Shown here: in pieces, positions 1 to 35,904 of the stretch
How the letters are laid out: each line of letters opens with the position of its first letter
How positions within the stretch are numbered: position 1 is the first letter of the stretch
Virus genome (UHGV): UHGV-0042151
Reading direction: 5' to 3' (one strand)
From: a virus
Length of the DNA stretch: 35,904 bases
The notes under the pieces: generated by a model
Seen by the model: only the letters and a program-made list of their open reading frames with translations
Told to the model about the DNA's origin: nothing
The model's database searches: none
Program-made: the position numbers and the translations under genes

Positions 1-49
1 ATGTTTGCAGTTTCAAGGCATTTCCTTAAATCTGATGGTGATGCCCTGT

Positions 50-700
50 TCATGCTGCACGCTCCCGCCCCTGGTTGTCTGTTGGTGACAGCGGAGCATT
101 GCTGAATGCATTTGTTAATCTGGCAATATCCAACGCGTATCCAGGGTGTAGTTGCACTGCCGGGTCTTCGCACTGATTACCCCAAACATCGAAACCATGA
201 GACGACTGGCGGGCGAACAGTTCAATGCGAGAAACATCGCCTAACAATTGCACAAGTTTTTCACGAACGATATCTGGTTTTCTTGAATGCTCAAGCCGCG
301 GTGCGGTAAATGACTGAACGATCCCTGCATTAATGCGCGTAGGTAGTTTTCCCTTTACTGCAAACAGGCAATCTTCACTATTGGCGCGAGTCATGTGACC
401 CATACCCATAACCAGTTTATCTGGTTGTCGACTACCACATTTTATCCACGTGAATCCCTTCATGGTCATCAGACGGAATCCCCAGGCCTCAACAACTTTT
501 AGTGCTTCGAGTGGTTGTGTTGGCACCCACCACATGGCCAACAGACAGTTTTCATCGGCCAAATCCCACACAGGAAGGCGGCAGATATCCAGCACACTCA
601 TAACCGGATATTTAAAACCGGCACCGCGATTACCATCTGCGGCTTTGTCCCGGTATACCCAGGGTGGATCTGCATAGATTAGTGTGTATTTCTTAGTCAT
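50..700 (-). CDS. DNA N6-adenine methyltransferase (MT-A70 / phage Dam-like family)
   Basis: ORF 50..712(-); catalytic DPPW motif in 'LIYADPPWVYRD'; likely ATG at 700 (track start at 712 is GTG); stop TGA 50-52. Confidence 0.8.
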   Translation of the reverse strand: MTKKYTLIYADPPWVYRDKAADGNRGAGFKYPVMSVLDICRLPVWDLADENCLLAMWWVPTQPLEALKVVEAWGFRLMTMKGFTWIKCGSRQPDKLVMGMGHMTRANSEDCLFAVKGKLPTRINAGIVQSFTAPRLEHSRKPDIVREKLVQLLGDVSRIELFARQSSHGFDVWGNQCEDPAVQLHPGYALDIARLTNAFSNAPLSPTDNQGRERAA

Positions 701-959
701 AAACCACCCCACAACATCCTATGCCGCTATAGTCGCCACGGCGAAGGCCGTTACCTTTTGTGATACATTGGTCCCTGCGAACCGCGATCCTTGCACGCTC
801 AACATCACCAGAAGCAACATCCATACACTGAAGCCAAAGGTGAGCGGCAATGCGGAACTGCCCTTTTTTCTCTCTTTCAATCGCGCGTTTTTCGATCTCT
901 ATCGCCGCAGGAGTAACGGCGACAATCTTTGACGGACTGCGCATTGAAACCTTGTTCAT
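693..959 (-). CDS. hypothetical protein (88 aa), overlaps MTase start by 8 nt
   Basis: In-frame ATG at 959 within ORF 693..992(-); no clear SD; no recognisable motif. Confidence 0.3.
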   Translation of the reverse strand: MNKVSMRSPSKIVAVTPAAIEIEKRAIEREKKGQFRIAAHLWLQCMDVASGDVERARIAVRRDQCITKGNGLRRGDYSGIGCCGVVYD

Positions 960-1101
960 GTGATATTTTTCAAGTCGGCTTAACTTTCTCACTTAATCCA
1001 ACCCTCTCTGAAAATTAATGCCAGCAGATAAAGCCATGCTGAAACAGAGGCCAGGAATAAGTACCATCCTGACCATTTGCTCCAGTGCCTTAGCAGCACA
1101 C

Positions 1102-1350
1102 TCATGCCGCGTTGCTCACGGGACGATATACACGTTGCTGAACAGGAGGTTTTTTACCCTGGAACTCTGCCGGGCTTGCTGCCTGACGTTCATCAAGCCA
1201 ACGCTCAACTTCATCACGGTTCCATGCGCAGCGTTTATCGGTGATATACCAGCGTTTAGGAAATTCCCCTGCGCGCTCCATACGGTCGATAGTGCTCCAT
1301 GACAGTGGAACCACCGCCAGGAGTTCCTTCTTACCTAATGCACCTTTCAT
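1102..1350 (-). CDS. AlpA-family (prophage CP4-57 regulatory protein-like) HTH transcriptional regulator
   Basis: 82-aa ORF with ATG at 1350; 'LLAVVPLSWSTIDRMERAGEFPKRWYITDKRCAWNRDEVERWL' matches the AlpA/phage-Xis-type HTH pattern. Confidence 0.75.
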   Translation of the reverse strand: MKGALGKKELLAVVPLSWSTIDRMERAGEFPKRWYITDKRCAWNRDEVERWLDERQAASPAEFQGKKPPVQQRVYRPVSNAA

Positions 1351-1399
1351 AAATACCTCTCTTGGTTGCAGTGCGGCGCGCGTGGCGCCGCGGTGGTGG

Positions 1400-2341
1400 T
1401 TACATAGATGTTTCGTTTAATTCTTCCCGACGAACGCTGTAAACGTCGGTGGCTTTTGCCAGCAGTTCGTCATCATCTGAAAGTTTTTGTGCAATGTATT
1501 TGTAAGCCTTATCCAGTTCGGAGACAGTGCTGTAATTCATCGCTGCGCTGGTAAAGGCCATCAGCATTTCTTCTGGATCACGGCTGTCCGATTTACGCGT
1601 TTGCTCATCAGGCTTTTTCGCTGGTTTAGCGTTGATCAGACTGTTCATTCCCGCAGCAGTGGTCGTTTGCGGAGTAATGTCTCGCTCAACGCGCGGTGCC
1701 GTTTCCTGTAATTCGTCTGGGGTGTAGACGCCCATGATTACGTCAGGACAGTGCAGGCGAGACCAGCGTTTTGTCGCAAGGTATGCGAGTTGTTGTTTCG
1801 GATCACTGGCCCAAAGTGTGGAGTTTCTTACCTGTGCTTGAGACAGCATTAACTCAAGCACTCGAGGTTGATCCTCGCCCTTCATGGTTGCCCATACGCG
1901 AACACCGCAGCCTTCTTCGTCTTTTAGAGTCCAGCCTGGTGCGATATATGGATTGCCGTTTTTGGATGTTTTCTCAACAAACTTACCGATCACGCGTTCC
2001 CACGGCCCGAACCACTCGTAGTTGATGCGATCTTTTGTTGGCGACATCGTTGAGATAACTGCGTTTACTAATTGGGCTTCATAACCTAGCGTGCCGTTCA
2101 CAACATGGGTTTTCTGAGCCACGGCAAACGGGTTCATTCCCCACTGCGCAGCCTGCATTGCCACGGCCATGCAATCAGCTGGTTTCCCGGCGAGGTGCGC
2201 CGGTACCGTTACGCGGCTTTGCGCCATTACCTCGGCGAATTTCATCAGTTGGTTCAAGCCGTCTGGGCTGAAAATAGTTGCAGCAGTTCCAGCGATTGCT
2301 GTGTCTACTGGTGCGTTGATGTTTGCGATGTCGTTGCTCAT
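1400..2341 (-). CDS. single-strand annealing protein, Bet/RedBeta-RecT superfamily
   Basis: ATG 2341 overlaps upstream stop (ATGA); 'AAQWGMNPF' and 'ERDITP' resemble lambda Bet segments as recalled; lies downstream of an exonuclease gene. Confidence 0.7.
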   Translation of the reverse strand: MSNDIANINAPVDTAIAGTAATIFSPDGLNQLMKFAEVMAQSRVTVPAHLAGKPADCMAVAMQAAQWGMNPFAVAQKTHVVNGTLGYEAQLVNAVISTMSPTKDRINYEWFGPWERVIGKFVEKTSKNGNPYIAPGWTLKDEEGCGVRVWATMKGEDQPRVLELMLSQAQVRNSTLWASDPKQQLAYLATKRWSRLHCPDVIMGVYTPDELQETAPRVERDITPQTTTAAGMNSLINAKPAKKPDEQTRKSDSRDPEEMLMAFTSAAMNYSTVSELDKAYKYIAQKLSDDDELLAKATDVYSVRREELNETSM

Positions 2342-3159
2342 ATGTACATATCCTGTTTGCGTGCCCACTCAGGGCGTTTAATGATTTCCACACCGCCCCA
2401 TTCATCATTGATGCGGCATTCGTGATAGGTATTCAGATCCCGGCGGAACAGAGCGTGCCCGGCATCGACATCCTGCGCATCCAGCTCGAACACGCGTACC
2501 GGATACCGACCACAATCAATGCTTTCGCTCACGGCAAGAAAGAAAAAACCATGCGGCTGACCAGTAACCCTCATTGCGCCTTCGCGGTACATTGCGTCCT
2601 GCACGTGGTAGCGGAATTCCTCGATGTGGCGTGCAAAACGGTCCATATCTGCAACCTTTTTCACGTCGACGATCACGTTGTGCTCGTTCAGCCATTTGTC
2701 TGGACGAATTCGGCACAACTCCCCCGTCTCTTCATCGTTCCAGTACATTGATGCTTCGCAGTAACCAGGTGCTTCCAGCATCCAGCGTGCCGCCGGGTGA
2801 GCCATTGCGCTATCACGCATCAGCTCCAGTTTCCGCCACTGCTCGGCATCAAGTACCGTAATCCCCATATCCGCCACATCACGAAGAAATTCCTCTTCGT
2901 CAGCTTTACCTTGTTTCGTCCGACGATCGAATTTCGGTGAAACAATGAAGCGTTTGTCGAACTCTCCAGGCTCCAGAAGCAGACAGTGCAATGCGGTTCC
3001 CATATCCAGTGCAGACTTTTTCTCTTCGTCTTCTGGTGCTGCCTGAACCCATTTAAGAAGCGCCGGATTCTTGGCAACCATGTCCAGTTGCGACTTACTC
3101 ACGCCGTCACCGGCGTGGTAGTCTTCGTTGCTGATGTCGAAATAAATTCCCGGTTTCAT
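2338..3159 (-). CDS. putative PD-(D/E)XK-family exonuclease (RecE/YqaJ-like partner of the annealing protein)
   Basis: 273-aa ORF; 'VIVDVKKVAD' D-x-K type motif; ATGA start/stop overlaps with both neighbours (3156-3159 and 2338-2341). Confidence 0.6.
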   Translation of the reverse strand: MKPGIYFDISNEDYHAGDGVSKSQLDMVAKNPALLKWVQAAPEDEEKKSALDMGTALHCLLLEPGEFDKRFIVSPKFDRRTKQGKADEEEFLRDVADMGITVLDAEQWRKLELMRDSAMAHPAARWMLEAPGYCEASMYWNDEETGELCRIRPDKWLNEHNVIVDVKKVADMDRFARHIEEFRYHVQDAMYREGAMRVTGQPHGFFFLAVSESIDCGRYPVRVFELDAQDVDAGHALFRRDLNTYHECRINDEWGGVEIIKRPEWARKQDMYI

Positions 3160-3455
3160 GCCGCGTCCCTCTGCCCATCAAGCTGATCAGCCAGATCCCA
3201 GCGGGCGATAATTGCCATTGCCTCGCGCCGGTAGGCATCCATTAGTTCTTCGAACTCAGGGCTGTCTTTAGCGGCCTCCAGTACTTCCTGGCGAACGCCT
3301 TTAACTGTTACAACGTCGAAAGTTGATGCCAGTTGATGAAGCCGGATACTCTCAATCAGTTCAACTTGTCGGTCATATAGCTGTTCTGACAGACGGTAGT
3401 CCTTGTCGAATGCCAGCATGATTTTTTGAAGATTTTTCTGCTGATTAACGTTCAT
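3156..3455 (-). CDS. hypothetical early protein (99 aa)
   Basis: ATG 3455 preceded by GGAGGG SD with 6-nt spacing; stop overlaps exonuclease start. Confidence 0.5.
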   Translation of the reverse strand: MNVNQQKNLQKIMLAFDKDYRLSEQLYDRQVELIESIRLHQLASTFDVVTVKGVRQEVLEAAKDSPEFEELMDAYRREAMAIIARWDLADQLDGQRDAA

Positions 3456-3457
3456 TA

Positions 3458-3610
3458 TCAGCCCTCCCATATCTCGTTATCGTTGGCCACATCGCGAGCT
3501 TCTTTGCTGACGAAAGCCCACTTAATGCCTTCCTGTAAGGTGCGGAACTTCCAGCTCATGAATCCGCATGCAGTAACGCAGTACCAACCGTTGATGATTT
3601 TCCACTGCAT
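3458..3610 (-). CDS. small hypothetical protein (50 aa), first gene of early-left operon
   Basis: Hand-translated 'MQWKIINGWYCVTACGFMSWKFRTLQEGIKWAFVSKEARDVANDNEIWEG'; GAGGT SD 9 nt upstream of ATG 3610; not in the >=60-aa ORF track. Confidence 0.35.
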   Translation of the reverse strand: MQWKIINGWYCVTACGFMSWKFRTLQEGIKWAFVSKEARDVANDNEIWEG

Positions 3611-3629
3611 AACTTGTTACCTCGGTCTG

Positions 3630-3644
3630 TTACCGTTGAGGTAA
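3630..3644. promoter_or_regulatory. palindromic site TTACC-N5-GGTAA (proximal operator of early-left promoter)
   Basis: TTACCGTTGAGGTAA; lies between -10-like element and ATG 3610. Confidence 0.5.
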
Positions 3645-3672
3645 TAATTATGCGTATATGGTTTGATGTCAA
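3644..3672 (-). promoter_or_regulatory. putative sigma70 promoter of early-left operon
   Basis: Minus-strand -35 TTGACA (3672..3667), 17-bp spacer, -10 AATTAT (3649..3644); flanked by two palindromic sites. Confidence 0.45.
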
Positions 3673-3691
3673 TAGATATGAGTTAAAAAAA

Positions 3692-3706
3692 TTACCCGTT
3701 AGGTAA
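3692..3706. promoter_or_regulatory. palindromic site TTACC-N5-GGTAA (distal operator of early-left promoter)
   Basis: TTACCCGTTAGGTAA; 20 bp upstream of the -35; centre 62 bp from site 3630..3644. Confidence 0.5.
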
Positions 3707-3786
3707 TCGAATAGGCAATAAAAAAGCCCCCCCAAAGCGGCGGTTCTTCTTTAAAAAAAAATTTTTTTTTTTTTTTTTTTTTTTTT

Positions 3787-3883
3787 NNNNNNNNNNNNNN
3801 NNNNNNNNNNNNNNNNNNNNNNNNNNNNNNNNNNNNNNNNNNNNNNNNNNNNNNNNNNNNNNNNNNNNNNNNNNNNNNNNNNN
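3787..3883. other. unresolved sequence (97 N) preceded by A9-T25 homopolymer tract
   Basis: Run of N at 3787-3883; track ORFs spanning it are artefacts (X residues). Confidence 0.95.
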
Positions 3884-3896
3884 GAAAAATATGGTT

Positions 3897-4481
3897 TTAT
3901 TGTTTGTTTTTTTCGTTATGGTTGATGACAAATTCAATGTAACTTTCGATCTTTGCTTTCTCGGTTTCGGGTAACAATGCGTAGCGCGAGCGATCATAGT
4001 TGATGGTCGCAGGGTCGTGCGGGTGAATCAGTAATTCATAGCCGTGACGCCCGAATGCGGATGCAACATTCTCCAGGGTGGAAATGGAAACGCTGACCTC
4101 ATTGTTTAACAGGCGGCTGATTGTCACCTGGGCTACGCCGGATGCGCGGTGAAGTTTTCCCTGTGTTGAAAGGTCGCGGCTTTCGCTCATCCAGCGTTCC
4201 AGGTTGTGAGCCGCCAGCTGGCCAATGTCGCTTGGGCCGACAGGCTGAAAACCTTCCTGAGAAAGCGAGCGATCGATATCAAGCCAGTTACGGGGTTTAT
4301 TGGCGGCAGCTTCAATTTTTCGTGCAACCTGGTCGCCGATAACCTTCTTGCCAAGAGCCCAGCGGTTTACCAGATTTGCCTGAGTTCCAAGTTTTTCAGC
4401 CATCCGCGTCTGAACACCATTGAATTCACGGTCGATCAAGTCGTTGAGATTTTGCCTGCGGACGTCCTGGATACTTTTCAT
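3897..4481 (-). CDS. phage repressor-like protein with two tandem XRE/CI-type HTH domains, no S24 peptidase domain
   Basis: 194 aa; HTH-like segments 'MAEKLGTQANLVNRWALGKK' and 'ASGVAQVTISRLLNNEVSVSISTLENVA'; divergent from Cro-like gene; no Ala-Gly/Ser-Lys autocleavage module seen. Confidence 0.65.
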   Translation of the reverse strand: MKSIQDVRRQNLNDLIDREFNGVQTRMAEKLGTQANLVNRWALGKKVIGDQVARKIEAAANKPRNWLDIDRSLSQEGFQPVGPSDIGQLAAHNLERWMSESRDLSTQGKLHRASGVAQVTISRLLNNEVSVSISTLENVASAFGRHGYELLIHPHDPATINYDRSRYALLPETEKAKIESYIEFVINHNEKNKQ

Positions 4482-4536
4482 TTTCTGGAAAATCGCCTCA
4501 TATATGAATCAGTAGATGATTCAATTTAAAGCAATA

Positions 4537-4551
4537 TTACCCAACAGGTAA
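4537..4551. promoter_or_regulatory. palindromic site TTACC-N5-GGTAA in repressor/cro intergenic region
   Basis: TTACCCAACAGGTAA; additional half-sites GGTAA (4563-4567) and TTACC (4586-4590) nearby. Confidence 0.5.
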
Positions 4552-4635
4552 ATGCACCCCACAGGTAACTATCCTTGATTTTTGTTACCTTATGGGTGAA
4601 TATTTATTATCTGAAATAAATATCAGGCAATAGCT

Positions 4636-4866
4636 ATGAGCGATAACGGACATTTCGATTTCAAAAAGCACTGGCTTGCACTTACTCCGGATGAGCGTGA
4701 AGCCTTCGCACAGGAAGCCGGAACGACGAGTCACTATATCCAGACTCACTTAACAGGTAAGCGCAAAATGCCAGGTAAGGTATTGATGAATGGGCTTTTT
4801 AAAGCCTGTAAAACAAGACAATGGCTGCGCTCAAAAGCAGAATTGGCATACTTCTTCTACTCATGA
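4636..4866 (+). CDS. Cro-like small HTH DNA-binding protein
   Basis: 76 aa, divergent to repressor; 'LTPDEREAFAQEAGTTSHYIQ' HTH-like; ends 24 nt before N-run. Confidence 0.5.
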   Translation: MSDNGHFDFKKHWLALTPDEREAFAQEAGTTSHYIQTHLTGKRKMPGKVLMNGLFKACKTRQWLRSKAELAYFFYS

Positions 4867-4889
4867 TATCCAGCCACAACCCTCTGTAN

Positions 4890-5024
4890 NNNNNNNNNNN
4901 NNNNNNNNNNNNNNNNNNNNNNNNNNNNNNNNNNNNNNNNNNNNNNNNNNNNNNNNNNNNNNNNNNNNNNNNNNNNNNNNNNNNNNNNNNNNNNNNNNNN
5001 NNNNNNNNNNNNNNNNNNNNNNNN
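4890..5024. other. unresolved sequence (135 N)
   Basis: Run of N at 4890-5024. Confidence 0.95.
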
Positions 5025-5046
5025 GGCGGTCTTTTCATATCTATTC

Positions 5047-5061
5047 GTACCTCAAAGGTAA
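5047..5061. promoter_or_regulatory. palindromic site, imperfect (GTACC-N5-GGTAA)
   Basis: GTACCTCAAAGGTAA, 9/10 half-site match; 80 nt upstream of ATG 5142. Confidence 0.35.
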
Positions 5062-5141
5062 TAAAAAACCAAATCTGGTTGATCTTTTTTTTGTGTCAGC
5101 ACAAAATGACCGTAATCCCAATACTAATAACAGGGCTTACC

Positions 5142-5342
5142 ATGGAAATCATTACACGTATTGATGCCGCAAAGCGCGGACTTAAACGCTACTACACCGG
5201 AAAAACATGTAAGCACGGACATGACAGTGAACGCTGGGTTTACAACGGACACTGTGTTGAGTGCACCATGGAATCAAACCGTCGTATCAGGGCAGAGATT
5301 AAGCAGATCATGATTAATTCCTCCCCACAACATTCAAGCTGA
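5142..5342 (+). CDS. small Cys/His-rich zinc-finger-like protein (putative regulator)
   Basis: 66 aa 'CKHGH...CVEC'; alternative in-frame ATG at 5106; upstream region partly lost in N-run. Confidence 0.45.
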   Translation: MEIITRIDAAKRGLKRYYTGKTCKHGHDSERWVYNGHCVECTMESNRRIRAEIKQIMINSSPQHSS

Positions 5343-5357
5343 TAGCGGAGATTAATC

Positions 5358-6155
5358 ATGAGCAGACATGCAACAGATTGGGCCTGGGAGACAGATCCAG
5401 GTAGCTCATCATTAAAGCTCATACTGCTCTCGATGGCTGACAGAGCCGATGAATATAACCTCTGCTACCCCAGCATAGAACGCCTCGTTAAAGACACTTG
5501 CCTGAATAAAAAAACCGTGCAGGCCGGGCTTATATCGCTCATGAAAATGGGGCTTATTTCAGATACCGGAGAGAGAAAGGGAGCGACAAAAAGAGTGCGG
5601 GTTTTCTCTCTTAATATAACCAAAAACGGGAACATTAAAGGCAACCGGGAGGGGGGCAATGAACCCGAAAACGGGAATATTCCCAAAAACGGGATGTTGA
5701 ATGATCCCAAAAACGGGATGTTGAATGATCCCAAAAACGGGATCCAGAACCAGTCATATAACCAGTCATTTAACCAAGAGAGGGAGAGCAGGACAAAAAG
5801 CGGGGATTCTGTGCCTCATGACCCCGGAGCAAACAACGCCGTGATGAATAACTTTGTTCCTCCTGGTGGGCCAGGGCAATTAGGCAAATTTGTCATGCAT
5901 GAACAATGGCAGCCATCAGATGACTTTCTTCGGAAAAGCTCATTGCAGGGGATCTACCTGGACAGTCTGCCAACGGCACAGGAACTTGCAGAGTTCAGAA
6001 TTTACTGGATGGCTGAGGGTAAGGCATACCATCAGGCACAGTGGGAGCAGAAGCTGGCAAGGCGGCTGCAGATTAGCAGACAGAAGCAATCAACATTACC
6101 TGATAACAACGTTCCGCACTGGAACAGCCCTGAAGCATGGGAGGATTTCTTGTGA
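5358..6155 (+). CDS. replication initiator (lambda O-like) with internal iteron array
   Basis: GGAG SD then ATG 5358; N-terminal winged-helix-like region; four iterons embedded mid-gene, as in lambda O. Confidence 0.6.
   Translation: MSRHATDWAWETDPGSSSLKLILLSMADRADEYNLCYPSIERLVKDTCLNKKTVQAGLISLMKMGLISDTGERKGATKRVRVFSLNITKNGNIKGNREGGNEPENGNIPKNGMLNDPKNGMLNDPKNGIQNQSYNQSFNQERESRTKSGDSVPHDPGANNAVMNNFVPPGGPGQLGKFVMHEQWQPSDDFLRKSSLQGIYLDSLPTAQELAEFRIYWMAEGKAYHQAQWEQKLARRLQISRQKQSTLPDNNVPHWNSPEAWEDFL
5664..5742. repeat. iteron array (candidate origin of replication)
   Basis: CCC(G/A)AAAACGGGA at 5664, 5682, 5706, 5730 (spacing 18/24/24), followed by AT-rich 'ACCAGTCAT' x2. Confidence 0.6.
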
Positions 6156-6937
6156 ACAACGTTTTTACCGCGATACAAAACCGTGACGGAGAAGCCCTTT
6201 CTCGCATGTCAGGTTATGAGCATCAGTACGTCAACAATGACAATGTGGTGAACATGTCAGCAGAGAGGCTTGTTGATGCCCTTTTTAAACAGCTGAAACA
6301 ACTGTTTCCGGCGGCAGTGGTAACCAACCTGAAGACGCCAGAGCAGGAAGTTGCTGCAAAACAGCAGTGGATTGCTGCGTTTGCCGAAGGGGGGATCCGA
6401 ACCCGTGAACAGGTTTCTGCTGGTATGCGCCACGCCCGCGCCAGTGAATCTCCGTTCTGGCCGTCTCCAGGGCAATTTATCAAGTGGTGCAAAGACAGCA
6501 AGATGGTTCTTGGCGTCACCATTGACGATGTGATGGCGGAGTTTCACCGGTACAGCAAGGAAAAAAGTTTATATCCTGGTGGTCCCGAAAGATTCCCGTG
6601 GCGACATCCGGTTATGTACTGGGTCGTATGTGATACCCGCCGTGCAATGTATCAGCGCCAGCTTAGCGAGATTGAGGTTGAGAAACACGCACGCAGGCTG
6701 CTCGATGATTGGGCGAAAAAGGTGGCTTCCGGACAGCAGATACCCGATCCGGTGATCAGCATACAGGCAAAGCCAGAGCCCATGAGTACGCCTCCGGACA
6801 CAGGGAGAGACGTTTACCATCCACCAGGGCGAAGTTTCGGGTGCATGCCTAACGCCGCCACCCTTGGGGGAATAACACCGGCGCAGTGGCTGATGGAGGA
6901 ATACAGGCGGGGAAAGGCGGCAGGATTTATCAAGTAA
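6152..6937 (+). CDS. replication protein P-like (helicase loader)
   Basis: 'EQVSAGMRHARASESPFWPSPGQFIKWCKD' resembles the lambda P motif '...PFLPSPGQFVAWC' as recalled; GTG 6152 with GGGAGGA SD overlaps O stop (in-frame ATG 6137 is an alternative). Confidence 0.65.
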   Translation: MNNVFTAIQNRDGEALSRMSGYEHQYVNNDNVVNMSAERLVDALFKQLKQLFPAAVVTNLKTPEQEVAAKQQWIAAFAEGGIRTREQVSAGMRHARASESPFWPSPGQFIKWCKDSKMVLGVTIDDVMAEFHRYSKEKSLYPGGPERFPWRHPVMYWVVCDTRRAMYQRQLSEIEVEKHARRLLDDWAKKVASGQQIPDPVISIQAKPEPMSTPPDTGRDVYHPPGRSFGCMPNAATLGGITPAQWLMEEYRRGKAAGFIK

Positions 6938-6974
6938 TACCAGCGCGATAGCGCATTTTTTTACGCCTCGACAA

Positions 6975-6989
6975 TTACCTGTTAGGTAA
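6975..6989. promoter_or_regulatory. palindromic site TTACC-N5-GGTAA (distal operator)
   Basis: TTACCTGTTAGGTAA; 20 bp upstream of -35 at 7009. Confidence 0.5.
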
Positions 6990-7008
6990 TAAAATATTCT
7001 AAAATCTA

Positions 7009-7037
7009 TTGATTTCGTGTCTTATGTGGTTTTTAAT
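7009..7037 (+). promoter_or_regulatory. putative sigma70 promoter inside the early-right region
   Basis: -35 TTGATT (7009-7014), 17-bp spacer, -10 TTTAAT (7032-7037). Confidence 0.45.
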
Positions 7038-7051
7038 TACCTCAGAGGTAA
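7037..7051. promoter_or_regulatory. palindromic site TTACC-N5-GGTAA (proximal operator, overlaps RBS)
   Basis: TTACCTCAGAGGTAA ends 3 nt before ATG 7055; centre 62 bp from site 6975..6989. Confidence 0.5.
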
Positions 7052-7054
7052 ATC

Positions 7055-7399
7055 ATGAGAAAACAGATACAGGCTCTTGGTCGACTCAAAACAGGTCAGA
7101 TGAACAAAACAGAATCTGCGTATTGCCAGCACCTTGAGCTGCGTAAACGTGCAGGAGAAATCGTCTGGTATCGATTTGAGGGTATCAAGCTGCGGTTAGC
7201 TGACAACACGTTCTATACGCCCGATTTTGCTGTGATGCTCGCCACCGGCGAGATGGAACTGCACGAAGTGAAAGGTTTCTGGACCGACGACGCCAGGGTG
7301 AAAACCAAAGTCGCCGCAGATCAGTATCCGTTCCGAATCATCGGGGTAACGGTTAAACCAAAGAAAGCAGGTGGTGGCTGGATCATCGAAGAGTTCTGA
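7055..7399 (+). CDS. putative PD-(D/E)XK nuclease (DUF1064-like small phage nuclease)
   Basis: 114 aa; 'YTPDF...ELHEVKG' fits a D...E-x-K nuclease core. Confidence 0.5.
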   Translation: MRKQIQALGRLKTGQMNKTESAYCQHLELRKRAGEIVWYRFEGIKLRLADNTFYTPDFAVMLATGEMELHEVKGFWTDDARVKTKVAADQYPFRIIGVTVKPKKAGGGWIIEEF

Positions 7400-7460
7400 A
7401 TCGACGATCTTTTTAGTTATCAATGTTATCAATAAGTTATGTGGATAAGCGAGGGTAAAG

Positions 7461-8024
7461 ATGGAAAGTAATATCAAATGGTTAGTTGCCGCCGGGCATG
7501 AGATGGCTTCTGAACTGAAAGCAGAATGTGGTGCCGTTGATATGCGCAGTGTGGCAAAGCTGATCAGCGATTTGGCAACGCAACTGGAAGTGCAACTGGT
7601 GCGTGCTAATGCGCTGGCCGAAGACCAGCAGAAAGCGATTGAGTCAATTAAGCAGGCTGATGCAGCTGTTAAGTTGGCACACGAGAAGTTTTCGGCGCTG
7701 GCAGCGGAGAATGCGGGGCTAAAGTCTGGCGCTATGGACGAAATCAAGGTTATCAACCGTGGAGGGCAGGCATATTGCGTAAAAGATGGAGTGCAAGTTA
7801 ATCCCATGTATGCAAGAGGGTGGAATGACTATCGCGCAAAGTCTCTGCAATCAGACACCCCAGCTACCGATGCTTTTCTGGCTGAAATTGAACGCAAAGC
7901 AATCCGCAAGTTCATTAACAGCATTGAACACATCCTGCGTGACAAGCTGTCTCCGTATGACACCGAAGAGATGCTTGAGGCTATGCGTATTTTTCTGGAA
8001 GAACAGAGTGGTGAGCAAAAATGA
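7461..8024 (+). CDS. hypothetical protein (187 aa)
   Basis: GAGGG SD then ATG 7461; coiled-coil-like Ala/Glu-rich middle. Confidence 0.5.
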   Translation: MESNIKWLVAAGHEMASELKAECGAVDMRSVAKLISDLATQLEVQLVRANALAEDQQKAIESIKQADAAVKLAHEKFSALAAENAGLKSGAMDEIKVINRGGQAYCVKDGVQVNPMYARGWNDYRAKSLQSDTPATDAFLAEIERKAIRKFINSIEHILRDKLSPYDTEEMLEAMRIFLEEQSGEQK

Positions 8025-8338
8025 CAATCACAAAACAACGGGTAGAAGAAATCATATCCCGCATTGAAATGTATGGACATGGTGCAGGATATACCGCTGA
8101 CGAGGTTTATGACCTAGCTGTACTGGCGCTGAATTTATCAAATATCGCAAACCTGAAGCGATACGAGCTTGATATGGGTGGTTGTGACTCGTGCGGTCAG
8201 GATTGTGGCGCTGACATGACTGAAGATTCTGATGGCAATTATGTCCTGTTTGATGACGTGGTTAAGTTGTTTGAGTTTGATACAACCACTCAGAAGTTAG
8301 AAGGCCCAGCAAAGGAGGCAACCAGTGAGCAAGATTGA
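8021..8338 (+). CDS. hypothetical protein (105 aa)
   Basis: ATGA overlap with upstream gene. Confidence 0.45.
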   Translation: MTITKQRVEEIISRIEMYGHGAGYTADEVYDLAVLALNLSNIANLKRYELDMGGCDSCGQDCGADMTEDSDGNYVLFDDVVKLFEFDTTTQKLEGPAKEATSEQD

Positions 8339-8900
8339 CTATCAGGCACTGCGTGAAAAGGCAGAGAAAGCAACGTGTGGTGTGTGGTCGCTCGAATATG
8401 GAGAGGGACGATTTGATGGTGATGATGCACTAATTCATCGCGAGGTTGCTGGATATATTCCTATTTGCAGAATTGAAGGAGCGCATCCTGAAAGCGGTTT
8501 CGATGAAGATTTCCAAACTGAACAGCAGGCCAATGCTGAATTCATCGCCGCAGCCAATCCGGCTACTGTGCTGGCGCTTCTGGATGAACGGGAAAGAAAC
8601 CAGCAATACATCAAATCACGCGACCAGGAGAACGAGGATATTGCGCTAACGGTAGGGAAGCTGCGCGTTGAGCTGGAAGCCGCAGAGAAGCGCATAGCAG
8701 AACTGGAAGCGCGGGAAGTTCAATTACCGACTCGCTACGACCTTCGATATGGACATCCGATAAATGCAGATGAGCGACATGTCATGATACCTAAAGAAAA
8801 TGGCAGTTGGCTTTACCTGATTGACCTAGAACACGCATTACGCGTCGCTGACATTCGCATCAAAGGAGACGCAGGAGAACAAAACGATGAAAAACCGTAA
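8325..8900 (+). CDS. Ea22/ead-like protein
   Basis: GTG start with AAAGGAGG SD; 'AANPATVLALLDE' and coiled-coil region resemble ead/Ea22-like early proteins as recalled. Confidence 0.55.
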   Translation: MSKIDYQALREKAEKATCGVWSLEYGEGRFDGDDALIHREVAGYIPICRIEGAHPESGFDEDFQTEQQANAEFIAAANPATVLALLDERERNQQYIKSRDQENEDIALTVGKLRVELEAAEKRIAELEAREVQLPTRYDLRYGHPINADERHVMIPKENGSWLYLIDLEHALRVADIRIKGDAGEQNDEKP

Positions 8901-9249
8901 AGCAAAATTACTTCTTTTATCGCGTTCGACGGGGTACGAGAGGCTACCAATCAGCAATCACAAACGGGCGGTGATCGGCATGTTTGGTAGGGTGGTATTC
9001 GCATTTAACTATAAACCCACCGCGTCGCGGAACAGACGAGAGAAGGGGGACGCAGTGCGATGAAAAACCGTAAGGAAAAAATTCTGTTAGCTCGCAGAAA
9101 CGGTGTTGGGGTCTGGCGATGGTTGAGGATTAGTAACAGACGAGTGAGGTTGACGGGGTGTTGCGGGGTGATGGGGCACAGTTGTTGCAAAAAGCCCAGC
9201 GCGGCGCAAAACCGCTGGAAAAACCACCTGCGCGCTAAAGGAGACTGAT

Positions 9250-9459
9250 ATGGCTATTGCCGCAAGTTACACCATGCATCTCTACTGTGATTGTCGCCAG
9301 TGTACAAATGGTAAATATCAAACGCCAGACTTCGGTGAGTATATCGGTACGTCATGGGCTGGCTGTGCAAAAGAGGCGCGCAAGGACGGCTGGCGAATAA
9401 GCAAAGACAAAACACGTGCTTTTGCGCCAGGGCATAAAGTTTTAAGGATTAACAAATGA
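9250..9459 (+). CDS. small Cys-rich hypothetical protein (69 aa)
   Basis: AAAGGAGA SD then ATG 9250; 'CDCRQC'. Confidence 0.4.
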   Translation: MAIAASYTMHLYCDCRQCTNGKYQTPDFGEYIGTSWAGCAKEARKDGWRISKDKTRAFAPGHKVLRINK

Positions 9460-9968
9460 CCACTATTACCAGAGAACAGGCACAGAAAATTATTGAAGCA
9501 GCCGATGAGGTTATTAGTGCGCTGGCCGGAACTAATGAGGATGTTAACCCTGATAGCGATAACATGCTACGTCTGTGGGATGACCTGAATGACCGTCACG
9601 CGCCCCCTGAAGTTGTGCGTGAGCTGGCACGTATTGTGCTGGCATCGCTGGAAGCAGAACCGATGGCATGGCGATATCGCTACGTGAAAAAAGGCATTAC
9701 GGACTCACAGGGGGAGCCGTGGGTTGGTGACTGGAAATATGTACCGACAAAAGAGGATTGCAACGACAGACCGAACTATGAAATTCAGGCGTTATTCACT
9801 GCCCCGCCTGTGCCACTGACACCAGAAGGATTGATTAAAGCAGTGCGCTTCTATGAACAGGTTAAGCGTGAGAATCCGCCAGTCGAAACCGGAGCATGGA
9901 AAGACGCTGTTGACTGGGTGCTCAAAGAGGCTTGCCAGGCTGTAAACATTGGTACCAAAGGAGAGTGA
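9456..9968 (+). CDS. hypothetical protein, 'MTTIT' paralog 1
   Basis: Shares N-terminal domain with 10164 and 10579 genes ('ARIVLASLEAEP', C-terminal 'TKGE'). Confidence 0.55.
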   Translation: MTTITREQAQKIIEAADEVISALAGTNEDVNPDSDNMLRLWDDLNDRHAPPEVVRELARIVLASLEAEPMAWRYRYVKKGITDSQGEPWVGDWKYVPTKEDCNDRPNYEIQALFTAPPVPLTPEGLIKAVRFYEQVKRENPPVETGAWKDAVDWVLKEACQAVNIGTKGE

Positions 9969-9969
9969 G

Positions 9970-10161
9970 ATGAACGGACAAATATCAATTGTTCGACCGG
10001 GAGCATGTGACGATAGCGAGATACGAATGATTATTCGTCTGGCGATGGGGAAAACAATAACCGCTCTCATTACTCCAGAAAATCTCGCATTAGCATTAAC
10101 CGGAAAGTCAGACCTACCAGTAGAGCTAAAGCTGCGAAATGTTGAGATTAAGGTGAAATAG
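9970..10161 (+). CDS. small hypothetical protein (63 aa)
   Basis: AAGGAG SD 7 nt before ATG 9970 (track start 9949 is an alternative codon). Confidence 0.4.
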   Translation: MNGQISIVRPGACDDSEIRMIIRLAMGKTITALITPENLALALTGKSDLPVELKLRNVEIKVK

Positions 10162-10163
10162 CT

Positions 10164-10577
10164 ATGACCACTATAACCAAAGAGCGACTACTGACAATCA
10201 AGCAGTGGCGCGAAACATACGGACCTGGTAGCAACGTTGTACTGCCAGCAGAAGAAGCGGAAGAACTGGCGCGGATTGCTCTGGCAGCGCTGGAAGTCGA
10301 GCCGATAGGTTTCCGTTGCAGGCGCAATGATAACCTTGGTGATTGGAGTTACGTATATCATCGAGAGCCAGATGATTTTGAGCGCAAACATTTAGTGATA
10401 GAGGGCATTTACGCCGCCCATCCAGCACCGGTAGTGCCTGAAGAAGCAACTCCGGAAAACGTAGAAATGCTCTCTGGCTATGTTTCCACGTACAAATTAA
10501 CCGATAGCGAGCGCGATATTGCTGCCGAAAGATGGAACGCCTGCCGCGCCGCCATGCTTCAGGGTAAAGGAGAGTGA
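10164..10577 (+). CDS. hypothetical protein, 'MTTIT' paralog 2
   Basis: 'MTTITKERLLTIKQ...ARIALAALEVEP...QGKGE'. Confidence 0.55.
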   Translation: MTTITKERLLTIKQWRETYGPGSNVVLPAEEAEELARIALAALEVEPIGFRCRRNDNLGDWSYVYHREPDDFERKHLVIEGIYAAHPAPVVPEEATPENVEMLSGYVSTYKLTDSERDIAAERWNACRAAMLQGKGE

Positions 10578-10578
10578 T

Positions 10579-11142
10579 ATGACCACTATAACCGATAAGA
10601 AACAGTATCCAGGCGAGCAATATCTTAATGAGCTGATCACCAACATAGAGTTTGCTGCAAGGGCACCAGTTGAAGTCGTGAGAGCAATGGCAGCAGAGCT
10701 ACAGAAGCGGCGCGAAGCTGATAGTGCAGAACCTGTAAGTAATCATGAAGAGTTGCCGCTTGATTATCTCCAAGGTCAAAAAGATGGTCTTGAATGGGCT
10801 GCGCAGCTTGCAGAAGCAAATCACCCACAAACTGGCGACTGGCTTTACGATGACCCGCTGGAGCTGGCTAAAGCTATCAGAAAAGGTCCTGACATGCCTG
10901 AATTCGATGGACCAACTCCGGTAACTACGGATGGTTGGATAAGCTGTAGTGATCTAATGCCGGAAGACACCAAAATGTTACTGGCATTTAGTCAAGGTGA
11001 AATCGTGGCAGCATATTGGAACTGGGTTGTAAATCCAATTGATTACAAAAAATATAGAGCTTTCACGTATTTATCAGGAAATATCTTGGATGACGTAACT
11101 CACTGGATGCCGCTACCAGAGCCGCCGCAGGAGGTGAAGTGA
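10579..11142 (+). CDS. 'MTTIT' paralog 3 fused to DUF551-like C-terminal domain
   Basis: AAAGGAGAG SD then ATG 10579; C-terminus '[23 protein letters not shown]...[10 protein letters not shown]' resembles DUF551. Confidence 0.55.
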
Positions 11143-11483
11143 TGGACTATTCACAGTTAAGTGATTTTGAAATTAACAGAATGGTAGGAGACATAATTTT
11201 TAAAGGCCTTTGGGCATGTAAACCGGAAACATCAGGGAATAACACCAACAAATGGTATTACGGAAATACTGATACAACTTTTGAGCCATTAAACCATTTA
11301 CCTGACTACTGCAATGATCCTAGCGCCTCATGGCCGATTATTGAGAAACACAGGATTTCTATCTTAGACCAGTTAACTGAATGGTGTGTTGATGCAAAAG
11401 GCGTAAGACCAATATTTGATACCAGACCTCTCCGCGCCGCCATGATTGTATTTCTCATGATGCAGGAAAATCAGAATGGCTAA
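11142..11483 (+). CDS. hypothetical protein (113 aa)
   Basis: TGATG overlap with upstream stop. Confidence 0.45.
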
Positions 11484-11814
11484 ATCAGCAGCAGAGCGCA
11501 AAGCCGCTCAGAGAGCCAGACAAGCTGCATCTGGTGTGCGTAAGCTGGAAATTGTGCTTGATGCTCAGGAAATTGAAATGCTGGAGCGTAACTGCGCCGC
11601 CCGGCGCCCTGGTCGCGATCCCTATGAAATGGCCGAGTACATCGCGCTGCTGATCCGCCAGGATGATGCACGCGTGCGCGGGCGTATAAAATCGATCAGC
11701 AGAAAACGTTGCGGTAAGTGCGGCGAGAGAGTTCCAGTTAATTCATGCCCGTGTAATGGTGACTCGCAATGCTGGGTGACTAAAGGCTGGCATGAAACGA
11801 AATTAATAGTGTGA
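11476..11814 (+). CDS. small basic protein with C-terminal Cys cluster (candidate regulator, last early gene)
   Basis: AGGAAAA SD then ATG 11476; '[23 protein letters not shown]'; directly followed by intrinsic terminator and terminase genes. Confidence 0.45.
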
Positions 11815-11822
11815 CATGTCAC
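11811..11822. promoter_or_regulatory. 12-bp perfect palindrome GTGACATGTCAC (copy 1 of 3)
   Basis: Overlaps stop codon of 11476..11814 gene; 40 bp upstream of terminator. Confidence 0.35.
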
Positions 11823-11863
11823 GAGTAGATTATGCATGATGAATTTGATGGGTTTTGAATACT

Positions 11864-11889
11864 GCCGCCAACTATGGCGGCTTTATTTT
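11864..11889 (+). terminator. rho-independent terminator at early/late boundary
   Basis: GCCGCC-aactat-GGCGGC hairpin followed by TTTATTTT. Confidence 0.55.
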
Positions 11890-11900
11890 GCATGGTATTA

Positions 11901-11915
11901 TTACCACAACGGTAA
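11901..11915. promoter_or_regulatory. palindromic site TTACC-N5-GGTAA upstream of terminase genes
   Basis: TTACCACAACGGTAA immediately after -10-like TATTAT (11895-11900), 18 nt before ATG 11933. Confidence 0.5.
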
Positions 11916-11932
11916 CAATTACCACGGTGGTT

Positions 11933-12529
11933 ATGATGCCTGCTGAACCTAAAACCTATAAACGCAAATCAACGCAATTTAAGCCGCTCACAGCAATGCA
12001 GGAGGCTTATTGCCAGTCATACATCAAAACGCCTGAAAACCAGACTCAGGCAGCGATTAACGCAGGATTCTCCCCAAATACAGCGGCAGTTAAAGCCAGT
12101 GTCATGATGCGCGATGAACGCATTCAAAAACGGATTGCCGAGTTGATGGAGGAGCGCAACAAACGAATGCGCGTCAGTGCTGATTACGTTCTCATGCGCT
12201 TGGTGGAGATCGACCAGATGGACGTGATCGATATCCTCAACGACGATGGGAGCCTTAAACCAATCCGTGAGTGGCCGAAAATCTGGCGCACTACGCTTAG
12301 TGGCTTTGATCTGTCATCGACCATCATGAACATGAACGAGGATTCGATAGAGACAATCCTCAAAAAAATTAAATGGCCTGACAAGGTGAAGAACCTAGAA
12401 CTGATTGGTAAGCATGTTGATGTCAACGCGTTCAAAGAACGTCTGGATGTTAATGTGAATGTGACAATTGCTGATCGCATAGCAGCAGCCAGGAAGCGAC
12501 TCAAAGAACGTCAGGATGGTAATCAGTGA
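11933..12529 (+). CDS. terminase small subunit
   Basis: 'LTAMQEAYCQSYIKTPENQTQAAINAGFS' matches the conserved terminase-small N-terminal pattern; start set at ATG 11933 (track start 11855 is TTG). Confidence 0.7.
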   Translation: MMPAEPKTYKRKSTQFKPLTAMQEAYCQSYIKTPENQTQAAINAGFSPNTAAVKASVMMRDERIQKRIAELMEERNKRMRVSADYVLMRLVEIDQMDVIDILNDDGSLKPIREWPKIWRTTLSGFDLSSTIMNMNEDSIETILKKIKWPDKVKNLELIGKHVDVNAFKERLDVNVNVTIADRIAAARKRLKERQDGNQ

Positions 12530-14001
12530 CAGATACAGCGTTATCTCCTGAAGAGCAGTTGATCGAGGATATTGCAGGGTTCACTCACGATCCGCTTGGC
12601 TATGCCCTCTATGCGTTCCCGTGGGGGGAAGAGGGGACTGAATTAGCACATGCCACCGGTCCACGTAAGTGGCAGGCTGATGCGTTCCGAGAGATACGTG
12701 ATCACCTGCAGAATCCAGAGACGCGCTATCAGCCGCTTATGCTGGCACGTGCTTCTGGTCATGGTATTGGTAAATCCGCATTCATCTCAATGCTGATCAA
12801 CTGGGGCATGTCCACTTGCGAGGATTGTAAGGTTGTGGTGACCGCCAACACCGACAACCAGCTACGAACGAAGACCTGGCCGGAAATTATCAAGTGGTCG
12901 AACCTTGCCATCACGAAAGACTGGTTTACCTGTACCGCTACCGCGATGTACAGCAATGATCCTGGGCACGACAAGCGGTGGCGAGCTGACGCAATCCCCT
13001 GGTCTGAGCACAACACTGAGGCATTCGCCGGACTACACAACGAGCGCAAACGCATCATCGTGGTATTCGATGAAGCGTCGAACATTGCGGATCTGGTGTG
13101 GGAAGTTGCTGAGGGTGCGCTTACGGACGAAGACACTGAGATTATCTGGGTGGCGTTCGGAAACCCTACACGTAATACCGGGCGTTTTCGCGAATGTTTC
13201 CGCAAATACAAACACCGCTGGAAAACTGCGCAGATTGACAGCCGGACGGTGGAAGGTACTAACAAACAGCAGTTGCAGAAATGGGTTGATGACTACGGGG
13301 AAGACAGCGACTTCGTTAAAATCCGTGTGCGCGGCATATTCCCTGATGCATCTGAATTGCAGTTTATCCCTACCGGTCTTACTGATGAGGCAATGAAACG
13401 GGTGGTAACCGCTGCGCAGGTGGCTCATGCTCCGGTGATAATCGGTGTTGACCCGGCATATTCAGGCGTTGATGACGCGGTGATATACCTGCGGCAGGGG
13501 TTGCATAGTAAGGTGCTATGGACTGGCAACAAGACCACTGACGATCTGATTATGGCGAAGCGTATCGCTGACTTTGAAGACCAGTATCAGGCTGACGCGG
13601 TGTTCATCGACTTCGGTTACGGAACCGGTCTGAAGTCAATCGGTGACGGCTGGGGGCGCACATGGCAACTTGTTCCGTTCGGTGGTGCGTCAACTGACCC
13701 TCAGATGCTCAACAAGCGCGGGGAGATGTTCAACTCATGCAAGACATGGCTGAGGTTGGGCGGGATGCTGGATGACCAGGAAACAGCGGACGATCTGTCG
13801 GCGGCAGAGTACAAAGTTCGCGTGGACGGTAAAATCGTTATCGAACCGAAGGAAGATATCAAAGAACGACTTGGGCGTTCGCCGGGTAAAGGCGATGCGC
13901 TACTGCTGACGTTTGCTTTCCCTGTGTCGAAGCGTCTGCGAATTCCCGGGCAGCAGAACCAGCAAGGCAAGGCCATCACAGATTACGATCCCTATGCTTA
14001 A
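12526..14001 (+). CDS. terminase large subunit
   Basis: 491 aa; Walker-A-like 'ASGHGIGKSAF'; GTG 12526 overlaps TerS stop; position after TerS. Confidence 0.75.
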   Translation: MTDTALSPEEQLIEDIAGFTHDPLGYALYAFPWGEEGTELAHATGPRKWQADAFREIRDHLQNPETRYQPLMLARASGHGIGKSAFISMLINWGMSTCEDCKVVVTANTDNQLRTKTWPEIIKWSNLAITKDWFTCTATAMYSNDPGHDKRWRADAIPWSEHNTEAFAGLHNERKRIIVVFDEASNIADLVWEVAEGALTDEDTEIIWVAFGNPTRNTGRFRECFRKYKHRWKTAQIDSRTVEGTNKQQLQKWVDDYGEDSDFVKIRVRGIFPDASELQFIPTGLTDEAMKRVVTAAQVAHAPVIIGVDPAYSGVDDAVIYLRQGLHSKVLWTGNKTTDDLIMAKRIADFEDQYQADAVFIDFGYGTGLKSIGDGWGRTWQLVPFGGASTDPQMLNKRGEMFNSCKTWLRLGGMLDDQETADDLSAAEYKVRVDGKIVIEPKEDIKERLGRSPGKGDALLLTFAFPVSKRLRIPGQQNQQGKAITDYDPYA

Positions 14002-14051
14002 TCCGCTGGTGGGGATAATGTCGTTGATATCCTCTGATGAGGATAAAACAA

Positions 14052-14079
14052 AGCCAGCTCATCGGCTGGCTGTTTGTGA
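14052..14079. terminator. bidirectional intrinsic terminator
   Basis: AGCCAGC-tcatcg-GCTGGCT hairpin with U-rich flank on + strand; lies between convergent genes. Confidence 0.45.
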
Positions 14080-14087
14080 CATGTCAC
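14076..14087. promoter_or_regulatory. 12-bp perfect palindrome GTGACATGTCAC (copy 2 of 3)
   Basis: Directly abuts terminator hairpin downstream of terminase large subunit. Confidence 0.35.
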
Positions 14088-14091
14088 GGTG

Positions 14092-14511
14092 TTATTTAAT
14101 GGCATTAAATCCAGCGTTGATGGCTTCCGCAATATTGATGGCACTTGTTTTATCGAAGTGCCCATTCTGAATAAGCGCCGCATGCAGGCATTGTAACTTC
14201 ATGTTGTATAAGTGTTCGCTCATGTAATCATTATCACTTTTTGCTTTAGCGTAAACAGCGCGAGAAATATCAAACACATCGCCTTTTTCCATTTCAGAAC
14301 GTTGTGCTGTTATCCAGTCATGGAACGTAACGCTAGTACCATGGTCTTCGCTAAGAGTTAACCCGGCCAGTCCCTCACTCTGAATTACTTCGTAATGCAT
14401 TTCATTATCAGCAAAAACGCCATAAAAAATGCAGTCTTCAGCCTGAACGATACGAGAATATTTTAATGGCCATTCATTTAGATACTTAGCCAACATATCA
14501 ATTGTCTTCAT
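14092..14511 (-). CDS. hypothetical moron protein (139 aa), opposite strand to packaging genes
   Basis: AAGGTGAG SD then ATG 14511; no recognisable domain; embedded between TerL and portal. Confidence 0.5.
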   Translation of the reverse strand: MKTIDMLAKYLNEWPLKYSRIVQAEDCIFYGVFADNEMHYEVIQSEGLAGLTLSEDHGTSVTFHDWITAQRSEMEKGDVFDISRAVYAKAKSDNDYMSEHLYNMKLQCLHAALIQNGHFDKTSAINIAEAINAGFNAIK

Positions 14512-14522
14512 GATCTCACCTT

Positions 14523-14546
14523 AAAAAAATGCCCGGCGAACCGGGC
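14523..14546 (-). terminator. rho-independent terminator (minus strand) downstream of tRNA-Arg
   Basis: GCCCGG-ttcg-CCGGGC followed by U7 on minus strand; U-run abuts the SD of the 14511 gene. Confidence 0.55.
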
Positions 14547-14709
14547 GAACTGGAAGCAATGAGTTATGCCTTCCGTGGCTGTACGGGTTTACAGCATGAA
14601 GTCATCGCAATGGCGTCCTGCTGTAAAAAGGGCGGTGATAGTCCTTCAAGGGAAACTATCACCGCCAAGCACCTGGAGCTTCTGGCATCACGGTCCTTAG
14701 GCGTGATTC

Positions 14710-14786
14710 TGGCGTGGCATGCAGGATTCGAACCTGCGACCAACCGCTTAGAAGGCGGTTGCTCTGTCCAACTGAGCTAATGCCAC
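14710..14786 (-). tRNA. tRNA-Arg (anticodon UCU)
   Basis: Hand-folded cloverleaf: acceptor GTGGCAT/ATGCCAC, D-arm GCTC-AGTTGGACA-GAGC, anticodon arm ACCGC-CTTCTAA-GCGGT, T-arm GCAGG-TTCGAAT-CCTGC, 3' GCCA; similar to but distinct from E. coli argU as recalled. Confidence 0.9.
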
Positions 14787-15108
14787 AACGCTGAGAGCAC
14801 TTAGCCTGTTAAGGCGCCACACTTTGTCGCGGCTCCATAAATGCTCTCATCGTTGTACCCTCGTCTCTTCCGAGGCGTCACACCGAATCGCCGGGATGGT
14901 GAATCCCCGTGCGCGGAATAAAACCGCTCGACTTGCACATTCCGGCTACCTGGTTCGTTTGCCCGAGCAAGGGAGGGTGCCCCTTAAACGTATCCAGACC
15001 GCTATCGGCGCATGTGCCATACGCCGTACTGCTCAAAATAAAAGCTCACTCCACCTGTTCAATTTAACGACAAGCCAGTCAGGTTAGTAACCGGAATGAA
15101 CTCTTTGG

Positions 15109-15123
15109 TTACCTAAAGGGTAA
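15109..15123. promoter_or_regulatory. palindromic site TTACC-N5-GGTAA upstream of portal operon
   Basis: TTACCTAAAGGGTAA, 90 nt upstream of ATG 15214. Confidence 0.45.
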
Positions 15124-15213
15124 TAATTAGCGCGTTAAATGTCAACTTTCTACGATAAATAAATCATATGTGGTTAAATTGGTAATAATTTAATTGCGTA
15201 CGGAGTCATTGAT

Positions 15214-15420
15214 ATGTGCATGGGTAGCTCACCATCAGTGCCTGCAACACCAGAAGTTCAGGCAGCACCACAGGAGCAGGATGCCGCCGTTGTTGATGCC
15301 CGCGACGAAGAAACACGTCGCCGTCGCGCTGCTGCTGGTCGTAGTTCTACGCTGCTTACCGGTTCTCAGGGCGACACATCAACTGCTAATACCAGCGGTA
15401 AAACGCTGCTTGGTCAGTAA
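15214..15420 (+). CDS. small hypothetical protein (68 aa)
   Basis: CGGAGTCATTGATATG RBS context repeated at the portal start (15421-15437). Confidence 0.4.
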   Translation: MCMGSSPSVPATPEVQAAPQEQDAAVVDARDEETRRRRAAAGRSSTLLTGSQGDTSTANTSGKTLLGQ

Positions 15421-15434
15421 CCGGAGTCATTGAA

Positions 15435-17114
15435 ATGGCGGAAACAACTAAAGAGCGATTGAACAAACAGTTCGCACAACTTGAAAGCGAGCGTCAGTCG
15501 TTCGAGCCGCACTGGCGCGAGTTGAGTGATTACATCAACCCGCGTGGTTCCCGCTTTCTGACTTCTGAGGTCAACCGTAACGATCGACGCAATACACGCA
15601 TTATTGATTCGACCGGGACTATGGCGGCGCGCACTCTCGCCAGCGGCATGATGTCAGGCATCACAAGCCCTGCGCGTCCGTGGTTTCGCCTGGCTACGCC
15701 AGATCCTGAAATGATGGATTATGGTCCTGTTAAGTTGTGGCTCGAGGCGGTGCAGAACCGCATGAACGATATGTTCAATAAGTCGAATCTCTACCAGTCT
15801 CTTCCGCAGTTATACGGAAGCCTCGGCACATACAGCACTGGTGCAATGGCGGTGCTGGAGGATGACGAGGACATCATTCGCACAATGCCATTCCCGATAG
15901 GCAGTTACTACCTGGCTAACTCACCTCGTGGCAGTGTGGACACCTGTTTTCGCAAGTTCTCTATGACTGTTCGTCAGCTTGTTCAGGAGTTCGGGCTAAA
16001 TAACGTCAGCGAATCCGTAAAAAGCATGTGGGAAAGCGGCACCTACGAGAAGTGGATTGAAGTGATGCATTCGGTTTACCCGAACATTGACCGCGATACA
16101 TCGAAGCTGGATAGCAAGAACAAGCCATTCAAATCGGTTTATTACGAGTTTGGCGGCGATAACGACAAGTTGTTGCGTGAGTCCGGATTCGATGAGTTTC
16201 CAATTATGGCTCCGCGCTGGGAAGTTAACGGCGAAGATGTTTATGGATCATCATGCCCGGGTATGCTGGCGCTTGGACCTGTTAAGGCATTGCAGCTTCT
16301 CCAGAAGCGCAAGTCGCAGTTGATTGATAAAGCCACCAATCCGCCGATGGTTGCTCCGACTTCCCTCAAGAATCAGCGCGCCTCCCTTCTTCCTGGCGAC
16401 ATCACGTATATCGATCAGATTACTGGTCAGGATGGTTTCAGGCCTGCTTATCTGGTTAACCCCAGTACAGCAGATCTGGTAGCAGACATTCAGGACACTC
16501 GTCAAATCATTAACAGCGCCTACTTTGTCGATCTGTTCATGATGTTGCAGAACATCAATACCCGCTCGATGCCTGTTGAAGCGGTGATCGAAATGAAAGA
16601 AGAAAAACTTCTGATGTTGGGTCCGGTTCTGGAGCGTCTGAACGACGAATGTCTTAATCCTCTCATTGACCGCGCTTTCTCGATGATGGTGCGTAAAAAC
16701 ATGCTGCCGCCACCGCCAGACGTGATGGAAGGTATGCCCCTGAAGGTCGAATACATTTCCGTCATGGCTCAGGCGCAGAAGTCTATCGGCCTGTCCAGTC
16801 TGGCGTCCACGGTTAACTTCATTGGTCAACTTGCGCAAGCGAAACCAGAAGCTCTCGACAAACTCAACGTTGATCAGGCGATCGATGCATTCGCTGATAT
16901 GTCCGGAGTGTCTCCAACCGTCATTGTTCCGCAGGAACAGGTTGAGCAGGCTCGCCAGCAACGAGCACAGCAACAACAGCAGCAACAAATGATGGCGATG
17001 GGGATGGCGGCGGCACAGGGTGCCAAGACGCTAAGCGAAGCTAAAACTTCGGATCCGAGTGTTTTGTCAGCTATGGCGAATGCAGTTAGTGGTCAGGGGG
17101 GGCAATCACAATGA
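15435..17114 (+). CDS. portal (head-to-tail connector) protein
   Basis: 559 aa; size and position ahead of scaffold and capsid, T7-like order. Confidence 0.7.
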   Translation: MAETTKERLNKQFAQLESERQSFEPHWRELSDYINPRGSRFLTSEVNRNDRRNTRIIDSTGTMAARTLASGMMSGITSPARPWFRLATPDPEMMDYGPVKLWLEAVQNRMNDMFNKSNLYQSLPQLYGSLGTYSTGAMAVLEDDEDIIRTMPFPIGSYYLANSPRGSVDTCFRKFSMTVRQLVQEFGLNNVSESVKSMWESGTYEKWIEVMHSVYPNIDRDTSKLDSKNKPFKSVYYEFGGDNDKLLRESGFDEFPIMAPRWEVNGEDVYGSSCPGMLALGPVKALQLLQKRKSQLIDKATNPPMVAPTSLKNQRASLLPGDITYIDQITGQDGFRPAYLVNPSTADLVADIQDTRQIINSAYFVDLFMMLQNINTRSMPVEAVIEMKEEKLLMLGPVLERLNDECLNPLIDRAFSMMVRKNMLPPPPDVMEGMPLKVEYISVMAQAQKSIGLSSLASTVNFIGQLAQAKPEALDKLNVDQAIDAFADMSGVSPTVIVPQEQVEQARQQRAQQQQQQQMMAMGMAAAQGAKTLSEAKTSDPSVLSAMANAVSGQGGQSQ

Positions 17115-17407
17115 CAGATTACGAAGACGATCAACTGAAAGAAGAAAACGCCCGTAAGCAACGTGACATGGCAAAGCGTGAAATTGATGACATTCGCTTT
17201 GTCATGAGCAGTGAACAGGGGCGTCGCGTTGTCTGGTCTGTGCTGGAGAAAGGCCGGGTGTTTTCCGCTATCTCTCCGATGGATGCTATGGCAATGGCAT
17301 TTAATGAGGGGCAACGCAATCTGGCGCTGGAACTGTTTCAGCGCGTTATGGCGCATTGCCCTGAACAGTATTTGAAGATGGCCAAAGAGGCCAGTGAACA
17401 GGAGTGA
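17111..17407 (+). CDS. hypothetical head-assembly-associated protein (98 aa)
   Basis: ATGA overlap with portal stop. Confidence 0.45.
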   Translation: MTDYEDDQLKEENARKQRDMAKREIDDIRFVMSSEQGRRVVWSVLEKGRVFSAISPMDAMAMAFNEGQRNLALELFQRVMAHCPEQYLKMAKEASEQE

Positions 17408-17409
17408 TC

Positions 17410-18105
17410 ATGAATTTATTTGAGCGTTTGCTGTATCGCCGTCTTTGCAATGAGCAGCCAGCCGATGGCGGGGCAGCTCCGGCTGCGTCAGAACCGTCAG
17501 CGCATGCAGGTGATAACCCTGCTCCAGTTGGTGATCCATCACAACAGGAAGGTGATAAGCCACAACCTGTTGCTGATGGCGATAAACCTGCTGATGACAA
17601 AAAGCCTGAAAACGATAAGCAGGGTGAAAAAAAGGACGGCGATAAACCAGAGGGTGCGCCTGAGAAGTACGAGTTTCAGGCTGCCGAAGGCGTAGAGCTG
17701 GATACAGAAGCGTTGAAGGAATTCGAGCCGGTGGCGCGAGAACTTAACCTGACCAACGAGCAAGCGCAAAAGCTGGTTGATGCTTATCCGAAGATTCTGG
17801 CAGGTGTTCAGCAGCGCCAGGCAGAAGCCTGGCAGAAAACAACCGAGCAGTGGGCTGCGGATGTAAAAGCTGACAAAGAAATCGGTGGCGACAAGTTGAT
17901 TTCTAACCTTAGCGCCGCACAGCGTGCGCTTGACCAGTTCGGGACACCTGAGCTCAAAGAATATCTGAACACCACCGGGCTGGGTAATCACCCTGATCTG
18001 GTCAAAACGTTCGTGAAAATCGGAAAGGCGATGTCTGAAGATGGCATGGTCACCGGTGGTAATGAAGGCCAGCGTAGTGCGGCCGAAGTGCTCTATGGCA
18101 AATAA
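17410..18105 (+). CDS. scaffolding protein
   Basis: Acidic, low-complexity, helical 232-aa protein immediately upstream of capsid gene; GGAG SD then ATG 17410. Confidence 0.6.
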   Translation: MNLFERLLYRRLCNEQPADGGAAPAASEPSAHAGDNPAPVGDPSQQEGDKPQPVADGDKPADDKKPENDKQGEKKDGDKPEGAPEKYEFQAAEGVELDTEALKEFEPVARELNLTNEQAQKLVDAYPKILAGVQQRQAEAWQKTTEQWAADVKADKEIGGDKLISNLSAAQRALDQFGTPELKEYLNTTGLGNHPDLVKTFVKIGKAMSEDGMVTGGNEGQRSAAEVLYGK

Positions 18106-18119
18106 GAGAGGAAATGACA

Positions 18120-19106
18120 ATGGCTGTTAAAGGCTTAACTGCGCTAACGCTGGCTGACTGGGGTAAGCGCGTCGATCCAAACGGGAAAGTCGATAAGATT
18201 ATCGAGCTTCTCGGTCAAACTAACCCGATCCTTCAGGATATGCCTTTTGTCGAAGGGAACCTTCCTACCGGACACCGAACCACCATTCGTTCTGGTTTAC
18301 CTTCAGCTACCTGGCGTTTGCTGAACTATGGCGTACAACCAAGCAAATCAACAACGGTGCAGGTCACTGATTCCATTGGCATGCTGGAAACCTATGCTGA
18401 AGTCGATAAGTCTCTGGCTGATCTGAACGGTAATACTGCCGAATTCCGCCTGTCTGAAGACCGAGCATTTATTGAAGCGATGAATCAGGCGATGGCGCAG
18501 ACGCTGTTTTACGGTGATTCCAGCGTTAACCCTCAGCAGTTTATGGGACTGTCCTCCCGCTATTCCAGCCTGTCTGCGGGTAATGCTCAGAACATCATTG
18601 ATGCTGGTGGCACGGGTACAGATAACACTTCAATCTGGTTAGTGGTGTGGGGCGAAAACACCGTGCATGGCATCTTCCCGAAAGGGCAGAAGGCTGGCAT
18701 CCAGATGGAAGATAAAGGCCAGGTGACACTGGAAGATGCTAATGGCGGCAAGTACGAAGGTTATCGTACCCATTATAAGTGGGACAACGGGCTGACATTG
18801 CGTGACTGGCGCTATGTTGTTCGCATTGCAAACATCGATGTCAGCAATCTTGACGCTCCTTCTACTGCTGCGAATATCGCAAAACTGATGATTCGTGCCC
18901 TTCATCGAATCCCAAATCGTGGGATGGGACGTCCTGTTTTCTACATGAACAGAACCATTAACGAAGTGCTTGACCTGCAATCTCTGGAGAAGAGTTCTCT
19001 GGCGATCAGCGTGAAAGAGACAGAAGGCGAATGGTGGACAGAACTTCGTGGTGTGCCGATTCGCGAAACTGACGCACTTCTGGAAACAGAAGCCCGCGTG
19101 GTGTAA
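18120..19106 (+). CDS. major capsid protein
   Basis: 328 aa after scaffold; GAGGAA SD then ATG 18120; strong stem-loop just downstream. Confidence 0.65.
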   Translation: MAVKGLTALTLADWGKRVDPNGKVDKIIELLGQTNPILQDMPFVEGNLPTGHRTTIRSGLPSATWRLLNYGVQPSKSTTVQVTDSIGMLETYAEVDKSLADLNGNTAEFRLSEDRAFIEAMNQAMAQTLFYGDSSVNPQQFMGLSSRYSSLSAGNAQNIIDAGGTGTDNTSIWLVVWGENTVHGIFPKGQKAGIQMEDKGQVTLEDANGGKYEGYRTHYKWDNGLTLRDWRYVVRIANIDVSNLDAPSTAANIAKLMIRALHRIPNRGMGRPVFYMNRTINEVLDLQSLEKSSLAISVKETEGEWWTELRGVPIRETDALLETEARVV

Positions 19107-19123
19107 CGCCTGTTATTAACCTG

Positions 19124-19143
19124 TGGGCCGCAACAGGCCCACT
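19124..19143 (+). other. GC-rich stem-loop after capsid gene (mRNA stabiliser or partial terminator)
   Basis: GTGGGCC-gcaaca-GGCCCAC, 7-bp stem, no U-tract. Confidence 0.4.
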
Positions 19144-19157
19144 AATGGAGAAAGAAG

Positions 19158-19595
19158 ATGATCACCGACAAACTGTTGATGTTCTCCGAAGCTCAGGCGG
19201 TTACGAATACCGCGGCTTCTACTGACGTAATCGATCTCGGTCCAATTGATGGAAACCGTCGCGATATCGGCGTGGGTTATCCGCTTGAGTTTTGGGTGCT
19301 GGTTAACGAAGCCGCCACGGCAAGTGGTGAGGCAACTGTAAACATCCAGTTGCAGACGAGTGAGAATAACAGCTCATGGTCCACTATTTATGATAGTGGC
19401 GCACTGGCAAAGGCCACCCTGACAGCAGGTAAGCGAGTTGTTTCTGCAAAGGTGCCAGCCGGTGTTCAGCGATATCTGCGTGTTAACTACTCCGTCGCAA
19501 CTGGCCCACTAACGGCTGGCAAATTCACTGCGGGTATCAATCTTGATGTTGATGCCAATACGCCGTATCCGATCCGCTCAAAAGTAACTGGTTAA
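19158..19595 (+). CDS. virion structural protein (145 aa)
   Basis: GGAGAAAG SD; position after capsid. Confidence 0.45.
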   Translation: MITDKLLMFSEAQAVTNTAASTDVIDLGPIDGNRRDIGVGYPLEFWVLVNEAATASGEATVNIQLQTSENNSSWSTIYDSGALAKATLTAGKRVVSAKVPAGVQRYLRVNYSVATGPLTAGKFTAGINLDVDANTPYPIRSKVTG

Positions 19596-19605
19596 GGTGA
19601 TATTG

Positions 19606-19941
19606 ATGTCAGGTGAGAAACCAAGATACCGCGTTCTGCGCCTCTCTCATATCCATAACACTCTGTGGCCGGAGGGGGCAGAAATCGAATACGAAGGTGA
19701 GCCTGGTAGCGCACTGGAACCTGTTAACGATGCAGCCAGACAGGCAAAAGCAAAAGTTGCAGGAAAGGTGTCAATGGCAGCAACCAGCACCAAAATCATC
19801 AACGATGTGTCAGATGATGGTGAACTGGATAAGCTCCGTGAAGAGTACGAATTGCTCTTTAACGAGAAGCCACACCATAACGCCAAAGCCGAAACGCTCC
19901 GCGAGAAGATCGCAGATAAGCGTAAAGAACTGGGCGTGTAA
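19606..19941 (+). CDS. hypothetical structural-module protein (111 aa)
   Basis: AAGGTGA SD then ATG 19606. Confidence 0.45.
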   Translation: MSGEKPRYRVLRLSHIHNTLWPEGAEIEYEGEPGSALEPVNDAARQAKAKVAGKVSMAATSTKIINDVSDDGELDKLREEYELLFNEKPHHNAKAETLREKIADKRKELGV

Positions 19942-19959
19942 GCCTCGCGAATCAGACAA

Positions 19960-19979
19960 GGGGCTTCGGCTCCTTTATT
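19960..19979 (+). terminator. weak intrinsic terminator or attenuator inside structural operon
   Basis: GGGGC-UUCG-GCUCC hairpin (one G.U pair) followed by TTTATT. Confidence 0.35.
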
Positions 19980-19991
19980 GCAGGAGTGTAT

Positions 19992-20315
19992 ATGGAACTC
20001 GTAAACCTCAAAACCGGCACTGACAGCTACCAGGATGAGAGCGGAGAAACCAGAACTCGCGATGAATACCCGTGGGGGCTGTGCATCACTCTTAATAACG
20101 ACACATTGAATAAGCTGAAGGCACAACCTCAGGGCGTCGGAACAGAAGTGATGATAACTGCAAAGGCTGTTATTCGAGGCCTGTCTGCCAGAGAAACTGA
20201 CGATGGTGTTAATCGCAGCGCCGATCTGCAGATCACTGATATGGCGATCGCTCCTGTTTCCGGGGATGTAGAAAAATCAGCGGCTGAAACTCTGTACGGT
20301 AACGGAGGTGAGTGA
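19992..20315 (+). CDS. hypothetical structural-module protein (107 aa)
   Basis: CAGGAG SD then ATG 19992 (track start 19986 is GTG). Confidence 0.45.
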   Translation: MELVNLKTGTDSYQDESGETRTRDEYPWGLCITLNNDTLNKLKAQPQGVGTEVMITAKAVIRGLSARETDDGVNRSADLQITDMAIAPVSGDVEKSAAETLYGNGGE

Positions 20316-20920
20316 TGGCCTCTGTAGTAGAGATCTGTAATCGTGCGCTGTCCAATATTGGCAATAGCCGCAGCATTAACAGCCTGACGGAAGCCAGCAA
20401 GGAAGCGGGGGAATGTTCGCTGCACTTTGAGGCCTGCCGTGATGCTGTGCTTTCTGATTTTGACTGGAACTTTGCTACCAAACGCGTGGCGCTTGCAGAT
20501 ACGAGCAATCCACCGCCTGACTGGGAATATGCGTACCAGTACCCGTCCGATTGTCTGCGCATTACTGAAATTATGCTTCCTGGTGTACGCAATCCAACAG
20601 CAGCAATGCGCGTTCAGTACGAAGTAGGTGTAGACACCAACGGAACAGGAAAGTTGATCTACACAGACCAGCCTCAGGCATGGCTCAAGTATGTCTCTCG
20701 CGTTACAGATGTGAACATGTTTGATGCCATTTTTATGGAGGCGTTGGCCTGGCGTCTTGCGGCAGCTATTAACATGGCGCTGACTGGGAATGCAGACCTC
20801 GGTACGTTTGCCCTCAATATGTACAATCGCGTGATTCTTAGTGCTGGCTCGCATAGCCAGAATGAATCACAGGAACCACAGCCACCGGTTGACGAGTTTA
20901 CCATTGCGAGGTTGTCCTGA
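20315..20920 (+). CDS. tail tubular protein A-like (by size and synteny)
   Basis: 201 aa directly upstream of the 823-aa protein; T7 gp11/gp12-like arrangement. Confidence 0.45.
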   Translation: MASVVEICNRALSNIGNSRSINSLTEASKEAGECSLHFEACRDAVLSDFDWNFATKRVALADTSNPPPDWEYAYQYPSDCLRITEIMLPGVRNPTAAMRVQYEVGVDTNGTGKLIYTDQPQAWLKYVSRVTDVNMFDAIFMEALAWRLAAAINMALTGNADLGTFALNMYNRVILSAGSHSQNESQEPQPPVDEFTIARLS

Positions 20921-23391
20921 TGGCTATCAGTTGGATCCAGCCCAGCTTTGCCGGTGGTGAGATTGGACCGTCGTTGTACGGTCGTATCGACATGGCGAAG
21001 TACCAGGTGGCTTTGCGCAAGTGCGATAACTTTATCGTGCGGCAGTATGGCGGCGTTGAGAATCGACCTGGTACGCGTTTTGTCGGTGCCGCCAAATACC
21101 CAAATCGGAAATGCCGCCTGATCCCGTTCCAGTTCTCGACGGTTCAGACCTATGCTCTGGAGTTCGGACACCAGTACATGCGCGTTATCAAAGATGGTGC
21201 GTTGGTGCTGAACAGCAGCAATGTTATTTATGAAATTGCCACGCCATATACTGAAGCCGATCTGTTCCGAATTAAATTCACGCAAAGCGCAGACGTGCTT
21301 ACGCTGGTTCATCCGGCATACCCGCCGAAAGAGTTGCGCCGCTATGCGCATGACAACTGGCAACTGGTTGATGTGGTAACGAAGAACGGGCCATTTGAAG
21401 ATATCAATATTGACGAGTCAGTGACGGTTTATGCCAGCGCCAGCACCGGGACAATTACGTTAACGGCAAGCGCCTCTATTTTTGGCGCGGAGCAGGTAGG
21501 CAAATTGTTCTATCTGGAACAGCCTGCAGTGGATTCAGTGCCGGTATGGGAAACCAGTAAGAGTACGTCGATTGGCGATATTCGCCGTGCAGACAGTAAC
21601 TACTATCGCGCCGTTACAGCAGGCAAAACAGGCACTTTGCGCCCTTCGCATACAGAAGGCACATCATGGGATGGCTGGGGCGGATCCGGTGATGATGATA
21701 CTGGCATTGAGTGGGAGTATCTGCACAGTGGTTTTGGCATTGCCCGTATAACTGCTGTAAATGGCACTACTGCAACTGCTGAGGTGATTTCCTATATCCC
21801 TTCGCAGGTCGTTGGCGAGGATAATGCCAGCTATAAATGGGCTAAATATGCCTGGAACAGTGTTAATGGTTATCCTGGCACTGTTGTTTATTATCAACAA
21901 CGTCTTTACTTCGCCGCATCGACTGCGTTCCCTCAGACTATCTGGGCCAGCCGTACTGGGGATTATAAGGATTTTGGCAAAAGCAATCCTACGCAGGATG
22001 ACGACAGAATTATCTACACCTATGCCGGGCGTCAGGTTAATGAGATCCGCCACCTGATTGATGTCGGTTCGCTGGTGGCACTGACTTCCGGAGGTGAGTA
22101 CGTCATCACCGGCGACCAGAACAAAGTGTTAACCCCATCATCATTTGCATTCAGCTCTCAGGGATCAAATGGCTCAAGCAACGTCCCACCAATTGCCGTG
22201 GCGAATATTGCTCTGTTCGTCCAGGAGAAAGGCAGTGTTGTCCGTGATCTGGCCTACTCATTCGATGTTGACGGCTATCAGGGGAGCGACCTGACCATCC
22301 TTGCCAATCATCTTTTTCAGAAGCACAGCATTGTTGACTGGTGCTTCTCTATTGTCCCTTACTCCAGCGCCTTCTGCATTCGTGATGACGGTAAATTACT
22401 GGTGATGACCTATTTGCGTGATCAGCAGGTTTTTGCATGGGCACCACAATCCAGTACCGGAAAATATGAAAGCACATGCAGTATCAGCGAAGGAAATGAA
22501 GATGCGGTGTATTTCGTCGTTAACCGAACCGTTAACGGGCAAACAGTGAGATACATCGAGCGACTGTCCAGCCGTTTATTTACCAGCGATGAAGATGCTT
22601 TCTTTGTTGATTCTGGCCTTAGCTATGATGGAAGAAACACGTCTGACAGAACGATGACCATCACTGGTGGTTCTGGCGAATGGGATTACCGCGCGGAATA
22701 TACAATCAGTGTTTCTGGTGGTGCGTACTTCACCAGTAGTGATGTCGGTGCGCAACTACAGTTCCCTTATACCGGAACTGATCCTGATACTGGCGATGAA
22801 GTGTCAAAAGAATTACGTTGCGACATTATTTCTGTAACCAGCAACACCGCTGTAGTGGTTCGTGCTAACAGGAACGTCCCGCCATCCCTCAGGAATGTGG
22901 CCACCACGAACTGGCAGATGGCGCGCCGGGCATTTGGCGGCTTGTCTCATCTTGAAGGTCAGACCGTAAACATCCTCTCTGATGCGAACGTGGAACCACA
23001 GAAAGTAGTTTCCGGAGGTGCCGTCACGCTGGAATCACCGGGGGCTGTAGTGCACATCGGCCTGCCAATAACTGCTGAATTCGAAACACTGGATATCAAC
23101 ATTAACGGACAGGAAACGCTGCTGGACAAAAAACAGGTGATCCCATCCGTTACTCTGGTTGTGAATGCCAGCCGCGGCATCTGGGCGACTACGCCCGGCG
23201 GTAAATGGTACGAATATCCACAGCGTGAATTCGAGTTCTACGATGATCCTGTTGATGACGCTACCGGAAAAGTAGAAGTGAAACTGGACAGTAACTGGGG
23301 CAAAAACGGACGTGTAAGAATCCGTCAGCTTGACCCGTTGCCGCTGTCTGTTCTTGCCGTTATTCCTCGTCTTACTGTTGGGGGATTCTGA
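20920..23391 (+). CDS. tail tubular protein B-like large structural protein
   Basis: 823 aa; TGATG-coupled to upstream gene; synteny. Confidence 0.55.
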   Translation: MAISWIQPSFAGGEIGPSLYGRIDMAKYQVALRKCDNFIVRQYGGVENRPGTRFVGAAKYPNRKCRLIPFQFSTVQTYALEFGHQYMRVIKDGALVLNSSNVIYEIATPYTEADLFRIKFTQSADVLTLVHPAYPPKELRRYAHDNWQLVDVVTKNGPFEDINIDESVTVYASASTGTITLTASASIFGAEQVGKLFYLEQPAVDSVPVWETSKSTSIGDIRRADSNYYRAVTAGKTGTLRPSHTEGTSWDGWGGSGDDDTGIEWEYLHSGFGIARITAVNGTTATAEVISYIPSQVVGEDNASYKWAKYAWNSVNGYPGTVVYYQQRLYFAASTAFPQTIWASRTGDYKDFGKSNPTQDDDRIIYTYAGRQVNEIRHLIDVGSLVALTSGGEYVITGDQNKVLTPSSFAFSSQGSNGSSNVPPIAVANIALFVQEKGSVVRDLAYSFDVDGYQGSDLTILANHLFQKHSIVDWCFSIVPYSSAFCIRDDGKLLVMTYLRDQQVFAWAPQSSTGKYESTCSISEGNEDAVYFVVNRTVNGQTVRYIERLSSRLFTSDEDAFFVDSGLSYDGRNTSDRTMTITGGSGEWDYRAEYTISVSGGAYFTSSDVGAQLQFPYTGTDPDTGDEVSKELRCDIISVTSNTAVVVRANRNVPPSLRNVATTNWQMARRAFGGLSHLEGQTVNILSDANVEPQKVVSGGAVTLESPGAVVHIGLPITAEFETLDININGQETLLDKKQVIPSVTLVVNASRGIWATTPGGKWYEYPQREFEFYDDPVDDATGKVEVKLDSNWGKNGRVRIRQLDPLPLSVLAVIPRLTVGGF

Positions 23392-23855
23392 TGATCGATG
23401 TTCAAATTATTCCCGCCACCGAAGAGCATCTTCAGATGATTTTGCCGGATGTTCGTCAGGCTGATATTGACGAACTGTATGCGGTATCGCTGATGACTAC
23501 CGAAGATGCGCTGCGTGTTGGTCTTCGCACTGCGACTATGGCCTGGTCAGGATTTGCGAACGGAGAACTGGTAACCATGTTTGGCGTATCTCCGGCGTCA
23601 ATGATCGGTGGCAATGGTACGCCCTGGCTGGTAGGAACCAGCCGTATTGAAAAATATCAGAAGACATTTCTGCGCCACTGCCGCCCTGTATTGCAGCAGA
23701 TGCTGGCAGTTTATCCGCGCCTGGAAAACTACGTCGACGAGCGAAACCATGTTGCCAAAGCATGGCTGCACTGGCTTGGATTCAGGCTTGAAGAAGCCGC
23801 GCCTTATGGTGCTCTTGGTCTTAATTTCCACAGATTTCACATGGAGAGAAAATAA
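23391..23855 (+). CDS. internal virion protein A-like (154 aa)
   Basis: Synteny with T7 gp13 position; ATGA coupling. Confidence 0.45.
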   Translation: MIDVQIIPATEEHLQMILPDVRQADIDELYAVSLMTTEDALRVGLRTATMAWSGFANGELVTMFGVSPASMIGGNGTPWLVGTSRIEKYQKTFLRHCRPVLQQMLAVYPRLENYVDERNHVAKAWLHWLGFRLEEAAPYGALGLNFHRFHMERK

Positions 23856-24400
23856 TGTGCGATCCGGTTATTGCTGGTGGCGCAATGCTCGCCATGAGTG
23901 GCATTCAGGCATACACCCAGTACCAACAGGGAAAGTATGCCTCGAAGGTTGCAGAAGCGAACGCAGATATAGCCACAGCTCAGGCAAATGATGCAATAAA
24001 CAGAGGTAACGCTGAAGCTGAGCAACGGCGCAGAGAGACCCGACAGCGGCTTGGTACACAGGCGGCGACAATGGGGGCTACCGGCGCTGATTTATCTACA
24101 GGTAACGCGCTGGATATATTTGGCGACACTGCCCAGTTTGGCGCTCTTGATTCTCTGACGACGGTGAATAACGCGCAACGCGAGGCTTACGGTTATCAGG
24201 TTCAGGCTGCCAACTATAAAGCAGAAGCCAGTTCAGCCCGTAAACAGGGGAATGTGGGAGCAGCAACAACATTGCTCACTGCGCCTCTGAAGGCATACGG
24301 TGCGTACCAGATGTTTGGTGGGACGTGGAGTCCGTTTACTCAAAGCACCCCTGCGCCAATCGGAGCAGCAGCAGGAACCAGATTACCCGGAGGATTATAA
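23855..24400 (+). CDS. internal virion protein B-like (181 aa)
   Basis: N-terminus 'MCDPVIAGGAMLAMSGIQAYTQYQQG' resembles T7 gp14 N-terminus as recalled. Confidence 0.55.
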   Translation: MCDPVIAGGAMLAMSGIQAYTQYQQGKYASKVAEANADIATAQANDAINRGNAEAEQRRRETRQRLGTQAATMGATGADLSTGNALDIFGDTAQFGALDSLTTVNNAQREAYGYQVQAANYKAEASSARKQGNVGAATTLLTAPLKAYGAYQMFGGTWSPFTQSTPAPIGAAAGTRLPGGL

Positions 24401-26913
24401 TGCCAGTCGTACCAACAGTATCCGGACGTCAGGTTGAGAGCCGTGGAGTTCAGTCAGCAGGCTTGCAGACGTTTTCTCAGCCAGGTATTGGTGATGCTTT
24501 TGTTCGGGCAGGGGCAGAGGCAATTGATGTTTTGGGGCAGGCAAAACAGCGTGCCAATATTGCCTTGGCTCAGGAGGCATCTCTTAACCTCAGTCAGATA
24601 AGCAGTGATTTGCTGAATAATCCTGAAACAGGATTGCTTAACCTGAAAGGGAAAAATGCTATTGGAAAAGGCCATGAGTATACGCAGCAGTTTGATGCTC
24701 AGGTCGAACAATTGGCTATGTCGCTGCCGGATGAACAGGCTCGTAATGCTTTCATGCAGCAGGCGCAGCAGCAGCGCATTCAGTTCACTACGCAGGCCGG
24801 GCGGCACGAGATAGGGCAAATAAATGCCTACGAAGAAGGCCAGTTTCAGGCTACGCTGCTGAACAATGGTAAAAATGCCGCAGCATTGTATGGCGACAAC
24901 GCCGCATACGTATTGGCTAATAAGCAAACTTTCCAGCAAATTGAGGATTACGGCATTGCACATGGCTGGAGTGACGAGCAAATCCAGGCCAAGAAAATCG
25001 AGTTTAAAGAAGCAACAGCAAAAGCAACTGCTCAAAATGCTATTGGAGCAAACTATCTTCAGGTAAGATGGCAAAACGGCGAGTTAAGCGATACTGCTGC
25101 TGGATCTCGCCGTGCTGTAGCAGATAGTGGCTCTTCCGATCGTACCCGCGGTATACGCAACAATAACCCCGGCAATCTTGAATACAGCAAAACTAATCCG
25201 TGGGTTGGGCAGACTGGTGATGATGGTCGCTTTGCCAAATTCGAAACCCCTGAACACGGTATTCGTGCATTAGGGCGGAACCTGATGTCGTATCAGCGGC
25301 AGGGTATTGATACCGTCAGCGAGATAATTAATCGCTGGGCACCGCCTACTGATAAAAATGACACTATGTCGTATATCAAAGCAGTGTGCGAACAACTTGG
25401 CGTTTCTGCTGATGAGCCTCTCGATGCATCAAATCCTGATACCCTGAAGGCGCTTTGTGCAGCCATTATCCATCATGAAAACGGTAGCCAGCCATACAGT
25501 GATCAGCAGTTAACTGCAGGTGTTAGTGCTGCGCTGGGGCTTTCTCAGCTACCGACAAAAAATAAACGTTATACCGGTGTAGCCTGGTTCGATGCTTTAA
25601 GTGAATCAGATCAGGCCAGCGTGTTGCGACAGACTGATGCACTAGCCAGACAACAGCAGGCTGAATATAAAACGATGCTCGACAGCCGGGTTCGCGATGC
25701 GACGGCTGCGTATATGCGTGGCGTTGAATTTCCTAACCCACCTGGTGAGGATGATTTTATTGCAGCTTATGGAGTCAGAGAAGGAAACCTGCGATATACC
25801 GAGTTTAAGAATACGCAGATCGCCGGACAGTATATAGGCTCTTTCCGCAACATGCCGACAAGCAGCATTACAGCATATGTTGAGCAATTACGCCCGGATA
25901 CTGGTGATACAGGGGAGGGGTATGCGGCACGCGCAGCTCTTTATGACAACGTTGTTTCGGCTGCAAATCAGGTGATAAAGCAGCGGCAGTCGGATCCTGT
26001 GCAGTTCTCTCTTGCCTCCGGACAGGCAAAGCCTATCGACATGAGCAATAAGGATAACTTTGGACAGAGCGTTGCCTTGCGTGCCGCTCAGGTCAGTGAC
26101 CTTGCTAAGTCATATGGCACTCCACTGACGTTCTTTTCCAAAGACGAGGCCAATCAGATCGGTGTTTTCTTTCGTGATGCGCCAGTTTCCCAACAGGCAG
26201 CATATCTCGATACCATCAGGCAGAGCACTGGTGGTGGGCAGGTGTATATGTCAGCACTACAGCAGATCAGTGCCAACGCTCCATCTGCTGCCGTTGCCGG
26301 GATACTGATGGATAAGCCTGGTGGTATTTTGGCAGAAAAAAACTGGTTTAATCCTGATGTTTCCGTGTCTCCTGAAACCGCAGCGCAGACAATTCTTGCT
26401 GGTGCGGCGGCTCGTAAAGGTACTGATGACGCGAAAGGTATTCCGATGCCTAAAGATGCTGATCTCCGCATTGAGTTTTCTGACATGGTGAAGGATGCAT
26501 TTGCTGGTGATGCTCAGGGGGCATCAATGGCATACGAGATCGCAAAGGACTATTACGCTGGTGTGATGGCGAAAAAAGGCGTGGTATCAGGCGAAATTGA
26601 CAATGATATCTGGAAACAGGCTGTTAACGTAGCTACAGGTGGCGTGCATGACTATAACGGAATGGGGAATGTTCTTTTGCCGTGGGGAATGTCTGCAGAG
26701 CAATTCGATAAGCAGGTTAATCAGGCTTGGAATGAACAAGTTGTCGGCACAGGGATAAAAACACCGCTTGGTCAGTATGGTTTGCAAAGTTACGGCGATA
26801 GTCAGTACCTGGTGAAACTTGGTACTGGTTATCTGCTAAAAGATGATGGTTCTCCCGTTGTTCTTGATCTGACACAGAAGCGTCAGAGATTCTCCGGAGA
26901 TATTCCGCAATGA
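24400..26913 (+). CDS. internal virion (ejection) protein C-like, 837 aa, possible cell-wall-hydrolase region
   Basis: GGAGG SD then ATG 24400; segment 'GIRNNNPGNLEY...HHENG' looks enzyme-like, unverified. Confidence 0.55.
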   Translation: MPVVPTVSGRQVESRGVQSAGLQTFSQPGIGDAFVRAGAEAIDVLGQAKQRANIALAQEASLNLSQISSDLLNNPETGLLNLKGKNAIGKGHEYTQQFDAQVEQLAMSLPDEQARNAFMQQAQQQRIQFTTQAGRHEIGQINAYEEGQFQATLLNNGKNAAALYGDNAAYVLANKQTFQQIEDYGIAHGWSDEQIQAKKIEFKEATAKATAQNAIGANYLQVRWQNGELSDTAAGSRRAVADSGSSDRTRGIRNNNPGNLEYSKTNPWVGQTGDDGRFAKFETPEHGIRALGRNLMSYQRQGIDTVSEIINRWAPPTDKNDTMSYIKAVCEQLGVSADEPLDASNPDTLKALCAAIIHHENGSQPYSDQQLTAGVSAALGLSQLPTKNKRYTGVAWFDALSESDQASVLRQTDALARQQQAEYKTMLDSRVRDATAAYMRGVEFPNPPGEDDFIAAYGVREGNLRYTEFKNTQIAGQYIGSFRNMPTSSITAYVEQLRPDTGDTGEGYAARAALYDNVVSAANQVIKQRQSDPVQFSLASGQAKPIDMSNKDNFGQSVALRAAQVSDLAKSYGTPLTFFSKDEANQIGVFFRDAPVSQQAAYLDTIRQSTGGGQVYMSALQQISANAPSAAVAGILMDKPGGILAEKNWFNPDVSVSPETAAQTILAGAAARKGTDDAKGIPMPKDADLRIEFSDMVKDAFAGDAQGASMAYEIAKDYYAGVMAKKGVVSGEIDNDIWKQAVNVATGGVHDYNGMGNVLLPWGMSAEQFDKQVNQAWNEQVVGTGIKTPLGQYGLQSYGDSQYLVKLGTGYLLKDDGSPVVLDLTQKRQRFSGDIPQ

Positions 26914-28712
26914 GTTACTTTGGCCTTAATCCAGTAAACCAGAATCAGCAGCTTGACGAAGCAGCATCAAATCCAGCTGGCTTTAACAGCGATGTTGGTT
27001 TTTTCGACAATGCTGTAGGAGCGGCATTGTCTGGTTTGTACTCCGGGCTGGTGGCAAAGCCAGATCAGTTGCTCTGGGCAGGGATGGATAAAATCGTATC
27101 CCCGATTGCTCAGTTTGTTAACGAAAACACCTCGCTCAATGACACTTCAGTTTCATACATTGCCGAGCAGAGAAAACTAGCAGAGCAGCAGGTTAAGCGG
27201 CTGACGCCTGATGCCGCGACAACTGGAACCGCCGGGCAGGTTCTTTATGGGTTGTTCGATATGGGCGGGCAGGCTGTTGTTGGTACAACGCTCGGTGGTC
27301 CGGTCGGAGGTGCTGCGGCGGTAACTTCGCTACAGGGTTTTTCTGAGTTTGAACGGCTGACAGCACAGGGTGTTGATTTCAGGACGGCGCAGGAAGCGGG
27401 ATTAGTGCAGGGCATTACTGCTGGTGCCGGAACGCTGATCCCTATAAGCCTCGGGTTACGTGCTGGTGGTGCGCTGGCGGAAGGTGTGGCGGCTCAGCTT
27501 GCGCGGACGGGTGAAAGTTCAGTGCGACGCGCCGCAGCAACAGCAGTACGTGCAACGCCAGATATTGCCTATGCCGCAGGTACAAATATTGCGTTCGGTA
27601 TGGCACAGCGTGGGCTTACTGCAAAAACGCTTCGTGATGGTGGCTATAGCGAAATGGCTAATCAGTATGATGTGTTGGATCGACAGGCAATTGCTATTGA
27701 TGCTGTTCTTGGAGTGGCGTTTGGTGGTGTCGGCAGATTTATTAACTCTCGCGGCGAGTCTACAAGCGCACCAAATTTTTCACCAGTTGATGTCGATGCT
27801 GCACTGGCGGCGAATGCCGCTCATCATGCTGAAATTGATATTGCTCCCGGTGTGCCGATCAACGTGCTTTCGCGTAATTCGCACATTCAGGCTCTGCGAA
27901 AAGCCATGTCTGATGTTAGCCAGGGGAGACCTGTAGACGTTGCCAGCATTGTTGAGTCTGCATCTTTCAGTGAAATTCCTGGGCGCAAGAGTCTGCTTTC
28001 TCAGGCAGTTAATGAGGCTCTGTCATCTGTAGATGATGGAGTAACGGCGCGCGCTATAGAAAATCGGTTGCTTGAAGAACAGGCCGCGCAGCTTTTGCCG
28101 CGTGGCGATAGACAGGTTTACCAGTCTGAAATCGCTAATAGCCAACGAATTATTGAAAATCTCACTGAACAGCGCGCACAAATTCTTGCAGAAGAGCCAA
28201 CCGGTAGCGGTAAAGCTTTGTCTCGTGCTCGATCAGATAAACAGGCCAGACTTCGCGATATTGATCAACGAATCCGGCAGGCACAAGAACGCCTGGAGTT
28301 TTCCCGTAACGCGTTGGCACCGCACGAGCCTGGCGGTCAGTTTTTTGAAGCTCGAGCAGAACTGGCACGACGACAGCAGGCAGAAAGTGAACTTAATGCT
28401 CAGGCTGTTTCATTCTATAAAACAGCAGAGGTCAGGACGCCAGACGAAGTAGCTCCTTTTGAGCCCGGTAAGATATTGCAACAGACAGAACAAAAAATGA
28501 TGGCAGATCCGGCAGGAGATATTGATCTGCGTATAGCTGAAGACTCGCTGCTTGAATCTCCGGACATGATAATCACCGTGCTGGATGATGATGGTAATCC
28601 ACAATCGCGCAGTGCGCGTGAAGTACTGGATGAAGCGAACAGGGAAAGTGAGCAGGCAATACAGGATTCCAGCCTGTTTGATGTTGCTGTGGCGTGTTTC
28701 TTGAGAGGTTAA
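26910..28712 (+). CDS. internal virion (ejection) protein, 600 aa
   Basis: Translationally coupled; Ala/Gly-rich N-terminus, coiled-coil C-terminus. Confidence 0.5.
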   Translation: MSYFGLNPVNQNQQLDEAASNPAGFNSDVGFFDNAVGAALSGLYSGLVAKPDQLLWAGMDKIVSPIAQFVNENTSLNDTSVSYIAEQRKLAEQQVKRLTPDAATTGTAGQVLYGLFDMGGQAVVGTTLGGPVGGAAAVTSLQGFSEFERLTAQGVDFRTAQEAGLVQGITAGAGTLIPISLGLRAGGALAEGVAAQLARTGESSVRRAAATAVRATPDIAYAAGTNIAFGMAQRGLTAKTLRDGGYSEMANQYDVLDRQAIAIDAVLGVAFGGVGRFINSRGESTSAPNFSPVDVDAALAANAAHHAEIDIAPGVPINVLSRNSHIQALRKAMSDVSQGRPVDVASIVESASFSEIPGRKSLLSQAVNEALSSVDDGVTARAIENRLLEEQAAQLLPRGDRQVYQSEIANSQRIIENLTEQRAQILAEEPTGSGKALSRARSDKQARLRDIDQRIRQAQERLEFSRNALAPHEPGGQFFEARAELARRQQAESELNAQAVSFYKTAEVRTPDEVAPFEPGKILQQTEQKMMADPAGDIDLRIAEDSLLESPDMIITVLDDDGNPQSRSAREVLDEANRESEQAIQDSSLFDVAVACFLRG

Positions 28713-28717
28713 ATTAA

Positions 28718-31192
28718 ATGAGACAGGAATGTATACAAGCGGTCCAGCAGGCGGCGCAGCGCACGTTAACGGCGCGAGAAATACAGAACATTGAAGACCG
28801 CATTTATCGAAATATGCGCTCCATTGCTCGTGATGACCCGATGTCGTGGCGACAACTTTCCGAATCAGAACGGTTGTATCGTGCAGCACAATTGGCATCT
28901 GAAGAATTACAGCGAGAAGCGGCATTAAAGAAACGTCGTGTGGCCCTCACTATAGCCGCACGTCAGAGATTGGATAAATTTATCAATAGCTATCAAGGGG
29001 CTGATGGGAAACTTGGCGCTCTTAACCGTACTATTGCTTTTAATGCAGACGGTAAATCGAATTTCCTCTCTGTTGAATCCAGAACAAAAGCCACCCGTGA
29101 TTATGCATTGAGTCAATTGCAGGAGGCATTCGAAGCAGTTGATCCTCGCTTTTTTGGTCTGTTTGAAGATGAAGCGGGCGTACGTGACCTGGTATATGAA
29201 ATGCGGGGGCAAAATACTGGCAATGCTAAAGCAAGAAAAGGTGCTAAGGCGTGGAGAGAAGTTACAGAGCTGCTGCGCCGCCGGTTTAATGATGCTGGTG
29301 GGGACATTGGCTATCTCGAAAACTGGGGGATCCCTCAACATCATTCTATGGAAAAGGTTGGGGCGGTATCAAAGGATAAGTGGGTTAGCGATGTTATAGG
29401 TAAGCTGGATCGCAAATATTATACCCGAGCCGATGGACAACTGATGAACGATGCCGAGTTGTCTGAATTTCTTGGAGAGGCTTATAACACGATCGCTACT
29501 GGTGGGCTGAATAAGCTTACTGATACCGGAATGCGAATTTCCGGCGCACGTGCTAACCGTGGTAATGCATCACGACAGATACATTTCAAAGATGCAGATT
29601 CCTATCTGCAATATCAGCAACTTTATGGCGATCGCTCTCTATGGGAAATCATGGTCGGTCACCTGGAAGGTATCAGTAAAGATATTGCGCTGGTGGAAAC
29701 ATATGGCCCAAACCCCGATCATGTTTTCCGCTCCCTTCTTGATCAGGTTAAGGCAGAAACGGCAACAGCTAACCCGAGTAAAACCGGTAGCGTCGAGCGT
29801 CTGGCGAACAAAACAGAGAACTTGTACAACTTTATTTCCGGAAAAACACAGCCTGTAGCGAATCCGCACATCGCGCGATGGTCTGACAATATCCGCAACT
29901 GGCTGGTTGCCAGCAGACTCGGATCCGCGTTGCTGTCATCGTTCTCTGATCTTGGAACCATGTATCTGTCTGCGAAGGTTACCAACCTTCCAATGAACCA
30001 GTTATTTCGCAACCAGCTTGAAGCTATGGACCCAACGAACCGTACAGAACTTGCGCGGGCGCGCCGCGCTGGCCTGGCGATGGAATCTCTACTTGGCAGC
30101 GTTAACCGCTGGGCGATGGATAATATGGGGCCGTCTGTGTCTCGTTGGGCGGCAACGGCGGTAATGCGTGCCAGTGGGCTTACAGCATGGTCAGATGCGC
30201 ACAAGCGCGCCTATGGCGTAACCATGATGGGAAGCCTGGGAGAAGTAGTGTCACGGACACCAGACCTTCGTAGCCTCGATGACTCTGATTTTCGTATCCT
30301 GAAAAGCAAAGGGATTACTGACACAGACTGGAGCGTATGGAAGCTGGCGCAACAGGAGGACTGGGGGAACGGTAATAATACGATGCTGACACCGGAAAGC
30401 ATTATGCGTATCCCTGATTCAGCAGTTAAACATCTTGGTGAGCCTGAACGCGTGAAATTTGAGGCAATGCGTAAACTGCTCGGTGCCGTAACTGAAGAAG
30501 TTGATATGGCTGTTATTACACCGGGCGCACGTGAACAGATGTTCGTAGGGTCTGGTCTTCAGCGTGGAACATGGAAAGGTGAATTAACGAGAAGTGTTTT
30601 CCTGTTTAAATCGTTCCCTATCTCGGTAGTTATGCGTCACTGGCATAGAGCTATGGGGATGCCGTCTGCTGGTGGGCGTGCGGCATATATAGCAACGTTT
30701 TTAGCAAGCACAACCATGCTTGGTGCTCTTTCCATGCAGATTACTGATCTTATTAATGGGAGAAATCCAAAAGAAATGACCGGTGACAACATGGTTAAAT
30801 TCTGGATAAATGCATTTTTAAAAGGTGGTGGGGCAGGGTTGTATGGTGATTTTCTTTTCTCTGACCACACCAGGTACGGGAGCGGCGCACTAGCGTCGAT
30901 GCTTGGCCCGGTAGCTGGTCTGGTTGATGACGTAGTGAAGATTGCTCAGGGCATACCGTTAAATGCTGTGGAAGGGAAGAATGAGCAGACTGGTGGTGAT
31001 CTGGTTAAGCTTGGGAAAGGTTTGATGCCTGGTGCGAATCTCTGGTACTTGAAGGCGGCTCTCGATCACATGATCTTTAATCAGATGCAGGAGTATTTTT
31101 CACCAGGCTATTTGCGTAAAATGGAGCAACGTTCGAAGAAAGAGTTTAACCAGACATACTGGTGGCGACCTCAGGATGTCACTCCGCAATAA
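28718..31192 (+). CDS. internal virion (ejection) protein D-like, 824 aa
   Basis: Last large gene before accessory island; synteny with T7 gp16 region. Confidence 0.5.
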   Translation: MRQECIQAVQQAAQRTLTAREIQNIEDRIYRNMRSIARDDPMSWRQLSESERLYRAAQLASEELQREAALKKRRVALTIAARQRLDKFINSYQGADGKLGALNRTIAFNADGKSNFLSVESRTKATRDYALSQLQEAFEAVDPRFFGLFEDEAGVRDLVYEMRGQNTGNAKARKGAKAWREVTELLRRRFNDAGGDIGYLENWGIPQHHSMEKVGAVSKDKWVSDVIGKLDRKYYTRADGQLMNDAELSEFLGEAYNTIATGGLNKLTDTGMRISGARANRGNASRQIHFKDADSYLQYQQLYGDRSLWEIMVGHLEGISKDIALVETYGPNPDHVFRSLLDQVKAETATANPSKTGSVERLANKTENLYNFISGKTQPVANPHIARWSDNIRNWLVASRLGSALLSSFSDLGTMYLSAKVTNLPMNQLFRNQLEAMDPTNRTELARARRAGLAMESLLGSVNRWAMDNMGPSVSRWAATAVMRASGLTAWSDAHKRAYGVTMMGSLGEVVSRTPDLRSLDDSDFRILKSKGITDTDWSVWKLAQQEDWGNGNNTMLTPESIMRIPDSAVKHLGEPERVKFEAMRKLLGAVTEEVDMAVITPGAREQMFVGSGLQRGTWKGELTRSVFLFKSFPISVVMRHWHRAMGMPSAGGRAAYIATFLASTTMLGALSMQITDLINGRNPKEMTGDNMVKFWINAFLKGGGAGLYGDFLFSDHTRYGSGALASMLGPVAGLVDDVVKIAQGIPLNAVEGKNEQTGGDLVKLGKGLMPGANLWYLKAALDHMIFNQMQEYFSPGYLRKMEQRSKKEFNQTYWWRPQDVTPQ

Positions 31193-31201
31193 GGAACAAC
31201 A

Positions 31202-31615
31202 ATGAAGGAATTATTGCTGTTATCGGTATTTTTGATATCCGCTTGCTCGACATCCTATGATGTTTATGACGGTGTTGATAAGGCATATTGCGACAAAGTT
31301 AAAATGGATTTTTCTCTTGCCAAGACGGCGAAGGATAGTTGTATTGATCACTACGTCAAGACTTATACCAAGCCAGCCTCATCGGCATCTGATATTGCTG
31401 AAGGTGCTGTGTTTGAGTGTAACAAGGTGATATCCATCGCAGCGAGTTCTTCATACGATGCTGCTGTATGTGCAATGGCTGAAAGAAACGGCATGTCAGT
31501 GCAAAAAATTAATAGCATGATAAGCAGTAATGACGAAGCCAAAATAAGAACTGATATCAGCTCGGTGAAAAAAGATGCCATGAACAGAGTTGTAAAATAT
31601 CAGTCATCTTTATAA
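31202..31615 (+). CDS. lipoprotein (137 aa), candidate superinfection-exclusion or moron product
   Basis: Signal peptide plus lipobox 'LISAC' then Cys; own terminator. Confidence 0.55.
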   Translation: MKELLLLSVFLISACSTSYDVYDGVDKAYCDKVKMDFSLAKTAKDSCIDHYVKTYTKPASSASDIAEGAVFECNKVISIAASSSYDAAVCAMAERNGMSVQKINSMISSNDEAKIRTDISSVKKDAMNRVVKYQSSL

Positions 31616-31618
31616 GTC

Positions 31619-31630
31619 GTGACATGTCAC
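31619..31630. promoter_or_regulatory. 12-bp perfect palindrome GTGACATGTCAC (copy 3 of 3)
   Basis: Immediately 5' of terminator hairpin. Confidence 0.35.
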
Positions 31631-31631
31631 A

Positions 31632-31655
31632 GGCCGCTTTCGCGGCCTTGTTTTT
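31632..31655 (+). terminator. rho-independent terminator
   Basis: GGCCGC-tttc-GCGGCC followed by TTGTTTTT. Confidence 0.6.
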
Positions 31656-31815
31656 AACGAATGCCACCGCCACCCGGGCGGGAATCCGCAGAACGCCCAC
31701 CGCAGCGGGAGCCGTCAGCAGCAGTGTCGCTGTCGTGCTGACAACGACCGGCAAAGGCCTGAGTTGAAGCTACCAGAGACAACAAAACGAACAGTGCAGC
31801 AAATGCTTTTTTCAT
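31654..31815 (-). CDS. small secreted peptide (53 aa precursor)
   Basis: 'MKKAFAALFVLLSLVASTQAFA' signal peptide then 31-aa Gly/Arg-rich tail with 2 Cys; upstream TTGACG-17-ATAGAT promoter-like. Confidence 0.4.
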   Translation of the reverse strand: MKKAFAALFVLLSLVASTQAFAGRCQHDSDTAADGSRCGGRSADSRPGGGGIR

Positions 31816-31886
31816 TGTGAAATTTCCATCTATAAGCCACCTCAATGTGGCGTCAATGAGTGTAGCACTGACTTTTGTTTCGCCCA

Positions 31887-31909
31887 CAAAAAAGCCCGCA
31901 GCGCGGGCT
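31887..31909 (-). terminator. rho-independent terminator (minus strand)
   Basis: AGCCCGC-gcu-GCGGGCU then U6 on minus strand, starting at the stop codon of the 31908 gene. Confidence 0.5.
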
Positions 31910-32348
31910 ATTCTTCTTCATCATTAAAAAGCGGATTGTTGTTTCCATCTGATGAAAGGAAAGGTATGTGTTCTCTTGAAAATCCAACAATGACAATTTC
32001 ATTATCATTTTTTGCATAATGAATGCATTCATTAGAATGCCTTCCGCCAGGGTTGAAATTTAAGTTAATGGTATAATTCTTAAATGTGTTTGGATACCAT
32101 GTTGGCCCACAATGATAATGCCAATAATTCTCTTGCTCATAATTGTCTGAGCCGGGAATTTTATCATGGTTATCATCAACCCACGAGGGCTTGTTTTTTC
32201 CAACAAGCGCCCTTCCATTGGCAACATCCTCTAAAAAACTTTGTATGATTTTTATTTCATCATCAGTAAGGAAAGGTCCGTCTACAGCGAAAGGGGTGTT
32301 GCTTTCCCCATGTAGAAAACTATTAGATATTCTAATGTTAAACTTCAA
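31908..32348 (-). CDS. hypothetical AT-rich protein (146 aa), second gene of two-gene operon
   Basis: TTG start 32348 with AGGAG SD 6 nt upstream (the track's ATG 32489 start has no SD and overlaps the small ORF); no recognisable domain. Confidence 0.4.
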   Translation of the reverse strand: MKFNIRISNSFLHGESNTPFAVDGPFLTDDEIKIIQSFLEDVANGRALVGKNKPSWVDDNHDKIPGSDNYEQENYWHYHCGPTWYPNTFKNYTINLNFNPGGRHSNECIHYAKNDNEIVIVGFSREHIPFLSSDGNNNPLFNDEEE

Positions 32349-32368
32349 GGAAAACTCCTGATGTGCTT

Positions 32369-32536
32369 CTATTTGGAGCGAAATGCCGCCTTGAAGTCGC
32401 TGAAAGATGTTCCTGTCTGGTAAACCATATCCTTGTCGCGCTCTTTGCTTGCGCGGCCAAGCATAACTTTTCCAATGACATCCCAGCATTGCTTGGCTTG
32501 TTCATTGTGCTGAGTACGATTTTTCAACGCTGTCAT
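32369..32536 (-). CDS. small hypothetical protein (55 aa), first gene of two-gene operon
   Basis: AGGAGG SD 6 nt before ATG 32536; 'MTALKNRTQHNEQAKQCWDVIGKVMLGRASKERDKDMVYQTGTSFSDFKAAFRSK'. Confidence 0.45.
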   Translation of the reverse strand: MTALKNRTQHNEQAKQCWDVIGKVMLGRASKERDKDMVYQTGTSFSDFKAAFRSK

Positions 32537-32548
32537 ATCGCGCCTCCT

Positions 32549-32563
32549 TTACCTTTAAGGTAA
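32549..32563. promoter_or_regulatory. palindromic site TTACC-N5-GGTAA at promoter of two-gene operon
   Basis: Minus-strand TTGCAG-17-TACTAT promoter-like element abuts the site; site abuts SD. Confidence 0.5.
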
Positions 32564-32611
32564 TAGTACGCTATTCACCCACAGTCTGCAATCTGTACAG
32601 AATTATTTAAA

Positions 32612-32627
32612 GGCACATCCCTGTGCC
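32612..32627 (-). terminator. possible terminator after Bro-N gene
   Basis: GGCACA-GGGA-TGTGCC hairpin with A/U-rich 3' flank on minus strand. Confidence 0.3.
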
Positions 32628-32635
32628 GCCGCCCG

Positions 32636-33322
32636 TCAGAAGAACCCAGCCTTGTCGTTGATGTACTCCGCGTGGGTCTGGATATCACGCAGGCATTTGC
32701 TCACACCAACAATGTAGCAGAACATGGTGGTCAGCTCCGCCGCCGCGCCCGATACGTCGTGCCCGTCTTCCTGTAACTGGTTCAGCAGATTCATCAGCAG
32801 TGAGTTCTCCGTCAGGCCGAGAACACCAGACGGAGAATGAATCAGGCTGCGGTAGCCGGGCTTCAGTGGGGCACTGTAGGTTTTGTTCTCTATCTTCATT
32901 GCCTGCATCACTGCTGATGCTGTGGCGTTGGCTACCTGGTCGGCAACTATCTTTATGCGTTCTTCCTGCGGGAGCGAGTTTTTAATGTAACTTCCGGTGC
33001 GGCGGATCTGAGGAAGAACCTCACCTGTAACCCATTTACGAAAGCGGTAGGGGATAGTGCCTGGTGTCACTGCGTCGCGGCAGCGGAGGATCAGTGTGTA
33101 GAGGCCTGACTCGTTGATAATATTGGTTTCACCTTGACGGCCTAAGTTAAATTTAGCCCTTTCATCATCATCAAGAGATTTTATTGACATAGTGGGGTTT
33201 GTCAGTTGAAGAGCTTTAATAACGTCTTTGGCAACAAACCAAGGATTTCCATCAATAACAATGGCTCGAATGGTGGCTTCTGATTCAAAATGAAAAACAG
33301 ATGGGGTTACGTTAGCAGTCAT
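32636..33322 (-). CDS. Bro-N domain antirepressor-like protein
   Basis: N-terminus 'IRAIVIDGNPWFVAKDVIKALQL...GLYTLILR' fits Bro-N; C-terminal domain homologous to the 34473..34730 product; AGGTGA SD then ATG 33322. Confidence 0.65.
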   Translation of the reverse strand: MTANVTPSVFHFESEATIRAIVIDGNPWFVAKDVIKALQLTNPTMSIKSLDDDERAKFNLGRQGETNIINESGLYTLILRCRDAVTPGTIPYRFRKWVTGEVLPQIRRTGSYIKNSLPQEERIKIVADQVANATASAVMQAMKIENKTYSAPLKPGYRSLIHSPSGVLGLTENSLLMNLLNQLQEDGHDVSGAAAELTTMFCYIVGVSKCLRDIQTHAEYINDKAGFF

Positions 33323-33481
33323 AGTGATCACCTTTTAGTATGGTTAATCACCACCTGAGGTGCAAATCTCGTTGGTGGTGAGACGTACAGGGTTTGCACT
33401 ACCGGCTAAAAGGACCCGGCGCACCTTTCGGTGCCCCTGCACGTCCCACCATAATTCTGGCATGACTGTGCTATACGCATA

Positions 33482-33503
33482 AAAAAACCACGTCTGGCGT
33501 GGT
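33482..33503 (-). terminator. intrinsic terminator inside Bro-N upstream region (possible sRNA or attenuator 3' end)
   Basis: Minus strand ACCACG-CCAGA-CGTGGT followed by U7. Confidence 0.4.
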
Positions 33504-33593
33504 ATGCGCCTTTTAGTAATCCGGGGTGCAAATCCCGGCACTGGATTTTGCCAGTGCCCGATTACTATGGCACAAGAGGAGTGCGATGTAAAT

Positions 33594-33608
33594 TTACCGA
33601 AAAGGTAA
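33594..33608. promoter_or_regulatory. palindromic site TTACC-N5-GGTAA
   Basis: TTACCGAAAAGGTAA; about 90 bp upstream (minus sense) of the 33482 terminator. Confidence 0.45.
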
Positions 33609-33686
33609 TGATAAGCGCGAAAAAACATTAAAATCAACCGTATTTGGTTGATTGCGTTTAACGCTTGATCACCTGAAAGCAAGATA

Positions 33687-33701
33687 TTACCTTTAAGGTA
33701 A
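33687..33701. promoter_or_regulatory. palindromic site TTACC-N5-GGTAA upstream of 33722 gene
   Basis: TTACCTTTAAGGTAA, 20 nt before ATG 33722, just 5' of GAGGA SD. Confidence 0.5.
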
Positions 33702-33721
33702 TGTTATTGTGAGGAAAAGCA

Positions 33722-34450
33722 ATGGAAGTTTTCTGGATAGTTGTTGGTGTGGTTGCGGTGATTATTTACGTTATCAACCAGAACAAGACTAAGATCTCTG
33801 ATCGTACGGTCGTTAATCAGAACAAAACGATAAAGACCGAAGATGGGGAGATAACGATTAATCGTACACAGGTGATAGAGCACACATCTACTCAGTTTCA
33901 AAAAACTGGAGGTAACGCGCCTGATATTTCCGTACCTCCTGCTTATGATAGTGCGGTAATCCAGACATATTATAAACAGCAGGAGTTAGCAAAAGAGAGG
34001 CAACTGATTCAGCCAAAGCCGTTTACAGCTGAGCTTCCACCTGGAGTGTCAACGCGTCCGGCATATCATGGAAGATTCCCTGGTGATGACATATCGTCTC
34101 AGTCATTTAAAAAAGCACCTCAGGCAGTATCAGAGCCAGCAAGAATATCTTCTGTATCGCCGCCAAAAGAAGAATCAGCTAACAGAGTTTCAAGCGGTAG
34201 CAAGCAGTGCTTGCGATGCAGAATAAACCTTCCATATGAAAAATTCAGGAAATCGTCAAAAAATCCGGATGGATTGACTAAGTGGTGTGCAAGGTGTCTC
34301 GATGGCCCAAAGAATACACGTCATATGAAGTGGTGCCCAATTTGTAATGTCCGCAGAAAACGAACCAGCTTTTACCCTAATAATCAAAATGCGGACGGCT
34401 TAATGGCATGGTGCAAAACGTGCTGGGACGAGCACAAAGCGAAACGATAG
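33722..34450 (+). CDS. membrane-anchored protein with duplicated C-terminal zinc-ribbon (CxxC...WCxxC) modules
   Basis: N-terminal TM helix 'FWIVVGVVAVIIYVI'; 'CLRCRIN...WCARCLD' and 'WCPICNV...WCKTCWD'. Confidence 0.5.
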   Translation: MEVFWIVVGVVAVIIYVINQNKTKISDRTVVNQNKTIKTEDGEITINRTQVIEHTSTQFQKTGGNAPDISVPPAYDSAVIQTYYKQQELAKERQLIQPKPFTAELPPGVSTRPAYHGRFPGDDISSQSFKKAPQAVSEPARISSVSPPKEESANRVSSGSKQCLRCRINLPYEKFRKSSKNPDGLTKWCARCLDGPKNTRHMKWCPICNVRRKRTSFYPNNQNADGLMAWCKTCWDEHKAKR

Positions 34451-34474
34451 GCCGCTCTTGCGGCCTTTAAATTT
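34450..34474. terminator. bidirectional intrinsic terminator between convergent genes
   Basis: GGCCGC-tctt-GCGGCC followed by TTTAAATTT. Confidence 0.5.
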
Positions 34475-34730
34475 ACCGGGTTTGTTTTCGTAATTGTTCG
34501 GCACAATAGTCGAGATGTGTTTGCAGATCCTGCATAGACATCTGTGAGCTGGTGACGTAGTTAATCAGTGCAGTCAGTTCGGCAAGTGGGCCATCGACAT
34601 TAAATCCATCCTTATCGAGATCCCGGAGTAATTTCATCAAGTGCGATCCCTCCACCAGTGACCTGACGCCTCCCGGCGTGTGAATCCTTTCGGTAAATCC
34701 GTCTTCCAGTGGATAGTGATACTGCTGCAT
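34473..34730 (-). CDS. small antirepressor-like protein (85 aa), SOS-regulated
   Basis: GGAGAA SD then ATG 34730; homologous to C-terminal domain of Bro-N protein ('SLVEGSHLMKLLRDLDKDGFNVDGPLAELT' vs 'GLTENSLLMNLLNQLQEDGHDVSGAAAELT'); LexA box 22 nt upstream. Confidence 0.55.
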   Translation of the reverse strand: MQQYHYPLEDGFTERIHTPGGVRSLVEGSHLMKLLRDLDKDGFNVDGPLAELTALINYVTSSQMSMQDLQTHLDYCAEQLRKQTR

Positions 34731-34751
34731 CTTATCTTCTCCATGCAATAA

Positions 34752-34767
34752 CTGTATATTTATACAG
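34752..34767. promoter_or_regulatory. LexA (SOS) box
   Basis: CTGTATATTTATACAG = CTGT-N8-ACAG with AT-rich core; extended AACTGTATATTTATACAGTA matches 18/20 of the consensus TACTGTATATATATACAGTA. Confidence 0.6.
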
Positions 34768-34806
34768 TAGCAAATAATTTGTTTGCTATCCAGCACGTTT
34801 TGCAAA

Positions 34807-34821
34807 TTACCTGAAAGGTAA
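34807..34821. promoter_or_regulatory. palindromic site TTACC-N5-GGTAA between antirepressor and tailspike genes
   Basis: TTACCTGAAAGGTAA. Confidence 0.45.
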
Positions 34822-34925
34822 TATCTATTCGTATTCACAGTCTTTCTATCCATATATGGTTTTTCAGGTAATAGAATAACCAGATATGCGGCGCAACGGG
34901 TGCTGCGACTATCTGGAGATTTAAC

Positions 34926-35904
34926 ATGACGGTCTCAACCGAAGTTGACCACAACGAATACACCGGTAACGGCGTTACGACATCATTTCCGTATACCTTC
35001 CGTATTTTCAAAAAAACCGACCTGGTTGTTCAGGTGTCTGACCTGAACGGGAACGTAACAGAATTGGTTCTGGATACCGGTTATAAGGTAACTGGAGCGG
35101 GCACTTATAGTGGCGGTGAAGTGGTTCTCCCGTCGCCGCTTGCTGCTGGCTGGCGAATTACGATAGAGCGTGTGCTTGATGTGGTGCAGGAGACTGATCT
35201 TCGCAATCAGGGAAAATTTTTCCCCGAAGTTCATGAAGATGCATTTGACTACCTGACGATGCTGATCCAGCGATGTTTTGGGTGGTTCAGACGTGCATTG
35301 ATGAAACCATCTTTGCTTGCAAAATATTACGATGCAAAGCAAAACAAAATTTCTAACCTTGCAGATCCATCATTTGAGCAGGACGCTGTAAATAATCGCT
35401 CAATGCGTAATTATGTCGATGCTGCAATCGCCGGGGTTGTTGGTGGTTTTGGTTGGTTTATACCGTCAGGAAGCGGGGCAAGACAACGAACATTTCAAAG
35501 CAAAATGAGGGATATAATTTCTCCTTGTGATTACGAAGATAATATTTTTATGATTAAGGAGTTGATATCCAAAGGCAAAAATGCCGCTGTTTTTAACTCA
35601 TATTATACTTTTGTTATTACTGTTGGCGAATGGGGTGATTACCCTACACTCAAAGATGCAATCATTGCAGCCCAGTCAATGAGACCTATGTGGGATGGTG
35701 GTAATGCTTTCTGCGAAATAAGAATTAAGACCGGGCATATTATCAACTATCAAATTGAATTCAGTTCAGGTGTTGATTTGTCTTGGATTAAAATAACATC
35801 AGAAGACTCAGTGGTTTTCTCTGACACTCGTTTGTTTACTAAAATCGTTAGAACGTATTACGAATACAAGTATTTATTTTACATTTGCGATGCAGCAAAA
35901 AGTC
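34926..35904 (+). CDS. tailspike / tail fibre protein, 3'-truncated at window edge
   Basis: Open frame from ATG 34926 to end of window; N-terminus 'EYTGNGVTTSFPYTFRIFKKTDLVVQV' resembles the conserved particle-binding domain of podovirus tail fibres (T7 gp17-like pattern) as recalled; absent from ORF track because no stop is reached. Confidence 0.7.
   Translation, partial: MTVSTEVDHNEYTGNGVTTSFPYTFRIFKKTDLVVQVSDLNGNVTELVLDTGYKVTGAGTYSGGEVVLPSPLAAGWRITIERVLDVVQETDLRNQGKFFPEVHEDAFDYLTMLIQRCFGWFRRALMKPSLLAKYYDAKQNKISNLADPSFEQDAVNNRSMRNYVDAAIAGVVGGFGWFIPSGSGARQRTFQSKMRDIISPCDYEDNIFMIKELISKGKNAAVFNSYYTFVITVGEWGDYPTLKDAIIAAQSMRPMWDGGNAFCEIRIKTGHIINYQIEFSSGVDLSWIKITSEDSVVFSDTRLFTKIVRTYYEYKYLFYICDAAKS

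Follow-up and report, generated by a model that had tools for sequence, protein, structure and literature searches.

The closest described counterpart of the locus analysed here is the Ant/Rep/LexA switch of the Salmonella phage SPC32H, published by Kim & Ryu 2013 (J Virol 87:11775) and Kim et al. 2016 (PNAS 113:E2480), as cited in PMC7380047 and PMC9638917. The SPC32H literature describes control of ant by LexA and disassembly of the Rep tetramer. According to PMC9638917 and PMC9986798, the small antirepressor Ant binds the repressor Rep and frees the operator DNA while Rep itself stays uncleaved, and the C-terminal domain of Rep serves both tetramerisation and Ant binding (PMC9986798). Structures of this Ant/Rep system are deposited as PDB 5D50 and 5D4Z. 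Antirepressors under LexA control are also described from other phage groups. In phage 186, a P2-like myovirus, LexA represses the antirepressor Tum (146 aa, RefSeq label DinI-like), which is expressed from p95, inactivates a CI that cannot be cleaved and has its gene at a distance from the immunity region. The annotated −10 of p95, TACTGT, is also the left arm of the LexA box TACTGTATGTTTATACAGTA, making up its first 6 nt. The Gifsy-1 and Gifsy-3 proteins GfoA and GfhA, which come from lambdoid siphoviruses, are likewise controlled by LexA and release non-cleavable repressors from DNA (Lemire et al. 2011, PMC3121763). They resemble Ant in being small, in their LexA control and in being encoded outside the immunity region, a likeness drawn on function. 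Ant itself was reportedly found by Kim and Ryu to be structurally distinct from the antirepressors of siphoviruses and myoviruses.

The DNA analysed here, virus genome UHGV-0042151 (35,904 nt, hereafter the window), is that of a phiV10/TL-2011b-like temperate podovirus of the genus Uetakevirus (epsilon15-like), the genus to which SPC32H belongs too. E. coli phage TL-2011b shares 96% identity with the region, and this phage and the other near relatives, phiV10, vB_EcoP_ZX5, phiv142-3 and the O157 typing phages 9 and 10, are all Uetakevirus. Judging from its sequence, the window very probably carries an SPC32H-type LexA/Ant/Rep antirepression switch, the host being E. coli and not Salmonella. 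Such a switch is already known, from the same genus, with a solved structure and a natural operator mutant; our finding is a rediscovery and adds no new biology on this point.

The antirepressor gene, ant, is an 85-aa reading frame on the minus strand (34473..34730, stop codon included). Residues 2-84 of its product align with residues 3-85 of chain E of PDB 5D50, named 'Anti-repressor protein', at 88% identity (E 4e-47), 5D50 being the one entry matched when Ant was searched against the PDB, and tblastn identifies this chain as the Ant of Salmonella phage SPC32H, whose gene is annotated ant there. The two proteins are of virtually the same length. Besides SPC32H ant (88%), the protein is matched at 100% identity by a vB_EcoP_ZX5 'hypothetical protein', at 97.6% by phiV10p24 and at 84% by epsilon15 gp19. 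PHROG 450 matches it with an E value of 9e-48. Pfam and NCBIfam hold no family for Ant: the 85-aa protein gave no Bro-N (PF02498) match and no Pfam match above threshold, and we dismissed as spurious a DUF724 match that, at 17.6 bits, fell short of the 38.4-bit cut-off. Its start codon is preceded at a distance of 8 nt by a Shine-Dalgarno sequence, GGAG (34739..34742, minus strand), which is invariant in the alignment of nine phages described below. The mechanical list of open reading frames offers a longer, 126-aa frame from ATG 34853; we rejected this extension and kept the 85-aa start, because the extension crosses both the LexA box and the promoter, is unconserved in the relatives and disagrees with the 86-aa crystallised protein. 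All features that define the SPC32H-type Ant family and can be judged from sequence (the protein, the box, the Rep partner and the gene position) are found here, and by homology the 85-aa protein is a member of that family, its likeness to Tum and GfoA being one of mode of action. A pairwise BLASTP comparison of Ant with 186 Tum returned 16.5 bits and no significant similarity, and with an E value of 0.061 Ant was rejected as a Tum/DinI-like homologue.

The partner of Ant is encoded by rep (3897..4481, minus strand), a 194-aa immunity repressor of the SPC32H type. Residues 1-190 align with residues 2-197 of chain A of PDB 5D50, named 'Repressor' (E 1.7e-41), so that the architecture of the SPC32H protein (an N-terminal HTH, a middle HTH-like domain and a C-terminal domain for tetramerisation and Ant binding) is retained over the full length. 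With matches to both chain E and chain A, the window encodes counterparts of the two proteins in the crystallised Rep-Ant complex. Rep shares 99.5% identity with the phiV10 repressor and 41% with that of SPC32H; taken segment by segment, identity to the SPC32H protein is 54% for the N-terminal domain, 19% for the linker, 31% for the middle domain and 46% for the C-terminus. In an alignment of six Reps, in which the E. coli and Salmonella branches share ∼42% identity, the putative recognition helix NLVNRW is invariant, as are twelve residues of the C-terminal segment 160-189 (I160, Y162, D163, Y167, L170, P171, E174, K175, K177, I178, F184 and N189). The invariance of NLVNRW and of the C-terminal domain would explain how one conserved Ant can serve diverged Reps, and suggests that the Ant interface has been retained in the Rep of the window despite the 41% identity. 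Pfam finds only HTH families in Rep, and the Peptidase_S24 autocleavage domain is absent.

The gene order is that of SPC32H, in which ant (19676..19936, minus strand) lies between a gene for a large injection-type protein, on the opposite strand, and the divergent tailspike gene (tsp, from 20134, plus strand), with rep (33739..34335) at a distance. In the window the divergent tailspike gene begins at ATG 34926 on the plus strand, and its 5′ part fills the remaining sequence to 35904 and continues past the window end; the aligned region in the relatives is annotated as tailspike or tail fiber. Rep lies ∼30 kb from ant in window coordinates. A reading of this DNA made beforehand from its letters (the sequence-only reading) had placed the antirepressor gene beside the tailspike and far from the immunity region and had seen no RecA-dependent autocleavage domain in the repressor; the coordinates bear out the former statement and the Pfam result the latter. 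The window differs from SPC32H in a 3.3-kb accessory island, absent in SPC32H, which separates the injection-protein gene from ant and includes a second antirepressor gene with isrK and C4 RNAs. What separates ant from this isrK/C4/Bro-N module, in the window as in TL-2011b, is an oppositely oriented 242-aa zinc-ribbon gene. A terminator scan additionally placed a GC-rich hairpin (34449..34466), terminator-like on the plus strand, in the gap that parts the 242-aa gene from the stop codon of ant.

Directly upstream of ant lies the LexA (SOS) box AACTGTATATTTATACAGTA (34750..34769), whose CTGT-N8-ACAG core (34752-34767) is 22 nt upstream of the ant ATG (34730) on the minus strand. Measured against the 20-nt LexA consensus TACTGTATATATATACAGTA, 18 of the 20 positions agree, and with up to three mismatches allowed (the box has 2) this is the sole consensus match across the 35.9 kb; 0 of 100 dinucleotide-preserving shuffles yielded a match to the consensus. 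The looser pattern CTGT-N8-ACAG occurs three times in the window, the other two copies having GC-rich spacers. Scored with an approximate weight matrix built from 20 E. coli SOS boxes, the box reaches 28.3 bits and exceeds all 20 training boxes, the runner-up in the window standing at 9.4 bits; the same scan found no second LexA box in the window, for instance upstream of the Bro-N gene. The site thus has what characterises an E. coli-type LexA box: CTGT-N8-ACAG, an AT-rich spacer and closeness to TACTG(TA)5CAGTA. Both the near-consensus box and its placement 22 nt ahead of an 85-aa frame had been noted in the sequence-only reading, and both hold, the former now with the added weight of uniqueness and the shuffles. 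The position of the box relative to ant is that of SPC32H; the spacers differ, reading ATATTTAT in the window and ATGTTTAT in SPC32H in the sense of ant.

We aligned the intergenic region between ant and the tailspike gene from nine phages (the window, phiV10, SPC32H, SPC32N, epsilon15, Tyrion, BUCT554 and two Klebsiella phages) and found that the box occupies identical alignment columns in all nine, with a variable 8-nt spacer. Within the aligned stretch SPC32N departs from SPC32H at one position, a C-to-A change in the ACAG arm of the box, where the window has the wild-type C. Kim & Ryu 2013 reportedly describe SPC32N as the constitutive-Ant variant of SPC32H, and the C-to-A change as the LexA-site mutation that gives constitutive Ant and precludes stable lysogeny. 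A search of prophages, with one genome per bacterial species, added eight further loci, in Citrobacter (two), Candidatus Erwinia dacicola, Superficieibacter, Pseudocitrobacter, Scandinavium, Kluyvera and Klebsiella. In each of these the LexA-like site that scores highest in the 6-kb locus (13.7-25.5 bits) is 24-26 nt ahead of ant; CTGT-N8-ACAG is intact in five, and the left arm reads ATGT in the remaining three, as it does in the two Klebsiella phages. In total the box is found at 17 phage and prophage loci from ∼10 genera, and arms that are kept across so many genera while the spacer is free to vary are the pattern expected of a protein-binding site. The comparison supports the idea that the box is a functional LexA site controlling ant.

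The candidate ant promoter (34764..34792, minus strand) consists of a −35 TGGATA (34792..34787), a 17-nt spacer and a −10 TACTGT (34769..34764), the predicted −10 being the left arm of the LexA box. A simple sigma-70 scan of 34300-35000 returned no site; these hexamers are plausible on the basis of conservation, as the CTGGA of the predicted −35 region is invariant in the nine phages, and of the geometry of p95 in phage 186, whose layout we infer for ant as well. In a lysogen, host LexA bound to the box at 34750-34769, which would overlap the ant promoter or sit immediately downstream of it, would keep the 85-aa Ant silent. Upon DNA damage RecA would be activated, LexA would cleave itself, and ant would be transcribed and translated. 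Ant would then bind the phage Rep, a repressor that RecA presumably cannot cleave, and dismantle the DNA-binding Rep tetramer, so that Rep would leave its operators and the lytic genes would be expressed. That the same events take place in the present phage is suggested by its match to the characterised SPC32H orthologues, and this match also supports, at the level of sequence, the proposal of the sequence-only reading that induction would proceed through an SOS-derepressed antirepressor and not through repressor cleavage. Its assignment to a Gifsy/186-Tum/Fels-2 type holds for the analogous mechanism, but not for descent, as Ant and Tum show no sequence similarity (E 0.06). A DNA-damaging microcin raises the induction of phiV10-species prophages 21- to 47-fold (bioRxiv 10.64898/2026.05.26.727859), in keeping with an SOS input.

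The operators freed in this way would probably be copies of the palindrome ATTACC-N5-GGTAAT. A 17-bp perfect palindrome of this kind, ATTACCTGAAAGGTAAT (34806..34822), stands between ant and the tailspike gene, 14 nt upstream of the predicted −35; its half-sites are invariant in all nine phages, and the palindrome is present in each of the eight prophages. Allowing up to two mismatches, we counted 14 copies of ATTACC-N5-GGTAAT in the window, where 0.86 would be expected, most of them in intergenic DNA. The copies include ATTACCCAACAGGTAAA (4536..4552) between rep and a cro-like gene (4636..4866), two downstream of rep (3629-3645 and 3691-3707), two upstream of isrK (33593-33609, with one mismatch, and 33686-33702, perfect), and further ones at 6974, 7036 and 15108, among others. 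SPC32H has such 17-bp palindromes at equivalent places, and the GenBank record of epsilon15 labels the equivalent sites, including the one between ant and the tailspike gene, 'protein_bind: repressor'.

A second gene of the antirepressor type lies in the accessory island (32636..33322, minus strand, ATG 33322) and encodes a 228-aa protein with a Bro-N domain (Pfam E 5.6e-20) and an Ant-like, non-Pfam C-terminal domain. The sequence-only reading had pointed out that the 85-aa protein is homologous to the C-terminus of this Bro-N antirepressor, and the alignment agrees, with 40% identity over 78 aa (E 8e-16) and PHROG 450 matching both; the Bro-N protein is matched by PHROG 130 'anti-repressor Ant' as well. 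Across the Ant orthologues and the Ant-like domain of the Bro-N protein 22 residues are invariant, and no third Ant-like domain was found in the window. As the start of the Bro-N gene we chose ATG 33322 over GTG 33331, since its ribosome-binding site, AAGGTG, lies directly against the GTG but 6 nt before the ATG. The homologous ORF4 of ZX5, a phage that has the same Rep, is 81.8% identical to the Bro-N/Ant fusion, and its overexpression cut lysogen counts about 1000-fold (PMC9782041). That 2022 study of ZX5, a near-identical phage, covered the Bro-N 'anti-repressor' alone and makes no mention of LexA, SPC32H or the small Ant (PMC9782041).

Compared with shuffled sequence, the 390-nt leader of the Bro-N gene has a much stronger fold (z = −6.5), and it contains two recognisable RNAs on the minus strand, a C4 antisense RNA (RF01695, 33371..33456, 77.8 bits in Rfam against a gathering score of 45) and, upstream of it, an isrK sRNA with its own terminator (RF01394, 33481..33557, 67.4 bits against a gathering score of 50). 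By eye, the loop of C4, GUCCUUUUAG, complements the stretch CUAAAAGG (33338..33331), which is located at the Bro-N gene's ribosome-binding site. In the immI region of P1 and P7 (c4 RNA-icd-ant) an operator is followed by c4 and ant, a layout that the Bro-N gene leader resembles. In P22 the immI region (mnt-arc-ant-sar) adjoins the tailspike gene 9, and the Bro-N gene of the window also lies beside the tailspike, although the window is without arc or mnt homologues. In the isrK-orf45-anrP module of Gifsy-1, IsrK controls translation of the antirepressor (PMC4825925); no Gifsy-type orf45 overlaps the start of the Bro-N gene in the window, where the frame closes after two codons. The likeness of these three systems (P22 immI, P1/P7 immI and Gifsy-1 isrK-anrP) to the Bro-N gene is that a cis-encoded regulatory RNA precedes the antirepressor, which makes them models for the Bro-N/Ant-like gene and not for the small Ant. 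A further difference from immI and Gifsy-1 is that the Bro-N gene would be controlled by Rep-type palindromes. LexA box, ant, palindrome, isrK, C4 and Bro-N/Ant fusion follow one another on one strand in six of the eight prophages, and isrK and C4 are likewise present in TL-2011b.

With isrK, C4 and operator-like palindromes upstream, the Bro-N gene looks like a second, differently controlled antirepressor, and the phage probably has two antirepressors that share one Rep-binding domain and respond to different inputs. Such a dual arrangement is possibly new, as we found no description of it in the searchable Uetakevirus literature, and if any part of the locus merits further work, it is the second antirepressor with its RNA control. 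We offer tentatively, for this phage and most of its prophage relatives, as a possibility less likely to be right than wrong, a circuit of two tiers in which the LexA-controlled Ant is the SOS sensor and the Bro-N fusion is held behind Rep-type operators and the isrK/C4 RNAs. Placed there, the fusion would switch on only once Rep begins to fail, or upon superinfection, and could, if the circuit is real, be a feed-forward amplifier or a trans-acting inducer of other prophages. The tandem of ant and fusion on one strand in six of the eight relatives would also allow read-through from the LexA promoter to feed the second module.

The presence of a second antirepressor-type gene means that Ant may not be the sole route of induction, and the control of ant by LexA could be real with the fusion being the main or a redundant antirepressor that Ant merely primes or modulates. 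The fusion does bear the same Ant-like domain as Ant, the tandem of ant, isrK, C4 and fusion is kept in six of the eight prophages, and the 82%-identical homologue in ZX5, facing the same Rep, reduced lysogens about 1000-fold when overexpressed. We nevertheless consider this improbable, as SPC32H and epsilon15 are without the fusion, SPC32H reportedly switching by Ant alone, and the surroundings of the fusion gene are free of LexA-like sites, with nothing in the window other than the ant box scoring above 9.4 bits; the fusion would then have no direct SOS input, leaving the small Ant as the only SOS-wired element. Less probable still, to the point of being very unlikely, is that Ant acts mainly in trans on the repressors of other prophages, in the manner of Gifsy crosstalk, or on a target other than Rep. 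Cross-acting antirepressors are documented by Lemire et al. 2011 (PMC3121763), and an Ant that is 88% identical to its SPC32H counterpart beside a Rep that is 41% identical would fit a protein untied to one immunity type; yet Ant co-occurs with an SPC32H-type Rep in every phage genome examined, and the invariant NLVNRW helix and C-terminal domain reconcile a conserved Ant with diverged Reps.

Hardly any credence is left for the view that the palindrome ahead of ant is a chance AT-rich or promoter element unbound by LexA, with induction proceeding in some other way, for instance through Rep being cleaved with the help of RecA. Palindromes can arise in AT-rich intergenic DNA, but none of the 100 shuffles matched the consensus, the CTGT/ACAG arms are conserved over 17 loci while the 8-nt spacer varies, the single base change of SPC32N falls in an arm of the box, and Rep is without an S24 domain. 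An SPC32H-type switch, in which LexA controls ant and Ant acts on Rep, is the reading that we prefer over all three.

The practical value of these observations lies in annotation and prediction, ant being at present an annotation gap. The orthologues epsilon15 gp19 and phiV10 gp24 (PhiV10p24) are annotated just 'hypothetical protein', and we found no experiments on either in the searchable literature; the RefSeq label of the ant reading frame is 'hypothetical protein' in eight of eight among the matches listed. With ant recognised, the sensitivity of such prophages to bacteriocins and agents that damage DNA, in spite of a non-cleavable repressor, would be explained. The segment comprising ant and its box is present in 531 of 5,426 complete E. 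coli genomes (∼10%).

The antirepressor Ant (34473..34730, minus strand) is much better conserved than the immunity repressor Rep (3897..4481, minus strand), as the window proteins share 88% and 41% identity, respectively, with their counterparts in Salmonella phage SPC32H, whose Ant/Rep/LexA switch is characterised. The corresponding values are 85.5% for Ant and 77% for Rep in Tyrion, and about 63% and 44% in Klebsiella phage BUCT711, and the two proteins do not co-vary across the phages compared. This combination of a strongly conserved Ant and a lack of co-variation suggests, at the level of sequence comparison, that immunity regions have been swapped around a constant Ant interface.

The probable operator of Rep is the palindrome ATTACC-N5-GGTAAT, present in 14 copies of 17 nt where 0.86 would be expected (window 3629, 3691, 4536, 5046, 6974, 7036, 11900, 11918, 15108, 24382, 32548, 33593, 33686 and 34806). 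These copies are for the most part intergenic, equivalent places in SPC32H also carry them, and equivalent palindromes are annotated as repressor sites in the epsilon15 record. The palindrome is conserved between branches although Rep identity there is only ∼42%, and the NLVNRW helix of Rep is likewise invariant despite this divergence.

The LexA box upstream of ant is itself variable, as its left arm reads ATGT rather than CTGT in the Klebsiella/Kluyvera/Superficieibacter branch (loci L005, L006, L016, L019 and L020). Boxes with the ATGT arm score 13.7–19.1 bits, whereas those of the five remaining prophage loci reach 23.6–25.5 bits, and LexA binding in this branch could be weaker and Ant expression leakier.

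In six of eight related prophages (L014, L015, L016, L018, L019 and L020, at about 2950–4300) the LexA box, ant, a 17-bp palindrome, isrK, C4 and a second antirepressor-type gene, the Bro-N/Ant fusion, follow one another on one strand. Since all elements from ant to the fusion share this strand, read-through from the LexA-controlled promoter into the isrK/C4/Bro-N module is conceivable in these six prophages. In the window and in TL-2011b (L001 3330–5430) ant and the palindrome are separated by an inserted 242-aa zinc-ribbon gene (window 33722..34450), encoded on the strand opposite to ant.

The leader of the window fusion gene (32636..33322, minus strand) contains the isrK sRNA (RF01394, 67.4 bits) and the C4 antisense RNA (RF01695, 77.8 bits), which Rfam places at 33371–33557 on the minus strand. 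By eye, the ribosome-binding site of the Bro-N gene, CUAAAAGG (33338..33331), is complementary to the C4 loop. The locus is a predicted RNA-controlled antirepressor module, resembling P1 immI in its C4-bearing leader and Gifsy-1 isrK-anrP in having isrK in the leader of an antirepressor gene. The TL-2011b accessory region additionally gives a borderline Rfam match to the P22 sar antisense RNA (L001 1141–1208, minus strand; 44.8 bits, gathering score 43), which has no above-threshold counterpart in the window.

An accessory island (31202–32489) that SPC32H does not carry separates the injection-protein gene from the Bro-N gene, with an operator-like palindrome upstream at 32548. The island encodes a putative 137-aa lipoprotein (lipobox LISAC), a membrane-associated protein of 77 aa and a protein of 193 aa. 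The last of these has no Pfam or NCBIfam match, and its RefSeq label in TL-2011b is YafO-family toxin.

Among 5,426 complete E. coli genomes, 531 carry the segment comprising ant and its box (window 34473–34930), nearly always as a single chromosomal copy. Each of the eight matches listed has its ant ORF annotated as 'hypothetical protein'. A 2022 study of 'regulatory proteins' in ZX5, a near-identical E. coli phage, was confined to tests of the Bro-N protein, and LexA, SPC32H and the small Ant go unmentioned in it (PMC9782041).

The immunity region is flanked by two N runs of 97 and 136 bases (3740–3883 and 4889–5024), the first preceded by a long A-run and then a T-run, which look like assembly or scaffolding artefacts. 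A 101-aa ORF (3692..3997) extending across the first run is not real. Finally, a tRNA-Arg gene (anticodon TCT; 14710–14786, minus strand) is located between the terminase and portal regions, and a tRNA-Arg also occupies the corresponding position in SPC32H.
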